From an uncultured Candidatus Saccharibacteria bacterium (lineage in GTDB: Bacteria; Patescibacteriota; WWE3; UBA101185; UBA10185), in NCBI GenBank assembly GCA_964574405.1, contig CAZNNN010000002.1:1-56219 (forward strand): a stretch of 56,219 nucleotides of DNA. The letters are read 5' to 3'. Positions 1 through 56,219 of this stretch are shown in pieces. Below the pieces are notes generated by a model. The model searched no databases, was not told where the DNA came from, and saw only the letters and a list, made by a program, of their open reading frames with translations. The position numbers were made by a program, and so were the translations under genes. Numbering within the stretch: the stretch's first letter is position 1; every line of letters starts with the position of its first letter.

Positions 1-6634: not shown

Positions 6635-9600
6635 CTACCTTAAACTCTGATCGGTTTTTATTTTTTGCGCTTCTTCCTGTTTTTGAAGATCTTTCCTAAA
6701 TCTCTTGAGGGAAAGCGTACAAAACGCTGGTTTCTCAACATCGGCAGGGATTATGCCGTACATCTTCTGCCCCTCTTTAAACTGATTAAATTCCACCGCG
6801 GTTTGTGACACTGGGTAAGATTGCCCATCCAAGGTTTTTAGCCCCCACAACCCGGTTGCATCCTTAACCAACACGCCTTCAATGTCTTTTCTAGGCACTT
6901 TTACCGCTTGTCTAAACCTATCGCTCTCCCCTTCTTTGTACATTTCCAAGGTGTCGCCATAAACAATTTCACTCTTGGCAGCATAGTTTGGTTGGACTAG
7001 ATACTTTTTACCATTTTGGGCAATCAGGTGTGTGCCATCAAAAATTCCCGTGGCAGTAACCATTATGTCGATGTTATTAACTAGAGCAGGTTTAGCTATA
7101 TCGTAGGACAGAACAACCCCAGCCTTATCCGGAAAACCCACCGCGGTGGGGAAAATCTTCGGCGTAGTTGGCAAGGTAACAGCAGGCTTTGCCACAATGG
7201 GGGGCTGCTTCGTAGCAACGGGATAATTTGTCCCACCTTTAACTTCGTACGAGATCGCCATCCCCTTGTCAAAATTGGTGTCCACCCATTTTCTAACCTT
7301 GTCCTCCACCGCCTGCCTGTCCACTCCATATTTTTGCCTACTCAACTCCAAAACCCACTGCTTATTCTCACTTTTTGGCACAATACACTCCTCCTCCACC
7401 CAGGGTCGTAAAATTTTGGCAGAAAAAGGCAAGGAGGTCATACCGTCTATCATAAGTTTCATATACACATGAAAGCGCTCCAAAGAAATAATGTCCGTGT
7501 CTGTAAAATTGGGGGCAAACTCCCCCGCCAAAGCTTTGGCATCGGGCGTACCCAAAGAAAATGCCGCAATTGTACCCACATTGCCAAGTACCGCCTTAAG
7601 AAGCTCCTCCGGCAACTGCGCGGTGTACTGGTGGGTTAAATACAATCCAAGTCCGTATTTGCGCGACTCAGAAAGAATAGATTCAAAGCTACCCGTGGCA
7701 AAATTTTGAAACTCGTCTACATACAGGTAAAAGGGTCTGCGCTCGGCAGAAGGTATCTTGGCGCGTTGTAGGGCAAAAAATTGGATGCGGGAAACCAAAA
7801 GCGCGCCCAACAAATCCGCGTTATCTTCACCAATCTTACCTTTGGAAAGATTCATCAACAAAATTTTGCCATTATTCATGGCATCTTCAATGTCAATAGT
7901 GGATTTTCTTTGCCCTAAAATGTTTCTAATGGTGGACGACGCTAAGAAGCGATTCACCTTGTTTTGAATGGGTGCCACGGCTTCAGAAATAAGCCTGGGG
8001 TTATTCTTCATATTCTTAAACTCCGTGTCCCAAAACTTTAAAACCACCGGATCTTTAACATGGTGTAAAATAAAGTTTCGGTAATTATCGTCCTCCATAA
8101 GTCGGGTAATCCCAAGCATGGTTGTACCTTGAACCTCCAACAGGGTTAAAATGGCGTAATTTAGCAAGTACTCCAATCGCGGACCCCAAGAATAGTCAAA
8201 ATGGTGCTTAATAGCAGAAACCAGCGCGGAAGCCATGAGGTTTTTTTGAGAAAGATCGCTCATTTCCAGCAAATTTAGCGCCACAGGCATTTCCGTATCG
8301 GAAGGATCAAAATAAATTACATCGTCCACCCTATTTTTTGGAATGCGATCCAAAACCTTATCAATAGTTTCCCCGTGCGGGTCTAAAACGCCTACTCCTG
8401 CCCCGTTTGCAATGTCTTGGGAAATCATGGATTCAAAAATGGTGGACTTGCCAGTGCCAGATTTTCCAATCACATACATGTGGCGCAACCTGTCGTCGCC
8501 GTTGCTCAAACCAAAGCGCACCTTTTGATCCCTAAAAACCGTGTCCGCAATATATACACAATCCTTGGTGGGCAAACCTGCCGGAGGTTCAGATTTTCTG
8601 GAGTACGACCAGCCAATATTAGGCGTTTCCACGGTTTGAGATGGCAGATGATACAAAGATCCCAGCTCCTCCACATTTAAAATGTAAGATTTTGACTGGT
8701 CAAAAACCCTGTCCATAAAATCCGTGTAGGCATGCTCCCCAGTTAAAGTTTCACCCACTATCAAACTATTTAGATTGGTAGTAGAAAATTGGCTAAGCGA
8801 TGCTACTGCAGAACGCATGTTTTGCCTTACGCGTTCAGGGGTTTTAGCACTCACCAAAAATCGCATTTGAGAAACAAAACCCATTTTAGCCATTTTATTT
8901 TCTATGGAATTAACCTCCATTTCCTGCACAATGGTTAATTTTGGCGCAGAAGCAGAAGTTCTTGTATCTCTAACACCCTCGTTACTAGATGCCCCACCAA
9001 AAATCATGGCGGAATTAGTGAGAATTTTTACTAGAATGTTCCAAAATTCCGTTAAAACTAACACCACAAGATTTTGCGCTCCCGTCATCTCTTTGGGACT
9101 TTTGCCGGTTTTCATGGTACTCACATAATCATTGCCCTCTTTTTGCCACACATCCCCAATAGGTTGCACTAAAATCTGAAAGCTTACGGATTCCCCTTCT
9201 TGCAGTTGGGACATGGCCGAGGTGGCAGAAGACATGGTGTCAATTTCTAGGTCGTTATAGGTTTTTAGAGGGAAAATGTAGTGTTTAATTTCCGCAAGTT
9301 TGACCATTTCCCAATATTTTTCGTTGTCAAAGTCGCCAAAATTGGTATCTACATTAATAAGTTGAGCTCCAGGGTAATTGGCATATATTTGACCTTCCAA
9401 ATAGCCAGCCGACTTTTGAGAACACAACGCGTAAAATTTAATGCCTACGCCTGGTTTAGAAATAATTTCCAAGCTAAAAAACTCGCCATCTTCTATTTTT
9501 GACTTTAATAACCCATGAAGAGAGGCAAAAAAGCTTTCCATGGCCATAGCGGAGGATTTATAGGTGGCCTCTTCGTCGTTAATTTTAGGCACTTTTATTT

Positions 9601-9721
9601 CAAAAATGGCTCTATCTTTAGTAAAGGTTAAGGTTTTGTACGACTTTTTAAAGCGTACCGCCACAAACCTTCCTGCTACCACTAGTCCCACTACCATTAA
9701 AATTACATATATAAAATTCAT
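6635..9721 (-). CDS. Membrane-anchored VirD4/TraD/TraG-like (FtsK-HerA superfamily) P-loop ATPase with an uncharacterised C-terminal extension
   Basis: 1028 aa with an N-terminal TM helix. Walker A is VIGKSGTGKST and Walker B is FYLYVDEFQNF. The roughly 230-aa C-terminal region has no recognisable motif. Confidence 0.75.
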   Translation of the reverse strand: MNFIYVILMVVGLVVAGRFVAVRFKKSYKTLTFTKDRAIFEIKVPKINDEEATYKSSAMAMESFFASLHGLLKSKIEDGEFFSLEIISKPGVGIKFYALCSQKSAGYLEGQIYANYPGAQLINVDTNFGDFDNEKYWEMVKLAEIKHYIFPLKTYNDLEIDTMSSATSAMSQLQEGESVSFQILVQPIGDVWQKEGNDYVSTMKTGKSPKEMTGAQNLVVLVLTEFWNILVKILTNSAMIFGGASSNEGVRDTRTSASAPKLTIVQEMEVNSIENKMAKMGFVSQMRFLVSAKTPERVRQNMRSAVASLSQFSTTNLNSLIVGETLTGEHAYTDFMDRVFDQSKSYILNVEELGSLYHLPSQTVETPNIGWSYSRKSEPPAGLPTKDCVYIADTVFRDQKVRFGLSNGDDRLRHMYVIGKSGTGKSTIFESMISQDIANGAGVGVLDPHGETIDKVLDRIPKNRVDDVIYFDPSDTEMPVALNLLEMSDLSQKNLMASALVSAIKHHFDYSWGPRLEYLLNYAILTLLEVQGTTMLGITRLMEDDNYRNFILHHVKDPVVLKFWDTEFKNMKNNPRLISEAVAPIQNKVNRFLASSTIRNILGQRKSTIDIEDAMNNGKILLMNLSKGKIGEDNADLLGALLVSRIQFFALQRAKIPSAERRPFYLYVDEFQNFATGSFESILSESRKYGLGLYLTHQYTAQLPEELLKAVLGNVGTIAAFSLGTPDAKALAGEFAPNFTDTDIISLERFHVYMKLMIDGMTSLPFSAKILRPWVEEECIVPKSENKQWVLELSRQKYGVDRQAVEDKVRKWVDTNFDKGMAISYEVKGGTNYPVATKQPPIVAKPAVTLPTTPKIFPTAVGFPDKAGVVLSYDIAKPALVNNIDIMVTATGIFDGTHLIAQNGKKYLVQPNYAAKSEIVYGDTLEMYKEGESDRFRQAVKVPRKDIEGVLVKDATGLWGLKTLDGQSYPVSQTAVEFNQFKEGQKMYGIIPADVEKPAFCTLSLKRFRKDLQKQEEAQKIKTDQSLR

Positions 9722-9851
9722 TAAACTCCCACCGCAGAAAGCAAGCCATGCCTTGCCGGCTGGCAGGGGTTAGAAAGAAGAGACTAACCACAGTATGCTC
9801 ACATTTACGCGCGCTTTGCAAGTGCAAATGGAACACAACCCCAAGTTGTGG

Positions 9852-10859
9852 TCATAAACGCTCTTGAATGTCAAACCCTAAAATTATGGTTAAATCCCCT
9901 CTTTCCACGGTGTCCTCGCCCGTGGAACTTGCTTGTCTTTTATCCATAATTTTTAGCTCCGGAAAATAATCCAAAAGATATTTAGCGGTAGCAGTGGTGG
10001 CATCATCAGTAATTAAATAGCTGTTTTGGTAGTTATTTTCTGCGTTGGCTACAAGGGCTACGCGCATCCCCATATTTTGGAACGCATCAGAAACCCCTTT
10101 TGCTATATTACTTACCCCCGTACCATTTAAAATAACCACCCCCAGGCTTTCCTTTGCCACCTCACCACTAAGTGTAATATCGCTAATTTTAAGATTTAGA
10201 TCCGCAAAATCCGCCATATTTACTATTTCGATGTTATTAGACTTTAAACCTCTAGTAAAAAGCGCTAATTGGTAAATTTCTCTAGCTAACAAGTCTGTTT
10301 CTATGTCTTGGGATAGCTTTTTATATTGCCATGGAAGCAAAAAGCCCAGATCTTTATCAAAAAGCGATTTTTGTACAGCATTAAAGGAATCACCATAAGA
10401 AATAAGGTATCTATCTATTTTAATGCTTACCAGTTTAGTAACGGATTCTAAAAGAAGCGCAGTTTTAGTGTTTCCGTAGTTAAGTGACTGCCCAATTTCC
10501 AAAGTTTTTCCAATTTCTTCCTCACCCAGTCTTCCCGGTAAATCTATTTTTGTTAAAGGGGAGATAGTTAGTGAGTAAAGTTTAGTATCATTCCTCTGCG
10601 CAATTACTAAATTAAGCGCTTTTATGGCATCCTTTTGATCTTTTTCCACCAGTAAAAGCGAGTAAATATCTTTGTCAAAGGCGTTAACCGACTTGGAGCT
10701 AAAGGCAGAAACAGCGGGAGCAATTAGGGTCTTGATACCAAAAAAACCTGCCAGCAAAACCAGAGAAATACCCACCAGTAATACAGACTTAACCTTTTTG
10801 TTTCGTCTTTTTACATACAATGAGCGCTTTTTTCTCTTTTGGGCAGTACCAGTACGCAC
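9852..10859 (-). CDS. Membrane-anchored LytR_C-domain (LCP-associated) protein
   Basis: 335 aa. Basic N-terminus plus a TM helix. The C-terminal GVVILNGTGVSNIAKGVSDAFQNMGMRVALVANAEN is typical of the LytR C-terminal domain. Confidence 0.65.
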   Translation of the reverse strand: MRTGTAQKRKKRSLYVKRRNKKVKSVLLVGISLVLLAGFFGIKTLIAPAVSAFSSKSVNAFDKDIYSLLLVEKDQKDAIKALNLVIAQRNDTKLYSLTISPLTKIDLPGRLGEEEIGKTLEIGQSLNYGNTKTALLLESVTKLVSIKIDRYLISYGDSFNAVQKSLFDKDLGFLLPWQYKKLSQDIETDLLAREIYQLALFTRGLKSNNIEIVNMADFADLNLKISDITLSGEVAKESLGVVILNGTGVSNIAKGVSDAFQNMGMRVALVANAENNYQNSYLITDDATTATAKYLLDYFPELKIMDKRQASSTGEDTVERGDLTIILGFDIQERL

Positions 10860-10876
10860 ATATAACTTCTATCACA

Positions 10877-11584
10877 CTATCTTATTTTTGTGAATACCCC
10901 CTCTAGGGAACAGTTGGATTCAAAAACGCGCTCCTTGCCGTCCCAATCAACAAAAGTTACTCTTTTAGCATGAAGCATCATCCGGGTAAATAAACCCTCC
11001 GATAATTTTAATTGCGCTTTGGTGGCGTATTTTATATCGTTTACCACTGGATGTCCCAACGCCCGCAAATGAACTCTAATCTGATGCGTGCGACCGGTTT
11101 TGGGAAAAGCTGTAAGGTAAGAGTAATCAAAGTTATTTAGCGTTAGCCTTGATATAACAACAAATTCCGTAACAGACTCCCTACCGCCTGGATCAACGGT
11201 ATATACAAGTCCGTTATTTTTATCTCTTTTAATAGGGGCAGAAATCTCAAATCTATCTTCGGCAATACTCCCATACACCAATGCTTGGTATTCTTTGTTG
11301 ATTCTTCTAAATTTAAATAGACCTTTTAAATAGTCAAAGGTTTCTTTCTTTTTAGCAATTAACAAAACTCCGGAAGTTTCTTTATCTAGTCTATGGACAA
11401 TACCATATCTTTGTTCAAACTCATCCTCCGCCCGGTTCTTCTCATGTTGTAAATTGTACTTATATTTTACCCAATCTTTAATGGTGTAGGTTTCCCCCGC
11501 GTTTTCGTTCACTACACTTATACCCACGGGCTTATCAATTACAAGCAGGTAGTCGTCTTCATACAATACCTCGATATTCGTCAT
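10877..11584 (-). CDS. RluA-family pseudouridine synthase
   Basis: HRLDKETSGVLLIAK catalytic Asp motif and GRTHQIRVH. Confidence 0.9.
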   Translation of the reverse strand: MTNIEVLYEDDYLLVIDKPVGISVVNENAGETYTIKDWVKYKYNLQHEKNRAEDEFEQRYGIVHRLDKETSGVLLIAKKKETFDYLKGLFKFRRINKEYQALVYGSIAEDRFEISAPIKRDKNNGLVYTVDPGGRESVTEFVVISRLTLNNFDYSYLTAFPKTGRTHQIRVHLRALGHPVVNDIKYATKAQLKLSEGLFTRMMLHAKRVTFVDWDGKERVFESNCSLEGVFTKIR

Positions 11585-11955
11585 GAATATTTCTGCAAAA
11601 CGGTTTCTACCTCACTAACAATCTTATCGGGAGTTATTTCGGATTTTACTAAAAATCCATCTGCCCCAAGGTCAAAAATTTCATTTATTACGGATTCCAC
11701 ATTAAGGTTTGTGAGCGCAATAACAGGTTTGTCTCTTAGTCGCTCGTTAGCTTTAATCATTTTTAATACCTGAATACCGTCTTGTCCAGGTAGCATAATA
11801 TCCAAAAGCATCAAGTCCCAATCTTCAACCAAAGCCTTTTGTAAAGCCACATTACCGTCCTCCGCAGAAATAACCGTATAACCCATATCGGTTAGGTATA
11901 GCGCGTAAAGTTCTCTAATTTCTTTTTCATCCTCCACTAGTAGTATCTTTTTCAT
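11581..11955 (-). CDS. Stand-alone response-regulator receiver domain (CheY-like)
   Basis: 124 aa. MKKILLVEDE..., DLMLLDIMLPGQDG, and K in LTNLN...GADGFLVK. Confidence 0.85.
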   Translation of the reverse strand: MKKILLVEDEKEIRELYALYLTDMGYTVISAEDGNVALQKALVEDWDLMLLDIMLPGQDGIQVLKMIKANERLRDKPVIALTNLNVESVINEIFDLGADGFLVKSEITPDKIVSEVETVLQKYS

Positions 11956-12329
11956 TTTTTTTGTTTGTTAGCACACTCAAAACATGTAGTAGCCTGTGGC
12001 AAGGCTTTAAGTCTTGCTAAATCAATGGGCTTTTTGCAAATTTCGCATATTCCGTAAGTACCTATCCTTACCTTTGCTAGGGCTTTTCTAATTTCTAACC
12101 GTGCAATTTTAATTAAATCTAGTCTTGCCTCTTGAATAGTTTTTGCCACATCCCCCGCCGTGTTATCGGCGCCTTCCGGGGTATCAGACCTCTCGTCGGT
12201 CATTGATGGATCTGCCTGCTTAACCATTTCTTCTTCCTTTCTAAGCTCTTTACTACGCTTCCAAAGTCGTAAAACAAGATCTCTAAAGAGTGCGGAGGGA
12301 ACTGCTATTGATTTTATTAAACTTGCCAT
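11952..12329 (-). CDS. DksA/TraR-family C4 zinc-finger protein
   Basis: GTYGICEICKKPIDLARLKALPQATTCFECANK. The start may instead be the internal MVKQ (12227). Confidence 0.8.
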   Translation of the reverse strand: MASLIKSIAVPSALFRDLVLRLWKRSKELRKEEEMVKQADPSMTDERSDTPEGADNTAGDVAKTIQEARLDLIKIARLEIRKALAKVRIGTYGICEICKKPIDLARLKALPQATTCFECANKQKK

Positions 12330-12921
12330 AAATGCTCCTTAACCTAAAAATTAATATTACCAAGGCAAGTGTAAACAAAAGTCCAACAAATATCAAGTTT
12401 AGGTTTTTGGGTAGCAGTAGCAGCGCTACTACGCAGAAGATGCCAGTGATAAAGCTAAACTCCATGCCAGATTTTATAAAATTGGGGCGATATTTTTGCA
12501 GGGCGTAATTAGCTACAAACAAGGCTATGGAGGCCATGGCGTAGCTAATTTTAAATTGACTTTGAAAAAACATGGTTAGAAGCCAAAAAGCGGTGGCTAA
12601 AACAAAAGAGGTGGCCAAATTATCTAAAACCCGGTACAGTGACCATTTGTATTTAAGCGTTACCAGGGCGGAAACGCCCACAAACCCAAAAACTGTAGCG
12701 TACGGGTTAAAAGTTTGAATGTTGGGGGTGAATTGTCCGCGGGTTATAGCTTCGAGTATGTACCCAAACGCTAGTGCCCCCACAAGCCCGTATAAAACTA
12801 AATCAAAAACTTTTTCTTGATCAAAGCCATCTTTTTTAGAAGTCACCCAAAAGCCATACAGCCCCACTAAAATGGGTATGGCAAGGTATAAAACCGCTAA
12901 AATTGTGTTTAATACTGTCAT
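12283..12921 (-). CDS. Polytopic membrane protein (weakly Lgt-like N-terminus), function unknown
   Basis: 212 aa with 6-7 hydrophobic spans. Its start overlaps the efp stop (TAATG). Confidence 0.5.
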   Translation of the reverse strand: MTVLNTILAVLYLAIPILVGLYGFWVTSKKDGFDQEKVFDLVLYGLVGALAFGYILEAITRGQFTPNIQTFNPYATVFGFVGVSALVTLKYKWSLYRVLDNLATSFVLATAFWLLTMFFQSQFKISYAMASIALFVANYALQKYRPNFIKSGMEFSFITGIFCVVALLLLPKNLNLIFVGLLFTLALVILIFRLRSIYGKFNKINSSSLRTL

Positions 12922-13475
12922 TACGCTTTAGACAAATACTCCCCTGTTCTCGTATCAAGCTTTATTTTGTCACCAATTTTAATAAACATGGGAACCCTCG
13001 CGGGAAAACCATTTTCCAGTTGGGCATCTTTGTAAACATTAGAAACGGTGTTGCCCTTAAAACCGGGCTCGGTGTAGGCTACTTCAAATACCAAGGAGTT
13101 TGGTAATTCCACGGAAATTGGTTTGTCTTCAAAGTAAACCACTTGTACGGTGTCGCCTTCCTTTAAATACTTGCTTTGATCGCCTAAAGTGTCTTCATTT
13201 ACACAAAATTGGTCAAACGACACGGGATCCATAAAGTTAAATCCACTTATGTCTTTATATAAGTACTGGGCGTTTTTTCTGGAAACATCCGTCTCCACTA
13301 CCGTATCCCCCGCTTTGTAACCCTTCTCTATGACTGAACATGTGAGCAAGTTTTTAGCCAGCACCTTTACCGCCGCTCCGCCTCTGGCCGATTTTACATG
13401 CTCGTACCGCACCACCAAAAACGGCGCGTTGTTTTCTTTAAATACCTTTCCTGTTTTTAAGTCTGAAGCTATCAC
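12921..13475 (-). CDS. efp: Elongation factor P
   Basis: MIASDLKTGKVFKENNAPFLVVRYEHVKSARGGAAVKV... is the canonical EF-P N-terminus, including the KxxRG loop. Confidence 0.95.
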   Translation of the reverse strand: MIASDLKTGKVFKENNAPFLVVRYEHVKSARGGAAVKVLAKNLLTCSVIEKGYKAGDTVVETDVSRKNAQYLYKDISGFNFMDPVSFDQFCVNEDTLGDQSKYLKEGDTVQVVYFEDKPISVELPNSLVFEVAYTEPGFKGNTVSNVYKDAQLENGFPARVPMFIKIGDKIKLDTRTGEYLSKA

Positions 13476-13537
13476 AAAGGATATTATACATTTGGCGACT
13501 CTTTAAAGGCAAATTCGTGTTAGAATAGCAACATATT

Positions 13538-14674
13538 ATGCCAATCACTAAAGGTATAGCACAGATTGAGGGCGGATCGTCAGAGGTTTTTTTAAATGAA
13601 GCCTGCCACATCGGTCGAGTTGATATAGAGGAAATGGAGAGGTTTGAATTATTGGTACAAGAATCGATGAATGTCGACGAAGGTATGCATATTAGAACAG
13701 TCGACAAAAGTCAGGCAGTTGTACCTTACGGGATTATTAACAACGAAACTGGAGGTGTTGTTGGAAGATTAGATCTTTACGACCCGCGCAGAGTAGCCGA
13801 TTACTACGCCAATGAGATACCTGTTTGGCAAGTAGATGCGCGGTCTTACACTTGGACAGGGGTAAGCTTTAAACGAACATTCATGCAGGAACGGAGTAGT
13901 GTAATCGGCGTGAGTGAGTATCTGCAATTGCTGGAGTCTAACCCGTGGGCTACCAATCCTTATGTTGCCAATGTTCTCGTGCTTCCACAATTTCGACCCC
14001 CATATAAAAACGGCTATGGTACTGCCCTAACTTGTCAATCGATACTACAACACCAAAGAAACTTTGATTTACCTGTTGACACCGTCTTCTGGGGCTTAAC
14101 CGATAATCCACATATGTTACAGGTTGCTAGAAGAATGGGCGGAAAATTATTGGCGGGATACAAAAAAGCTGGCAACGGCAAGAGTGTGTTAAAACCAACC
14201 TTTAAACATATCCACCTTTCACTGCTACAAACACTGCCAGAAAGTAAGGTTTATGGAGACAAAAAAGTTGAAATTTTTTTCTGTGGGGATCAGGGAACGC
14301 AATTGGTGTTTATCGACGACAAACTCGTAGCAATAAAGATGTTAGAAACAATAGATGCCACGCCTTATCTAAGCAGAGGTCTGGCTCCCGCCCAATCTTT
14401 GCTGGTGATAAATCCGGAACTGAGTTCACCGACTTTTAGTACCCTAACTTATTTTTTATACGATCTACAAGAAACTCCAGAAAGTGCGCTGTGGGAAAAC
14501 GCGTTTCAAATGCCCAAAGAAGCATGGACAAAAGCTCTACCTTTAGATGGAGTTGACATCGCGAATATAACTAAAACACCTCATAAATCGAGACAGGCAG
14601 AAAACAATCCGCTTGAATTAAAACAGGGTGCCTTGTTTTTAATAAAACCTAATCAAGTCCCGTCAGAATCATAG
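13538..14674 (+). CDS. Hypothetical protein with a possible GNAT-like acyltransferase core
   Basis: 378 aa. VLVLPQFRPPYKNGYGTALTCQSIL...MLQVARRMGGKLL resembles GNAT motif A. A TGtTAGAAT extended -10 lies at 13517-13525. Confidence 0.45.
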   Translation: MPITKGIAQIEGGSSEVFLNEACHIGRVDIEEMERFELLVQESMNVDEGMHIRTVDKSQAVVPYGIINNETGGVVGRLDLYDPRRVADYYANEIPVWQVDARSYTWTGVSFKRTFMQERSSVIGVSEYLQLLESNPWATNPYVANVLVLPQFRPPYKNGYGTALTCQSILQHQRNFDLPVDTVFWGLTDNPHMLQVARRMGGKLLAGYKKAGNGKSVLKPTFKHIHLSLLQTLPESKVYGDKKVEIFFCGDQGTQLVFIDDKLVAIKMLETIDATPYLSRGLAPAQSLLVINPELSSPTFSTLTYFLYDLQETPESALWENAFQMPKEAWTKALPLDGVDIANITKTPHKSRQAENNPLELKQGALFLIKPNQVPSES

Positions 14675-14747
14675 TCAAGATAATATTAACCAGTACTGTA
14701 ACCTGCTCGCAACTCTAATCCTGGAGCTAAAAGATAAGGGGCTCAAA

Positions 14748-14933
14748 ATGGCTAAGCCTACGATTCCAGCCGAAGTCCTCACAAAAGGGCTGACGAGTAA
14801 AAATCCTGAAGCTCGGCACCTCGCGAGAAATATCGCCGGCGGGGTAGCCCAAGGCAGGGTCGGGGTAACAGGGTGTCTCCTCCCCCTGTCGCTACTGGTG
14901 TTACCGCTCATCTTGCTAGTAATAATTCGGTAA
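14748..14933 (+). CDS. Small tail-anchored protein (61 aa), hypothetical
   Basis: AAGGGG lies about 7 nt upstream of the ATG. The C-terminal hydrophobic segment is CLLPLSLLVLPLILLVIIR. A strong terminator follows. Confidence 0.45.
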   Translation: MAKPTIPAEVLTKGLTSKNPEARHLARNIAGGVAQGRVGVTGCLLPLSLLVLPLILLVIIR

Positions 14934-14942
14934 CACCGTCGT

Positions 14943-14994
14943 CTCGCTGTCTGTGATTTGCATCACTTTTAACAGACAGCGAGCCTTTCTTTTT
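14943..14994 (+). terminator. Rho-independent terminator
   Basis: 12-bp perfect stem CTCGCTGTCTGT/ACAGACAGCGAG followed by CCTTTCTTTTT. Confidence 0.7.
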
Positions 14995-15018
14995 GACAGA
15001 TAGTAAAATAGCCCTATA

Positions 15019-16059
15019 ATGGTAGCTATATCAAAAACCTCTATTACCACATGGGAATATCGCAGGGACTACCAAACAACACTGGTGGTGGGTACTTGTT
15101 ACCTTATTGCAAATGGGTTTTTTAGAAATAACGGGTTTTATCCTGTACCTGCAAACAGAAGCTACAGAGAGTTTAATACGGTTTTACTACCGAAGGTGGA
15201 CTACAACAAGATCCACAGATTCTGGAATCGAGCTGAAAAGATACATTGGGATTTCTTACCTACAATAGTGGATAAGGATCTTTATACCAAAGTAGACAGT
15301 CTTATCTCAAAAGATTTAATTCCCCCAGAGTATCAAGGTACGGCAAAAATCTGGGAAAAAGCAGAAAATGAGGTTGTTGCCGAAATTACTAAAATTCTTC
15401 ATCTAAATACAAACCAGATAAGTAAGATTTACGTACACCCTACCCGCTTTGGTTTAAACTCAACCTTTGAAATCACCCAAAGTCCTCAAAAAGTATTTAG
15501 AATACATCTAAGGGAGGACGCAGATATTCACCAAATTGCCTTTGCCCTCGTTTCCGCCCTTACCAGAATGTTCGTCATTAAAAATCTCTCGGGCAGTTGG
15601 GAGGAATCTCAAATAATTGCGGATTGGGTCATCAGACAATCGTCTGTAGGAAGCGTACTTAAAAAGTATCAAGGATCCACAAATTTTGCGGGAACTATAA
15701 ACGCCATTAGATCCAAGGAAAACGGAAACATCGTCAAAATATCACAAGACTTCTGCTCAAAATGTGGCATCCCTTTTAAAGAGAGCAACTTTACCGCCAG
15801 TAACGGGGATATTTTCGTTAACAAGCAAAAACTAGAATTGCCTAATATGTCAAGAAAAATCCTAACTAGACTTGTTGAAAATAAGGGTGTTATTGTAACT
15901 CCAGACGACATTTCTATTGTTTTGGGAATGACCGAGGAAACTTTTAGTTTATACGCAGTGTCCAAGGCTATACAAAGAGTAAGGGACGAGTTAGAAAAAA
16001 ACAAACTTTCTGCTACATACATTCAAACCTTTAGAAGGGGTGGCTACATGCTAAGATGA
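15019..16059 (+). CDS. OmpR/PhoB-type winged-helix DNA-binding protein with a novel N-terminal domain of about 250 aa (no receiver domain)
   Basis: The C-terminus LPNMSRKILTRLVENKGVIVTPDDISIVLG...SKAIQRVRDELEKN...IQTFRRGGYMLR matches the Trans_reg_C pattern. Confidence 0.7.
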   Translation: MVAISKTSITTWEYRRDYQTTLVVGTCYLIANGFFRNNGFYPVPANRSYREFNTVLLPKVDYNKIHRFWNRAEKIHWDFLPTIVDKDLYTKVDSLISKDLIPPEYQGTAKIWEKAENEVVAEITKILHLNTNQISKIYVHPTRFGLNSTFEITQSPQKVFRIHLREDADIHQIAFALVSALTRMFVIKNLSGSWEESQIIADWVIRQSSVGSVLKKYQGSTNFAGTINAIRSKENGNIVKISQDFCSKCGIPFKESNFTASNGDIFVNKQKLELPNMSRKILTRLVENKGVIVTPDDISIVLGMTEETFSLYAVSKAIQRVRDELEKNKLSATYIQTFRRGGYMLR

Positions 16060-16061
16060 TT

Positions 16062-16147
16062 TGGTGCCGTGGGTGGGAGTCGAACCCACACAGAGTTACC
16101 TCCAGTGGTTTTTGAGACCACCGCGTATGCCATTCCGCCACCACGGC
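16062..16147 (-). tRNA. tRNA-Leu (anticodon CAA)
   Basis: The reverse complement GCCGTGGTGGCGGAATGGCATACGCGGTGGTCTCAAAAACCACTGGAGGTAACTCTGTGTGGGTTCGACTCCCACCCACGGCACCA folds as a cloverleaf with loop CT-CAA-AA, a long variable arm and an encoded CCA. Confidence 0.9.
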
Positions 16148-16166
16148 TTGTTACAAAGGGATTATA

Positions 16167-17504
16167 TCACTTGTCTTTTATTTTAGTTTCCGCTTCAAAG
16201 AACCTGGTACGATCCGCTTTAAAGAACAGATCAATTTCCCCAGTTGGACCGTTTCTGTGTTTGGCAATTAACAGTTTGTGGTTAATGCGATCCTCCTCGT
16301 TGGGTCTAAATAAAAACATCACCACATCAGCATCTTGTTCGATGGAACCCGAATCGCGTAAATCGCTTAACTGGGGTCGTTTATCCCCACCCCTAATTTC
16401 CACGGCGCGGGAAAGCTGGGATAGCGCCAAAACGGGTATTTTTAACTCTCTTGCTAGGTTTTTTAGGGCTTGAGAAATTTCAGAAACTTCTTGCGTGCGA
16501 CTTTCGGTATACCTCCCGTGAATTAGCTGAAGGTAGTCAACAATAATAAGGTCGATTTTTTTGTCCATGTGCAGTCTACGAGCTTTAGTGCGCAACTCTA
16601 ATATACCAATGCCCGGCGTGTCGTCAATGTAAATGGGAGCTTCCGCCAGCTCGCCTGCGGCGATGCCGTAGCGTTCAAAATCTTCTTCCTGCAAGTTTCC
16701 GGTGGTTATTCGCCAGTTATCAATGTCGCCCTGCGCGGAAATCATCCTGTCAACCAACTGTTCTCTACCCATTTCTAAGGAAAAAAGCCCTACGGCTTTG
16801 TTGTGCGTAGTGGCGGCATATTGAGCGCAATTAATGGCAAAGGAGGATTTTCCTACGGAGGGTCGGGCAGCTAAGATAATTAAATTTTCCTTTTGAAACC
16901 CGGAGAGTATCCTATCCACCGCTTTAATCCCCGTGGGAACGCCACGCAAAGCCCCTTTAGTTTTTGACATCTCGTCAAGTCGTTCAAATGTTACCTGCAG
17001 GGTTTCAGAAATAGGTACAAAATCCTGGTGCAATCTATCCTGGGAAACTGCGTACAATTCTTGTTCAGCTTCGTCTAAAAGCCCCTCAATCTCGCTTTTT
17101 TCAAACGCCATTTCATTAATTTTAGCGCTGGCACTTATTAAACTTCTACGCAAAGCGGTGTCAACAATAATTTTGGCATAAGCCTCTACATTTGATGCGG
17201 TAGGCACAAAGTTAACCAGTTCAGTAAGGTAGGAAATTCCGCCTATTTCAGTAAGTAGCTTCTTGTTTTTTAGCTCCTGCGGGAGGGTGATTAAATCAAT
17301 AGGTTCGCGCTTTTCATATAAATTTATAGCACATTCATAAATATTGATATGCGCGCTTTTGTAAAAATGTTGCGGTTTTAGGCTTTCTACCACTTTAATA
17401 ATGGCGTTTTCGTCAATTAAAATTGCCCCCAAAACGGATTTTTCCGCATCCAAATCGTGCGGTGGTACTAATACCTGTGCAGGATGTGTTGTTTTATTTG
17501 CCAT
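16167..17504 (-). CDS. dnaB: Replicative DNA helicase DnaB
   Basis: 445 aa. PPHDLDAEKSVLGAIL, Walker A ARPSVGKSSFA, and IIVDYLQL. Confidence 0.95.
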   Translation of the reverse strand: MANKTTHPAQVLVPPHDLDAEKSVLGAILIDENAIIKVVESLKPQHFYKSAHINIYECAINLYEKREPIDLITLPQELKNKKLLTEIGGISYLTELVNFVPTASNVEAYAKIIVDTALRRSLISASAKINEMAFEKSEIEGLLDEAEQELYAVSQDRLHQDFVPISETLQVTFERLDEMSKTKGALRGVPTGIKAVDRILSGFQKENLIILAARPSVGKSSFAINCAQYAATTHNKAVGLFSLEMGREQLVDRMISAQGDIDNWRITTGNLQEEDFERYGIAAGELAEAPIYIDDTPGIGILELRTKARRLHMDKKIDLIIVDYLQLIHGRYTESRTQEVSEISQALKNLARELKIPVLALSQLSRAVEIRGGDKRPQLSDLRDSGSIEQDADVVMFLFRPNEEDRINHKLLIAKHRNGPTGEIDLFFKADRTRFFEAETKIKDK

Positions 17505-18163
17505 TATTGCTTCTCAAGTACAATAACTTGGGTTTCAACTTCGTTGTCGGCAGAAGAGATTTTTAGACTGGTTAACCTTTTAACTGCACCGTTTTCCAAG
17601 CCCATTTCGTCCAAAAACTTCTCTAGGGTATCAATGTTGTTTATTTTAGATCCCTCCGTCCTAAAATGCATAGGAACAACAAAGGCGGGCTCTATGCTGG
17701 AAATTACTTTGGACGCTTTTTCTGCGTCAATGGTATAAATCCCACCTACCGGAATCAAAAGGGCTGTAACTTCACCAAACTTTTCCAGAGTTGCATCATC
17801 TAGCGTGTGCCCTAAATCCCCACAGTGCAAAACAGCCACCCCATCCTCCGCCTCTATGTAATACATGGTGTTTTGCATCCCACCCTCTACCTCGTCACCA
17901 CCGTGTTTAGTGGGAATACCCATAATCTTAACCCCCGTCAGCTCATATTCTCCAGGTCCGTCCACCAGTAACCTGTATCCAGAAACACCTTCTTTATAGT
18001 TATGGTCAAAATGGGCATGCGTAAGCAAAACCGCATCACATTCAAGTTTAGGTAACTTTATACCCAGCTTTTCCGGATCAAACGGATCAATAATTACTGT
18101 TAAGTCTTTAGTTTTGAGTTTAAAGCAAGAATGTCCAAAATATGTTATTTCCATATCTGCCAT
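17504..18163 (-). CDS. MBL-fold metal-dependent hydrolase (UPF0173-like)
   Basis: ITYFGHSCF...LLTHAHFDH motif. Confidence 0.85.
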   Translation of the reverse strand: MADMEITYFGHSCFKLKTKDLTVIIDPFDPEKLGIKLPKLECDAVLLTHAHFDHNYKEGVSGYRLLVDGPGEYELTGVKIMGIPTKHGGDEVEGGMQNTMYYIEAEDGVAVLHCGDLGHTLDDATLEKFGEVTALLIPVGGIYTIDAEKASKVISSIEPAFVVPMHFRTEGSKINNIDTLEKFLDEMGLENGAVKRLTSLKISSADNEVETQVIVLEKQ

Positions 18164-18177
18164 GATATCATAAAAAT

Positions 18178-19176
18178 GTGATCAATGGTCTGCTCAAACC
18201 ACCAAAAACTAAGGAATTTTACGCCCTGTTAGCTATGCTTGGCGCAACTGCCATCTGGGGCTTTGCCCCACCCATTATTAAATACACCTTAGATTTTATT
18301 CCCGTTTTTTCCTTTTTGTTCTACCGCTTTTTAATAGTGTGCCTGGTGCTCTTTCCTTTTGTTTACTTAGAATTAAGGCGACAAAGAGTAAGCCTGCGAG
18401 AACTTCCGGCTTTGGCAGTTTCAGGATTTACTGGTCAAACAAGTTTGGTAATCCTTTTTTTAGGACTAAAATACACCTCGTCTTTGGAAGTGGCGGCGAT
18501 TGGAATTATTGCTCCTCTTCTTATGGTGGTGGCTGGTCACTATTTTTTTAGTGAGAAGGTCAAGAAAAACATCCAGATTGGACTAATTATTACATCAGTA
18601 GGAACGCTGATTTTGGCAATTGGACCAATTTTGGACTCAAACTCCGTTTCCGCCTCCGTTACTTTACATATTTGGGGCAATATTTTGATTATTGTCTACG
18701 AGCTGTTTTGGGTAACGCATGTTTTGTGGTCAAAACGCTTGCGCGGAGAAAACTCTCACGCCATTAACCAAACCGCCAAATTTTTTGGCATCCCTATACC
18801 CAAAAAAAAGTACAGCTCGCAATTAATTACGGGAGTTTCCTTTTATGTGGGGCTGGTTACTCTGATTCCGCTTTATATTTTAGAATCTTCTGGTCGACTT
18901 GGGGGGTCGGGTTTTAATATCACAGATCTTAACTCAAGCGGGTGGGTTGGTCTTTTATACATGGCGCTTTTGTCCTCCATAGTGGCTTACGGGCTTTTTG
19001 AATGGTCGCTCAAGTATTTAAAAGTTACCGACACAGTAATTTTTTCTTACATCTCCCCTATTTTTACCCTCCCTGCCGCCTTTTTTATTTTGGGAGAACT
19101 TCCCACCCAAAACCTTATTTTAGGCTCGGTAATAATTGCTTTGGGGATTATAGTTGCGGAACGCAAAAAGGGTTGA
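18178..19176 (+). CDS. EamA/DMT-family transporter
   Basis: 332 aa with 10 predicted TM spans in two EamA-like halves. The start is uncertain (GTG 18178). Confidence 0.75.
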
Positions 19177-19192
19177 TATAATACCCTCCGTC

Positions 19193-19498
19193 ATGAAAAA
19201 GGATACTCACCCACAAGTTTATACGGATGCGGTTGTTACTTGCGCTTGCGGTAACAGCTTTGTAACTATGTCTACCAAAAAGGAAATTGCCGTGGAGATT
19301 TGCTCTGCCTGTCACCCATTTTTTACTGGTAAGAAAAGGTATATTGATACAGAGGGTCAAATTGACAAATTTGCCAAGAGAATGAAAGTAGCTAAAGAAA
19401 GCGGTGTGGTAGTAAAGTCCGCCAAAGAGAAAAAGGCAGATAAAGCCGAGGCTGTAAAGAAAAAACCCATCACCCTTAAAGATTTAAGGTCTATGTAG
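19193..19498 (+). CDS. rpmE: Ribosomal protein L31 (Zn-binding type) with a Lys-rich C-terminal tail
   Basis: [23 protein letters not shown]...[11 protein letters not shown]. The ORF-track start at 19154 is upstream of the conserved N-terminus. TTGATATAAT lies at 19173-19182. Confidence 0.9.
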
Positions 19499-20432
19499 CG
19501 GTAAGCATGTCGTCAATATTGCCCGCCAGAATCGCCGGAATATTGTGCCAGGACTGTTTAACCCTATGATCCGTTACTCTATCTTGCGGAAAATTGTAAG
19601 TACGGATTTTTTCCACCCGCTCCCCTGTCCCCACTTGCAACGCCCGCAGTTGTGAAATAGAACCCACTTGTTGAGACTGCATTTCTGTATAGAGTCTGGA
19701 TTTTAAAATTGACAACGCTTTCTCACGATTTTTGCCCTGAAAACGCTCTTCTTGGCACTCCACAATCACACCGGTGGGAATATGCGTTAGTCGCACTGCT
19801 GTGGAAACTTTGTTTACATTTTGCCCCCCGTGTCCACCCGCTCTAAAAAAGTCCCACTTTAAATCGTCTGGCTTAATTTCAATTTCCACTTTTGTAGCCA
19901 CCGGCAAAACCGCCACCGTAGCGGTTGAGGTATGAATTCTCCCGCCCGCTTCTGTTGCCGGCACTCGTTGAACCCTGTGCACCCCGGACTCGTTTTTTAA
20001 CAGGTTGTAGGCGTTTGCTCCTTTAAATTCCACCGTAGCTATCTTAATCCCGCCAGCATTCCCCTCCTGCGTGTTAATAATTTCCGTTTTCCAACCAGAT
20101 TTTTCCGCGTAGCGTAGGTACATATTATAAAGATCGCCTGCAAAAAGTGAAGCTTCGTCCCCGCCTGTTCCTGGTCGCACCTCTAAAATTGCCGTGTTTT
20201 CATTAATTTCCGCCGTTTTAGTGTTATCTGCGTTTACTTCCCCACCGTAGTCGCCCGCCATAATTTTGAGCGACTCTTGCAGAGCATTAATTTCTTTATT
20301 AAGCGACTCTGTTTCTTCATCATACAAGGCTTTAAGTTGAGGATCAGTTTCTTTTACCCCTTGGTTCTCGATGTTCTTAATCTGCCCATTCAAGTCGTCT
20401 ATTTGTTTTTCCATCTGTTCCTGTGCAGTCAT
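19491..20432 (-). CDS. prfA: Peptide chain release factor 1 (short form)
   Basis: GGQ motif ([19 protein letters not shown]) and the RF1-type PxT tripeptide ([14 protein letters not shown]). Confidence 0.9.
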
Positions 20433-20442
20433 ATCAATAAAA

Positions 20443-20853
20443 TTAGCTGAACGCTATCAAATGTTTGTCTAAAGTAAGCAATTTATTTCCAGTTTTATGA
20501 GCTAAATGTGCATAGGTGGCATCGTAGTATGTAAGTTTTTTATTTCCTGACCACCTTAGAACTTCAACAAATACCGTTTCAATAAACGAGATGGGTATAT
20601 CGAAAAATAACTCAAACAGCCTCTCGGCACTTTCTAAAGTATTTCTTTTGGTTAAGATTGATGTTTTTAGGATATTTCCAATCTCATAAACCAATAAGTC
20701 GGGGGAAACCAGCTCCACTTCCCCATTTACCGCTTTATCAAATACCTCTTGAAATTCTGGTCTTAAATGCTCATCCTCCAGAATCCTTCCAGCAACAACG
20801 GAAGAGTCCACAACATAACATTCCACAATTACTTCCTCCCTTCCCTTATCCAT
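20443..20853 (-). CDS. PIN-domain toxin (VapC-like)
   Basis: YVVDSSVV... N-terminal acidic motif and C-terminal LLTLDKHL. It overlaps the upstream antitoxin gene. Confidence 0.8.
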   Translation of the reverse strand: MDKGREEVIVECYVVDSSVVAGRILEDEHLRPEFQEVFDKAVNGEVELVSPDLLVYEIGNILKTSILTKRNTLESAERLFELFFDIPISFIETVFVEVLRWSGNKKLTYYDATYAHLAHKTGNKLLTLDKHLIAFS

Positions 20854-21074
20854 GAAAGTATCGTTTCGTTGCTTAGCTTAGGCTTTCCTTTATTGATATT
20901 GTCGATCTCATTTAAAGCCCTAGCTCCTCTATTTTCTCTTAGTTTATTTACATAATTCATATCTATTGCCCTCCTAATAAGCTCGCCTAGCGTTACCCCC
21001 TCGCTTTTAGAAAGAGAGGTAAGAACTTTGTATTGTGTACTATTCAGTAATACATTGGTTCGCTTATCCAGCAT
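20829..21074 (-). CDS. Ribbon-helix-helix antitoxin (VapB-like)
   Basis: MLDKRTNVLLNSTQYKVLTSLSKSEGVTLGELIRRAI. The ORF track extends to 21125; the internal Met start was chosen. Confidence 0.65.
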   Translation of the reverse strand: MLDKRTNVLLNSTQYKVLTSLSKSEGVTLGELIRRAIDMNYVNKLRENRGARALNEIDNINKGKPKLSNETILSWIREGRK

Positions 21075-21139
21075 GAAAACAAGGTAACATGTTACTGAAA
21101 AATACGCAAGCCTGTCCTCGCTCACTTTTTAATAATTAA

Positions 21140-22375
21140 TTAGTACTTACCAGCTATCTCCAAAGCTTTATTCAGTTGCGGATCTCTGCTGGCGTTAATA
21201 TCGTCCTTAGTGATTTCCACGGCTATATCCGGCTTTAAACCAACTTTTCCGTTTTCATCTTTATCGCCCACCCATTTTTTGGCGCTAGTTAACCATTTGG
21301 CAATAGTAATGTGCAAACCGGAGCCATCTTTAAACTCTTTGGCATCTTGAATTGTTCCCTTGCCAAAAGACTGTGCACCCACCAAAACCGCGCCAATGTT
21401 TTCTTTTAGGGCGGAGGCAAGTATCTCACTTGCGGAAGCGCTTCCCTCGTCAATTAATATAATTACCGGAATTCTGGCAAAATCGGCGCTGCCTTGTGCG
21501 TTAAAAGGCAGTTGCTCGCCAAGTGCAGTTTGTTCGTACAAAACCGGTTTTCCCGTATAAAAGTCGCTAGCAATATGTACTGCGGATTGCAGATACCCGC
21601 CCGGGTTTCCCCGCAAATCAAGTACAATGGCGTTAAGCTCGCGCATCTTTACATTAACCTCTTTTACCGCATTGTCCCAATCCCCATTAGTATCCGCCCC
21701 AAACCTACTTACTCTTATATACGCCGTACCTTCGCCTTTATCCTGCCAAGTTACGCTAGCCACAGTAATTTTTTCTCGCTTAACTGTAAGTACAAAAGGG
21801 TCAACATTTCCCCGCTGGATTTTTAGCGTACTTACGGTACCTGCCTGCCCTCTAATTTTTGATACCGCCTCCGTTACAGTAATCCCGGCGGTACTTTTAC
21901 CTTCAATTTCAAAAATTCTATCTCCTGCCAAAACCCCAGCTTTCTTTGCGGGCGACCCATCCAGTGGTGACACCACCATTAAAAGCCCGTCCTTAATCCC
22001 CAATTCCATCCCCACCCCCTCGTATGCTCCATTTAAAGAGTTATTTACCACCTTGTTAACTTCCGGATCTAAAAACGAAGTGTATGGGTCGCCTAAAGAT
22101 TCCACCATACCTCTAACCGCACCGTACATCATCTTTTTAGGGTCAACGGGTCTATTTAAATAGTCTTTGGAAACCTGATCCCATGCCTCCCAAAAAAGCG
22201 CAAAATCTATTGTTTGGCTGGTAGGCGACTTGTTTACAAACTCTACTTGTGGAGGATTTTTCCTTATGTCTACTTCATAACCTCGTTTGCCTAAATAAAG
22301 TCCACCAAAAAAGGTGGAGCCCGCAAGAAGAAGCGTAAACAAGATAATTTGGAATTTTTTAAACGCCGATGTCAT
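21140..22375 (-). CDS. ctpA: S41 carboxy-terminal processing protease with a PDZ domain
   Basis: LDLRGNPGGYL and SASASEILA motifs. The 17 N-terminal codons in the ORF track (to 22426) are a translated repeat element, so the start is set at MTSAFKK. Confidence 0.9.
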   Translation of the reverse strand: MTSAFKKFQIILFTLLLAGSTFFGGLYLGKRGYEVDIRKNPPQVEFVNKSPTSQTIDFALFWEAWDQVSKDYLNRPVDPKKMMYGAVRGMVESLGDPYTSFLDPEVNKVVNNSLNGAYEGVGMELGIKDGLLMVVSPLDGSPAKKAGVLAGDRIFEIEGKSTAGITVTEAVSKIRGQAGTVSTLKIQRGNVDPFVLTVKREKITVASVTWQDKGEGTAYIRVSRFGADTNGDWDNAVKEVNVKMRELNAIVLDLRGNPGGYLQSAVHIASDFYTGKPVLYEQTALGEQLPFNAQGSADFARIPVIILIDEGSASASEILASALKENIGAVLVGAQSFGKGTIQDAKEFKDGSGLHITIAKWLTSAKKWVGDKDENGKVGLKPDIAVEITKDDINASRDPQLNKALEIAGKY

Positions 22376-22377
22376 AT

Positions 22378-22421
22378 CGTCATTGCGAGGAGTCCGCCAA
22401 GGCAGACGACAACGCAGTCTC
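22378..22421. repeat. Composite repeat (family A end plus family B-like hairpin)
   Basis: cgtcattgcgagg-agtccgccaaggcagac-gacaacgcagtctc. Confidence 0.7.
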
Positions 22422-22437
22422 TCCATTAGACCACAGC

Positions 22438-22692
22438 CTAAAGCGCGTGTCTATCTGTGTACGGCAAAAGCGCCATAAAGCGCGCCCTTTTAACTTCCCG
22501 GCTAATAATTCTTTGCATTTTGGCGCTAGCCCCGGTTCTTTTGGCGGGAACCAGCTTGCCTCTATCCGTTACAAACCTTTTTAGAGAAAGGGGTTCTTTG
22601 TAGCTTGGAACGGTAGTGATTTTAGCGTACGGCTCTCTATCCCTGTCGCGAGACCGTTCTTGCCCCCTGTCTGTACTCGCATAACTGGGCAT
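22438..22692 (-). CDS. rpsR: Ribosomal protein S18
   Basis: ...KRFVTDRGKLVPAKRTGASAKMQRIISREVKRARFMALLPYTDRH. Confidence 0.9.
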   Translation of the reverse strand: MPSYASTDRGQERSRDRDREPYAKITTVPSYKEPLSLKRFVTDRGKLVPAKRTGASAKMQRIISREVKRARFMALLPYTDRHAL

Positions 22693-22694
22693 AG

Positions 22695-23174
22695 CTATTT
22701 ATCTCCTTGCGCACCCGTATCACCCGCCAAAACATCGTCAATATTTAAGTTTGCCAAGTCGTCGGTAGAAGTAACTTCGTTAGTTGAAGTTTCAGCAGGA
22801 TGCGTGGCATTATAATCCTCTGTGCCCCCCTCACCCGCTCTAGCTTTACCGTTTAATACAATCATTTCGTCAATTACAATTTCCGTTCTATACTTCTTAG
22901 CTCCTGTTTGATCAACCCAATCCCTGGTTTGCAACCTACCCTCCACATATACCCTAGAACCTTTTGCCAACATCTGACCGCAGAGTTCTGCCAACTTGTT
23001 CCACGCTACAATATTATGAAACTCGGTAGCTTCCTTAACTTGATCAGCAACTTTCCACTGCCTGTTAGTAGCTACACCAAAAGCCGCCACCGCTGCACCT
23101 TGAGGCGTGTATCGCAACTCCACATCCCTAGTTAAATTACCTATTAAAATAACTTTATTTAGACTTCTTGCCAT
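22695..23174 (-). CDS. ssb: Single-stranded DNA-binding protein
   Basis: MARSLNKVILIGNLTRDVELRYTPQGAAVAAFGVATNRQW is an OB-fold N-terminus. Confidence 0.9.
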   Translation of the reverse strand: MARSLNKVILIGNLTRDVELRYTPQGAAVAAFGVATNRQWKVADQVKEATEFHNIVAWNKLAELCGQMLAKGSRVYVEGRLQTRDWVDQTGAKKYRTEIVIDEMIVLNGKARAGEGGTEDYNATHPAETSTNEVTSTDDLANLNIDDVLAGDTGAQGDK

Positions 23175-23481
23175 TTTTTCCTCCGTCTGTCGGCTCTGGG
23201 TCGACCAAAATTAGTAAATACCTCACAAGATCGTCAATTACATTAAACTTTTCTTTTATTTTGGAAACTCCTACTTCGTCACCTTCAAATTGAATAACAT
23301 CATACCAACCTTCCGTTTGACTTTTTATTTCGTAGGCAAATTTGCGCTTGCCCCAAAAATTTCCATTCAAAATTTTACCTCCATTTGTGGACACCAAATC
23401 TTTGTTGGAATTAGAAAGGCTTCTGGCGCTCTCTTCACTCAACTTACTTTTTATTATAATCATTAATTCGTATTTTTTCAT
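23155..23481 (-). CDS. rpsF: Ribosomal protein S6
   Basis: MKKYELMIIIKS...GKRKFAYEIK...GWY; conserved rpsF-ssb-rpsR order. Confidence 0.9.
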   Translation of the reverse strand: MKKYELMIIIKSKLSEESARSLSNSNKDLVSTNGGKILNGNFWGKRKFAYEIKSQTEGWYDVIQFEGDEVGVSKIKEKFNVIDDLVRYLLILVDPEPTDGGKNGKKSK

Positions 23482-23527
23482 AATTTTAGCTATCCATAGC
23501 AAAAAAATTTACTAATTTTTTTCAAAC

Positions 23528-23590
23528 GCCAGTGGGAGATGTTTGCCTCTTCGCAGTCTTTGATTGACTCTAGCCTTTCTCCCTATTGGC
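23528..23590 (-). promoter_or_regulatory. Structured 5' leader of rpsF-ssb-rpsR (possible S6:S18 autoregulatory element)
   Basis: On the minus strand GCCAATAGGGAGA...TCTCCCACTGGC forms a 4+6-bp closing stem around an internal hairpin, about 50-110 nt upstream of the rpsF ATG. Confidence 0.3.
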
Positions 23591-23687
23591 AAAAACACTA
23601 TGCCACACTTTTTAGAGCATGTCTAGCCACTTGACTCTAGTTTAACTAGAATTTACCGTCACTGTGCTAACCAGTCGGGAAATAGTA

Positions 23688-24839
23688 TCAAACATTAAAC
23701 CTAAATTCAACTACATCCCCATCTTTCATAACATAATTTTTACCCTCAAGTTTAATTAACCCAAGTTCTTTAGCTTTTTTTAGACTTTTTACCTGGATCA
23801 GATCCGTAAAGGACACGATATCCGCGCCAATAAACCCGCGTTCAAAATCTGAATGAATAGTACCTGCCGCCTCAGGTGCGTAGGCTCCAGTTCTTATGGT
23901 CCAAGCCCGTACTTCCTTTGGACCAGCGGTTAAAAAGTCCCGCAAACCTAAAAGTTTATAGCCAGCTTTAATGAGTCTGTTTAAACCAGGTTCTTCCATC
24001 CCCAATTCTTTTAGGTATTCTTTCTGCTCGTTTTCCGGTAATGAGCAGATTTCTGACTCAATTTTTGCACTTATGTACAACCTGTCATTGCGAGCGAGGT
24101 GAAGCAATCCCGATGAGCTTGCTTCGTCATCCGCCAAGGCGGATTCCTCGCAACGACTCTGGAGAGAGTCTTCAGACACATTATAGACATATAACATGGG
24201 TTTTCGGGTGAGTAAATTTATTCCTCTAAGAGCCTTTTCTTCCTTAGCGTCCAAGATTAACTCCCTAGCAGGCTTTCCTGCATTTAAAGTCGATCCAATC
24301 TTCTCTAGCACTGAAACCCTTAATATTGCTTCGGTATCCCTAGACCTAGCATCGTCCTTGGCAGTACCCAATATTCTATCCAAAATAGAAATGTCCGCCA
24401 GTATCAGCTCAGTATCAATGGTAGATATGTCTTCCTGCGGGTTTACCGCACCAGCTCTAATGATATTGTCGTCCTCAAAATCTCTTATAACATGCACCAA
24501 CGCACTAACTTCTCTAATATGCCCTAAAAATTCATTGCCCAAACCCTCACCTTTGTGGGCTCCCTTAACCAAACCGGCAATATCGTAAAATTTAACGGTA
24601 GATGGAATAACCCTTTGAGGCACCTCGCGATCCCCTATCCTCTGCCCGTAATCGTTTCGGACTACTTCCACCAGCCCCTTAAGTCGTTCATCTGGCACCT
24701 CTACCACCCCCACATTTGGTTCGATGGTAGCAAACGGGTAATTGGCAACCAAAGCCGCCTGCTTTTTTAACAAAGCGTTAAACAGCGTTGATTTTCCCAC
24801 ATTCGGCAAACCTATTATTCCTAAAGATAGAGCGGACAT
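23688..24839 (-). CDS. ychF: Ribosome-binding ATPase YchF (carries an in-frame repeat-derived insert)
   Basis: MSALSLGIIGLPNVGKSTLFNAL P-loop and the C-terminal TGS-like ...KDGDVVEFRFNV. Confidence 0.95.
   Translation of the reverse strand: MSALSLGIIGLPNVGKSTLFNALLKKQAALVANYPFATIEPNVGVVEVPDERLKGLVEVVRNDYGQRIGDREVPQRVIPSTVKFYDIAGLVKGAHKGEGLGNEFLGHIREVSALVHVIRDFEDDNIIRAGAVNPQEDISTIDTELILADISILDRILGTAKDDARSRDTEAILRVSVLEKIGSTLNAGKPARELILDAKEEKALRGINLLTRKPMLYVYNVSEDSLQSRCEESALADDEASSSGLLHLARNDRLYISAKIESEICSLPENEQKEYLKELGMEEPGLNRLIKAGYKLLGLRDFLTAGPKEVRAWTIRTGAYAPEAAGTIHSDFERGFIGADIVSFTDLIQVKSLKKAKELGLIKLEGKNYVMKDGDVVEFRFNV
24084..24157. repeat. Full-length composite repeat element (families A+B) with terminal inverted repeats, inside the ychF coding sequence
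   Basis: GTCATTGCGAGCG...GAAGCAA-N11-TTGCTTC...ATCCGCCAAGGCGGAT...CCTCGCAACGAC. It translates in frame as SRCEESALADDEASSSGLLHLARND. Confidence 0.8.
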
Positions 24840-24925
24840 TTGACTATTTTTCCTTCCCTTGATAGAATAAGTTCATCACGATGACTGGATAGGCTTAAGG
24901 TTTCGACCGAACGCTGATGCCAGTC

Positions 24926-25393
24926 CTAGTTTTTTAAGCTGTTTTTCAACCAATCCATTCTAACAATATATGACGAGTAGGGCTTGTAAAGCTTAGAGTA
25001 CAGCAGATTAGGCGTAAATAAATGTAAAAACTTACCAGTATTCACTAAGTGTTCTACCAAACAATAGAAGTCACCATCTCCAGACGCTATAATAGCCTTA
25101 TCGAAGTTATTAATCTGAAGCATTGTGTGTAACACCAATTCGGCGTCCACATTTCCTTTAACTATTCCACCGGGTAGCATCATTGTAGGCTTAAGAATTA
25201 CAGTGTAACCAGCTTGCTGTAATCCGGTATAAAGAGACTCGTTTCCAGCTCTGTAGCCTATAAATAGGTATGCGCTACTCACATTGTATTTATTGCGCAG
25301 ATACTGGCGAAATTTTCGCCAATTTAACTCCCAACCAAGGGATTTAATCCCCAAATTAATATTCTGACTATCTATAAACGCGTAATTTGCCAC
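24926..25393 (-). CDS. NYN/LabA-like (DUF88) domain protein, putative RNase
   Basis: MANYAFIDSQNINL...IASGDGDFYCLVEHL. Confidence 0.8.
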   Translation of the reverse strand: MANYAFIDSQNINLGIKSLGWELNWRKFRQYLRNKYNVSSAYLFIGYRAGNESLYTGLQQAGYTVILKPTMMLPGGIVKGNVDAELVLHTMLQINNFDKAIIASGDGDFYCLVEHLVNTGKFLHLFTPNLLYSKLYKPYSSYIVRMDWLKNSLKN

Positions 25394-25440
25394 CGCAGAA
25401 TTCTACAACACCGGCTGTATAAAAACAAGACCGCGTAGGT

Positions 25441-26598
25441 TTACAAAAAGGATCTTATGGGGGTTGAGACAAGCATGTCCTTATAATCACCTACTTGTGC
25501 CCTTTTCTTCTTGTGCTCACAAACCACGGATACAATAAAATCAGTAACAAGTGCCTTTAGCTCCCCACCTGTTAATTTTCCACTCTTGTAATCTTCGTAA
25601 GTTTTTTTTACCAAAGTATTATCAGCACAATGAAAATTCAGTAAGCTAAAAACAGGACAAATCTCAGGTATGGCACCAAGATCTCTGTGTACCGAAAGCA
25701 AGGAGACCGACCCTGTGTAAGCTTTTGTGATCTTGGTTTTTATAGTATCCGCATCATCGGTTAAATAAATCGCGGTCTCTGGTTTAGAACCCGACATTTT
25801 TTCCAGAGGGTTTTTGAGGCTGGGTTGAAATTTAAAAACCATCTCGGAAGGAGGTATAAAACCTGTTTTCTTTGCTATATCTCTTGATAGAAGCAGATAT
25901 GGGTGCTGATCTATTCCCACAGGTATGAGTGTGTCTCTTTTCCCCCCAAATTCTGGCAATTGTGGCATAAGTATTTGGGCTAACTGGACTGCTGCCCTGT
26001 AAAAAATCTTGCCTGAATTGTCCAAAGAATCCTCACCAAATATCGATTTTAAATATCCCATGTCCACATACTTACTTAGGTACATTGCAAAATTGTATAT
26101 ATCCGGATAGTCCGAAAGCACATAAAATCTTGTGCGTTCCCTTTTCAATCCAAGGGCTAGAATACTTGGTATTATTTCTCCGTAGCCAATCCTGCGACTG
26201 TCTGCAATACTGGAAACTTTTGAATCAATGTATGACTCGTCACTAGTAATGGGAATGTACACAAATGCCCCTAAGGTTTGTAAATACGAAAGAAGATCAA
26301 ACAAAACCTTGTGTCCAAAGTGTAACGGAGAGGATGGATTGAGCCCCGAAACAACAGTAAAATCCTGCCCTTTTGCCAGGTAAGAGGAGATGTTTTCAAA
26401 ACCCAAATGGGCAAAAACCATATCTCGATCAAAGTGAAAATCCAAAACGCCATAATAAGCCTTTAAATATCTCTTAACTCTGGAAAAGTCCTCTAAACCC
26501 AAATCCTCTATCTTTTTTGAGTATTGTTGAAGTAACAGCTCTTTGAGACCCTTCTTGCTCTCATATTCCCTTATTGCCAATTTTTCATTATCTGTCAT
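25441..26598 (-). CDS. trpS: Tryptophanyl-tRNA synthetase, archaeal/eukaryotic type
   Basis: GLNPSSPLHFGH (HIGH-type) and KMSGSKPETAIYLTDDADTIKTKITKAYTGS (KMSAS-type). AGGAG lies 5-6 nt upstream of ATG 26598; the ORF-track start at 26625 is probably too far upstream. Confidence 0.8.
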   Translation of the reverse strand: MTDNEKLAIREYESKKGLKELLLQQYSKKIEDLGLEDFSRVKRYLKAYYGVLDFHFDRDMVFAHLGFENISSYLAKGQDFTVVSGLNPSSPLHFGHKVLFDLLSYLQTLGAFVYIPITSDESYIDSKVSSIADSRRIGYGEIIPSILALGLKRERTRFYVLSDYPDIYNFAMYLSKYVDMGYLKSIFGEDSLDNSGKIFYRAAVQLAQILMPQLPEFGGKRDTLIPVGIDQHPYLLLSRDIAKKTGFIPPSEMVFKFQPSLKNPLEKMSGSKPETAIYLTDDADTIKTKITKAYTGSVSLLSVHRDLGAIPEICPVFSLLNFHCADNTLVKKTYEDYKSGKLTGGELKALVTDFIVSVVCEHKKKRAQVGDYKDMLVSTPIRSFL

Positions 26599-26605
26599 AT
26601 ATCTC

Positions 26606-27610
26606 CTATAATTCCAACGGTTCAAAAATGTACTTCTGAACCAACCTAATTACATCATTTCCCGAAGGCAAGTTAAAGTTGCTTTCGTTGGCAAGAAGTC
26701 CAAGGTCTTTGGTAATCAGTGCTTTTGCTAGCAAACCGGTTAAATATAACTCCCTAACGGCATTAGGAAGAGTAATATCTGCTGGACAGAACGAGCTTTT
26801 AATAAGCTCTTCAATCTGGTTTAGACTTGTCTTACCCAGGACGACTCTAAAATTCTGTAATTTATTACTACCAGCCTTATATGGGGTTAGACCGTATTTT
26901 TCAACTTCCGGATGTTTAAGAAGATAATCAAACTGAAGACCTAAAGGATAGGTGGGTTTAAGGTAAAAACCTTGCAATGGCAGGCGCTTGAGGCTTTTCC
27001 TAACAATATTTGCCATTCTGTCGTAATTGATCTCGCGCTTAGGACCTACTTTTATATCATAACCGGTTATGAGGGCAACTTCTTCTAGCGAATATTGAAA
27101 CTCCGCCTCACTTTCCTGCTTTAGTTTATTTTTTAGAACGGTCTTTTCTGCCAAATCAGCCATCTCGTGGCTTTCGCTAAAAACTCGCCTAACATTCGCC
27201 AGCGCTTCCTTAAAAGTTGAGGTCTCGAATAAATCGCTCATCCGTTCAAATTTTAGTGCCGTGCGGTATGTCGCACAAATTTTTGACTGCATTTCTGTGT
27301 TTTTACTGATCTGTTTTTTCACACCTTCTTCATCAACGCTTTTATTTCTCACAGAGGCAACATCACCAACAATCACCGTGCCGGCGGTCTTTGTGCCAGT
27401 CTCCGCTAATAACGAATTTAGGACAGAAAGAAAAAAGTAGTATTTTAGAGAATCAATCGTCAACCCAAAAGTATCGTAAGTTTCGCCGTAAACTAATTTA
27501 AAATCTGTAACCCTGCCTATTTCCAGCATCGAATCTTTAATGGGCAACAGGCTATCATCCACAAAATAGGCTCTAAGATTATCTAGTATTTGTTTGTTTA
27601 TATTGGTCAT
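26606..27610 (-). CDS. Hypothetical 334-aa protein between tRNA-Trp and trpS
   Basis: No recognisable motif. The ORF-track N-terminus (27611-27694) reads through the tRNA-Trp gene, so the start is set at MTNINKQ. Confidence 0.6.
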   Translation of the reverse strand: MTNINKQILDNLRAYFVDDSLLPIKDSMLEIGRVTDFKLVYGETYDTFGLTIDSLKYYFFLSVLNSLLAETGTKTAGTVIVGDVASVRNKSVDEEGVKKQISKNTEMQSKICATYRTALKFERMSDLFETSTFKEALANVRRVFSESHEMADLAEKTVLKNKLKQESEAEFQYSLEEVALITGYDIKVGPKREINYDRMANIVRKSLKRLPLQGFYLKPTYPLGLQFDYLLKHPEVEKYGLTPYKAGSNKLQNFRVVLGKTSLNQIEELIKSSFCPADITLPNAVRELYLTGLLAKALITKDLGLLANESNFNLPSGNDVIRLVQKYIFEPLEL

Positions 27611-27615
27611 AGTTT

Positions 27616-27690
27616 TGGTGAGTGGGACAAGAATCGAACTTGTGTTTCTCGTTTTGGAGACGAGAGTTCTAGCCGCTGAACTACCCACTC
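27616..27690 (-). tRNA. tRNA-Trp (anticodon CCA)
   Basis: The reverse complement folds as GAGTGGG TA GTTC AGCGGCTA GAAC T CTCGT CTCCAAA ACGAG AAAC ACAAG TTCGATT CTTGT CCCACTC A CCA. Confidence 0.9.
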
Positions 27691-27695
27691 GCACC

Positions 27696-28010
27696 CTATT
27701 TGTTATAAAAAGGAGGTATGTAGGAAAGACGCTCTTTTAGAATCTTAAAACGCCCTTCTTGTAGCTCCTTTGAACCTCTAGTGACCGTAGCAACCCCCAC
27801 GGAAAGATCTTGAGCTATATTGTGGTGCGACTCCCCTTTTAGTAACCTTGACACTATTTCAAGCCTTAAGGGCAACTCTTGCAACTCTTTCACGGTTAAC
27901 AAACCTACCAGAAAATCCTCCATAGTGGCGCTATCCCCTATGTCCATGAGGACGCTTAGAAGATGCTCAAAATATTTATTTTTATAGATATTGTCTGGTC
28001 TTTTTTTCAT
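27696..28010 (-). CDS. Trp-repressor family protein (TrpR / YerC-YecD-like)
   Basis: LLTVKELQELPLRLEIVSRLLKGESHHNIAQDLSVGVATVTRGSKEL aligns with E. coli TrpR [47 protein letters not shown]. Confidence 0.85.
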   Translation of the reverse strand: MKKRPDNIYKNKYFEHLLSVLMDIGDSATMEDFLVGLLTVKELQELPLRLEIVSRLLKGESHHNIAQDLSVGVATVTRGSKELQEGRFKILKERLSYIPPFYNK

Positions 28011-28025
28011 GCCATTTCTCTTCCT

Positions 28026-28043
28026 GTACTAGTACGCTAGTAT
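28026..28043. promoter_or_regulatory. TrpR-type operator GTACTAGTACGCTAGTAT (CTAG-N4-CTAG)
   Basis: 14 of 18 positions are identical to the symmetric E. coli trp operator GTACTAGTTAACTAGTAC. It overlaps the -10 element and the expected transcription start. Confidence 0.6.
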
Positions 28044-28070
28044 TATACATGGGTATAACGAGTTTGTCAA
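28042..28070 (-). promoter_or_regulatory. Perfect consensus sigma70 promoter TTGACA-17-TATAAT
   Basis: On the minus strand, TTGACA is at 28070-28065 and TATAAT at 28047-28042. Confidence 0.65.
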
Positions 28071-29089
28071 ATGTAGTGCGTGGCTCTTCCGTTCCCTACC
28101 CTCTTTATCAAGCTCATCTCCAAAAGTTTTTTAAAGTCTAATGCGCGGGTAGCTTTGGCTCTAGGGGTTAGCTTTGAATATTGCGCGTCAGTTATAAAAC
28201 CGTGTTTTGAGACATAGTCAAGAAGCAATTTCTCATAAGGCTTTATAGTATTTGCAGGACTAGTACTAACCGTTTCCAACTCGCCCTTTACACGCAATAA
28301 CTCATCTACAACGCCATCGGTGAAGTACTCTAGCCACTGTGTAAAATCAAGCTTTTCGTAAATTTCGTAGTAGTCTCCTAAAACTCCTACTTTTTCAAAA
28401 TATTTGGAAACATTTTTGTTGTAATAATTTTCAAAACTAAACAGATTAAAGGTATCCAGCCCCATTCTTGCCAGTATTACTTTGGTAAGTAATCTAGTGG
28501 TTCGTCCATTCCCGTCCATAAAAGGGTGAATAACCACAAACTGCTTGTGAAAAATACCTGCCAGTATTAACGGGTCTAAAATTTGTTCGTTTTTAGTAAC
28601 AAAGGCGAGAAGGTCTGCTATCAAATTGAGTACATCTTGGTGTTGGGGAGCGAAATAGGCAATAACTCGCGTGGCTGGATTATTAACCACCTCGGAAACC
28701 TTTCTAAAACTGCCACAATTAAAATCGGCTACTAAATCTTTGGTTACAATCTTGTGAACATTCAAGACAAGCTTTTGATCTATTTCCAAAGTTTCGTTTT
28801 TTATCAAAGGGTTAAGCTTCTCTAAAGCCTGATTATAGTTTAAGACCTCCCTTTCACTATCTCTTAAATGCTGGGGGCTGGTTTTTAAAATCCTTCTTAC
28901 TTCCAATAACGGTAACGGATTACCTTCGATTCGCGTGGATGAGTGGGAGGATGACGCCTTGGCAGTTTTTTCCAGTTCCGCCAGCACAATTTGAGGAAAT
29001 TTTTTGTTGTTAAGCTCTGCAGTAATAACTGCCACCCTTTTGATATTTTCTATTATTTTAGGGGTTACCTCGTACTTTGGATTAAACAT
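28067..29089 (-). CDS. Fic-domain protein (AMPylase family) with a C-terminal winged-helix domain
   Basis: HPFMDGNGRTTRLL (HPFxDGNGRxxR) plus the N-terminal inhibitory motif STRIEGN ((S/T)xxxE(G/N)). Confidence 0.9.
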   Translation of the reverse strand: MFNPKYEVTPKIIENIKRVAVITAELNNKKFPQIVLAELEKTAKASSSHSSTRIEGNPLPLLEVRRILKTSPQHLRDSEREVLNYNQALEKLNPLIKNETLEIDQKLVLNVHKIVTKDLVADFNCGSFRKVSEVVNNPATRVIAYFAPQHQDVLNLIADLLAFVTKNEQILDPLILAGIFHKQFVVIHPFMDGNGRTTRLLTKVILARMGLDTFNLFSFENYYNKNVSKYFEKVGVLGDYYEIYEKLDFTQWLEYFTDGVVDELLRVKGELETVSTSPANTIKPYEKLLLDYVSKHGFITDAQYSKLTPRAKATRALDFKKLLEMSLIKRVGNGRATHYI

Positions 29090-29100
29090 ATTAGTCGTAT

Positions 29101-29122
29101 TTTAGACGATTTTTAGACGATT
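29101..29122. repeat. Tandem 11-bp direct repeat TTTAGACGATT x2 (plus a degenerate third copy) just upstream of the fic start
   Basis: Read directly from the sequence: tttagacgatt tttagacgatt. Confidence 0.7.
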
Positions 29123-29133
29123 TGCAACTTAAT

Positions 29134-29841
29134 TTAGATTAATTTATCCCCCAAAAAGCGGAGTTTCTGTTCCTGTGTTACTGCACCCCGCTCGTCGGTT
29201 TCATACAAAACCACATAATCAACTCCATCCACACTTTCTCCATACATGTTGCCCCAAAGACCCTTATATTTATGGATTTTGCCAAACCAATCTTTGAAAA
29301 TCGTTTCCCATTCGGTCTCACCTGATTTTGGGACCATATATGAAACCACGCCAGTCATCAAACGCCCTCGCTTAACATCAATTAGCATTGTTCCTTGACA
29401 CGAGGATCCACACTTGGTGTAAAAAGCAACATGATCATTACCCACCCAAAAAGGAGGATATGTTATCCTCTCCGACTGGTACAAAAGCTTTTCCACTGAC
29501 TCGCCAACACGAAGTAGCTTCACACTAGACTCCGGATCGTTAAAATAAGTTCTAACTACATAGTACCCGTCTGGTGAAATAGCCTGGTAGATACGACCCG
29601 CTGCTGGTCGACCATCTTTGTAATGCGGATCTTCCAAAGATTTAACTCTATTTTCTAAACGGCTTTCGATATCATTCCAATATAGCTCCGCAGTATCTTG
29701 ATCTTCCCTTGTCTGTAACCGTAACTTTTCCAGATCGTTTTTGCGCACAAAGTCTGAACGATCAATGCGCAGATGTATTAGTACACTTACATTTGCTATT
29801 ATTAATGTCGAGATCGACAAAATTAGTAGAAATTTTTTCAT
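29134..29841 (-). CDS. Hypothetical membrane-anchored or secreted protein
   Basis: 235 aa. N-terminal signal/anchor MKKFLLILSISTLIIANVSVLI; no known motif. Confidence 0.55.
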   Translation of the reverse strand: MKKFLLILSISTLIIANVSVLIHLRIDRSDFVRKNDLEKLRLQTREDQDTAELYWNDIESRLENRVKSLEDPHYKDGRPAAGRIYQAISPDGYYVVRTYFNDPESSVKLLRVGESVEKLLYQSERITYPPFWVGNDHVAFYTKCGSSCQGTMLIDVKRGRLMTGVVSYMVPKSGETEWETIFKDWFGKIHKYKGLWGNMYGESVDGVDYVVLYETDERGAVTQEQKLRFLGDKLI

Positions 29842-29864
29842 AATTTCACCGACAGGCTAAAAAA

Positions 29865-31106
29865 TTACAACTTGTAAAAGTATATGTCCCCGAATTTTGC
29901 TTTATATTTATCCGGAGTAGCCCAGCGTGGCCAATCTGGATCTCCTACTGAATAGGAATGAAAATTAGTAGCACCGTTGGTCGGATCTGCTACAATACCA
30001 ACCAATACTTTTTCAGCAACTTCGTACGACAACCTCCACTCTTCTGGTGAGTCGCGATTTGAAGGATAGCGAACTTTATCAACGGTGTGGACATTCCACA
30101 GTCCATCGTATTGGTTCGGTTTCAACATCACTTCTTTTAAGGTTGTTCCTTCATGACCCCCTTTAAACCTGTTTGTAACGGTATAAGCAACTCCAATTCT
30201 AGCCAATTCAGGTTGACCCTCGGTTTCTCCCAGCAAGAGTCGAGCCAAAAGCATTATGTCGGTATCATCGTTATAATTACCCGTCCAATCTGGATCATTT
30301 ACTGTTGGTACTCTCTTAGGGATATCGGGTACAGCACCAAAGTCAAAGGAAGCATTTTCTAGTGTAGGCATACGGTCTGCGATCAGCTCTACCCAATGAA
30401 AGCCTTTTGGCAGCGAGACAGTGAGCTTTAGCGTTTCTGTTTTAGATTGTGCTAGAAAAGGCAACCGACCTCCCAGCAACGACCACATCCACCTAGTTAA
30501 AGAGGTATTGTTCTTCTGCACCACACCGTCAATCTTAATTTTCACATCGTCACTGTCTCTCTTCCGACGAGAATAGGTTATAGTTAGAGTTACTTTTTTA
30601 AGTGGCAGATTATCAAACACAAAAGTAACCCACGGTCTGCGATCTCCGTCTTCAGCTTGAAGTTTAGGCTCTAGCCACAATACTTGCTCAGATTCCCATT
30701 TAGCCGCCTCTGCTCTCTCAACCACAGCTGTACCGGGCGAAGAATCGGCGATATATTCTATTTTATGGCTAGTACCTTCTAAAAAGGTTAAGAAGTAGAT
30801 TGTCTTTGATAGGTTATGTAATTGACCACCACTAAAAGCAGACGGGGCGTCAAAATTATTTGCTTTAGTCTCCCCACCGTACCCAAAGCCCTTTCCATCT
30901 ATTCTTACAGCTAAATCTTCATCATCAGTTGCGCCATTAAGTTGCTTTTCGCTTTTCACTCTAGCTGTGATCCATACAAGATAAAATAAGCGATTTCCAT
31001 AGAAAGCAGCCTCACCCTTGTTACTGATCGTTCTGGAATTTTTATCTTGCAATACGAGTTGCATATTATCGTTAATATACCAAAAAGGCAGAAAATGTAA
31101 ATACAC
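29865..31106 (-). CDS. Protein with a C-terminal SleB-like cell-wall hydrolase domain and an unknown N-terminal region
   Basis: MLLARLLLGETEGQPELARIGVAYTVTNR...NQYDGLW...GATNFHS resembles the Hydrolase_2/SleB family. The start is uncertain (alternative MQLVLQ at 31064). Confidence 0.6.
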   Translation of the reverse strand: MYLHFLPFWYINDNMQLVLQDKNSRTISNKGEAAFYGNRLFYLVWITARVKSEKQLNGATDDEDLAVRIDGKGFGYGGETKANNFDAPSAFSGGQLHNLSKTIYFLTFLEGTSHKIEYIADSSPGTAVVERAEAAKWESEQVLWLEPKLQAEDGDRRPWVTFVFDNLPLKKVTLTITYSRRKRDSDDVKIKIDGVVQKNNTSLTRWMWSLLGGRLPFLAQSKTETLKLTVSLPKGFHWVELIADRMPTLENASFDFGAVPDIPKRVPTVNDPDWTGNYNDDTDIMLLARLLLGETEGQPELARIGVAYTVTNRFKGGHEGTTLKEVMLKPNQYDGLWNVHTVDKVRYPSNRDSPEEWRLSYEVAEKVLVGIVADPTNGATNFHSYSVGDPDWPRWATPDKYKAKFGDIYFYKL

Positions 31107-31129
31107 CGCGGTGTTCGATGTTTCGAGAC

Positions 31130-31252
31130 TCAGTCCCCCAGCTTATCCAGATATTCGGAAACCTCCACCACAAACTTATCAAAGTCGCTCAATTCTTCCT
31201 TAACGATCTTAAAAATCACTTCTGGTTCAACCTGCTCGTTGCGCGCGTTCAC
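31130..31252 (-). CDS. Possible 40-aa ORF (candidate remnant of the MNT partner gene)
   Basis: AGGAGG lies 5 nt upstream of the GTG start. Translation is MNARNEQVEPEVIFKIVKEELSDFDKFVVEVSEYLDKLGD. It overlaps the MNT gene 3' end by 26 nt. Confidence 0.25.
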   Translation of the reverse strand: MNARNEQVEPEVIFKIVKEELSDFDKFVVEVSEYLDKLGD

Positions 31253-31673
31253 TTACCCTCCTTTTGGACTCTTTTACCGCCATCTCGGTGCGATAGTTAA
31301 AAAATGGCAAATAATCCTCGTAATCTCTGCGGGTTTTAAGCTCAAAGTCCACCCTTTTTTCCTGGTTCTTGCAATATAAAACCTTGTTTGGACAAATAAC
31401 ATTAAATCTAAATAGTGGCGACATGCTGTTTATCACAAATGCGTCAACCTTGCGATCCTTTGCCAAAGCTTTGATTTCCTCAAGTATCCCACCCATATAC
31501 TGCAGATCCGGTTTAAAAGAGGGGTCTAGATGCACGCCAATGTCGATGTCACTAGATTCCAAAGCATCGCCCTTAGCAAAAGAGCCATAAAGATACACTG
31601 TGTTTACCTCCGGCTTTTGCGCCAAGGCATTACTAATTAAATTTAATTGACTAGTTATAACGGAATCATTCAT
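31227..31673 (-). CDS. Minimal nucleotidyltransferase (MNT/MntA-like, Pol-beta superfamily)
   Basis: VYLYGSFAKGDALESSDIDIGV (GS...DxD). Confidence 0.8.
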   Translation of the reverse strand: MNDSVITSQLNLISNALAQKPEVNTVYLYGSFAKGDALESSDIDIGVHLDPSFKPDLQYMGGILEEIKALAKDRKVDAFVINSMSPLFRFNVICPNKVLYCKNQEKRVDFELKTRRDYEDYLPFFNYRTEMAVKESKRRVSERAQRAG

Positions 31674-31687
31674 ATGCTTATTTTACA

Positions 31688-33085
31688 CTAAAACTTCTTT
31701 TTAACCCTATACCCTTCAGCGGTGTCGTCAACGGTAAAACCCATCTCATCAATTTGGCGTCTTATATAATCGGCCTTATCCCAAATGCCCACCTTTTTGT
31801 ACTCCCATCGCGTACGAGCCAAATCACCCACCTCTTTAGGCACTTCAAAACCAATTAATGCGTCAAACCCAAAACCCAAAACCTCATCAAACTTTAACAG
31901 TGTGGCAACCTTAATGTCTTCCTCCAAGTCACTCTTAACCAGATCCCACGCCACAGATAAAGCTTTTGGCATATTTAAATCGTCGTTAATAGCCCGCTCA
32001 AACTTTTGCAAAAATTCCGCGGAAACCTGCCCAGTTGAATCTTTTGACACATTGTAACCGGAAACAATTTCGTACAACTTTTTAAGGGAGTTTTGCGCGC
32101 TGGTAAGAGATTCCCAGGTAAAATTTAAAGGCTTTCGATAGTGCCCTGTCATATAAAAATATCTAAGAGAGGCAGGTAAGAATCTTTTTGACTCTAAATC
32201 CGCCAAAGTATAAGTGTTATTTAAGCTTTTTCCCATTTTTCCGCCGTCTACCTGCAAAAATGTTACATGCATCCAAAATTGGGAAAACTTTTTACCGGAA
32301 GCACCTTCACTTTGCGCAATTTCGTTTTGATGATGAATGGATTTGTGATCCTCCCCACCTATATGAATATCTATCTGCTCGCCCAGCTCCTTAAAAATCA
32401 TGGCAGAACACTCCAGATGCCATCCAGGAAAGCCTTTACCCCAAGGAGACTCCCATTCCTGCCACCGCGTAGAGTAGGGCGGAGAGAGCTTCCACAAGGC
32501 AAAATCCAGCGGATGCCTTTTTTGCGGATTTGGCTCAACCCGCGCACCCTCCTTAACACTTTCTTCCGTAAGTCCAGAAAGATGACCGTAATCTTTAAAT
32601 TTGGAAGTATCAAAGTACACCCCATCATCTATCTGGTAGGTAAAACCTTTTTCTTTAAGCCTGCGTACTAGATCAATTTGCTCTTTTATATATTGCGTAG
32701 CGGGGGTAAATTTTTCTGGTTTGGTGAGATTTAGCTTTTCGTAATCTACTATAAACTGATTAGTATAAAAACTTACAATATCCTTTACGCTTTTGCCTTC
32801 TTTTTTGGCCGACACTTCCAGACGATCATCCCCAGTGTCCGCATCGCCCTCGTTATCTCCCGTTAAATGCCCAACATCAGTGATATTCATAATAAACTTG
32901 GTTGAGTAACCGTTAAATTTAAGCACTCTAAGTAAAAAATCAGACAAAGCAAAGGTTCTAAAGTTGCCAATATGCGCAAAAGAGTACACAGTTGGACCGC
33001 AGGTATACATTTTTACCGCTTGAGGATCAATTGAGCTAAATTCTTGTACTTGTTTTGAGAGTGAATTATAAAGTTGCAATGCCAT
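31688..33085 (-). CDS. cysS: Cysteinyl-tRNA synthetase
   Basis: MYTCGPTVYSFAHIGNFRTF (HIGH) and KMGKSLNN (KMSKS). Confidence 0.95.
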   Translation of the reverse strand: MALQLYNSLSKQVQEFSSIDPQAVKMYTCGPTVYSFAHIGNFRTFALSDFLLRVLKFNGYSTKFIMNITDVGHLTGDNEGDADTGDDRLEVSAKKEGKSVKDIVSFYTNQFIVDYEKLNLTKPEKFTPATQYIKEQIDLVRRLKEKGFTYQIDDGVYFDTSKFKDYGHLSGLTEESVKEGARVEPNPQKRHPLDFALWKLSPPYSTRWQEWESPWGKGFPGWHLECSAMIFKELGEQIDIHIGGEDHKSIHHQNEIAQSEGASGKKFSQFWMHVTFLQVDGGKMGKSLNNTYTLADLESKRFLPASLRYFYMTGHYRKPLNFTWESLTSAQNSLKKLYEIVSGYNVSKDSTGQVSAEFLQKFERAINDDLNMPKALSVAWDLVKSDLEEDIKVATLLKFDEVLGFGFDALIGFEVPKEVGDLARTRWEYKKVGIWDKADYIRRQIDEMGFTVDDTAEGYRVKKKF

Positions 33086-33142
33086 GATGAGGTATATTGT
33101 TATCCAAATTTATTAATTTGGCAAATCTTGCCAGTAACTTTT

Positions 33143-33775
33143 TCATATCGACACCCTGCCCTCTAAAGCCTTAGACAAAGTTACTTCATCCGCGTACTCT
33201 ACATCACCGCCTACAGGTAAGCCGCGGGCTAGGCGGGTGATTTTAACTTGATCTACGGAAAATTTGTCACGAATTAAACGGGATATATACAACGCAGTCG
33301 ATTCCCCTTCTAGACTTGTTGATAAAGCTAAAATGAGCTCCGGAATAATAGGCTTGGATATAGCATCAAGCGATTTTATTAGGTCAGCGATTCTTGTCAC
33401 TAGATCGTCTATATACAGCTCCTCCGGATCAATTCCGTTAAGCGGATCAATAATTCCATGCAATACATGATACTTCCCTTTAAAACCCGCTCGTTCCATG
33501 GACACTAAGTCCAAAGGCGTAGACACCACGGCGATAATCTCTTCCTGTCGAGTACTATCTGTACACAAACTACACGGATTACTTTCATCTATGTTTTTAC
33601 AGATTGAACACATTGTTACATCGCTTTTGGCTTTAACAAGATTTTGCGCAAATTTCTCTACTTCTGTAACCGGCATTCGTAAGGTATAAAACGCTAATCT
33701 TTGGGCGCTTTTAGGTCCAATACCTGGTAACTTTTGAAAATCGTCAATAAGTCGCTGAATGGGTCTAGGAATCAT
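33143..33775 (-). CDS. recR: Recombination protein RecR
   Basis: LPGIGPKSAQRLAFY HhH, a C4 zinc finger (CSICKN...CSLC) and a Toprim region. Confidence 0.95.
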   Translation of the reverse strand: MIPRPIQRLIDDFQKLPGIGPKSAQRLAFYTLRMPVTEVEKFAQNLVKAKSDVTMCSICKNIDESNPCSLCTDSTRQEEIIAVVSTPLDLVSMERAGFKGKYHVLHGIIDPLNGIDPEELYIDDLVTRIADLIKSLDAISKPIIPELILALSTSLEGESTALYISRLIRDKFSVDQVKITRLARGLPVGGDVEYADEVTLSKALEGRVSI

Positions 33776-35304
33776 AGGGGTAATCCGCCATCAAAAACTT
33801 CTACCACACTCGTTTTGCTGGTAATAACTATGTTTTGAGGAATTCGCACATTCATATCTGTAAGGTCGCCTCCCCGTGGACAAACTACACATTTAATAGT
33901 ACTATGACAGTTAAGAACCTCATCTAAAACCTTTTCCACAATTTTTAAATTAGCAGAGCTTTCCAACCGTTCTTTATAAAATTTGTACGACACTTCTAGC
34001 AAAACAGTGCTTCCCTCCACACTAATGGGCTTGGATGATTTGAGAAGCGCCCCTACAGAACTATTTATTTTTGAAACTTGCGCCACAATTTCCCGCCATC
34101 TTTCTTGCACCGCACTGATAATAACGGTGCTTGAGTTATCTTTAGGTGAAACCTCCTCCGATGTCTCCCGCTCGGGCGTGGGTTGAAGAATTTTCAAAGG
34201 TTTAGGCGCTATACCTGTCTTTGGACTATCTCCATTGGGCTTTTTTTCATCTCCAGAGTCAATTAGCTTAACCACCGCAATCTCTAGCGCAAGCTGGGGA
34301 ATGGAGTAACTTTTTAAGTCGTTTAAGGTTATATTAAAAACCTCCACCGCCTTTACTAACCAGTCCTTAGTTAATCCAACTGCCAAAGTCTTTCTTTCGC
34401 TTAAAGAGCCACTATCCAGGGAAAAGTAGTCGTCCGAAAAACCCATTTTAAGGTATAAAAGATCGCGCAGATATCTAATAAGACCATCCGTCCAAACCGC
34501 CAAATCAACCCCATCGTCAAAATTGGTATTAATTATCTGCAAAGCCTCCGTAGCATTATTGACGGACAGGCTATTAAGAAACTGATGAATACTGTCCGGA
34601 GCATTTAGCTTGGCGTCACCAACCCCCGCCTCAATCAATTGTTGTAAAATAGTTTCCGCATCTCTAAAAGCTCCTCCCGCCATAACGGCCACCTTTTCTA
34701 GCTCCGCTAGCGCCAATTTTTCCCCACCCACCTCAAGATCAGCAATTCTTTTAAGCTTTTCCACAATTTGCCCACGCGTTGGGCGCTTAAATTTAAAAAC
34801 CTGACACCGCGATTTAATGGTTTCCGGTACTTTGTGAAATTCTGTGGTGCATAAAATAAAAACGGCATGCTTGGGGGGTTCTTCCAGGGTTTTTAACAGC
34901 GCATTAAATGCCTCATTGGTAAGCATGTGTACCTCATCAATAATATAAATCTTTTTTTTACCTTCAACAGGCAAAAGCCTAACTTTTTCCTTAAGATCTC
35001 TAATGTCGTCAATTCCCCGGTTTGACGCGGCATCTATCTCTATTAGGTCAATTAGATTTCCGTTTTGCACCGCCAAACAAAACGCGCACTTACCGCACAC
35101 ATCGCCTTCTTTGGATAAGTTGATGCAAGATAGACCCTTGGCAAGAAGCCTTGCCACAGTAGTTTTACCAATACCCCTAGGACCTGTAAAAAGGTAGGCG
35201 TGAACCGTTTTGTCGGTTTTAATTTGTTGCATCAAGGCATCAGCAATGTCGTTGGGTCGCTGAATCTCTTTAAATGTTTGTGGACGGTATTTAGTGTAGT
35301 ACAT
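33772..35304 (-). CDS. dnaX: DNA polymerase III subunit gamma/tau
   Basis: YRPQTF...HAYLFTGPRGIGKTT, IYIIDEVHML and a SRC sensor motif. Confidence 0.9.
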   Translation of the reverse strand: MYYTKYRPQTFKEIQRPNDIADALMQQIKTDKTVHAYLFTGPRGIGKTTVARLLAKGLSCINLSKEGDVCGKCAFCLAVQNGNLIDLIEIDAASNRGIDDIRDLKEKVRLLPVEGKKKIYIIDEVHMLTNEAFNALLKTLEEPPKHAVFILCTTEFHKVPETIKSRCQVFKFKRPTRGQIVEKLKRIADLEVGGEKLALAELEKVAVMAGGAFRDAETILQQLIEAGVGDAKLNAPDSIHQFLNSLSVNNATEALQIINTNFDDGVDLAVWTDGLIRYLRDLLYLKMGFSDDYFSLDSGSLSERKTLAVGLTKDWLVKAVEVFNITLNDLKSYSIPQLALEIAVVKLIDSGDEKKPNGDSPKTGIAPKPLKILQPTPERETSEEVSPKDNSSTVIISAVQERWREIVAQVSKINSSVGALLKSSKPISVEGSTVLLEVSYKFYKERLESSANLKIVEKVLDEVLNCHSTIKCVVCPRGGDLTDMNVRIPQNIVITSKTSVVEVFDGGLPL

Positions 35305-35340
35305 GTCTAGTTAGCATACGGGGCTGGAATAAAAAATCCA

Positions 35341-35892
35341 CTAAAGATTAAGTGAGGATAAAAGGTGCTCAATTCCCTGTTTTTTAACGACTTCAAGCAG
35401 ATCGCTTGGAAAATCTTGCAAAACATACTTTTCCACCTCAAAAGTGACGCGTGTTGCTCCGTCAACCTCAACTTTAGGTCTACCAATTCCTATGCGAAGC
35501 CTGGTAAAATCTTGGGTACTAATTTTGTCGATAATACTCTGTACCCCGTGGTGTCCGGCAGAGGATGAGTTGCGCGATGTTTTAAACTGTAAAGCCTCCA
35601 AATCAACATCATCGTGGATAACTAGCAAATCAGCAGGCTTAATGCCAAAGTAGTTTAACGCTCTGGAAACCGCCTCTCCGGACTCGTTCATAAAAGTTTG
35701 AGGTTTAATTAGTATTATTTTGTCATTACGATCCGCCGTAGGTGGAGAAGCAACCTCCGCGTTGAGCCTCTTATTAAATTCCCAAGTTAAACCCCATTTA
35801 AGGGCCAGCTCGTCAATTACAATAAACCCGGCGTTGTGGCGGTTATTTTTGTACTTCTCTCCAGGATTTCCCAGCCCCACAACTAGCATCAT
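35341..35892 (-). CDS. pth: Peptidyl-tRNA hydrolase
   Basis: MMLVVGLGNPGEKYKNNRHNAGF. Confidence 0.95.
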   Translation of the reverse strand: MMLVVGLGNPGEKYKNNRHNAGFIVIDELALKWGLTWEFNKRLNAEVASPPTADRNDKIILIKPQTFMNESGEAVSRALNYFGIKPADLLVIHDDVDLEALQFKTSRNSSSAGHHGVQSIIDKISTQDFTRLRIGIGRPKVEVDGATRVTFEVEKYVLQDFPSDLLEVVKKQGIEHLLSSLNL

Positions 35893-36206
35893 TTTTTTAC
35901 ACCTCTCGATTGTTTTACTCCATGTGTGGAAACTTCATTATCATCGTCATGGTGAACACCTAACAAATGTAAAACTCCGTGGGCAACTAAATCGGCTACC
36001 TCCTGCTCGTAGGTATTACCGTACTCCAACGCCTGCTCCCTAGCTCTTTCGGTAGAAACTATGATATCGCCTAAAAACTCCCCATCTGCATCATCGTTGT
36101 CAGAGTAATTAAAAGATAGCACATCAGTGGCGTAGTCACGCCCTAAATGCTTTTTATTTAAAGCCTTAATTTCTTTATTCCCAACAAGAGACACACTAAT
36201 ATACAT
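35889..36206 (-). CDS. ybeY: rRNA maturation endoribonuclease YbeY (short form)
   Basis: HGVLHLLGVHH zinc-binding motif. Confidence 0.85.
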   Translation of the reverse strand: MYISVSLVGNKEIKALNKKHLGRDYATDVLSFNYSDNDDADGEFLGDIIVSTERAREQALEYGNTYEQEVADLVAHGVLHLLGVHHDDDNEVSTHGVKQSRGVKK

Positions 36207-36397
36207 TATCCCCTCAACCTGTCGTAATAAATTTTTCTAGCTTTTTCTTTATTTCTTAGTCGCTTAGATTCGCTAGGCTTGGTGTAATGCTCGCGTTCTT
36301 TTAATTCCTTTAAAATTCCGTCCCGCAAAACATCTCTGTTAAACCGCCTCAACGCTTGCTCCAACGACTCATTATTTCTTACTTTAATTCTTACCAC
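36206..36397 (-). CDS. rpsU: Ribosomal protein S21
   Basis: MVRIKVRNNESLEQALRRFNRDV... GGAGG lies upstream of the GTG start. Confidence 0.9.
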   Translation of the reverse strand: MVRIKVRNNESLEQALRRFNRDVLRDGILKELKEREHYTKPSESKRLRNKEKARKIYYDRLRG

Positions 36398-36456
36398 TTA
36401 AAACACCTCCGTTTCACAGTACGCCCAAGGCGTACGGTTATTAAACCGTTAATTTT

Positions 36457-36816
36457 TTAAGTACTTCCACCAGGCTCTTCTTTTGAACCGCCCAAAATAT
36501 GAAAATGTTCATGCTCAAAGTGATTGTACCCCGCTCCGTTATTTACCAGCTTGTAACCAGTTTTATCCAGCCCAAGTTTTGTTATTGTACCAAAAATTGC
36601 CTCAAACATCTTGTCCCAGTAATTATCTGGCGACTTGGAAAATGATCCAGAAATGGTATCCTTTTTTTCTCTATGCTTTTTATCAAGCACCAAAACATGC
36701 TTTGGCGACTTTGGATACTTGTTTTTAATCACTAAAAACTCGTCTGTTTCTAAAACTTTCTCACAAGGCTCTTCCCCCGCTACTATTTTACAAAAGAGGC
36801 ATTTGTTGTCTACCAT
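36457..36816 (-). CDS. HIT-family (histidine triad) protein
   Basis: CLFCKIV...HEHFHILGG. Confidence 0.85.
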   Translation of the reverse strand: MVDNKCLFCKIVAGEEPCEKVLETDEFLVIKNKYPKSPKHVLVLDKKHREKKDTISGSFSKSPDNYWDKMFEAIFGTITKLGLDKTGYKLVNNGAGYNHFEHEHFHILGGSKEEPGGST

Positions 36817-36888
36817 AGGATTATCTTAACCCTCTACTCAAGATATTTCAAAAAGATTTTTAAATGCCATAGGCGCAGTTACGCCCCA

Positions 36889-36924
36889 GTTATTGCGAGG
36901 GAAGCGAAACAATCTCGTAACAGC
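36889..36924. repeat. Repeat family A copy
   Basis: gttattgcgagggaagcgaaacaatctcgtaacagc. Confidence 0.7.
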
Positions 36925-36930
36925 AACAAA

Positions 36931-38361
36931 TCAATAGGATTGACCAAAAACCCAACGATATCTTGAAAGAGCACCGCAATAAATACACTTCCCCGATTCC
37001 TCTCTCTCATCCAACAATTTACACCTAGTAGTTGCTTTGGTTTCCGCTTTTATTTTAGCTTCACATTCCGCACTCTCACACCAATGCGCCTTTATAAAAC
37101 CTCGCGAACTTAGCATCACAGACTTAAAATCGTCGTAGGTATCTAAACGGGCCGTATTCTCTTCCAAAAACTTTTGGGATTCGGCCAACATGCCCGATTG
37201 GATGGATGCCAAAGTTAATTTAAAAACATCACTAATATTATCCGCGGGTATTTTTACCTTTTCTCCGTTATCGCGCCTAACTAAGGTCAACATGTTTTCT
37301 GCCAACTCTTTGGCACCCAATTCTAATCGGATCGGTACACCTTTAAGCTCCCATTTATTAATCTTGTAACCCAATGTTTCATCTTCCCTCTCATCTACCA
37401 AACCTCTTATGCCGGTGTCTTTCAACCGATCGGCGTACTCATAGCACTTTCTAACAAGCGCGAGATCTGTTTTCACCGGAATAATTACTACCTGGTATGG
37501 TGCGATTTTTGGAGGAAGCCGTAAACCATTATCGTCGCCGTGTATAAGAACACAGCTACCAATACTGCGCGTCGTGAAACCCCAACTCGTCTGCCATACA
37601 TGTTTTAACGCACCGTCCTTATCCTGAAATTTAATATCAAATACTTTTGAAAAATTTTGACCAAGATCGTGGGATGTGCAGTTTTGCAAGGCTTTTCCTC
37701 CGGGCATAAGCGATTCAAACGACACCGTATTTACACCTCCAGCAAATTTTTCTGAATCGGACTTTAACCCTTTGTACCCCGCTGTTGCAAAAAAATCGTG
37801 ATAGATCTCTTCATAGGCATTCATAGCCCACAGAACCATTTCCCAAGCCTCTTCGTGGGTAGTGTGAGCAGTGTGCCCCTCCTGCCACAAAAACTCCGTA
37901 GTCCGCAAAAACATGTAGGTTCGTTTTTCCCACCGCACTACATTGTTCCATTGATTTATCAGCATTGGAAGGTCTCGCCAGGAAGAAATCCAGCGCGAGT
38001 AGGCGTCGTACATAATGGTTTCACTTGTAGGTCTAACAATTAGCTTCTCCTCAAGCTCTTTACCTCCGCCAATAGTTACCACAGCCAGTTCTGGGGCAAA
38101 ACCCTTTACATGTTCTTTCTCCTTATTTAGGAACGACTCGGGAATAAAAAGCGGAAAATACGCATTTGTTACCCCTTTAGCTTTAATCTTCTCGTCCAAT
38201 GCCTTTTGCACCAGCTCCCAAATAGCATAACCGTATGGTCTAATTATCATAGTACCCTTTGCAGGACCGTAGTCGGCAAGTTCCGCCTGTAAAACCACGG
38301 AGTTATACCATTCGGAAATGTTTTCTGACTTTTTTGGAATAAATTTTTTTTGGTACAACAT
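36931..38361 (-). CDS. proS: Prolyl-tRNA synthetase, archaeal/eukaryotic type
   Basis: RPTSETIMY, FLWQEGHTAH and a C-terminal Zn-binding domain ending ...GQSY. Confidence 0.95.
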   Translation of the reverse strand: MLYQKKFIPKKSENISEWYNSVVLQAELADYGPAKGTMIIRPYGYAIWELVQKALDEKIKAKGVTNAYFPLFIPESFLNKEKEHVKGFAPELAVVTIGGGKELEEKLIVRPTSETIMYDAYSRWISSWRDLPMLINQWNNVVRWEKRTYMFLRTTEFLWQEGHTAHTTHEEAWEMVLWAMNAYEEIYHDFFATAGYKGLKSDSEKFAGGVNTVSFESLMPGGKALQNCTSHDLGQNFSKVFDIKFQDKDGALKHVWQTSWGFTTRSIGSCVLIHGDDNGLRLPPKIAPYQVVIIPVKTDLALVRKCYEYADRLKDTGIRGLVDEREDETLGYKINKWELKGVPIRLELGAKELAENMLTLVRRDNGEKVKIPADNISDVFKLTLASIQSGMLAESQKFLEENTARLDTYDDFKSVMLSSRGFIKAHWCESAECEAKIKAETKATTRCKLLDEREESGKCIYCGALSRYRWVFGQSY

Positions 38362-38393
38362 AGTCAGGCTACTTTGCTTAAATTATTAAAAGC

Positions 38394-38846
38394 TCACTTT
38401 ACCACACTTATCCCTTTAACCCTATCAAAATCAGAATCAAAAGTGGCAATTTTGTTGACGCCCAAAATCTCCATGCTCTTTACTATCAAGGCATCGCGGG
38501 GGCGTAAGTCGTACTTTGCCATAATCATGGGAATATCCAAAACATGGGTGGTTTTGAAAATTGGATTAACTATTCGTAAACCTGGCAACAAAAGCAGATT
38601 TTCTGTAACTCTTGATAGTCTGTTTAAACTTTTACGATTAAAGCCTGCGGGCATCATTTGCTTCAACGCCTTGTTTATAGTAAACCAAAATTCATCTAAA
38701 ACCAAAGGCACTAGAATCAAGATCACTTTAGTGTTTTCAAAATTACTAATTAGTTTTGCTGCTTTATCGTTAAAAAGATCGTTCAGAATTTGAGAGGAAA
38801 TTACAAAACTACTATCCAAAAAAACAGCATTCTCATATTTTTTCAT
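38394..38846 (-). CDS. PIN-domain toxin (VapC-like)
   Basis: AVFLDSSFV...RPRDALIV...ATFDSDFDRV. Confidence 0.8.
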   Translation of the reverse strand: MKKYENAVFLDSSFVISSQILNDLFNDKAAKLISNFENTKVILILVPLVLDEFWFTINKALKQMMPAGFNRKSLNRLSRVTENLLLLPGLRIVNPIFKTTHVLDIPMIMAKYDLRPRDALIVKSMEILGVNKIATFDSDFDRVKGISVVK

Positions 38847-39078
38847 ATGCATTCTCCCTGCAATAGGCTTTTATTCTCATAAACTCCTCTGTTGACATGT
38901 TAAGTTTTATACCACCACTAAATCTTTGTTTTACTTTGGGTGCATCTTCTACAACCTCATAAGAAAACCTATTCCTGATTCTGGGTAAATGCCTGATAGC
39001 TGTACCACGCACTAACCCGAATCTCTTTGGTATAGTCACCGCAACACTATTACCTATGGCAAAAATTTTTTGTATCAT
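38833..39078 (-). CDS. AbrB/SpoVT-type antitoxin (VapB-like)
   Basis: MIQKIFAIGNSVAVTIPKRFG. Confidence 0.75.
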   Translation of the reverse strand: MIQKIFAIGNSVAVTIPKRFGLVRGTAIRHLPRIRNRFSYEVVEDAPKVKQRFSGGIKLNMSTEEFMRIKAYCRENAYEKI

Positions 39079-39138
39079 AAAAACTTTATAGCATATGTTT
39101 AAACATACCGCAAGATCGTGTTTAAATAACGGATATTA

Positions 39139-40272
39139 TTAAAACAAATTTACTACATCCTTGGTGGTGATCACAACGGTAAGGGCTAAAAGTCCAATCA
39201 TGCCCCATTTATGCAAGTTATTTTCAAATTTTGGACTAACTTTTTTCTTTGTTAAAGCCTCAAATAACACAAAGATTATTCGTCCCCCATCCAAAGCTGG
39301 TATGGGTAAAATGTTTATAAAAGCAAGAGAAAGTGAAAGAATGGCAATAAAGTCCAAAAGTCCTAAAACCGCATCCAAACCCTTATAACTTAAAATTATT
39401 CCCACCACGGAAAAAATTCCTACCGGACCTGAAACCCCCATGGAAACAGGCTCCACGCTTTTTTGGGTAACGGAGGAACTTATCAATTGAGAAAATGTAG
39501 ACAACGAGTAACCTAAGATATTAAAGGCGTGCTGAAATCCAGAAGTAACTTTGCTAATCAAACTTCCCCCGTAATCAATACTAATAGAAGTTGCCAAAGC
39601 TACGCCTAAAAACCCGTTCCCTTTTGAGTCAGCAGTTGGTACAATTTTAACTTCTCTAACGGCGGACTTAATCTTTTTAGTGTCCAAAAGTTTTACCCAG
39701 ATTTCTTTGCCCACTTTATCTTTAACCTGATACCTCACATCGTACACATTAAAAACACGGTTTCCGTTAATCTCCACAATCGATTCTCCCAAACCTACCC
39801 CAGCTTTTTGGGTAACTGATCCTTCTTCAAAACCAAAAATTACCGTGTTGTTTTTAATAACCCTACCGTATTTAAAATTGTAATCATACAAAAGAGGTAA
39901 GCTAGAAGTCCTAAAATTATTTATCCCAAAAAATATGTAAAACACTGTCACAGCCAGAACCACATTCATGGTAACACCCGCCACCAAAATTAAAATGCGC
40001 TTCCACGGGTTAATATTGGCAAAATTTCCCAAATCGTTCTTATCAAAAACCTCGTTTTCATCTTCCCCTGCTAACTTAACAAAGCCACCAAAGGGTAGAG
40101 CGTTAATTGTATACACAGTGTTGCCAATTTTTTTACCCCAAATACGGGGCGGAATGCCAAGACCAAACTCATCCACGCGCACATCCATCTTCCGTGCCAC
40201 AAAAAAATGTCCCAGTTCGTGAATTAGAATCAACAAAGACAAAATTAAAATAAAAACAATCAGGGTTATCAT
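39139..40272 (-). CDS. rseP: Site-2 (RIP) zinc metalloprotease RseP
   Basis: HELGHF, a PDZ-like middle region and NILPIPALDGG. Confidence 0.9.
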   Translation of the reverse strand: MITLIVFILILSLLILIHELGHFFVARKMDVRVDEFGLGIPPRIWGKKIGNTVYTINALPFGGFVKLAGEDENEVFDKNDLGNFANINPWKRILILVAGVTMNVVLAVTVFYIFFGINNFRTSSLPLLYDYNFKYGRVIKNNTVIFGFEEGSVTQKAGVGLGESIVEINGNRVFNVYDVRYQVKDKVGKEIWVKLLDTKKIKSAVREVKIVPTADSKGNGFLGVALATSISIDYGGSLISKVTSGFQHAFNILGYSLSTFSQLISSSVTQKSVEPVSMGVSGPVGIFSVVGIILSYKGLDAVLGLLDFIAILSLSLAFINILPIPALDGGRIIFVLFEALTKKKVSPKFENNLHKWGMIGLLALTVVITTKDVVNLF

Positions 40273-40284
40273 CGTGCAGTAATT

Positions 40285-40833
40285 TTAAATCTGTAAAATT
40301 TCCTCTTTCTTCTTATCACTAAGTACTTCCGCCCGCCTTACATAATCCTTAACAATCTCCTCCACCTCTTCTTTTTGATTAAATTTATCGTCTTCGCCAA
40401 TCTCTTTGTCGCCAAAAGCTTTGTCCACCTGCTTCATGGCATCCTGCCTGATACTCCTCATAGAATTTTTGCAGTCCTCCAGTTTAACACCCGCCATCTT
40501 GCTCATTTCTTTGCGTCGATCCTCCGTTAAAGCGGGAATAGGCATTTTTACACTATCCCCACCTACTATGGGGTTTACTCCCAGAGAACTCTCGCGCAAG
40601 GCTTTTTCAATGTCTTTTAAGAGCGACCTATCCCAGGGAGCAATCAAAATAGTTTGGGGCTCCGGCACGGAAATTGATCCCACTTCTTTTATTTTCATCC
40701 TACCTCCGTAAGCTTCTAGCTCTATGTTTTCTACCAACGCCGTAGAAGCTCTACCTGTATGAATTTTGGTAAGCTCGCCCACAAAAAATTCCAGCGATAA
40801 AGTAAGTTTTTGGTTTAACTCCTTAAAAAGCAT
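40285..40833 (-). CDS. frr: Ribosome recycling factor
   Basis: Full-length RRF-like sequence (...HTGRASTALVENIELEAYG...). Confidence 0.95.
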   Translation of the reverse strand: MLFKELNQKLTLSLEFFVGELTKIHTGRASTALVENIELEAYGGRMKIKEVGSISVPEPQTILIAPWDRSLLKDIEKALRESSLGVNPIVGGDSVKMPIPALTEDRRKEMSKMAGVKLEDCKNSMRSIRQDAMKQVDKAFGDKEIGEDDKFNQKEEVEEIVKDYVRRAEVLSDKKKEEILQI

Positions 40834-40890
40834 CTTGATTATTATACACTACAATTTTACTATACCACCATAAATTGCTAAAATTTACCT

Positions 40891-41112
40891 ATGGAACTTA
40901 GACAAACGCTTTTTTGGGATACTAATCCGGCCAAGATTGACCTACAAAAAAATGCACCGTATGTTATTGAGCGAATTTTAGACTTTGGGTACGACGCAGA
41001 AATCCGCTGGATGTGGAACTACTATGGTAAACCGCAAATAAAGACGGTTGTAGAAAATTCTAGGTGTTTGCGCCCCAGAACAAAAAATTTTTGGGGTCTG
41101 GTGTTAGCCTAG
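40891..41112 (+). CDS. Small DUF6922-like protein (putative antitoxin partner of AbiEii)
   Basis: LFWDTNPAKIDLQKNAPYVIERILDFG... is typical of small ORFs that precede AbiEii-family genes. Its stop is 2 nt before the next start. Confidence 0.55.
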   Translation: MELRQTLFWDTNPAKIDLQKNAPYVIERILDFGYDAEIRWMWNYYGKPQIKTVVENSRCLRPRTKNFWGLVLA

Positions 41113-41114
41113 CA

Positions 41115-41786
41115 ATGATAAACAAAGTTAAAAAACTGCATCTAAACAATTTACCTATCGAAACAAAGAAAGCTTTGGATTTTCTGTCTCAACAAGCATG
41201 GCTTAAAAAGTCCAATTGGTATTTAGCAGGTGGCACAGCGCTAGCTCTGCAAGCTGAGCATAGAAAATCCTTTGACCTTGATTTTTTTACTCAAGCCAAA
41301 AACTTTATAGGGGATCAGCTATTGGCAAATTTTTCAGATGTAGACGAATGGCACACCGATATAAATGAGCCCAATACCGTTTACGGAACTCTTCTTGGCG
41401 CTAAAGTAAGTTTTATTGCCTACCCTTTCTTTATTCCTGCGCAAGAGCCTTTGTATTACGGTTCGGTTAGAATAATCAATGCGTTGGATGTTGCAGTCAT
41501 GAAAATTATTGCCGTTTCACAAAGAGGTCGTAAGAGAGATTTTTACGACTTATTTTGGTGCGTAAAACATCTTGCGCCACTGGAAGAAATCATCCGTAAA
41601 TTGCCTACGCAATACCCTAACATCGCTCACAACTACAACCATATTCTTACCAGCTTAGTGTATTTTACAGATGCAGAAAGCGATCCTGAACCTGAAATTT
41701 ACTTTATGGCAGAGTGGAAAGAGATTAAAAATTACTTTAATACAGAAATGCCGAGAATAGCACAGAGAGTGTTAGAACTTAGTTAA
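41115..41786 (+). CDS. AbiEii/AbiGii-family nucleotidyltransferase toxin
   Basis: WYLAGGTALALQAEHRKSFDLDFF. Confidence 0.8.
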   Translation: MINKVKKLHLNNLPIETKKALDFLSQQAWLKKSNWYLAGGTALALQAEHRKSFDLDFFTQAKNFIGDQLLANFSDVDEWHTDINEPNTVYGTLLGAKVSFIAYPFFIPAQEPLYYGSVRIINALDVAVMKIIAVSQRGRKRDFYDLFWCVKHLAPLEEIIRKLPTQYPNIAHNYNHILTSLVYFTDAESDPEPEIYFMAEWKEIKNYFNTEMPRIAQRVLELS

Positions 41787-41804
41787 TGTTGAAACAGCAA
41801 TTTA

Positions 41805-42260
41805 TTATTTTACTGAATAACGAACAAAAGCGCGGATTTCTATTTTTTCACCTAATTTAACTACGGTTTCTTTTATTAAATCGCCTATTTTTTTACTCCC
41901 GTCACGCACATATTCCGACTCTGTTAATGTTGCCACATCGGTATAATCTTCGGTAGCTACCTGCATAGCAATTTCCTTGCCCAGTTTTTGAAATTCCTCG
42001 GTTTTTGCCACAAAATCGGTTTCGCACCCAAGTAGTAACAGGCTTCCCACTTTAGCGCCAGTATGAATGTAAGAAAAGACCAACCCCTCCCCTGCTAACT
42101 TATCCGATCTTTTTTCAAGCTTGGCTAAACCTTTGTCCATTAGTATTTTTGCCGATTTTTCAAGATCTCCACCTGTTTCTTCCAAAACTTTCTTAGCATC
42201 CATTACTCCCGCCCCAGTTTGTTCTCTTAACTTTTTTATTTGGTCAATATTTATACTCAT
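41805..42260 (-). CDS. tsf: Elongation factor Ts (short form)
   Basis: IKKLREQTGAGVMDAKKVLEETGGDLEKS UBA-like N-terminus. Confidence 0.9.
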   Translation of the reverse strand: MSINIDQIKKLREQTGAGVMDAKKVLEETGGDLEKSAKILMDKGLAKLEKRSDKLAGEGLVFSYIHTGAKVGSLLLLGCETDFVAKTEEFQKLGKEIAMQVATEDYTDVATLTESEYVRDGSKKIGDLIKETVVKLGEKIEIRAFVRYSVK

Positions 42261-43192
42261 TCTACATCCTTAGCCTTTTTTACAAGCTTTTTAACTTGAG
42301 TAACTTTTTTGGTCGGTTTCTTTTTTGTAACTTCTTTTTTGACTTCAACGGAGGGCTTTATCTCCACAGAGGGTAGTGCACCGATACTTTGATCTTCAAG
42401 TATAATTTCCTCTACCGTTCTGGGTGCTTCCGATGTGGTTACCTGGGGAACTTTATCACCGTCACCTTTTTTGGCATTATCTATCGATTTAGCTTTTTCA
42501 TATTCTTTGTAACCTTCCTCCACACAATCGGCTAAGACTTTAAGAATTTTCCCCACCGATTTTGCCGCGTCGTCATTACCGGGAATAACCTTTAAAATCC
42601 CTGTAGGATCAGAATTAGTATCTATCAACGCCACCACTGGCACATCAAAAATCCGGCACTCATTTATGGCGGTGCGCTCGCGTTTGGCATCAACCACCAC
42701 CACCGCCTGGGGCTCACCTTTAAGTCCAACCACACCGCCAAAAAACTTTTCAAGCCTAATAATTTCTCGGTCAATTAAAAGTCGCTCTTTTTTGGTGTAC
42801 ATGGCAAGATCCCCCGCGTCGCGCTTCTTTTTAAGACTTACTAATTTATCGATGCTTTTTTTAATAATTTTATAATTAGTTATAGTACCGCCCATCCATC
42901 TCTCATTCATAAAAAATGCTCCGCACCGCAATGCCTCATCCTTGGCAATTTGCGCTACTTGCTTTTTAGTACACACAAAGATAACTTGCCCACCTTTTAC
43001 CGCCACATCAAACAGATATTCCCCCGCATCTTTAAGAAGTTTTTGGGTTTGATCTAGATCCAAAATATGCACTCCGTTTTTGGCGGCATAGATATACCGC
43101 TCCATTTTGGGATTCCATTTATTAACGGAATGCCCAAAGTGAGCCCCCGTCTCTAAAAGTTCTTCAACTGTTGGAAATCTGTAATTGTTCAT
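42257..43192 (-). CDS. rpsB: Ribosomal protein S2 with a Lys-rich C-terminal extension
   Basis: LLETGAHFGHSVNKWNPKM... Confidence 0.95.
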   Translation of the reverse strand: MNNYRFPTVEELLETGAHFGHSVNKWNPKMERYIYAAKNGVHILDLDQTQKLLKDAGEYLFDVAVKGGQVIFVCTKKQVAQIAKDEALRCGAFFMNERWMGGTITNYKIIKKSIDKLVSLKKKRDAGDLAMYTKKERLLIDREIIRLEKFFGGVVGLKGEPQAVVVVDAKRERTAINECRIFDVPVVALIDTNSDPTGILKVIPGNDDAAKSVGKILKVLADCVEEGYKEYEKAKSIDNAKKGDGDKVPQVTTSEAPRTVEEIILEDQSIGALPSVEIKPSVEVKKEVTKKKPTKKVTQVKKLVKKAKDVE

Positions 43193-43247
43193 TTTTGCTC
43201 TGCAAAAAAAACTTTGCTAGAGCATAATATCATAAACTGTAAGGTAA

Positions 43248-43658
43248 TCAAGCTGTTGGTAGAAAATTGTTACCCATCATCGTGAGTTTTTCATCGTAGG
43301 TAAGAAGTTGGCTGTTTAATCTACGCGCCTCTAGATGAAGATAGATATCTACTAGATCCAGGGGTAAATTAGCAAATCGCTGTAAAAGTTCGTAAACCAC
43401 ATCCTTATGCGAGTCGTAAATATCTACATTTTCAAGCAGGATAATATACAAAATGTTGTCTACAATTTCAGCTCTCTTCATTTTGTAATACTTTTCAAGT
43501 ATCCAAACTACCTCTTGAATAACCAAGATAGAGATAAGTGCAGTTTTTTCCTTTTTCACAATCTGCTTAAAAAACTTTTCGCTTTTGGCATACTTTTCAG
43601 GGTCGTCCCTAATAATAAAACGGAGAATAATATTGGAATCAATAACTACTTCATTCAT
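43248..43658 (-). CDS. PIN-domain toxin (VapC-like)
   Basis: MNEVVIDSNIILRFI...LLTYDEKL. Confidence 0.8.
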   Translation of the reverse strand: MNEVVIDSNIILRFIIRDDPEKYAKSEKFFKQIVKKEKTALISILVIQEVVWILEKYYKMKRAEIVDNILYIILLENVDIYDSHKDVVYELLQRFANLPLDLVDIYLHLEARRLNSQLLTYDEKLTMMGNNFLPTA

Positions 43659-43926
43659 TTGCCAACTCCTTAGCAACAATTTGTGAGGTGACCTGGCTTA
43701 TTTGGCTGTCGCTCAACTTTTTTTTATCCTTAGCCAAGGTTCTAGCATATATGCCCGCTCTTTTGGCTATTATGCTAATAGGATCCCTGTGAATGGGTCT
43801 TAAATAGATATTTCCGTTGGACTCAATATTTATTAAAATTCTGTCACCAGCACCAAGCGATAATTGATCTAGTAAGTTTTTAGACAATGTTATTTGATTT
43901 TTTGACGAAATTTTTGATATCTGCAT
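43651..43926 (-). CDS. AbrB/SpoVT-type antitoxin
   Basis: MQISKISSKNQITLSKNLLDQLSLGAGDRILI. The ORF track extends to 43980. Confidence 0.7.
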   Translation of the reverse strand: MQISKISSKNQITLSKNLLDQLSLGAGDRILINIESNGNIYLRPIHRDPISIIAKRAGIYARTLAKDKKKLSDSQISQVTSQIVAKELANE

Positions 43927-44103
43927 AGGTAACTTATACCACCCCACTTTGTTTTTGTCAAGCAGCTTTACTTTTGTCAAAAGGAACTACTCTCATCAAA
44001 CTACTTTACTAGTACCAACCCACTTTACTTTTCAAATTCACCTTTGGTTTTGTCAAAAAGAAGTATTGTTGATTTATTCGTTTGTACAAGGTATAAAATC
44101 AAC

Positions 44104-44916
44104 ATGCAAGATGCAAATCAAAAATATATTTCTGGACTCAAGGAGTATCATCACAAACTAGAGAATTTTGTTCGGGAATCTTACCTTATTGACCCAAAAT
44201 ACCTAGAGGTTATTTCTTGGGGCTACCACACTACGGCAATTTATATTAAGGCGAACGACAATAAAGAATACCTCTTGAGGCTTGCTGACTGGAGTGAGAA
44301 AAAAGAAAAGGGCATTTTAAAGGATATCGAACTATCAAACAAGTTGCGTGGGGTTATCCCCACACCCGTATACATTAAAAACCACAGCGGTAATTATATC
44401 TGTCGATTTGAAGATAAAATTTTACGACTTTCACACTACATCTCCGGGCTTGCCCCGTTGGACATGGATTTTAATATTTTAGAGCAAATGGTTACTGTAT
44501 TAAAGAAAATCCACGCCACTACTCACGCCGATTCTCTCTGTAACGGCGTTTTACTTCATGGGGATCTAACCCCCCACAATGTTTTGGTATCCTTTGGAAA
44601 AGTTGTGGCAATAATGGATTTTGAACTGTTGTTTGTTGGACCGCGAGAATGGGATCTAGCAAGAACAGCTTTTTTTAGCTGGAACTATATGAAGAATGCA
44701 TTATTTGAACAAGTCGCTCAATTTGTACTAGAGAAATATGGCTACGACTCTATAAATTCCAACCTATTTTTTAAATACGCGGTAGAAAATGCTCAAAAAC
44801 ACCTAGATTCCGTGGAAAAACATCGTAACGACTACGATCGACAGGAAGATTGGGAAAAAGATCACGATTTTGCCACCAAGCAGATTGCTTCACTTCGTTC
44901 TTGTCCCGCCCAATGA
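44104..44916 (+). CDS. APH/choline-kinase-family phosphotransferase
   Basis: LLHGDLTPHNVLV...IMDFE (Brenner motif plus DFE). The ORF track starts at 44044 (TTG); ATG 44104 was chosen. Confidence 0.7.
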   Translation: MQDANQKYISGLKEYHHKLENFVRESYLIDPKYLEVISWGYHTTAIYIKANDNKEYLLRLADWSEKKEKGILKDIELSNKLRGVIPTPVYIKNHSGNYICRFEDKILRLSHYISGLAPLDMDFNILEQMVTVLKKIHATTHADSLCNGVLLHGDLTPHNVLVSFGKVVAIMDFELLFVGPREWDLARTAFFSWNYMKNALFEQVAQFVLEKYGYDSINSNLFFKYAVENAQKHLDSVEKHRNDYDRQEDWEKDHDFATKQIASLRSCPAQ

Positions 44917-46401
44917 TAAAGGCTTATCTTGTTCAAAATGCAAACCTAGTTTAACAGCTGTTTCCGCCTTAGCTAGCTGCCTACCCAGATCACAAGCCGC
45001 ACCAAGATCAGAGATTAGCATCTCTTTTAATGCTGTGGCGCATAAATCTCTGGCCACTTTAGGTTTTTTTCCATCCATTTTTAATGTAGTTAAAGGTTTT
45101 GTCCCATCCGGAGAAAAAAACTCGGCAATAATGTCATCGCCCTCAACCTTAATAATGTAGTAACTTCTAGGATCATAGGTACAGGTTCTAGCTAACGAGT
45201 CGTTTTTTTCTATCACCAGAGAGGCTAAATCCCAATCCCCCTCGTAAATTTCCGCGATATGGGAAATGGTGGTTAAACTACCCACATTCTTACCAATTTT
45301 GTGCGCCAACCCCTCCTGAAACTTTCTTAGGGCAAAGGCATTTAACGACCAAGCTCCGTACATATCATTATTTCTAAAAATGGCGGTCATATAAAGCGCG
45401 TTCCCCATACACTGGGCTAAAAGCATCACTAAACACGGCACTTTCCAACCTTTGGTCTGCCCCAATGCCGATATCGAGTTGCCTTTTGGCGGAAAGTTGT
45501 CTGTATTTACCTCCCACAAAACTGCTACCGCTCCCCTGTCGTAAGGAAATCGCTTTAATTTTTCCACCATAATTTTTTGCTGATCCACGCCACCGCCCCA
45601 ATTAAAAATCCGCTCACCGTAGGTATAGGACTCACTGCTATCCTCATTTTTACTAAAAAATCCCAGGTAGTAATTTTTTAGTGATTTTGCACTAAAAGTT
45701 AAGTACGGTTCAATTTTGGGCAACTTGGTGGACTCTTTTTCTATTACCACCGATAAATTTTGCACTTGTTTAACTTTTCCATACATCCCAGGCGTGTCCA
45801 CACCAAACCTCATAATAGTCTTTAAAACATCTAGCCAGGCATCGCCAATGTAATCTCTACGAATCTTAAAAACAGAAAGGTCGCTGGGAAAGCCTGATTT
45901 TAATTCCACTTTTTCCTCCGGAAATATCTGTGGCTCACCAAAGGGCTTTTCTGATGGAAGTTTTTGTACAAAATCCCGTACCTCCTCCAAAGGACGCATG
46001 ATCATGTTGTGTACAGAAATACTTCTTCTTAAAAGTTCCAAGGCCTCTGGCGGAATTTCTTTGTCTATTAACGCCTCATCATCTCCAACAATTCTCCATC
46101 CACCACCCCGGCTATTCCCAACAACCCCACTTTTAAAAAATTTAAGCAGAGCCTCCCCGCTCCCCTGCCTATCTGGTCCACAAATCACCAGATGTCTAAT
46201 TTTTGGGTTGGCTAGGATGTTCCTTAACAACGGATTAATACCTCTTTTGGTATAAAGTTGGCCACAAACACTGTACAACGGTGCTCCCAATACATCAGCC
46301 ACACTTTCTTTAGGCATCCACAGGGTAGCCACACCCACATTAGAATCAAAGTCGCTCACCAAAAGTCGGTCTTTAAAATAAATTGGCCAACTCACTTCCA
46401 C
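44890..46401 (-). CDS. Three-domain ThyA-like protein (N-terminal MtrA-like region, thymidylate synthase/dUMP-hydroxymethylase-like core, DUF4346-like C-terminus)
   Basis: The core VPCLVMLLAQC...AIFRNNDMYGAWSLNAFAL aligns with ThyA PCH...RSxD...N (catalytic Cys, Arg, Asp and Asn retained). The C-terminus reads ...ISDLGAACDLGRQLAKAETAVKLGLHFEQDKPL. Confidence 0.7.
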   Translation of the reverse strand: MEVSWPIYFKDRLLVSDFDSNVGVATLWMPKESVADVLGAPLYSVCGQLYTKRGINPLLRNILANPKIRHLVICGPDRQGSGEALLKFFKSGVVGNSRGGGWRIVGDDEALIDKEIPPEALELLRRSISVHNMIMRPLEEVRDFVQKLPSEKPFGEPQIFPEEKVELKSGFPSDLSVFKIRRDYIGDAWLDVLKTIMRFGVDTPGMYGKVKQVQNLSVVIEKESTKLPKIEPYLTFSAKSLKNYYLGFFSKNEDSSESYTYGERIFNWGGGVDQQKIMVEKLKRFPYDRGAVAVLWEVNTDNFPPKGNSISALGQTKGWKVPCLVMLLAQCMGNALYMTAIFRNNDMYGAWSLNAFALRKFQEGLAHKIGKNVGSLTTISHIAEIYEGDWDLASLVIEKNDSLARTCTYDPRSYYIIKVEGDDIIAEFFSPDGTKPLTTLKMDGKKPKVARDLCATALKEMLISDLGAACDLGRQLAKAETAVKLGLHFEQDKPLSLGGTRTK

Positions 46402-47339
46402 ACACCCTCCTCCTTAATTTGCTGTATTTTGACACCATTTTTAACTAGTAGTGACTCCCCTAGTTTACCGCCCATATAGTCCGACATGTAAAAGAGTCTA
46501 CCGATTCCACATTTAGCCAAAAGTCGCGCGCATATTACACAAGGAAAGGTTGTTAGATACACATCAGTACCCTCTAGCGACACACCCACACGGGCACATT
46601 CTGCCACTGCGTATGCTTCCGCGTGGATGGAACACACCTTTTCTATGTCTTTACCCCCATGCAAATTCTCTTTTTCTCTTATACACTCCCCATTTTTACA
46701 ATAAATCTCGCCCGGCAAAGTGGCATTCCAACCCTCCGCAACAACCTTACCGTTTTTAACCATCACGCATCCGGTTTTATATCCGCATGTGGACTTGTTG
46801 CACAGCAAACACGCCCGCTTCATATAATCGATGTTGTTGCCCACAGTAGCGGGGCGGGTCTCCCCATTGGAACAGTCGTGTGCACGGAGTTTAACTGCAA
46901 CATCCAGTGACGAGAGTTTCAGCTCTTGGTAATTGTAACAAATACCTTTCTGGTTGCGCTCCAAAAACCCCGGAACGCATGGCATAATATGAAGATGCAG
47001 ATGACCCAAGCTTTTTCCGCTACCTACACCGCCCTCTCGATATAATATATTGGAATCTTCTATACCAAAACCCTTTTTTAATAAATCAATACCCAGGGTC
47101 GTCAATTTACCAACAGCAACCCATTCCATAGCTGTAAGTTCATGGAATTTCTCAATATGTCGCCTGGGAATTATTAATACATGCCCGTCCAAATAAGGAA
47201 AAAGGTTTACGGTTAAAACCATCCCACCCTCCTCCGCAATAATATACTTATCTTTTAGGTCGCAAAAAACGCATTTATCCAGCGCGCTCACCGCCCTATC
47301 GTACCGATCACTAACCCGTGGATTACCTACTTTTGCCAT
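46392..47339 (-). CDS. Fusion of an N-terminal HIT domain and a C-terminal dCMP/cytidine deaminase domain
   Basis: HVLIIPRRH...GHLHLHIMP (HxHxHxx) followed by CSIHAEAYAV...TTFPCVICARLL (HAE...PCxxC). Confidence 0.8.
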   Translation of the reverse strand: MAKVGNPRVSDRYDRAVSALDKCVFCDLKDKYIIAEEGGMVLTVNLFPYLDGHVLIIPRRHIEKFHELTAMEWVAVGKLTTLGIDLLKKGFGIEDSNILYREGGVGSGKSLGHLHLHIMPCVPGFLERNQKGICYNYQELKLSSLDVAVKLRAHDCSNGETRPATVGNNIDYMKRACLLCNKSTCGYKTGCVMVKNGKVVAEGWNATLPGEIYCKNGECIREKENLHGGKDIEKVCSIHAEAYAVAECARVGVSLEGTDVYLTTFPCVICARLLAKCGIGRLFYMSDYMGGKLGESLLVKNGVKIQQIKEEGVWK

Positions 47340-48531
47340 TTTCTTCCTTTAATTGTCCGTTTTCCAGAAGCATAGCCTTAAATTTATCATCTTGCATGCA
47401 CTCGCCAAAAATCTCCTTTACTTTTTTATACGCCATTTTGTTAATAATAGTGGACGACGACAAAAAAGGCGACTGACGAGGTTCTAAAACCACTTTTCCG
47501 CCATAGCCTTTTACAATTTTATATTCTTCGCTTTGTTTAATACCTTTATTCCAATCTTCATCTACGGTAAAAAATACGGCGGGTTTGAGTATCTCCAAGG
47601 TTGATGCCACGGTTTCGTCATCAAAAATATACACATAGTCAACAAAGGCCAAACTAGCTAAAACATAGGCGCGAGAAAATTCGTTAATAATTGGTCGCCC
47701 GTAACCTTTTTTAGCACTAATTTTAGTGTCGCACGGAATTCCAACAATTAAAGTGTCTCCAAGTAGCGAGGCTTTTTTAATAAACCGTGTGTGCCCCACA
47801 TGCAACAAATCGTACGACCCCGAAACAAATACGGTATTTTTCTTGCCTGCTAACTCTAAAAGCTCCAAAGGATTTTTGTAAATTAGTTTTGATGGATTAA
47901 ACGCTTTAACATTATTTGGCGTCTGATTACCGTAATCGGCAGGTTTAAAATCAGAAATGGTATTAAGTCCAAAATTAATGTTTTTTGACCATAGATAAGA
48001 AGCCACAATCTCCATAAATCTAACATTAGCAATATGTTCAATTAAATCTCTAGCGCTTTTGTAGGGATTATTATCCTCCTGCACAATAAGTTTTCCTTTG
48101 TGTTTTCTAAGCAAATACCGTGCCTGGTCATCAAAATTGCCATTTTCTATTTCCTTTTGAGTAGTATAAAAAATATCCGGCTCAAGTAAAACAATTGAGG
48201 TGTGGGGCTCGCCCTCGTCTACGGTTGTTATGTAGTCAACTGACCTTAAGTAACTTAACATTTCCATTCTGGCCGACTGGTTTAGCAAGGGAAAATCCGG
48301 TCCTTTAATTTTTGTTATAGAGCGATCCGAGCACACCCCCACCACTAAAACATCCCCTAAAGCTTTAGCCTCGGATAAAAACCTACAGTGCCCCGGAGTA
48401 ATAAGTTCAAACGAGCCGGTAGTAAAAACAACCTTTTGACTCTTTTTATGAATTTTTTTCCCAAGTCTAACCAGATCTTTAAATTCAACCACCTTTGTGT
48501 GCTGTTTTTCCGCTCTTTTATGTTTTTCCAT
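47323..48531 (-). CDS. Tandem cytidylyltransferase-fold (RfaE-II/TagD-like) nucleotidyltransferase
   Basis: Two copies of the motif are present: TTGSFELITPGHCRFLSEAKALGDVLVVGVCSD and VSGSYDLLHVGHTRFIKKASLLGDTLIVGIPCD. Confidence 0.75.
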   Translation of the reverse strand: MEKHKRAEKQHTKVVEFKDLVRLGKKIHKKSQKVVFTTGSFELITPGHCRFLSEAKALGDVLVVGVCSDRSITKIKGPDFPLLNQSARMEMLSYLRSVDYITTVDEGEPHTSIVLLEPDIFYTTQKEIENGNFDDQARYLLRKHKGKLIVQEDNNPYKSARDLIEHIANVRFMEIVASYLWSKNINFGLNTISDFKPADYGNQTPNNVKAFNPSKLIYKNPLELLELAGKKNTVFVSGSYDLLHVGHTRFIKKASLLGDTLIVGIPCDTKISAKKGYGRPIINEFSRAYVLASLAFVDYVYIFDDETVASTLEILKPAVFFTVDEDWNKGIKQSEEYKIVKGYGGKVVLEPRQSPFLSSSTIINKMAYKKVKEIFGECMQDDKFKAMLLENGQLKEENGKSR

Positions 48532-48562
48532 GCTTAAAATTTGTATTTTAATACTTTGTATT

Positions 48563-50830
48563 TTAATCTTTTTTGGCTATATGCTTACGCTTTGGTCTTG
48601 CCATTTCGGCTTGGGCTTGAGCCTCGTTAGACGGTTTTTTCCAGGTAGAATACTTGCAATCAGGATAGCGACTGCACCCGTAAAAGGTGCGACCTTTACC
48701 TTTTTTCACTACTAAATCTCCCTCTTTACACTCTGGACATTTTACCCCAATCTTTACCAAAAAGGGCTTAGTTGACCTACAAGCAGGATAACGCGAGCAG
48801 GCTAAAAACTTGCCAAATCTCCCCACCCTTAAAATATAATCCCCCTCCTTGCAAACCTCACATTTACCGTAGTCTCTTGGTTCGGATGTGCTTTCTACCG
48901 CATTACCGTCTTCATCCACTAATGAGGTAATTTTTTCCTCCGTTGGTTTGGCAAAATCGCAGGTTGGATAATCCGAACAACTTAAAAACTTACCAAACTT
49001 GCCGAGTTTAAACATAAGTATTTTTCCACATTTTGGACAAAGCTCGTCAGAGTTACCTAAAAAGGTAATATCTTGTTTTTTTAACTCTGTATCTTTTTGT
49101 TTAACAATCTTTGCAAAGGGCTCGTAAAACTCTTTAATAACGGGTTGCCACTTAAGCTTACCCTCCGCTACTTCGTCTAATTGTTCTTCCATCCGCGCGG
49201 TAAAGTCGTAATCCACAATATTACTAAAGTGTTTATTAAATAAATCTATTACAACATACGCAACATCCAGGGGCTTAAAGTACCTGGCTTCTTTTTCCAC
49301 ATAGCCACGCGCCTGAATAGTTTGAATGGTGGGAGCATAGGTAGAGGGTCGGCCCACACCCATTTCTTCCAAAGCTTTAATAAGGCTGGCATCTGTAAAG
49401 CGCGCTGGTGGTTGGGTAAAATGTTGCGCCGGATCTAATTTAGCCAACTTAACACTATCCCCTTCTGCCATTTCCGGAAGTTGGTTTTGATTTTCTGTGT
49501 CATCTTCGTTGTCAGTAGCATCTGATGCCGTCGTCGAGTCCAACAAAAACACGCTTCGCGGAGTTTTCTTATGGACATCGACATCCGGCAATAGTTGATT
49601 GGATAATTCAAGCCAGCCCGCAAACTTAATAACCGATCCGTTGGCTCTAAAGCCGTATCCAGAGTCGCCCAAAATATACACGCTAGTAGCATCATAAATT
49701 GCCGGAGCCATTTGGCACTCAACAGACCTCCGCCAAATTAACGAGTACACCTTTTGCTCTTCCGCACTTAAAACTGCAATATCGGCATCCCCTGGAGTCA
49801 ACCCTATATTTGTTATTCTTATAGCCTCGTGAGCCTCCTGGGCGTTTTTGGAATTGTTTTTGTAGTAATTGGGCAATTCCGGCAAATGCGCCTTGGAATA
49901 CTTTTTTTCCACAAATGTTCTCACCGCGTCAATAAACTGGGCAGAAAGGTTTAACGAATCTGTTCTGTGATAAGTTATTAAGCCTTTTTCAAAAAGCATT
50001 TGGGCGGCTTTCATAGTTTTGTAAGCAGGAAAACCAAAAACATTGGAAGCGCTTTGCTGAAGAGTAGAGGTTTTTAGCGGAGGATAGGGGCGTTTTTGCT
50101 TTTGGGTTTTAGTAATTTTGGCTACTTTAAATTTATCGTTATTTAACACTTCAACAATTTCTTTTACCTGCGCGTGACTCTCTATCTCCAGTTTTTTATC
50201 ATTTTTCTCTAGTAAATTAGCGGAAACTTTTCCGTTTTTATGGTCAAATACTCCTTCAATTGACCAGTATTCCACCGGCTTAAAAGCTATTCTTTCGCGT
50301 TCACGCGTAACCACAATCTTTACCGCTACACTCTGCACCCTGCCGGCAGAAAGTCCAAACCGCACTTTTTTCCAAAGCAACGGTGATAATTTATACCCAA
50401 CCAGTCTATCCAAAACCCTTCGTGCCTGTTGGGCGCCCACTAGGTTAAAGTCGATCTTACCTTGATGCTCAAACGATTCCTGCACGGCGCTTTTGGTTAT
50501 TTCGTGAAAAACCGCCCGCCCATAATCTTTGTCTTTAAGCTTTAACAGCTCCTTTAAATGCCACGCTATGGCTTCCCCCTCCCTATCGGGGTCGGTGGCT
50601 AAAACAACCTTATCTGCATCTTTAGAGTATTTTTTTAACTCGGTAAGCGTTTTTTTAGCTTTGTCCGGCACTACATATTCTGGTTCAAAATTGTGTTCAA
50701 CATCCACACCCAACCCACTTTTTGGCAAATCCCTAATGTGTCCCATGGATGCGCGCACCACAAAATCCTTGCCCAAGATGGTTGAAAGAGTCTTTGCTTT
50801 AGTTGGCGACTCTACAATTACTAATTCCAT
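48563..50830 (-). CDS. topA: DNA topoisomerase I (type IA) with C-terminal Zn fingers
   Basis: MELVIVESPTKAKT Toprim start. The ORF-track start at 50848 is 6 codons upstream. Confidence 0.95.
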   Translation of the reverse strand: MELVIVESPTKAKTLSTILGKDFVVRASMGHIRDLPKSGLGVDVEHNFEPEYVVPDKAKKTLTELKKYSKDADKVVLATDPDREGEAIAWHLKELLKLKDKDYGRAVFHEITKSAVQESFEHQGKIDFNLVGAQQARRVLDRLVGYKLSPLLWKKVRFGLSAGRVQSVAVKIVVTRERERIAFKPVEYWSIEGVFDHKNGKVSANLLEKNDKKLEIESHAQVKEIVEVLNNDKFKVAKITKTQKQKRPYPPLKTSTLQQSASNVFGFPAYKTMKAAQMLFEKGLITYHRTDSLNLSAQFIDAVRTFVEKKYSKAHLPELPNYYKNNSKNAQEAHEAIRITNIGLTPGDADIAVLSAEEQKVYSLIWRRSVECQMAPAIYDATSVYILGDSGYGFRANGSVIKFAGWLELSNQLLPDVDVHKKTPRSVFLLDSTTASDATDNEDDTENQNQLPEMAEGDSVKLAKLDPAQHFTQPPARFTDASLIKALEEMGVGRPSTYAPTIQTIQARGYVEKEARYFKPLDVAYVVIDLFNKHFSNIVDYDFTARMEEQLDEVAEGKLKWQPVIKEFYEPFAKIVKQKDTELKKQDITFLGNSDELCPKCGKILMFKLGKFGKFLSCSDYPTCDFAKPTEEKITSLVDEDGNAVESTSEPRDYGKCEVCKEGDYILRVGRFGKFLACSRYPACRSTKPFLVKIGVKCPECKEGDLVVKKGKGRTFYGCSRYPDCKYSTWKKPSNEAQAQAEMARPKRKHIAKKD

Positions 50831-50859
50831 TGCTAAAGAATACCACACTTTATTCCTTC

Positions 50860-50894
50860 GTCATTGGGCGGGACAGAGCGTAGCGAAGCAATCT
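50860..50894. repeat. Repeat family A, subfamily GTCATTGG-N-GACAGAGYGTAGCGAAGCAATCT
   Basis: gtcattgggcgggacagagcgtagcgaagcaatct differs at 3 of 35 positions from the inverted copy at 53588-53622. Confidence 0.8.
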
Positions 50895-50896
50895 CG

Positions 50897-51577
50897 CTAT
50901 TCAATGATATCCTCCACGCAATTAACCAAATGTGCGCCCTGTTTAATAAGTTCGTTAGCTCCCATGCTGGTGTAAGCAAAAATGTTCCCCGGCACCACAA
51001 AAACCTCCTTACCCAACTCCAGCGCCGCTTCAACCGTGCTCATACACCCACTTTTTTGCGTAGCTTCTACCACCAAAAGCGCATCTGCCAACCCTGCAAT
51101 TAGGCGGTTTCTTTCCAAAAAAGTCCATTTTGAGGCTACAAGATACGGTTCAAAGGGCGACACTAAAAAGCCTTTTTGCGACTCCACAATCTGCCTTCCT
51201 AGCTCCTTATTACTAAAATCTCCCAATTTCATAACGCCAAATCCCAACACGCCAATGGTTACTCCTCCAACTTTTAACACCGCTCTTTGCGCCTCCTCAT
51301 CCACACCCTCTGCCAAACCGGAAACCACAGTAACACCCGCACTCACTAGTCGTGGCACAAAATCCCACACCACCTTTTTCCCGTAGTCGCCCATATTTCT
51401 ACTGCCAATCACCGCCAAACTATGTTTTGGCCAAAGCTCCGCCAAGGGCAGAGAAGCAGTCCCATCGTTTGCCAAAATGTATAGAGTTTTTGGAGGATTT
51501 TTAAGATTTTTTACTGACTCCGGAAACCGCGGATCATCAAACGGAATTTTTAATATCATACCTGCAGAATAACCCAT
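50897..51577 (-). CDS. dprA: DNA-processing protein DprA (short form)
   Basis: AVIGSRNMGDYGKKV...VVSGLAEGVDEEAQRAVL...; dprA-topA synteny. Confidence 0.85.
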   Translation of the reverse strand: MGYSAGMILKIPFDDPRFPESVKNLKNPPKTLYILANDGTASLPLAELWPKHSLAVIGSRNMGDYGKKVVWDFVPRLVSAGVTVVSGLAEGVDEEAQRAVLKVGGVTIGVLGFGVMKLGDFSNKELGRQIVESQKGFLVSPFEPYLVASKWTFLERNRLIAGLADALLVVEATQKSGCMSTVEAALELGKEVFVVPGNIFAYTSMGANELIKQGAHLVNCVEDIIE

Positions 51578-51663
51578 TCTTTTTTGGCGTCAAGACGGTA
51601 TTCTCTATTTATACTAGAGAACTGTATATTGACGACTTGGAGCACGGGTGATATTAACAAAAC

Positions 51664-51873
51664 ATGAAAAAAGAACATCTTGAGGCTGTTTACGATGTTG
51701 TAATTAATATTGCGTCCGGCTGGTTTGGAGTGGCGGTCATCAGAGATATATTCCGCACTACTGTTGGTAGATATGAGCTGTATTCTATGCTATATAATCT
51801 ACGCATAGGTACAATATATTTATTAATTGCTTTAAAAATAAAGGGGGTGACTAATGATACTTCAAAATTCTGA
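51664..51873 (+). CDS. Small hypothetical membrane protein (69 aa)
   Basis: Two hydrophobic segments; no SD. Confidence 0.3.
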   Translation: MKKEHLEAVYDVVINIASGWFGVAVIRDIFRTTVGRYELYSMLYNLRIGTIYLLIALKIKGVTNDTSKF

Positions 51874-51973
51874 CCCAAAATTACTAGTTATATTGGTGGG
51901 TGTGGGATTTTTAGTTATCGCTGGGCTGATGTATATAGCTTTCTACAGAAATCCACCCCAAAAAGTTGATTAG
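51854..51973 (+). CDS. Small hypothetical membrane protein (39 aa)
   Basis: AAGGGGG lies 7 nt upstream of the ATG. Translation is MILQNSDPKLLVILVGVGFLVIAGLMYIAFYRNPPQKVD. It is below the ORF-track size cutoff. Confidence 0.35.
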   Translation: MILQNSDPKLLVILVGVGFLVIAGLMYIAFYRNPPQKVD

Positions 51974-52040
51974 GACGCTATTTTCTAGTTTTACTAGAAT
52001 GTACTTTAATAGTGGGTTAGAAAGGAGTAAAAAAATCAAA

Positions 52041-52160
52041 ATGGATTCAGACAACGCGATGTTTATTGCACAACTTAAAGGTCAAGCTTTTGCTGTCATT
52101 TTATTGCTGGGATATATCTTTTTCTATAAAAACAAACTAACAACCAAGAAAAAACAGTAG
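52041..52160 (+). CDS. Small hypothetical membrane protein (39 aa)
   Basis: AAAGGAG lies 13 nt upstream. Translation is MDSDNAMFIAQLKGQAFAVILLLGYIFFYKNKLTTKKKQ. Confidence 0.3.
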   Translation: MDSDNAMFIAQLKGQAFAVILLLGYIFFYKNKLTTKKKQ

Positions 52161-52368
52161 TGAGAGTTGATATAAATTAATTATGTGTTTTTTTCAACTC
52201 TAAAACCAAAGTAAGCAATAATAGCCGAGGCTATCAGCGATATAGTTAAAACCTTAATAAGAGGAAAGTCTGGATAAATTAGTACCAGCGTGGCTAAACC
52301 ACCCCAAACAACTATTATTATTCCCGCCATCGATGGGTTTAGTTAATAAAATAAGATCTTTAATCATG

Positions 52369-52969
52369 TTATCTACCGCCTAGTATACCGCGAATTTTAT
52401 AGTATATGCTGTCTTCGGAGTTACCAAGTTCTCCAATCCAACTGCTTACAAACTCTAAGACATTTTCCGTTTTATTACATTTTTGGTTATTTTCCTCTTT
52501 TTCTACCAGATACTTTGGGTCAAGCTCTTTTACTATTTTTTGAAAAACCTTCCTTACAAACCGCTCTTTGGGTTCCAGATAGAGCATTATAGGATTTAGA
52601 TATCTGCGATGTTCTACCAAATACAAACATTCTCTCTGGAAGTTTTAATTTAAATTTCTCCCCCATCCGCATAATCTCTATAAAGAAATCTGTCATATCG
52701 ATTTCGTCGCCTAATTCGTACCCTCTTAAATAATCCAACTCGTTATAGGTAGCTTGTTTAAAATCTTTGATTAATTGGGGGATGTTAGCCTGACGGGGCG
52801 AGTAAATCGCGTCAACAACTCTTGCGATTATAGATACCACTAAAAAGTCGATAAATAGTTTAGACTTTAACCCCTCTTTCTGGATTTTTATTACTACATT
52901 TTGCCCCTTGTAAACCCCTTGGTACACTTGGGCAAATGATCCGCAAGCAAACGGCGCAAGTTTAACATA
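52369..52969 (-). pseudogene. ABC1/UbiB-family kinase remnant (N- and C-terminally truncated, frameshifted near 52620)
   Basis: LAPFACGSFAQVYQGVYKGQNVVIKIQKEGL...ELDYLRG is the ABC1 signature. The reading continues in another frame (YLVEHRRYLNPIMLYLEP). The ORFs at 52520-52927 and 52369-52626 overlap out of frame. Confidence 0.6.
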
Positions 52970-53034
52970 CTACACAAACGCGGGTATTTAGTATCAGCGC
53001 CATCTGCCGACGCAGGTGGCTTGCTGTACTTCGG

Positions 53035-53589
53035 ATGAAGTATAATAACCATATGATTTTAGAAATAGTTAAATATCCAAGTCCAATATTGACTCAAAAA
53101 AGTCAAAAGGCTCTGTTTGGTAAAGAGCTGGAGAATTTAGTGCAAAATATGCTAGACACTATAAACTCCTTTAAAGACCCCCAAGCGGCGGGACTTTCTG
53201 CCATCCAAGTGGGTATTCCGCTACGAGTTTTAATTGCACGGGATTATATTGTAAATCCATCCCATAACAAAGTACCGGAAAGTGTAGCATTTAACGATTA
53301 TATTTTAATTAATCCTAAATTTGTAAGCTTTTCTAAAGATGAGGAACTGGACTGGGAGGGATGTTTAAGCTTTCCTGACCTTTACGGTAAAGTTTGGCGG
53401 GCAAAGAAGATTAAACTCAAATACCAAAATTTGCAGGGCTACGACCAAAGGCTTACTGCCACAAACTTTTTAGCACGCGTAATTCAACACGAGATGGATC
53501 ATTTGGACGGAATTACTTTTAACACCAAGATTGTGGGGAAGATGTGTAAGGGCAATGAACTTGAGAAAGGGGCAAAAATAGCGGATTAG
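53035..53589 (+). CDS. def: Peptide deformylase
   Basis: GLSAIQVG, EGCLSFP and HEMDHL. An alternative start is at 53053. Confidence 0.95.
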   Translation: MKYNNHMILEIVKYPSPILTQKSQKALFGKELENLVQNMLDTINSFKDPQAAGLSAIQVGIPLRVLIARDYIVNPSHNKVPESVAFNDYILINPKFVSFSKDEELDWEGCLSFPDLYGKVWRAKKIKLKYQNLQGYDQRLTATNFLARVIQHEMDHLDGITFNTKIVGKMCKGNELEKGAKIAD

Positions 53590-53622
53590 ATTGCTTCGCT
53601 ACACTCTGTCACGACCAATGAC
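53588..53622. repeat. Repeat family A copy (inverted orientation), bridging the def stop and the fmt start
   Basis: The reverse complement is ggtcattggtcgtgacagagtgtagcgaagcaatct. Confidence 0.8.

Positions 53623-56219: not shown

Follow-up and report, generated by a model that had tools for sequence, protein, structure and literature searches.

Introduction

The Trp repressor of enteric bacteria regulates biosynthesis and transport genes, and its regulon is not known to include trpS or a tRNA gene. tRNA punctuation is familiar both from E. coli operons, in which tRNAs are co-transcribed with protein genes (thrU-tyrU-glyT-thrT-tufB and metY-nusA-infB), and from mitochondrial polycistrons. The closest described system is the tRNATrp(A73)-ORF1-TrpRS-A1 operon of Microgenomates, reported by Mukai, Reynolds, Crnkovic and Soll (2017, Life 7:8; PMC5370408), who recorded 12 instances of TrpRS-A, reported no Rossmann fold for ORF1, and whose text is silent on operators, on control by T-boxes or leader peptides, and on ORF1::TrpRS fusions.

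We describe here, in a candidate-phyla-radiation (CPR) bacterium, a locus within a 56,219-nucleotide window (the whole stretch of DNA that was analysed) that shares with the Microgenomates operon its gene order, a tRNA with A73 and a G1-C72 pair, the ORF1 family, and Trp-free proteins, but that lies in a distinct clade, encodes a 104-residue TrpR, and has gaps of only 5 nt; a further difference is that AF2 and Foldseek here give ORF1 a full class Ic fold. The arrangement, which the original prediction called not the classical one, is not new, the operon having been described in 2017 (PMC5370408), and what is added to that work is the promoter and operator, the fold and fusions of ORF1, the spacing between the tRNA and the start codon, the alternative sensors, and the avoidance of Trp. 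What is observed is the gene identities and spacing, their conservation, the promoter and operator sequences, the ORF1 fold, the fusions, and the Trp-free composition. The locus is an instance of the published trp repressor-tRNATrp(A73)-ORF1-TrpRS-A1 operon of Microgenomates-group CPR bacteria, and we consider it probable that it forms a self-contained Trp-charging module of DPANN-archaeal type that is inducible by Trp starvation.

Organization of the locus

The features are as follows.
29089-28067, upstream of the module: Fic ORF, the last base of whose stop codon is the promoter start
28070-28042, minus strand: sigma-70 promoter, with TTGACA at 28070-28065, a 17-nt spacer, and TATAAT at 28047-28042
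28043-28026, minus strand: putative TrpR operator ATACTAGCGTACTAGTAC, with two ACTAG cores 8 bp apart
28010-27696, minus strand: trpR, TrpR-family repressor, 104 aa, Trp-free; Pfam PF01371
27690-27616, minus strand: tRNA-Trp(CCA), found by ARAGORN and Rfam tRNA (67.9 bits)
27610-26606, minus strand: ORF1, 334 aa, divergent class Ic aminoacyl-tRNA-synthetase paralogue, Trp-free
26607-26603, minus strand: trpS ribosome binding site AGGAG, read from the sequence, overlapping the ORF1 TAG stop (26608-26606)
26598-25441, minus strand: TrpRS-A1 (trpS), archaeal/eukaryotic-type, 385 aa, Trp-free
25393-24926, minus strand: NYN-domain gene, GTG start; PF01936, E 6.7e-15

The trpR, tRNA-Trp, 334-residue ORF, and TrpRS genes lie where they had been predicted, all on the minus strand, and direct reading of the sequence agrees with the predicted gaps between them of 5, 5, and 7 nt and with the overlap of AGGAG and the ORF1 stop; a further 47 nt separate trpS from the NYN gene. 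The four elements form, as proposed, one tight co-directional unit, with neither room nor signal seen for an internal promoter or terminator. Long co-directional gene arrays and compactness are typical of CPR genomes.

Conservation of the module

Conservation was assessed in 39 related GTDB loci; L040-L043 are independent assemblies. The order tRNA-Trp, ORF1 homologue, TrpRS, with ORF1 immediately after the tRNA, is present in 28 of the 39, these being bacterial; ORF1 is followed by TrpRS in 36, and in every locus it is accompanied by a TrpRS-A or TrpRS-A-like gene. The four-element order recurs with equally tight spacing in L040-L043, in which the upstream genes differ and the TrpR and ORF1 proteins are 80-81% and about 50-55% identical, respectively, to those of the window. 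The order, for which comparison across CPR lineages had been proposed as a check, is conserved; because other loci and assemblies keep it, it is not unique to this contig, and the arrangement is far beyond chance.

An assembly or binning artefact that placed DPANN archaeal DNA on a bacterial contig is a reading to which we give almost no weight, although DPANN archaea do have ORF1 and TrpRS-A homologues (L025-L031, L036, L038, and L039) and bins of CPR and DPANN are known to contaminate each other (PMC5370408). The cassette has a promoter of sigma-70 consensus, its TrpR is bacterial, the same order is present in at least five independent assemblies, and the bacterial and archaeal copies differ systematically in the linked tRNA, the T-box leaders, and the Trp-free proteins. 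Bacterial genes also flank it co-directionally, with Fic upstream and YchF downstream, and the ORF downstream of YchF, which we tentatively read as ribosomal protein S6, is counted in this bacterial flank.

The NYN gene was placed correctly by the original prediction, and PF01936 supports the domain, but it does not belong to the conserved module: no homologue was found in the 39 related loci, and we therefore regard it as a neighbour. No terminator-like fold was found between trpS and the NYN gene (z = 0.84), and the gene may be co-transcribed with the module.

Promoter, operator, and repressor

The promoter upstream of trpR is a 12/12 match to the sigma-70 consensus, and the 56-kb window has only one other perfect match. 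As the sole strong promoter upstream of the module it also carries the operator, which overlaps the -10 box at its 3' end as well as the probable start of transcription. The exact sequence ACTAGNNNACTAG (ACTAG-N3-ACTAG) occurs once in the window, at the operator. Comparison with the E. coli trp operator GAACTAGTTAACTAGTAC, a sequence whose presence ahead of trpL was verified in 5421 of 5426 genomes, gives 13 identical positions of 18 with both cores in phase, and the site shares with the E. coli trp, trpR, and aroH operators the placement of ACTAG cores 8 bp apart over the -10 region, here in an autoregulatory trpR position. A box of the type (G/A)TACTAGTA(C/T) lies at or beside the -10 box in all seven CPR trpR genes examined.

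The trpR product belongs to the same family as E. coli TrpR, matching Pfam Trp_repressor PF01371 at 53.1 bits (cut-off 27; E 3.5e-14), but differs from it in falling under the NCBIfam equivalog cut-off for TIGR01321 (49.9 bits against 67.25) and in heading the operon that it would control. In an alignment the two proteins share Thr44, Arg54, Ile57, Val58, Ala80, Thr81, Thr83, Arg84, Gly85, and Ser86, which are Trp-pocket and DNA-reading (helix-turn-helix) positions of the E. coli protein. Pocket and helix E residues (ATxTRGS) are thus kept, but the Arg69 and Ser88 found in E. coli are not. The 114 TrpR homologues are mostly about 85 residues long and many carry the TrpR family label. Control of the module by a Trp-sensing repressor, as originally put forward, is plausible in view of the perfect promoter, the E. 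coli-like operator, and the conserved TrpR residues, and we infer that Trp would bring about repression. A single transcript from the 28070-28042 promoter would then cover trpR, tRNA-Trp, ORF1, and trpS, and perhaps extend into the NYN gene. With Trp plentiful, holo-TrpR bound at 28043-28026 would repress the whole unit, trpR included, and a drop in Trp would derepress it.

Alternatively, TrpR could regulate only itself or unrelated genes, its juxtaposition to the module reflecting compaction, with the downstream genes expressed constitutively by read-through. The compactness and long arrays of CPR genomes are in keeping with this, as are TrpR homologues elsewhere in CPR (L044) that adjoin unrelated genes and retain the same upstream box, and the trpR genes of L017 and L033 each have a terminator-like hairpin of their own behind them, ahead of the tRNA. 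We nevertheless judge this quite improbable. In the window and in L040-L043 the gap between trpR and the tRNA is only 5-6 nt, with no promoter-like site found between the elements; the operator sits on the only strong upstream promoter; trpR is tied to the module in at least three diverged lineages; and in loci that lack trpR its place is taken by other Trp sensors. The loci headed by trpR are a minority (the window, L017, L033, L035, and L040-L043), and because the hairpin separates it from the tRNA in L017 and L033, the co-transcription that we favor would be specific to the window's clade.

The tRNA and its proposed excision

The acceptor end of the window tRNA-Trp has G1-C72, A73, and an encoded CCA, an archaeal/eukaryotic identity, and G1-C72 and A73 are shared by all the tRNA-Trp genes that are linked to ORF1 in the bacterial loci; the extra tRNA-Trp copies in L004 and L015 are of the bacterial type with A1-U72 and G73. 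A second tRNA-Trp (G73) was not found within the 56-kb window.

The position of the tRNA inside an mRNA operon, which the original prediction had singled out, is confirmed, but is not unusual in bacteria, as the E. coli cases illustrate. As with E. coli tufB and metY-nusA-infB and in mitochondria, the tRNA lies in a coding transcript and requires excision, which we propose would involve RNase P at the 5' end and a 3' nuclease at the other, splitting the trpR message from an ORF1-trpS message. It differs from these co-transcripts in that the tRNA is cognate to the synthetase encoded downstream and stands between regulator and enzyme genes, and in that its processing is predicted. As in mitochondrial polycistrons, excision would leave a message whose start coincides with its AUG or lies within a few nucleotides of it. 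In most loci the ORF1 start codon directly adjoins the 3' end of the tRNA, and among the 29 with a linked tRNA the distance is 0-2 nt in 16 and 5-16 nt in 10. In the window the cut would leave only 5 nt ahead of the AUG (many relatives have 0-2 nt here), such that the ORF1-trpS message would be effectively leaderless, with trpS translationally coupled to ORF1.

TrpRS-A1 and tryptophan avoidance

The synthetase matches PF00579 (E 2.5e-33) and TIGR00233 trpS (204 bits, cut-off 176.75), and its best NCBIfam models are those of the archaeal/eukaryotic-type PRK12285 set, in agreement with its earlier designation as archaeal-type. HFGH and KMSGS motifs can be read in the sequence and the four-cysteine Fe-S motif is absent. 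The protein is 42-60% identical to the ORF1-adjacent TrpRS of related loci, in most of which the ORF1 stop and TrpRS start overlap as ATGA. TrpRS-A1 would charge the co-encoded A73 tRNA, and since neither a second, bacterial-type TrpRS nor a second tRNA-Trp was found within the 56-kb window, it may be the sole TrpRS here.

Trp is absent from ORF1 in 26/26 and from TrpRS-A in 24/26 of the bacterial loci, and neither protein is Trp-free in any of five archaeal homologues; the joint chance of three Trp-free proteins in the window is about 2e-4. Lacking Trp, TrpR, ORF1, and TrpRS could be made when Trp-tRNA is scarce.

ORF1 as a synthetase-like protein

The gene previously called as unknown is present, but it is already represented by ORF1 of Mukai et al. 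(PMC5370408) and appears to be a divergent class Ic synthetase paralogue. Among its homologues, P0065 corresponds to the ORF1 published for Beckwithbacteria RBG_13_42_9; the gene neighbourhood there is as published, and the window protein matches this ORF1 at E 2.8e-67. The family has 246 members at E<=1e-3, in 142 clusters at 50% identity. Searches with the 334 residues gave no match in Pfam, NCBIfam, or the PDB sequences, and sequence-level similarity to aminoacyl-tRNA synthetases was not found. The AF2 model (pLDDT 89, pTM 0.90) has as its best Foldseek matches archaeal/eukaryotic TyrRS and TrpRS (7fg6, E 9e-10, TMq 0.60; 13-16% identity), in alignments of 350-380 columns that cover the full TyrRS-like length including the C-terminal helical domain. 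HIGH and KMSKS are both missing, with the two His replaced (YGETYD..G.T.DS) as well as KMSKS (YKAGSN). As modelled, ORF1 is a complete class Ic (TyrRS/TrpRS) fold, a degenerate synthetase look-alike. Roughly 30 polar residues are invariant and group together where the Rossmann fold has its active site, which looks more like an active pocket than a decaying pseudoenzyme.

Full-length ORF1::TrpRS fusions are represented by four diverged proteins (56-100% identical to each other) together with P0252 and P0260; they occur in some archaea, in several lineages, and in Micrarchaeota the two form a single 731-residue polypeptide. Adjacency, the ATGA overlap, the fusions, and the class Ic fold suggest a partnership, in which ORF1, a paralogue that would have lost its ATP-binding signatures and kept a strongly conserved pocket and C-terminal helical domain, would physically associate with TrpRS-A as a subunit. 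The double-length, pseudo-dimeric TyrRS of Leishmania (3P0H/3P0I/3P0J) similarly pairs catalytic and degenerate class Ic modules, an analogy raised by Mukai et al. (PMC5370408), although in the window there are two separate genes, the degenerate half being the first. Modelled by AF2, a natural fusion (pTM 0.54) also differs in that the halves are not confidently placed and the class Ic pseudo-dimer geometry is not reproduced (3p0j TMq 0.31, rmsd 27 Å), and a canonical ORF1-TrpRS heterodimer therefore lacks modelling support.

Cyclodipeptide synthases are class Ic-like enzymes without ATP motifs, and ORF1 resembles them in its class Ic-type Rossmann fold and the loss of HIGH and KMSKS; it differs in its TyrRS-length architecture with a C-terminal helical domain, in having no Pfam match, and in being linked to a synthetase gene and not to tailoring enzymes. 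With this precedent, which was raised too in PMC5370408, and by analogy also with aminoacyl-tRNA transferases, ORF1 could be an independent enzyme that acts on Trp-tRNATrp or tRNATrp outside translation, or a tRNA modifier or proofreader, with the operon supplying its substrate. The replaced HIGH His pair and KMSKS within a class Ic fold, the invariant polar residues at active-site positions, and the lack of a confident ORF1/TrpRS interface in the fusion model are consistent with such a role, but we regard it as unlikely. ORF1 has a full-length TyrRS-like architecture with the C-terminal helical domain, is beside a TrpRS-A or TrpRS-A-like gene in all 39 loci, and is fused to TrpRS in several lineages. 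No conserved biosynthetic genes were found near the module, and sensors of the starvation type (TrpR, T-box, or Trp-Trp leader peptide) are typical of charging and supply genes.

Probable control of sibling modules

The original prediction contrasted the locus with T-box-controlled trpS, but T-box-like leaders precede sibling copies of this very module. Where trpR is absent, sibling loci have at the equivalent position either a leader that resembles a Trp T-box or one that encodes a Trp-Trp peptide. The former have a UGG hairpin, a covarying antiterminator/terminator, and the T-box sequence AAGGUGG(C/U)ACC, with a very short Stem I and scores of only 31-32 bits, below the Rfam gathering score of 93; in the latter, a short leader ORF contains tandem Trp codons and a terminator comes after it. 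The likeness to the T-box and trp attenuators upstream of trpS and trp genes is in these siblings, whereas the window has neither, and the first gene controlled in the siblings is the tRNA. Judged by the leader sequences, Trp-supply sensing appears to have been reached independently in the sibling loci.

The T-box bulge pairs with the tRNA discriminator, and UGGC fits G73. The bulge is UGGC in L001, L002, L014, L016, and L048 and UGGU in some other loci, and by this rule the UGGC leaders would read a bacterial G73 tRNA and not the co-encoded A73 tRNA. This fits a reading in which the module, instead of responding generally to low Trp, provides back-up or resistance charging when the canonical bacterial TrpRS/tRNATrp(G73) pair fails, for example through a TrpRS inhibitor or enzyme damage, with TrpR in the window's clade as a secondary substitute, and which we see as possible but doubtful. 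Many loci, the published reference genome among them, have a bacterial-type TrpRS a short way downstream and a G73 tRNATrp in the same genome, and an antibiotic-resistance or stress copy was proposed by Mukai et al. (PMC5370408). However, UGGU, present in other loci, pairs with A73, the TrpR of the window's clade senses free Trp and not a specific tRNA, TrpRS-A1 may have no counterpart here, the 56-kb window having no second TrpRS or tRNATrp, and strict Trp avoidance suits Trp scarcity at least equally.

A known archaeal-type Trp module in the window

The minus-strand module at 28010-25441 of the window, with the order trpR, tRNA-Trp, ORF1 and TrpRS, is an arrangement already known, as archaeal-type 'TrpRS-A' genes have been described in a few Microgenomates, with ORF1 always situated between the tRNA and TrpRS-A1 and with proteins that lack Trp (Mukai, Reynolds, Crnkovic and Soll, Life 2017; PMC5370408). 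Since the gene arrangement is published, the window adds only one more member to it, and the additional handles are the operator, the alternative sensors, the protein fusions and the fold of ORF1. In the reference organism of that study, Beckwithbacteria RBG_13_42_9, the order is tRNATrp, ORF1 (the protein P0065), a 384-aa TrpRS and a 331-aa bacterial TrpRS. The 334-aa product described as unknown in the original prediction is this published ORF1, as indicated by its match to P0065 and by its location in the same neighbourhood. The interpretation offered there was largely right, although it is not new. The sequence confirmed all of the observations made there: the four elements with their coordinates and spacing, a TrpRS ribosome binding site that overlaps the stop codon of ORF1, and an NYN gene at a distance of 47 nt downstream.

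Features of the Trp module and its flanks in the window
28067-29089, minus strand: Fic/DOC-family gene, the upstream flank of the module
28070-28042, minus strand: TTGACA-17-TATAAT promoter, 12/12 match; starts on the final base of the Fic stop codon
28043-28026, minus strand: putative TrpR operator ATACTAGCGTACTAGTAC, directly after the promoter; contains the only exact ACTAG-N3-ACTAG of the window
28010-27696, minus strand: trpR-like ORF, 104 aa; Pfam Trp_repressor, 53.1 bits against a cut-off of 27
27690-27616, minus strand: tRNA-Trp(CCA), found by ARAGORN; Rfam, 67.9 bits
27610-26606, minus strand: ORF1, 334 aa; match to P0065, E 2.8e-67
26598-25441, minus strand: TrpRS-A1, 385 aa; PF00579, and TIGR00233 above cut-off
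24926-25393, minus strand: NYN-domain gene, GTG start, 47 nt downstream of TrpRS

The four elements are separated by gaps of 5, 5 and 7 nt, as read from the sequence, with an AGGAG motif overlapping the ORF1 stop codon, and the gaps contain no promoter- or terminator-like site. A terminator was also looked for after trpS and none was found, the region folding no better than shuffled sequence. By its sequence the synthetase is of the archaeal/eukaryotic type and falls in the TrpRS-A clade, in that its top NCBIfam models are the archaeal/eukaryotic-type PRK12285 set and it is 42-60% identical to the TrpRS proteins adjoining ORF1 homologues in CPR loci. It belongs to the A1 subtype, being bacterial, Trp-free and without the C-x22-C-x6-C-x2-C Fe-S motif; it has just three scattered Cys residues, and its archaeal homologues have the four-Cys motif. 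The tRNA corresponds, its acceptor end (GAGTGGG...CCCACTC-A-CCA, with CCA encoded) having the G1-C72 pair and A73 that make up the archaeal/eukaryotic identity set described in PMC5370408. Neither a bacterial-type TrpRS nor a G73 tRNATrp was found within the 56-kb window.

Conservation of the module in related loci

Scanning one genome per GTDB species with an ORF1 family profile yielded 39 loci. The bacterial ones are in Microgenomates, Shapirobacteria, Dojkabacteria and other Patescibacteria, and the archaeal ones are DPANN (Aenigmatarchaeota, Nanoarchaeia, Woesearchaeota, Micrarchaeota and Nanohaloarchaea). The family is small, and among 1.84 billion representatives it makes up 142 clusters at 50% identity. 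In 36 of the 39 loci ORF1 is followed by a TrpRS with 42-60% identity to that of the window, and tRNA-Trp lies ahead of ORF1 in 28 bacterial loci, all with G1-C72 and A73; the two additional tRNA-Trp genes, in L004 and L015, are of the bacterial kind, with A1-U72 and G73. An upstream TrpR is present in only three of the 39 (L017, L033 and L035), and the nearest relatives of the window were reached through TrpR homologues of 80-81% identity, in which the order is trpR, 5-6 nt, tRNA, 6-7 nt, ORF1, 2-5 nt, TrpRS, with different genes upstream. Conservation of the order across CPR lineages, which the original prediction had proposed as a check, thus holds for tRNA-ORF1 in the 28 bacterial loci and for the four-gene order in the nearest relatives. 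The flanks behave differently: neither the Fic nor the NYN neighbour is kept, and in three of the related loci (L040-L042) the upstream gene is CYTH/HTH_17. The NYN gene, also pointed out in the original prediction, has no homologue in the 39 related loci; it is an incidental neighbour, and we have rejected it as a conserved part of the module, for example a processing nuclease.

We note that a number of cassette-bearing MAGs (L001, L003, L005, L006, L008, L009, L014, L016, L019-L021, L024, L032 and L034) are titled 'uncultured Gammaproteobacteria', 'Pseudomonadales' or 'Methanosarcinales', which probably means that the source records carry a wrong taxonomy.

Predicted fold and motifs of ORF1

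ORF1 shows no detectable sequence homology to synthetases in Pfam (including PF00579), NCBIfam, a phmmer search of the PDB or a PDB profile search, and hhalign of the ORF1 family against TrpRS-A gives a probability of 0.3%. Its kinship with synthetases is therefore one of predicted fold. An AF2 model built on a 37-sequence alignment (pLDDT 89, pTM 0.90) has archaeal/eukaryotic TyrRS and TrpRS as its best Foldseek matches in the PDB (E 1e-9 to 1e-8, TMq 0.55-0.63), headed by N. equitans TyrRS 7fg6 (E 9e-10, TMq 0.60) and followed by many M. jannaschii TyrRS entries. These alignments cover 350-390 columns, nearly full length, at 13-16% identity, and so the model indicates a complete class Ic architecture with both a Rossmann-fold catalytic domain and a helical C-terminal domain. 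This differs from the 2017 statement, based on SWISS-MODEL, that the Rossmann fold is missing from ORF1 (PMC5370408).

The catalytic signatures are absent. The strand-1/HIGH region has a family-invariant YGETYD-x2-G-x-T-x-DS without His, and the place of KMSKS is taken by T-P-Y-K-A-G-S-N in a mobile loop in which pLDDT falls below 50 at residues 244-248. Nonetheless, the elements of the catalytic domain contain about 30 invariant residues, mostly polar, which we read as selection on a pocket, and which argues against ORF1 being the product of a decaying pseudogene.

Probable partnership of ORF1 and TrpRS

There are several reasons to consider ORF1 and TrpRS as a pair. ORF1 always comes with a TrpRS-A-type gene and in some cases is fused to one (39 loci plus the fusions); the two genes are neighbours in each of the loci, and the ORF1 stop and TrpRS start usually overlap as ATGA. 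In a Micrarchaeota lineage ORF1 and a TrpRS-A-type enzyme form a single protein of 730-731 aa (P0367, encoded at L036 4857-7052, P0368, P0369 and P0370), the four full-length fusions being 100, 83, 64 and 56% identical to each other, and further ORF1::TrpRS fusions are P0252 (778 aa, bacterial-type) and P0260. Some archaeal loci have two tandem pairs, a TrpRS-A-like gene with an ORF1 paralogue and then ORF1 with TrpRS-A; the tandem pairs are likewise described in PMC5370408, whereas the fusions are absent from it. The genomics speaks strongly for a physical or functional partnership, though it defines neither the geometry nor the purpose of that partnership. Modelled with AF2, the natural fusion P0367 has good halves (pLDDT 87.7) with no confident mutual placement (pTM 0.54), and against the Leishmania pseudo-dimer TyrRS Foldseek gives a TMq of 0.31 and an rmsd of 27 A with no superposition, such that the fusion model lends no support to the pseudo-dimer geometry of the Leishmania double TyrRS. 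We also note that L016 encodes, downstream of the module at 7089-8627, a bacterial-type TrpRS with an N-terminal extension of about 190 aa.

Promoter, putative operator and TrpR

The promoter of the module is one of two perfect 12/12 TTGACA/TATAAT matches in 56 kb. The E. coli trp promoter-operator segment, which we take to contain GAACTAGTTAACTAGTAC, provides a comparison for the putative operator that adjoins it; 5421 of 5426 E. coli genomes have GAACTAGTTAACTAGTAC upstream of trpL, and the two 18-mers ATACTAGCGTACTAGTAC and GAACTAGTTAACTAGTAC have 13 positions in common and agree in the 8-bp phase of their two ACTAG cores. A box of the (G/A)TACTAGTA(C/T) type is situated at or next to a -10-like hexamer upstream of all seven CPR trpR genes considered (those of the window, L017, L033, L035, L040, L043 and L044).

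The window TrpR scores 49.9 bits with TIGR01321, for which the equivalog cut-off is 67.25, and 23.6 bits with the YerC/YecD model. Alignment with E. coli TrpR chains shows T44, R54, I57, V58, A80, T81, T83, R84, G85 and S86 to be conserved, with R69 replaced by His and S88 by Glu; in E. coli TrpR the conserved residues belong to the L-Trp corepressor pocket and to the DNA-reading helix E ('ATxTRGS'). Taken together with the layout, the unit would be a single transcription unit that is autoregulated and repressed by Trp.

A more distant TrpR homologue of 85 aa (57% identity) is encoded at 4840-5420 of L044, a 1.19-Mb contig, and the ATACTAGTAT box recurs upstream of it; downstream come about 160 nt with a hairpin and U-run, then genes for a 294-aa protein lacking annotation and for an Asp/Glu racemase, and not trpS, so that the CPR TrpR regulon may extend beyond the Trp module. 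The second perfect promoter match of the window lies at 14993-15020 (plus strand), with a 16-nt spacer, just upstream of an ORF at 15019-16059.

Other putative Trp sensors in sibling loci

Upstream of the tRNA in loci without trpR there are no TrpR boxes, and the same search revealed two other types of element. T-box-like leaders lie upstream of the tRNA in ten GTDB loci and in the published reference locus (L048), all of which are without trpR.

T-box-like leaders upstream of tRNA-Trp, with the bulge sequence of each
L048 3640-3924: UGGC
L001 4655-4914: UGGC
L002 4650-4897: UGGC
L014 4620-4857: UGGC
L016 4640-4881: UGGC
L015 195-445: UGGU
L018 4650-4890: UGGU
L022 4675-4925: UGGU
L024 20-273: UGGU
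L003 500-752: UGGU
L005 1185-1398: UGGU

These leaders have a hairpin with UGG in the loop and compensatory stems (e.g. GAUCCGG-AGGGUUGGGA-CCGGGG), the T-box sequence AAGGUGG(C/U)ACC, and a terminator, GCCCUUG...CAAGGGCUUUUUU, that ends just before the tRNA. The strand common to antiterminator and terminator covaries with both of its partners, from CAAGG/CCTTG/CAAGG to CGAGG/CCTCG/CGAGG in L016 and TGAGG/CCTCA/TGAGG in L003 and L005. Rfam at its gathering threshold calls no T-box in 16 sibling loci, and none is present in the window; because the sub-threshold RF00230 scores in the siblings are 31-32 bits against a gathering score of 93, and Stem I is much shortened, we refer to the leaders as T-box-like. 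The variable bulge base is expected to lie opposite the discriminator, where U fits the A73 of the co-encoded tRNA but C fits the G73 of a bacterial tRNATrp instead. The charging state of the bacterial tRNATrp may thus be what switches on the archaeal-type module in some genomes.

Two observations concern the surroundings of these leaders. The first regulated gene behind them is a tRNA, and Rfam matches to group I introns above gathering score are located upstream of the Trp module, at a distance of a few kb, in L014 (2770-2970, minus strand, 82 bits), L001 (1987-2198, plus strand, 57.7 bits) and L005 (205-462, minus strand, 51 bits).

The second type of element is a short leader ORF in which Trp codons stand in tandem.

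Leader ORFs with tandem Trp codons
L010 ~4747-4818
L012 ~4760-4831
L011 ~4673-4771
L017 ~4677-4745

Behind each of them come a GC hairpin and then a U-run, close ahead of tRNATrp (examples are MKLNVSTSWWQNNGLLVGDFNLA, MKLIVSQSWWCNSSLLAGDVLIS, ...MKLNISTIWWRESSPSAGDINLS and MYRQRIILRADKVWWNPQYISG), which looks like ribosome-mediated attenuation of the trp type, and L017 has both a Trp leader peptide and trpR. PMC5370408 mentions neither the T-box-like leaders nor the Trp leader peptides, and a search of the literature on TrpRS-A/ORF1 and on T-box elements in CPR found nothing beyond that paper; neither a preprint of 2025 that deals with metagenomic TrpRS pairs nor a transcriptome paper of 2014 proved relevant. 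Together with TrpR, these leaders indicate that the module has repeatedly been wired to the supply of Trp or of Trp-tRNA.

Predicted tRNA excision and Trp avoidance

The position of the tRNA has consequences for the message behind it. The distance from the annotated tRNA 3' end to the ORF1 ATG is 0-2 nt in 16 of 29 tRNA-linked loci (e.g. CCCACCTATG), 5-16 nt in ten, the window among them, and 50-61 nt in the remaining three. In L003 the ATG is overlapped by the CCA. The 5-nt spacer of the window contains no Shine-Dalgarno sequence, so that, once the tRNA is cut out, the ORF1-trpS message would be left essentially leaderless, for which the closest analogy is the tRNA punctuation of mitochondria.

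The TrpR, ORF1 and TrpRS of the window contain no Trp at all, and as its ORFs average 1.0% Trp the joint chance of three Trp-free proteins is about 2e-4. ORF1 lacks Trp in all 26 bacterial loci and TrpRS-A in 24 of them, while the other two look like cases of mis-set gene ends, and Trp is present in all five archaeal ORF1/TrpRS pairs. These counts extend the remark in PMC5370408 on Trp-free proteins, and the composition would fit proteins that are needed while Trp-tRNA is limiting.

A tentative model and its implications

We can tentatively bring these properties together, in a model that we regard as possible and somewhat doubtful as a whole, in which ORF1 would have arisen by duplication of a class Ic subunit, lost its ATP chemistry and been re-purposed catalytically as the obligate partner of TrpRS-A, with the two proteins forming an asymmetric two-gene synthetase that is one polypeptide in some Micrarchaeota. 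In CPR it would operate as a Trp-free, starvation-inducible, orthogonal Trp-decoding cassette, with a leaderless mRNA generated by excision of its own tRNA ('tRNA punctuation') and with three Trp sensors that are interchangeable by lineage, namely TrpR and its operator, the T-box, and the Trp-Trp leader peptide.

The cassette is one of few natural bacterial cases of a tRNA-synthetase pair with archaeal identity. It bears on the fixity of tRNA identity rules between domains, and those who engineer the genetic code can draw on it for Trp pairs that are orthogonal by nature. The occurrence of TrpR, T-box-like leaders and Trp-Trp leader peptides at the same position is also a clear natural example of regulators replacing one another.

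Elsewhere in the window, ARAGORN reports an 89-nt tRNA-Ile(GAT) at 5827-5915 (plus strand) at which the Rfam tRNA model is silent at its gathering threshold; the two programs agree on the remaining five tRNAs. The call may be false, or the tRNA may contain an intron or an insertion.

Follow-up and report, generated by a model that had tools for sequence, protein, structure and literature searches.

TrpR is known from textbooks as a repressor of genes for the biosynthesis and uptake of tryptophan, and its operators in E. coli lie at trpEDCBA, at aroH and at trpR itself, which is autoregulated. To our knowledge, almost no transcriptional regulation has been characterised in uncultured CPR bacteria. 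The stretch of DNA analysed here (hereafter the window, 56,219 nt in length) belongs to a CPR bacterium (WWE3) and carries, on its minus strand, a consensus promoter overlapped by a TrpR-type operator in front of a trpR homologue, which is itself followed by genes for tRNA-Trp and TrpRS (Table 1). The question raised by this locus is which genes such a repressor would control, and in response to which ligand. The reading considered here as probable is that of an autoregulated, TrpR-controlled operon comprising trpR, tRNA-Trp, a gene designated X and TrpRS, with L-tryptophan as corepressor; its transcription start, co-transcription, repression and corepressor are all predicted features.

Table 1. 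Features of the putative trpR-led operon and of its control region
Feature	Position	Strand	Evidence
Hexamer TTGACA (-35)	28065..28070	-	direct reading and promoter scan
Hexamer TATAAT (-10)	28042..28047	-	direct reading and promoter scan
TrpR-type operator ATACTAGCGTACTAGTAC (minus-strand reading)	28026..28043	.	reading, shuffles, phylogenetic footprint
Shine-Dalgarno-like purine-rich tract AGGAAGAG	28018..28025	-	direct reading; 7 nt before ATG
trpR homologue, 104 aa	27696..28010	-	PF01371
tRNA-Trp (anticodon CCA), A73 discriminator, encoded 3' CCA	27616..27690	-	ARAGORN; Rfam tRNA, 67.9 bits
Gene X, 334 aa, class Ic aaRS fold (TyrRS/TrpRS-like)	26606..27610	-	AF2 and Foldseek
TrpRS, archaeal/eukaryotic-like type	25441..26598	-	PF00579, 116 bits; TIGR00233

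Promoter and operator sequences

The initial annotation had described a perfect consensus promoter with a 17-nt spacer, placed 31 nt before the trpR start codon, and an 18-mer that overlaps both its -10 element and the expected transcription start. All the promoter coordinates, the length of the spacer (AACTCGTTATACCCATG on the minus strand) and the 31 nt that separate the -10 from the ATG at 28010 were confirmed by direct reading of the minus strand, as was the extent of the 18-mer from 28043 to 28026, whose plus-strand reading is GTACTAGTACGCTAGTAT. The last two bases of the -10 hexamer are the first two of the operator, and the centre of the operator (about 28034/28035) coincides with the predicted transcription start, which we infer to lie 7 nt past the -10. 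The two arms, TACTAG and CTAGTA, are perfectly symmetric, while the four central bases (TACG/CGTA) are asymmetric. The likeness to E. coli that had been proposed for this site was borne out by the same reading: the two CTAG cores are 8 bp apart, centre to centre, and the 18-mer is identical at 14 of 18 positions to GTACTAGTTAACTAGTAC, the DNA of the TrpR-operator crystal structure PDB 1tro (PMC2504314).

A sigma-70-type promoter was defined by a spacer of 16-18 nt and by hexamers kept in orthologues; both were found here, and the promoter is predicted on this basis. It is the only promoter scoring 12/12 between positions 23000 and 31000 in the promoter scan, and the exact arrangement TTGACA-17-TATAAT occurs once in the 56-kb window, where two sites with at most one mismatch were found versus 0.52 expected. 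The predicted 5' leader is about 25 nt long and unstructured (a folding energy of -0.6 kcal/mol for the 46-nt leader region, no better than shuffles). In one orthologous locus (L005), GGAGG occupies the position of the Shine-Dalgarno-like tract.

A palindrome of this kind could also be a chance or non-regulatory feature lying beside a promoter, for example a leftover restriction-type site (ACTAGT is the SpeI site). CTAG-N4-CTAG alone is indeed expected 0.38 times per window, so that its single occurrence is insignificant at this scale. The full palindrome TACTAG-N4-CTAGTA, with its 12 specified bases, is likewise found once in the window, but in none of 100 shuffles. When up to two mismatches were allowed, four sites were found for 1.65 expected; the three additional ones (3243, 42956 and 43999) all carry two mismatches, are at chance level; no other candidate for an additional operator was seen in the window. 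A second near-consensus promoter (43933-43961) is found close to the one at 43999, but that site has no evident link to a gene.

Conservation of the operator across trpR loci

Conservation of the operator at orthologous loci had been put forward in the initial annotation as a check, and this check was run on two scales. Proteins 78-96% identical to the TrpR of the window were found, and the window was aligned with five loci (L001-L005) whose TrpR proteins are 78-81% identical to it; these five loci represent three distinct sequences, and three of them (L001-L003) encode an identical protein. Their upstream DNA has diverged from that of the window except for TTGACA, TAnnAT and ATACTAGCGTACTAGTA(C/T), with a -10 reading TATTAT or TACAAT at the same place and, in L004, the operator variant ATACTATCATACTAGTAC. 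As read from this alignment, the -35, the -10 and the operator are a classical phylogenetic footprint, and the loss of the operator at orthologous loci that the initial annotation had named as refuting evidence was not observed.

For the wider survey, a scan of species-representative genomes provided 80 further trpR loci, nearly all of them from CPR bacteria (Saccharibacteria, Levyi-, Roizman- and Dojkabacteria, Peregrini- and Gracilibacteria); some of the corresponding MAGs are labelled Gammaproteobacteria. The palindrome TACTAG-N4-CTAGTA was found within about 40 nt 5' of the trpR start in 66 of these 80 distant loci (47 exact, 19 more with one mismatch). Outside those positions, sites with at most one mismatch numbered only about four in 613 kb, and at least two of these are really sites upstream of trpR that the coordinate filter missed. 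The proposal of a chance or leftover site is effectively refuted by this footprint and wide recurrence, as judged on sequence grounds, and is considered extremely improbable: the site is kept while its flanks diverge, and it recurs before trpR in several CPR phyla and almost nowhere else.

The position of the operator relative to the promoter varies between loci. An exact TTGACA is present at most CPR trpR loci, and the operator begins 3, 6-7, 10-11 or 22 nt after it; depending on this register, the operator takes up the spacer, includes the -10 (with TATACT at the operator centre) or comes after the -10. The clade of the window has the last register, with the operator right behind the -10, and this register is also that of all the trpR genes that head tRNA-Trp/X/TrpRS modules (L086, L091, L093, L094, L099, L100, L104, L133 and L134), in which the operator is usually a fuller palindrome, GTACTAG-N4-CTAGTAC. 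The operator overlaps the core promoter in every register, which fits repression by occlusion.

The repressor protein

The 104-aa protein matches the Pfam model PF01371 (Trp_repressor) over residues 15-86 with 53.1 bits, for a cut-off of 27. Its score against TIGR01321, the equivalog model of the trp operon repressor, is 49.9 bits, under the NCBIfam cut-off of 67.25. On these profile scores the protein belongs to the TrpR family, but its functional equivalence to E. coli TrpR is not certified. Membership of the YerC/YecD family was also considered and was rejected (TIGR02531, 23.6 bits versus a cut-off of 42.2). A profile built on the CPR family matched the E. coli TrpR structures with an E-value of 1.5e-16, versus 1e-7 to 1e-8 for YerC-like proteins. 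The AF2 model, computed as a monomer (pLDDT 87), shows the six helices of the TrpR fold, and its good PDB matches in Foldseek are TrpR or TrpR-like chains only (TM 0.62-0.77).

The BLASTP alignment with E. coli TrpR (43% identity over 47 residues) places V73-A74-T75-V76-T77-R78-G79-S80 on I79-A80-T81-I82-T83-R84-G85-S86 of the E. coli reading helix. The conservation of this helix that had been noted from the translation (GVATVTRGS) is upheld by this alignment, and the motif A-T-x-T-R-G-S is nearly invariant in 26 CPR homologues.

T44, R54, R84 and S88 are the tryptophan-pocket residues of E. coli TrpR, in which the corepressor has its indole ring held between R54 and R84. In the BLASTP alignment, T39, R49, R78 and G79 of the window protein correspond to T44, R54, R84 and G85, and are invariant or nearly so in the 26 CPR homologues. 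Among the pocket positions, the equivalents of T44, R54 and R84 are invariant, while S88 is replaced by a glutamate (E82 here) that is itself invariant in the CPR family. Two further residues of importance in E. coli, R69 and K72, are replaced by H63 and A66 in the window protein. With these three residues changed, ligand affinity and outer-base contacts may differ from those of E. coli TrpR. That L-tryptophan is the ligand is what we infer from the conserved pocket residues and from the gene context of the whole family.

Gene context of the trpR family

Genes downstream of trpR were clustered and representatives annotated, considering only the uninterrupted run of genes on the same strand; 75 loci had a downstream ORF. 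The trpR-led runs include TrpE, TrpG, TrpD, TrpC, a TrpB-like protein, TrpA and a bacterial-type TrpRS; operons headed by members of the CPR TrpR family contain trpEGDC, trpCBA or TrpRS. At least one of trpE/G/D/C/B/A or TrpRS was found in the run at 49 of the 75 loci (trp biosynthesis genes only at 23, TrpRS only at 20, both at 6), and neither at the remaining 26. The window itself has only TrpRS and tRNA-Trp. This distribution supports a tie between the CPR TrpR family and tryptophan.

The same data bear on another possibility, namely that promoter and operator are real and bound by TrpR, but that the effector is not free L-tryptophan; it might be indole or an indole derivative, or binding might be ligand-independent, in which case the locus would show plain autoregulation or respond to another signal. 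Arguing for such an effector are the exchange of S88 for an invariant glutamate, the score of the protein under the TrpR equivalog cut-off, and the 26 of 75 loci that lack both trp biosynthesis genes and TrpRS directly downstream; PDB entries moreover show that T44/S88 variants of E. coli TrpR accept indole-3-acetic acid. Set against this are the invariance of T44, R54, R84 and G85, the association of the family with trpEGDC, trpCBA and TrpRS operons, and the fact that the module found in the window is elsewhere placed under devices sensing tRNA-Trp charging (see below). An effector other than free L-tryptophan is held to be unlikely, and L-tryptophan is retained as the probable corepressor.

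Composition of the operon

The genes of the putative operon follow in the order trpR, tRNA-Trp, X and TrpRS, with gaps of 5-7 nt: the tRNA-Trp begins 5 nt past the trpR stop codon, X begins 5 nt past the tRNA-Trp, and TrpRS begins 7 nt past X. The same order was observed in all the loci of the L001-L005 set that reach far enough, and tRNA-Trp occupies the same position in L001-L005, in L086 and in further loci. TrpRS was identified by TIGR00233 (trpS, 204 bits, over the cut-off of 176.75), its nearest models are those of the archaeal type (PRK12285), and its translation shows HFGH and KMSGS. Its start was set at the ATG at 26598, from which the orthologues align; the ORF as called mechanically starts at a TTG (26625) and would overlap the end of X.

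No promoter-like site scoring at least 9/12 was detected on the minus strand between 26625 and 28040 in the scan for the sigma-70 consensus. The search for terminators between the operator and TrpRS returned none that was convincing, with weak sites located within coding sequence only; none was found in the scan 3' of TrpRS, nor between the upstream Fic gene and trpR. The stop codon of this Fic gene (TGA, 28069-28067) lies inside the -35 hexamer. Since that stop codon is within the -35 and no terminator intervenes, read-through from the Fic gene is possible. Homologues of trpA-E/G are absent from the 56-kb window. The Rfam scan of the window returned tRNAs only, with no T-box, Trp leader or other element, and a leader-peptide attenuator is likewise absent from the window: neither leader peptide nor terminator is present, and the roughly 25 nt of leader could accommodate neither of them.

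The initial annotation had named tRNA-Trp and TrpRS, and not trp biosynthesis genes, as the targets of control. This assignment is supported by the gaps of 5-7 nt, the lack of promoter-like sites of at least 9/12 between the operator and TrpRS, the conserved order and the absence of trp biosynthesis genes from the window. As a description of the operon it was incomplete: tRNA-Trp and TrpRS do belong to it, but so does a fourth gene, the aaRS-fold gene X.

Alternatively, the operator might govern mainly trpR, with tRNA-Trp, X and TrpRS expressed through unrecognised internal promoters or through read-through, and with weak dependence on tryptophan. tRNA genes often carry their own promoters, and the promoter scan sees only sigma-70 consensus sites of at least 9/12, so that weaker internal promoters are possible. 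In Chlamydia, an alternative promoter for trpBA lies within the operon, 3' of trpR (PMC7755916). This proposal is judged quite unlikely in the window. The 5 nt between trpR and tRNA-Trp and the 5 nt between tRNA-Trp and X leave no space for an intergenic promoter, the scan showed no promoter candidate within trpR itself, and the order trpR/tRNA-Trp/X/TrpRS recurs with the same tight spacing in diverged genomes. Furthermore, genomes that lack trpR place a T-box-like or attenuator terminator directly before the tRNA, which makes the tRNA clearly a part of the regulated unit there.

Gene X and the tRNA-Trp/X/TrpRS module

X has no Pfam match (including PF00579) and no NCBIfam match. Its homologues (at least 246) are all unnamed CPR proteins, and its identity to orthologues is 50-55%. 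The AF2 model (pLDDT 89.3, pTM 0.90) was matched by Foldseek, over its full length, with archaeal/eukaryotic TyrRS and TrpRS (E about 1e-9, TM about 0.6, identity 12-16%), a fold in agreement with the class Ic layout of a Rossmann catalytic domain and a C-terminal helical domain. As the comparison of the X family profile with the TrpRS of the window gave no signal, the homology of X to aminoacyl-tRNA synthetases is proposed on its fold. Examined by eye, the conserved N-terminal block of X (YGETYDxxGLTIDS) is missing H-x-G-H, and an invariant K-A-G-S-N, again judged by eye, may stand for KMSKS.

In the three contexts that were looked up, the gene immediately 3' of X encodes a TrpRS of about 385 aa and overlaps X by 4 nt. 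Scanning metagenomes for X provided 80 more loci; among those with enough upstream sequence, most have tRNA-Trp directly 5' of X, and among those with enough downstream sequence, most have TrpRS directly 3' of X. In two related genomes, a second, bacterial-type TrpRS adjoins the module, and on account of this the module may be auxiliary and starvation-induced, rather than the only charging system.

A more general interpretation can be offered tentatively, and is regarded as possible though rather doubtful. In Microgenomates-related CPR bacteria, tRNA-Trp (A73), X (without a recognisable HIGH) and the archaeal-type TrpRS might form a self-contained, starvation-induced module, perhaps derived from archaea, in which X would be the obligatory partner of TrpRS, either as a subunit of a heteromer or as a tRNA-Trp-dependent enzyme; this module could be placed under three interchangeable sensors, namely TrpR with its operator, a minimal T-box or a WW-peptide attenuator. 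If this were true, the window would be the first case of TrpR governing a tRNA gene together with a two-protein TrpRS system.

Alternative sensors preceding the module

Three types of control element were found in front of the module. In sixteen module loci, trpR precedes the tRNA, with the operator present on every contig long enough to include its position. About 18 distinct loci carry AAGGTGGTACCGCC instead; behind it come a terminator hairpin and a T-run whose end is 6-35 nt away from the tRNA. The leader of one of them, L140, matches the Rfam T-box model with E = 3e-8 and a truncated Stem I, at a score of 42 bits that is under the gathering score of 93. At the gathering score, neither a T-box nor a Trp leader was found in 23 related loci, and the T-box and Trp_leader matches appear only when E-value thresholds are applied to short stretches; L089 bears the GGTGGCACCG motif and did not match the T-box model even at an E-value threshold.

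The third type consists of leader peptides containing WW or WWW, each followed by a terminator, which were found as six distinct sequences in four groups (L088, L113-L115, L119 and L121). Examples are MKLNISTIWWRESS..., ...SQIWWWNNK... and MKLNVSTSWWQNN... In the predicted fold of L088 an antiterminator competes with the terminator, and this leader matches the Rfam Trp_leader with E = 0.006.

These comparisons suggest that the module has kept its tryptophan-responsive control, with a sensor that differs from genome to genome. That the module is found under three devices reporting tryptophan or tRNA-Trp charging is the strongest indirect argument for Trp-responsive control by the promoter-operator of the window.

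Proposed mechanism

In the operon proposed here, a single transcript covering trpR, tRNA-Trp, X and the archaeal-type TrpRS would be initiated at one strong sigma-70-type promoter, and the tRNA would be freed from it by RNase P and by 3'-end processing. A dimer of the 104-aa TrpR loaded with L-tryptophan would bind TACTAG-N4-CTAGTA. As this palindrome spans approximately -8 to +10, beginning within the -10 and being centred on the predicted start near 28035, the bound holo-repressor would exclude RNA polymerase or block the formation of the open complex. When free tryptophan drops, the repressor would leave the DNA, and more tRNA-Trp, more TrpRS and more repressor would be made; derepression would in this way raise the charging capacity for the scarce amino acid, and the extra repressor would close a negative feedback loop. 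Feedback and a strong promoter would together keep a substantial basal level of genes that are possibly essential.

Comparison with known regulatory systems

The locus resembles the E. coli TrpR system by its protein family, its fold, its reading-helix motif and its CTAG-N4-CTAG palindrome, as well as by an operator that overlaps the core promoter and a repressor gene that is, here putatively, autoregulated; at E. coli trpR, too, the operator extends over the start site. Whereas E. coli TrpR acts on biosynthesis or transport genes, the predicted targets in the window are tRNA-Trp, an aaRS-fold paralogue and TrpRS, and the repressor gene is predicted to head the very operon that it controls. 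The protein also differs in having R69 and K72 replaced and a glutamate for S88, and the host is a CPR bacterium. The protein-operator pair is of the known E. coli type; the novelty appears to lie in the host group and in what the operon carries, namely a tRNA gene, an aaRS-fold paralogue and TrpRS. The literature searched contained no description of TrpR in CPR/Patescibacteria, nor of TrpR control of trpS. In a lineage of reduced metabolism, the TrpR-operator pair apparently controls the use of tryptophan in translation.

The trpR-first design is shared with trpRBA of Chlamydia trachomatis, in which trpR comes first and is autorepressed (PMC7755916), and the loci of Saccharibacteria with the order trpR-trpC-trpB-trpA (L057, L058 and L006) closely resemble this Chlamydia operon. 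The cargo differs, being tryptophan synthase for indole salvage in Chlamydia and translation machinery in the window. The Chlamydia operon also contains a 348-bp intergenic region with a second promoter and a YtgR operator, whereas the genes of the window are 5-7 nt apart.

By its predicted outcome, the locus is comparable to the T-box control of aaRS genes, trpS among them, in Firmicutes, in which the charging enzyme is increased when the amino acid or the charged tRNA is scarce, and in other CPR genomes T-box-like leaders do head this very tRNA-Trp/X/TrpRS module. The T-box is an RNA sensor of uncharged tRNA that acts on termination, whereas the window would use a protein repressor sensing the free amino acid and acting on initiation. 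Leader-peptide attenuation of aaRS genes is known for pheST of E. coli and for the auxiliary trpRS1 of Streptomyces coelicolor. The window shares with it a (predicted) induction of an aaRS gene on starvation for its amino acid, and differs from attenuator systems in having neither a leader peptide nor a terminator. The locus can be considered as a clean natural example of how non-orthologous regulatory devices can replace one another around a single conserved function, and its 104-aa protein, 18-bp operator and consensus promoter provide testable material for uncultured CPR bacteria.

Lastly, the small helical fold of the repressor is also that of the YerC/YecD proteins of Firmicutes (Foldseek TM 0.73-0.77 to 3frw, 3kor and 3g1c); unlike these, the window protein is nearer to true TrpR by its sequence and has the TRGS motif of TrpR.

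Gene X and the tRNA-Trp/X/TrpRS module

The family of gene X extends across the CPR, has at least 246 members and gave no Pfam match. In a confident AF2 model, the product of X adopts the class Ic aaRS fold of TyrRS and TrpRS in full. A HIGH motif could not be recognised in X, and KMSKS may be replaced by an invariant K-A-G-S-N. In loci long enough to include the region 3' of X, an archaeal-type TrpRS gene follows it directly. Two roles are conceivable for X: heteromeric partner of TrpRS, or tRNA-Trp-dependent enzyme. In archaea and eukaryotes, the identity element of tRNA-Trp is A73, the bacterial tRNA having G73; the discriminator of the window tRNA-Trp (see table) is consistent with the archaeal-type TrpRS of the same operon. 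In two related loci carrying the module (L088 and L089), a bacterial-type TrpRS gene is located just 3' of the archaeal-type one, and these CPR genomes therefore encode both types.

Location of features in the window and in related CPR loci
Feature	Location	Strand	Remarks
tRNA-Trp	window 27616-27690	-	discriminator A73, CCA encoded
Gene X, 334 aa, "hypothetical"	window 26606-27610	-	between tRNA-Trp and TrpRS
Fic-domain gene	window 28067-29089	-	3' end overlaps predicted trpR promoter
Near-consensus promoter TTGACA-17-TATAAG	window 43933-43961	-	second in window
Operator-like site	window 43999-44014		2 mismatches; 38 nt upstream of TTGACA-17-TATAAG
Second, bacterial-type TrpRS gene	L089:6218-7213
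Second, bacterial-type TrpRS gene	L088:7269-8732		fused to tRNA_edit domain
T-box-like leader	L140:1054-1290
Other T-box-like leaders	L096, L101, L102, L106, L107, L109-L111, L117, L125, L137, L138, L142, L145, L147, L089
WW/WWW leader peptide with hairpins	L088:3730-3860
WW/WWW leader peptides	L113-L115, L119, L121-L124		130-200 nt 5' of tRNA-Trp
Group I intron match	L138:148-333	-	79.6 bits; CPR metagenome contig

RNA leaders of the module

In CPR loci without trpR, T-box-like leaders, consisting of AAGGTGGTACCGCC and a terminator, were found immediately 5' of tRNA-Trp. They score far under the Rfam gathering score (42 vs 93 bits in L140), and their Stem I seems to be truncated. It is unusual for a T-box to precede its own cognate tRNA gene. 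In other loci, leader peptides containing WW or WWW are encoded 5' of the module, and behind them an antiterminator hairpin competes with a terminator hairpin, an arrangement similar to trp-operon attenuation but placed here on a tRNA and synthetase operon of CPR bacteria.

trpR-led operons and their surroundings

In the more distant CPR trpR loci (L006-L085), recurrent proteins are encoded 3' of trpR, in many cases immediately in front of TrpRS: an Asp/Glu-racemase-family protein, BtpA, DUF3182, PdxS, and proteins of ~425, ~556 and ~138 aa without Pfam match. Four of these loci (L009, L031, L035, L041) carry three CTAG cores with 8-bp spacing 5' of trpR (e.g. TACTAGCATGCTAGTATACTAGTA), a pattern similar to that of the E. 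coli trp operator, where TrpR is known to bind in tandem.

In the window, the TGA stop of the Fic-domain gene falls within the -35 hexamer of the predicted trpR promoter, and no terminator was found between the two genes. The Fic/trpR juxtaposition is recent, since the upstream neighbour in orthologous loci is not Fic but HTH_17 + CYTH. The operator-like site beside the second near-consensus promoter probably occurs by chance.

Follow-up and report, generated by a model that had tools for sequence, protein, structure and literature searches.

A probable dCMP-to-dTMP gene cluster built around a predicted DHFR-independent three-domain thymidylate synthase in a CPR genome

Layout of the cluster

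The window analysed, a 56,219-nucleotide stretch of DNA, comes from a 732-kb, 97.9% complete CPR (WWE3-type) genome and contains three overlapping minus-strand genes (Table 1). These encode a tandem nucleotidyltransferase (NTase), a HIT–dCMP deaminase fusion and a three-domain protein with a core resembling thymidylate synthase (ThyA). Overlaps of 17 and 10 nt between the genes, and of 27 nt between the cluster end and a convergent APH-family gene, had been reported in an initial annotation, and the open reading frame coordinates gave the same values. The translational coupling proposed there is plausible; a Shine-Dalgarno-like AAGGAGGAGGG precedes the GTG of the third gene and AAGGAAG lies upstream of the HIT–deaminase ATG. 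The three genes had been described as an operon, but the transcription unit may be longer and include topA, which is separated from the downstream NTase gene by only 31 nt; this adjacency is kept in ~12 related loci. Domain calls for all cluster genes and the APH gene were accepted at Pfam gathering scores.

Table 1 Features of the cluster and its immediate surroundings
Feature	Position	Strand	Basis or remark
topA, co-directional	48563..50848	-	context
Tandem cytidylyltransferase-fold NTase, 402 aa	47323..48531	-	ORF; Pfam CTP_transf_like
NTase domain 1, GSFELITPGH	about 48166-48432	-	Pfam CTP_transf_like
NTase domain 2, GSYDLLHVGH	about 47434-47844	-	Pfam CTP_transf_like
HIT–dCMP deaminase fusion, 315 aa	46392..47339	-	ORF; Pfam HIT, dCMP_cyt_deam_1
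HIT domain, motif HLHLHIMP	about 46974-47276	-	Pfam HIT, 44.8 bits
dCMP deaminase domain, HAE and PCxxC zinc motifs	about 46413-46829	-	Pfam dCMP_cyt_deam_1, 55.8 bits
Shine-Dalgarno-like AAGGAGGAGGG	46405..46415	-	inside 3' end of HIT–deaminase gene
Predicted three-domain thymidylate synthase, 503 aa, GTG start	44890..46401	-	ORF; Pfam/NCBIfam
MtrA-like Rossmann-type domain, residues 4-165	45907..46392	-	Pfam MtrA; PDB 5laa, E 6.7e-10
Short archaeal-type ThyA core, residues about 176-405	45187..45876	-	TIGR03283; Pfam Thymidylat_synt
Predicted catalytic Cys323 codon	45433-45435	-	ThyA core
PterinBD-DUF4346 domain, residues about 410-495	44917..45174	-	Pfam PF14251, 37.1 bits
Convergent APH-family small-molecule kinase, 290 aa	44044..44916	+	Pfam APH, 51.1 bits

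Domains and active site of the 503-aa protein

The division of this protein into an MtrA-like N terminus, a ThyA-like core and a DUF4346-like C terminus was confirmed by Pfam scores of 34.1 bits (cut-off 25), 30.5 bits (PF00303, cut-off 24.3) and 37.1 bits (cut-off 29.6), respectively, and PHROGs and NCBIfam both call it thymidylate synthase. Only positions 92–234 of the 266 in PF00303 align to the core. The best-scoring family was the methanogen-type ThyA (TIGR03283, thy_syn_methano, about 200 aa), which covers the core with 3–199 of its 201 positions (120.1 bits, E 8.5e-35), a score below the family cut-off of 174.55; hhalign matched the core to canonical ThyA with 97% probability. The core has the same trimmed fold as TIGR03283, without the long N-terminal folate-binding segment, and short ThyA of this archaeal type also occurs in organisms that lack DHFR. 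Unlike TIGR03283, it sits between an MtrA-like domain of ~165 aa and a DUF4346 domain of ~90 aa in a single chain. An AlphaFold2 model of the whole protein reached a pLDDT of 91.1 and a pTM of 0.81. The DUF4346 domain, found in a single copy within the genome, folds into three strands and two helices when modelled alone (pLDDT 89), and this model had no significant neighbour in the PDB (best E 0.02).

The catalytic Cys, R-x-x-D motif and uracil-specifying Asn pointed out in the initial annotation correspond to Cys323, R343-x-x-D346 and N354, all invariant in 59 family members. Profile alignment with canonical ThyA equates Y261, C323, R343, D346, N354 and Y384 with E. coli Y94, C146, R166, D169, N177 and Y209, and these residues are invariant or nearly so within the family; E. 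coli position 143 is K320. The core thereby shares with classical ThyA (PF00303, EC 2.1.1.45) the catalytic Cys as well as the Arg, Asp, Asn and Tyr that bind dUMP. These residues indicate dUMP as the probable substrate and methylation, rather than a modified base, as the probable outcome.

Synthesis of a modified pyrimidine had nevertheless been suggested. In such a pathway the ThyA-like enzyme would yield a pyrimidine nucleotide with a 5-hydroxymethyl or 5-hydroxy group, to be decorated with a group activated by the kinase and NTase. Phage clusters that contain a ThyA homologue together with an APH-like kinase and an NTase would be a parallel; phage 5-hydroxycytosine clusters combine a ThyA homologue with a bifunctional kinase/NTase enzyme. 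The closest solved structure to the core is indeed the 217-aa AfhB of phage HY126 (PDB 9iqu/9iqc; TM 0.81, E 1.6e-12, 18% identity), followed by classical ThyA among the Foldseek matches. AfhB and RB69 gp48 are flavin-dependent 5-hydroxy-dCMP synthases with the signature D169N, N177D (PMC13326640). Both are likewise ThyA folds cut down to a minimum, and they no longer use folate chemistry; at position 143 the core lacks the bulky hydrophobic residue described as keeping water out. Unlike the 503-aa protein, however, the phage enzymes have no flanking domains, and their signature is absent from the core: N354, which specifies uracil, is not Asp, and D346 is not Asn, which counts against a 5-hydroxy-dCMP synthase. 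A hydroxymethylase is not supported either, as K320 replaces the acidic Asp/Glu of those enzymes. The cluster has no conserved glycosyltransferase, Tmk is present in the genome and the gene replaces rather than joins ThyA or ThyX. As the sole synthase, a modifying enzyme would therefore leave the cell with no source of dTMP unless its DNA had another base in place of every T. We regard this pathway as very improbable.

Distribution and the predicted DHFR-independent route to dTMP

Full-length three-domain relatives occur in 330 species genomes of CPR, DPANN and Thaumarchaeota. Matches at E<=1e-30 comprise 236 representative clusters, with the flanking domains conserved end to end down to ~30% identity, and the arrangement is far beyond chance. 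We found no published study of this family. We then cross-tabulated 151 Patescibacteria genomes, which are related to one another so that the counts overstate independence. The tri-domain form (14 genomes), ordinary ThyA (60) and ThyX (52) were almost mutually exclusive. DHFR accompanied ordinary ThyA in 56/60 genomes, ThyX in 9/52 and the tri-domain form in 1/14 (a weak case); the corresponding counts for SHMT were 58/60, 43/52 and 4/14. ThyX itself was found in 0/60 ordinary ThyA genomes and 1/14 tri-domain genomes. By its distribution, the tri-domain enzyme stands in for ThyA or ThyX and does not supplement them. Its pattern resembles that of ThyX (PF02511), which also replaces ThyA and is largely DHFR-independent, but ThyX has an unrelated fold with no sequence similarity, and SHMT is mostly kept with ThyX and mostly lost with the tri-domain form.

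Gene order tells a similar story. One relative with ordinary ThyA (G114) has SHMT next to NTase-HIT-x-deaminase-ThyA-x-DHFR, and tri-domain genomes have NTase-HIT-deaminase-ThyA-like, with the tri-domain gene in the slot held by ThyA and DHFR in relatives. This order recurs in ~35 CPR loci, down to 35% identity, in keeping with the conserved functional cluster first envisaged. The alternative considered at that time was an archaeal-type ThyA with known accessory domains or an unconserved gene order; the core is nearest the archaeal 'methanogen-type' ThyA and the flanks are Pfam families, but the order is conserved. In four archaeal loci dCMP deaminase adjoins the tri-domain gene without NTase and HIT. 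FolD lies inside the cluster in five CPR loci, which points to methylene-folate as the likely donor.

The 503-aa protein is the sole PF00303 match and the sole predicted thymidylate synthase in its genome. Searches of this 97.9%-complete genome found no ThyX, DHFR, RibD_C, SHMT, FolD, Fhs, GcvT, MTHFR, Pterin_bind, Tdk, dUTPase or Dcd. The reported lack of an adjacent DHFR gene thus extends to the whole genome for recognised DHFR families, although an unrecognised dihydrofolate reductase (for example, of the SDR type) may exist, and the proposed check for thyX, folA, tdk and dcd likewise found none of them. Tmk, Fmt and a class II ribonucleotide reductase are present, the latter (the AdoCbl-dependent NrdJ) being the genome's only ribonucleotide reductase.

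We conclude that these genes probably form an ordinary dCMP to dUMP to dTMP cluster, with the deaminase and ThyA steps that the initial annotation recognised, around a DHFR-independent three-domain thymidylate synthase that supplies dTMP in this CPR cell. The dCMP deaminase half of the fusion, identified by its domain, would yield dUMP, and would be the only recognisable route to it because dUTPase and Dcd are absent. Cys323 of the 503-aa protein would then attack C6 of dUMP, with methylation at C5; dTMP synthesis by this protein is a prediction well supported by its distribution and residues. The product expected is that of classical ThyA, which occupies the same slot after dCMP deaminase; the differences are the two extra domains, which the annotation rightly called non-standard along with the HIT and NTase parts, and the lack of DHFR in 13/14 host genomes. 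Independence from DHFR is predicted from comparative genomics, since the gene takes the place of ThyA and DHFR and its hosts have lost DHFR and mostly SHMT; the retention of SHMT in four of the 14 genomes and of ThyX in one is a counter-point. The three-domain form would thus be a thymidylate synthase for genomes without the folate-recycling enzymes that the textbook enzyme requires.

The flanking domains, on our tentative best guess, would substitute for what DHFR contributes to the classical cycle. The N-terminal domain is homologous over ~160 residues to MtrA (PF04208; PDB 5laa, 5l8x), the corrinoid subunit of the methanogen methyl-H4MPT:coenzyme M methyltransferase, but has no membrane anchor and is fused to the ThyA core. 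The cobalt site of MtrA consists of the ligand His84, Glu54 and a GAIPFxEN meander (PMC4915002). All of these are replaced in the N-terminal domain, and the ligand loop has no His in 57/59 family members. The loops that hold the cofactor in MtrA are nonetheless the best-conserved part of the domain (among 59 members, W28, G47, G54 and G75 are invariant and N61, D77 and S/T81 nearly so), and part of the nucleotide-tail pocket is kept (D11, G54 and N61). The domain showed no recognisable NAD(P)- or flavin-binding motif. The remnant pocket might hold a phosphate-bearing redox cofactor or a pterin, so that the methylene of CH2-folate, scavenged from the host, would be reduced without release of dihydrofolate, or the dihydropterin re-reduced in place. 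Protozoan bifunctional DHFR-TS, also one ~500-aa chain with a Rossmann-type domain before thymidylate synthase, is a precedent for building recycling into the synthase, although its N-terminal domain is DHFR rather than MtrA-like and Foldseek aligned it poorly as a whole (TM about 0.3, rmsd about 20 Å).

The enzyme could instead use the ordinary ThyA mechanism with outside help, taking CH2-tetrahydrofolate from the host or making it from scavenged folate and formaldehyde. The dihydrofolate released would be discarded, passed back to the host or reduced by some enzyme that escaped recognition, and the flanking domains would have no role beyond stability, oligomerisation or regulation of the minimal core. 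The intact classical dUMP site, the loss of the cobalt ligands and FolD in the five clusters fit this, as do the lifestyle of CPR cells, which are obligate scavengers, and the retention of Fmt, which needs host-type folate. Were dihydrofolate released by both enzymes, however, both should need DHFR, and the contrast between 56/60 and 1/14 counts against this. The end-to-end conservation of both flanks across the 236 clusters also speaks against it, and the invariance of residues in loops that formerly served a cofactor argues for a catalytic or cofactor role. We consider classical chemistry rather unlikely.

A corrinoid-dependent thymidylate synthase is unlikely too. Here the MtrA-like domain would carry a cobamide, His-off as in corrinoid iron-sulfur proteins, and methyl-cob(III)amide would donate its methyl group to C5 of dUMP, activated by Cys. 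Being redox-neutral, this route would dispense with DHFR and SHMT alike and explain their joint loss. Cobalamin binding by the MtrA fold is proven, the tail-pocket residues are kept, and NrdJ already obliges the cell to scavenge cobalamin. MtrA–ThyA pairings also recur. In G024, a genome without DHFR, SHMT or ThyX, a 558-aa protein between dCMP deaminase and Tmk joins an MtrA domain (113 bits), which keeps the ligand His (GKESGHMSG), to a divergent ThyA-like core, and G027 encodes a third such fusion. Against this, essentially no family member keeps His84, Glu54 or the meander, and nothing in our genome would reload the cobalt, given the absence of a methyl-pterin:corrinoid methyltransferase, MTHFR and Pterin_bind. 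FolD in relatives' clusters would give methylene-level rather than methyl-level folate, and we know of no corrinoid-dependent thymidylate synthase.

The NTase, HIT and kinase genes

The NTase contains two CTP_transf_like stretches (93.5 bits, above the gathering score). The repeated GxFxxxHxGH motif first described stands as two domains but not literally, each reading (T/H)xGH. The best NCBIfam match was RfaE domain II (197.6 bits summed over the two domains) and the best PDB match the two-domain ethanolamine-phosphate cytidylyltransferase 3elb. Related loci have one tandem reading frame in ~22 cases and single-domain forms in ~12. In the PDB, the deaminase half of the neighbouring protein matched dCMP deaminases from S. 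mutans, a cyanophage and T4, and the HIT half FHIT and Ap4A phosphorylase; PHROGs labels the protein 'dCMP deaminase'. The fusion is rare, being present in the source genome, L006 and L024 only, with adjacent separate genes in other loci.

Speculatively, the tandem NTase, HIT domain and APH-type kinase may work together as a single module supplying the deaminase with dCMP. The NTase would convert dCTP and X-phosphate to dCDP-X, HIT would split this into dCMP and X-phosphate, and the kinase would prime X-phosphate; this cycle is a speculative construction from the logic of the fusions. ECT/CCT-type enzymes accept dCTP. The first suggestion, that HIT frees dCMP from nucleotide conjugates, is still a live idea, with fusions linking kinase, NTase, HIT and deaminase. 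It is also possible that the three activities are unrelated to thymidylate and activate an envelope sugar or alcohol (X to X-phosphate to NDP-X), in parallel to AmgK/MurU, LicA/LicC and RfaE, and are neighbours only by inherited order in a housekeeping region (dprA-topA ... rpsB-tsf). The best family matches are RfaE domain II, TagD and ECT-type enzymes, an APH-fold kinase with an NTase is a standard activation pair, and the entire topA...rpsB-tsf block is syntenic in related lineages. Archaeal tri-domain genes have no NTase, HIT or kinase neighbours, so the synthase itself would not need them. Inherited order is harder to reconcile with an NTase-(HIT)-deaminase adjacency that survives rearrangements and also accompanies, on either strand, ordinary ThyA/DHFR/SHMT, independently of the type of thymidylate synthase present, or with the HIT–deaminase fusion in three loci. 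An APH-family kinase is kept at the same position in loci L006-L027. In L037 and L039, kinase, two NTase domains and HIT form a single 745-aa Shapirobacteria polypeptide, which by its domain content ties the neighbouring APH kinase to the NTase/HIT set; similarity between the fused kinase domain and the convergent kinase is confined to the catalytic loop, and their orthology is unproven.

Genes and domains of the cluster

An overlapping minus-strand operon had been proposed from the sequence, encoding a tandem nucleotidyltransferase (NTase), a HIT–dCMP deaminase fusion and a ThyA-like protein flanked by MtrA-like and DUF4346-like regions, with a convergent APH-family kinase gene at its end. 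All of these domains pass Pfam gathering scores (two cytidylyltransferase-like; HIT and dCMP deaminase; MtrA, Thymidylat_synt and PterinBD-DUF4346; APH). The three ORFs overlap by 17 and 10 nt, and Shine–Dalgarno-like sequences lie within the upstream genes at the junctions, consistent with the suggested translational coupling. With topA ending 31 nt ahead of the NTase gene, topA and dprA may both belong to the transcription unit; pattern searches for promoters and terminators gave only chance-level matches. Two small overlapping ORFs between the kinase gene and rpsB resemble, by eye, a 143-aa PIN-domain toxin and a 109-aa AbrB/SpoVT-type antitoxin. The kinase gene and rpsB are adjacent in the closest relative (locus L006), so this pair looks inserted.

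The NTase carries two tandem PF01467 domains with a (T/H)xGH motif in each, as in ethanolamine-phosphate cytidylyltransferase-like tandem CT enzymes. It scored 197.6 bits against RfaE domain II (TIGR02199; single-domain cut-off 181.5) when summed across the two domains, and no ribokinase-type (heptose-kinase) partner was found among the ORFs of the window. The HIT domain (HLHLHIMP motif; PF01230, 44.8 bits versus a cut-off of 21.5) has FHIT and Ap4A phosphorylase as its nearest relatives. The deaminase domain (PF00383, 55.8 bits versus 25) has the zinc motifs SIHAE (HAE) and PCVIC (PCxxC); its best PDB matches are dCMP deaminases, and it scored 80.5 bits against ComEB (TIGR02571), under the cut-off of 219. 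The kinase (PF01636, 51.1 bits versus 23.2) has the catalytic loop HGDLTPHNVL and a DFE motif. A defence-system reading was rejected, as PADLOC gave domain-level matches only (45 bits on the dCTPase zinc motif and 22 bits for HIT).

Coordinates of the cluster and of related features. Entries without a prefix are positions in the window; G, genomes (G000, source genome; others, further genomes analysed); C, contigs; L, genomic loci.
Feature	Position	Strand	Remark
NTase ORF	47323-48531	minus	402 aa
HIT–deaminase ORF	46392-47339	minus	315 aa
Tri-domain ORF	44890-46401	minus	503 aa
APH-family kinase ORF	44044-44916	plus	27-nt overlap with operon end
Two small ORFs	43248-43980	minus	between kinase gene and rpsB
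NrdJ	G000:C6:22855-25293	minus	class II
MtrA–ThyA fusion	L095:2072-3745; G024:C1 ~456571-458244		558 aa
MtrA–ThyA fusion	L096:1155-3536; G027:C13		793 aa
Cluster FolD	L015:3068-3868
Cluster FolD	L021:1318-2127
Cluster FolD	L030:9895-10794
Cluster FolD	L039:9670-10539
Cluster FolD	L059:12853-13749
DHFR-like ORF	G020:C9:59578-59955
DHFR-like ORF	G026:C1:60043-60408
DHFR-like ORF	G004:C51:24680-25018
DHFR-like ORF	G065:C10:261648-262025
DHFR-like ORF	L094:6237-6581		G001
Second ThyA-like core	G016:C1:429228-430025		in-frame TAA
Elp3-like radical-SAM/GNAT	L028:4527-6290	minus	upstream of tri-domain gene
Class I SAM methyltransferase	L028:6273-6995	plus	upstream of tri-domain gene
GT4-family glycosyltransferase	L043:2002-2739	minus	convergent, immediately downstream

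The ThyA-like core and its flanking domains

The core of the tri-domain protein matches methanogen-type ThyA over nearly the whole profile (TIGR03283, positions 3-199 of 201; E 8.5e-35) at 120.1 bits, below the cut-off of 174.55. Methanogen-type ThyA is a stand-alone protein of ~200 aa, whereas here the core sits in a three-domain chain of 503 aa. Its match to PF00303 covers profile positions 92-234 of 266 only, so that the N-terminal folate-binding segment falls outside it, and hhalign aligned only template residues 82-246 of canonical ThyA. A plain phmmer search of PDB sequences with the whole protein found MtrA only, and not ThyA; the core was placed through profiles and structure. We mapped residues to E. 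coli numbering by aligning a profile of 59 family members with a canonical ThyA from a CPR (Patescibacteria) bacterium (97% probability). The dUMP-site and catalytic equivalents are Y261 (Y94), P322-C323 (P145-C146), R343 (R166), D346 (D169), N354 (N177) and Y384 (Y209). All are invariant or nearly so in the 59 sequences, and P322-C323, D346 and N354 are strictly invariant.

A 2026 study of phage 5-hydroxycytosine defines diagnostic substitutions in the ThyA superfamily: N177D marks the use of dCMP as substrate, D169N marks flavin-dependent hydroxylases and L143D/E marks hydroxymethylases (PMC13326640). None of these signatures occurs in the tri-domain protein, in which position 143 is K320, and their absence indicates dUMP as the substrate and membership of no known non-methylating branch. 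In the AlphaFold2 model (pLDDT 91.1, pTM 0.81), the nearest solved structures are AfhB, a flavin-dependent phage dCMP hydroxylase of 217 aa (9iqu; TM 0.81), and 9iqc, followed by classical ThyA, DHFR-TS and MilA (TM 0.55-0.64). AfhB and RB69 gp48-type 5-hydroxy-dCMP synthases carry both D169N and N177D, whereas the tri-domain protein has D346 and N354, and only the fold is alike; because the signature residues differ, we read the likeness as one of common minimal size and not of chemistry. The dCMP and dUMP hydroxymethylases differ likewise, with an acidic residue at 143 and, for dCMP, Asp177, as against K320 and N354. Synthesis of a modified pyrimidine nucleotide, which the initial annotation had offered as an alternative, is contradicted by these residues and by the replacement pattern among genomes described below, and we consider a modified-base pathway very improbable.

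Over its N-terminal 165 residues, the protein is homologous to MtrA (PDB 5laa, E 6.7e-10; PF04208, 34.1 bits versus a cut-off of 25). MtrA binds cobalamin through His84, a hydrogen-bond network with Glu54 and a GAIPFxEN meander, and accommodates the nucleotide tail in a pocket formed by Asp17, Lys52/Thr53, Gly57, Val61 and Asn64 (PMC4915002). His84, Glu54 and the meander are all replaced in the tri-domain family, and 57 of the 59 members have no histidine anywhere in the cobalt-ligand loop. The tail-pocket residues D11, G54 and N61 are retained, and the best-conserved residues of the domain (G47-Q-L-Y50, G54, G75-x-D77 and S/T81-G82) lie in the two loops that in MtrA carry the corrin. From its sequence, the ligand site thus seems to have been kept but re-specified.

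The C-terminal domain matches PF14251 (PterinBD-DUF4346) over positions 2-86 of 86 (37.1 bits versus a cut-off of 29.6) and is present in a single copy in the genome. A stand-alone AlphaFold2 model has three strands and two helices, and a Foldseek search of the PDB with it returned nothing significant (best E 0.02, TM<0.5). Among NCBIfam models, DUF4346 occurs at the C terminus of TIGR00284 (dihydropteroate synthase-like protein) and inside a 390-position MtrA-type model, contexts that place it usually in the company of pterin or corrinoid methyl-transfer proteins.

Two further proteins join MtrA-type and ThyA-type domains. In the genome G024, a fusion encoded between dCMP deaminase and Tmk has a strong MtrA domain (113 bits) in which the cobalt-ligand histidine is present (GKESGHMSG) and ends in a very divergent ThyA-like core (QPCF and MRANDV...PANAYG; TIGR03283 E 7e-6, hhalign E 3e-4); the genome has no match for ThyA, ThyX, DHFR or SHMT. 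The longer fusion, in G027, is of a third kind: it combines an MtrA-like stretch (35-136) with a methanogen-type ThyA stretch (426-625; NCBIfam, E 1.3e-15), has no Pfam match and is encoded beside genes for a deaminase-like protein and a HAD hydrolase. That the pairing recurs in different forms speaks for a part of the MtrA-type domain in the reaction and against a passenger role.

Replacement of ordinary thymidylate genes and the supply of cofactors

Full-length relatives were found in 330 species genomes of CPR bacteria, DPANN archaea and Thaumarchaeota; carriers include WWE3, Dojka-, Shapiro-, Collier- and Wolfebacteria, Aenigmatarchaeota, Woesearchaeota, Thaumarchaeota/Nitrososphaera, Brockarchaeota and one Chloroflexi MAG. 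An exhaustive search of 1.84 billion representatives returned 236 clusters at E<=1e-30 with conserved architecture, nearly all 460-530 aa long and aligned to the query from residue 4 to ~497. A quick maximum-likelihood tree separated a CPR clade containing the query from a side made up largely of archaea (SH-aLRT 99), within which the Wolfebacteria and Chloroflexi sequences also fall; as the tree is unrooted, we claim no direction of transfer. The 503-aa protein is a well-supported member of a large, old and uncharacterised three-domain family derived from archaeal short ThyA. In public databases, many members are named simply 'thymidylate synthase' or 'hypothetical protein'. A literature search on the DUF4346/MtrA/ThyA architecture found no publication in the library covered, and the CPR papers it found name thyA only generically.

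We searched 151 evenly drawn Patescibacteria genomes with the family profile and for DHFR, SHMT and ThyX. The tri-domain protein, ordinary ThyA and ThyX are almost mutually exclusive, the pattern expected of a protein that serves its hosts as thymidylate synthase. The tri-domain gene is uncoupled from DHFR, as is ThyX, and its coupling to SHMT is weaker than that of ThyX. The lone DHFR match in the tri-domain group is a weak one (31 bits) to a DHFR-like ORF. Nominal Fisher P values of 3e-10 and 1e-5 overstate the evidence because the genomes are related; the 14 carriers span nine family bins of the tool. Both DHFR and SHMT are absent from all eight of the nearest relatives, one of which (G050) is a closed genome of 1.1 Mb.

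Folate enzymes in 151 Patescibacteria genomes grouped by thymidylate synthase (ordinary ThyA, core-only matches).
Group	Genomes	DHFR	SHMT	ThyX
Tri-domain	14	1	4	1
Ordinary ThyA	60	56	58	0
ThyX	52	9	43	52
Neither synthase	25	7	17	0

Comparative genomics thus gives indirect support to an enzyme that would not need DHFR. Classical ThyA chemistry with folate recycled by the host is hard to square with this DHFR contrast inside a single phylum, and we think it rather unlikely. As a separate observation, divergent DHFR-like ORFs of ~180 aa (31-64 bits, matching approximately the first 105-115 of 159 profile positions) directly adjoin ThyA-like genes in several genomes of the CPR. For three of the four tabulated by contig (G020, G026 and G004), the ThyA-like neighbour scored better against the tri-domain profile than ordinary ThyA did; in G001, an ORF of this kind is 2 kb away from the tri-domain gene. 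Another genome, G016, has a second, interrupted ThyA-like core ~600 bp from an intact tri-domain gene, probably a decaying duplicate.

In the source genome (732 kb in 55 contigs, 97.9% complete, with the window as contig C2), we found no ThyX, DHFR, RibD_C, SHMT, FolD, Fhs, GcvT, MTHFR, Pterin_bind, Tdk, dUTPase/Dcd or RibF, and tblastn with the cluster-associated FolD of relatives revealed no hidden divergent copy. The lack of a DHFR gene beside the operon, noted initially, holds genome-wide. Tmk is present, as is Fmt, which lies beside def in the window. On this inventory, the ThyA-like gene is the only recognisable route to dTMP and the dCMP deaminase the only recognisable route to dUMP; the genome encodes no known enzyme for charging folate with a one-carbon unit or for reducing dihydrofolate again, and cobalamin and some folate must be imported. 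The sole dTMP route, the active-site residues and the replacement pattern together give good support to the original reading of a dCMP to dUMP to dTMP cluster, with the 503-aa protein as the predicted thymidylate synthase. As with every function that we assign, this one is deduced from sequence, predicted structure and comparison of genomes.

The only ribonucleotide reductase match is the AdoCbl-dependent class II NrdJ (TIGR02504, 644 bits versus a cut-off of 400; C-terminal Cys-rich zinc ribbon), which makes the genome dependent on scavenged cobalamin. This dependence, together with the histidine-bearing fusion of G024, fits the most interesting alternative, corrinoid-mediated methyl transfer, which would also account for why DHFR and SHMT are both lost. 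We nevertheless judge it decidedly unlikely, as the tri-domain family has lost the cobalt-ligand network and the genome has no enzyme for reloading the corrinoid. Our tentative preference, to which we give slightly less than an even chance, is that the flanking domains make reduction or recycling part of the enzyme itself: the re-specified MtrA pocket would hold a phosphate-bearing cofactor, and methylene-folate would be the donor. In five CPR loci, a divergent FolD gene (both Pfam domains, 49-58 bits) lies no more than a few kb from the thymidylate cluster, which favours folate at the methylene level.

Thymidylate synthesis is essential and a classic drug target, and to our knowledge only two classes of thymidylate synthase, ThyA and ThyX, have been described. 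The tri-domain family could conceivably represent a third mechanistic class, with a ThyA fold, no need for DHFR or SHMT and an MtrA-derived domain that carries the one-carbon unit or reducing equivalents; we hold this to be somewhat unlikely. The recurring, independent MtrA–ThyA fusions, one of which keeps the cobalt-ligand histidine, support a real catalytic partnership. If the carrier were a corrinoid, this would be the first thymidylate synthase to depend on B12; alternatively, some other bound cofactor would act as carrier. A widespread ThyA variant without DHFR, and often without SHMT, implies either an undescribed supply of the methyl group and electrons or a tight dependence on the host for folates, and either outcome would change how nucleotide and one-carbon metabolism are reconstructed for ultra-small symbionts.

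Conserved neighbours of the synthase gene

The operon proved to be conserved as a cluster: the order NTase, HIT, dCMP deaminase and tri-domain gene recurs in ~35 CPR loci, with synthase identity down to 35%. Variants have a single-domain NTase, HIT on the opposite strand or inserted genes. Archaeal loci are without NTase and HIT genes, and in four of them a dCMP deaminase gene lies close downstream (within ~1 kb), an independent link between deaminase and synthase. In two Shapirobacteria loci (L037 and L039), a 745-aa polypeptide directly upstream of the deaminase and synthase joins an APH-type kinase to two cytidylyltransferase domains and HIT, and the HIT–deaminase fusion occurs in the source genome, L006 and L024; taken together, the fusions connect kinase, NTase, HIT and deaminase in a chain. 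The kinase of the window and the fused kinase domain belong to the same superfamily, with similarity confined to the catalytic loop.

NTase homologues also lie beside ordinary thymidylate genes. One genome has SHMT together with an NTase-HIT-x-deaminase-ThyA-x-DHFR array (G114), another has SHMT, NTase-deaminase and DHFR (G030), a third has ThyA-DHFR and deaminase-NTase (G023), and in three more NTase-deaminase adjoins DHFR (G072, G047 and G082). The NTase-(HIT)-deaminase unit is therefore conserved whatever the type of synthase, and the tri-domain gene fills the slot held elsewhere by ThyA and DHFR. As conserved partners of dCMP deaminase, NTase, HIT and perhaps the kinase bear on the poorly resolved origin of dCMP for the deaminase route. 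The three may form a module that generates dCMP, a possibility that we entertain with considerable doubt. Just as probable, and open to the same doubt, is that they serve an unrelated NDP-sugar or NDP-alcohol activation and are kept nearby by synteny. A role in flavin salvage is unsupported: RibF is absent from the source genome, and RibF-type flavokinase is rare phylum-wide (30 of the 151 genomes) whatever the synthase and does not discriminate.

Other genes adjoin the synthase gene in subsets of relatives. A GT4-family glycosyltransferase gene lies near it in five Dojkabacteria-type loci (L043, L044, L046, L053 and L055). In one WWE3-type subgroup (L028, L032, L035, L036, L040 and L079), the genes directly upstream of the tri-domain gene encode a radical-SAM/GNAT protein of Elp3-like type and a SAM methyltransferase of class I. 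These look like modifiers of tRNA uridine C5 beside an enzyme acting on C5 of dUMP, which may be coincidence.
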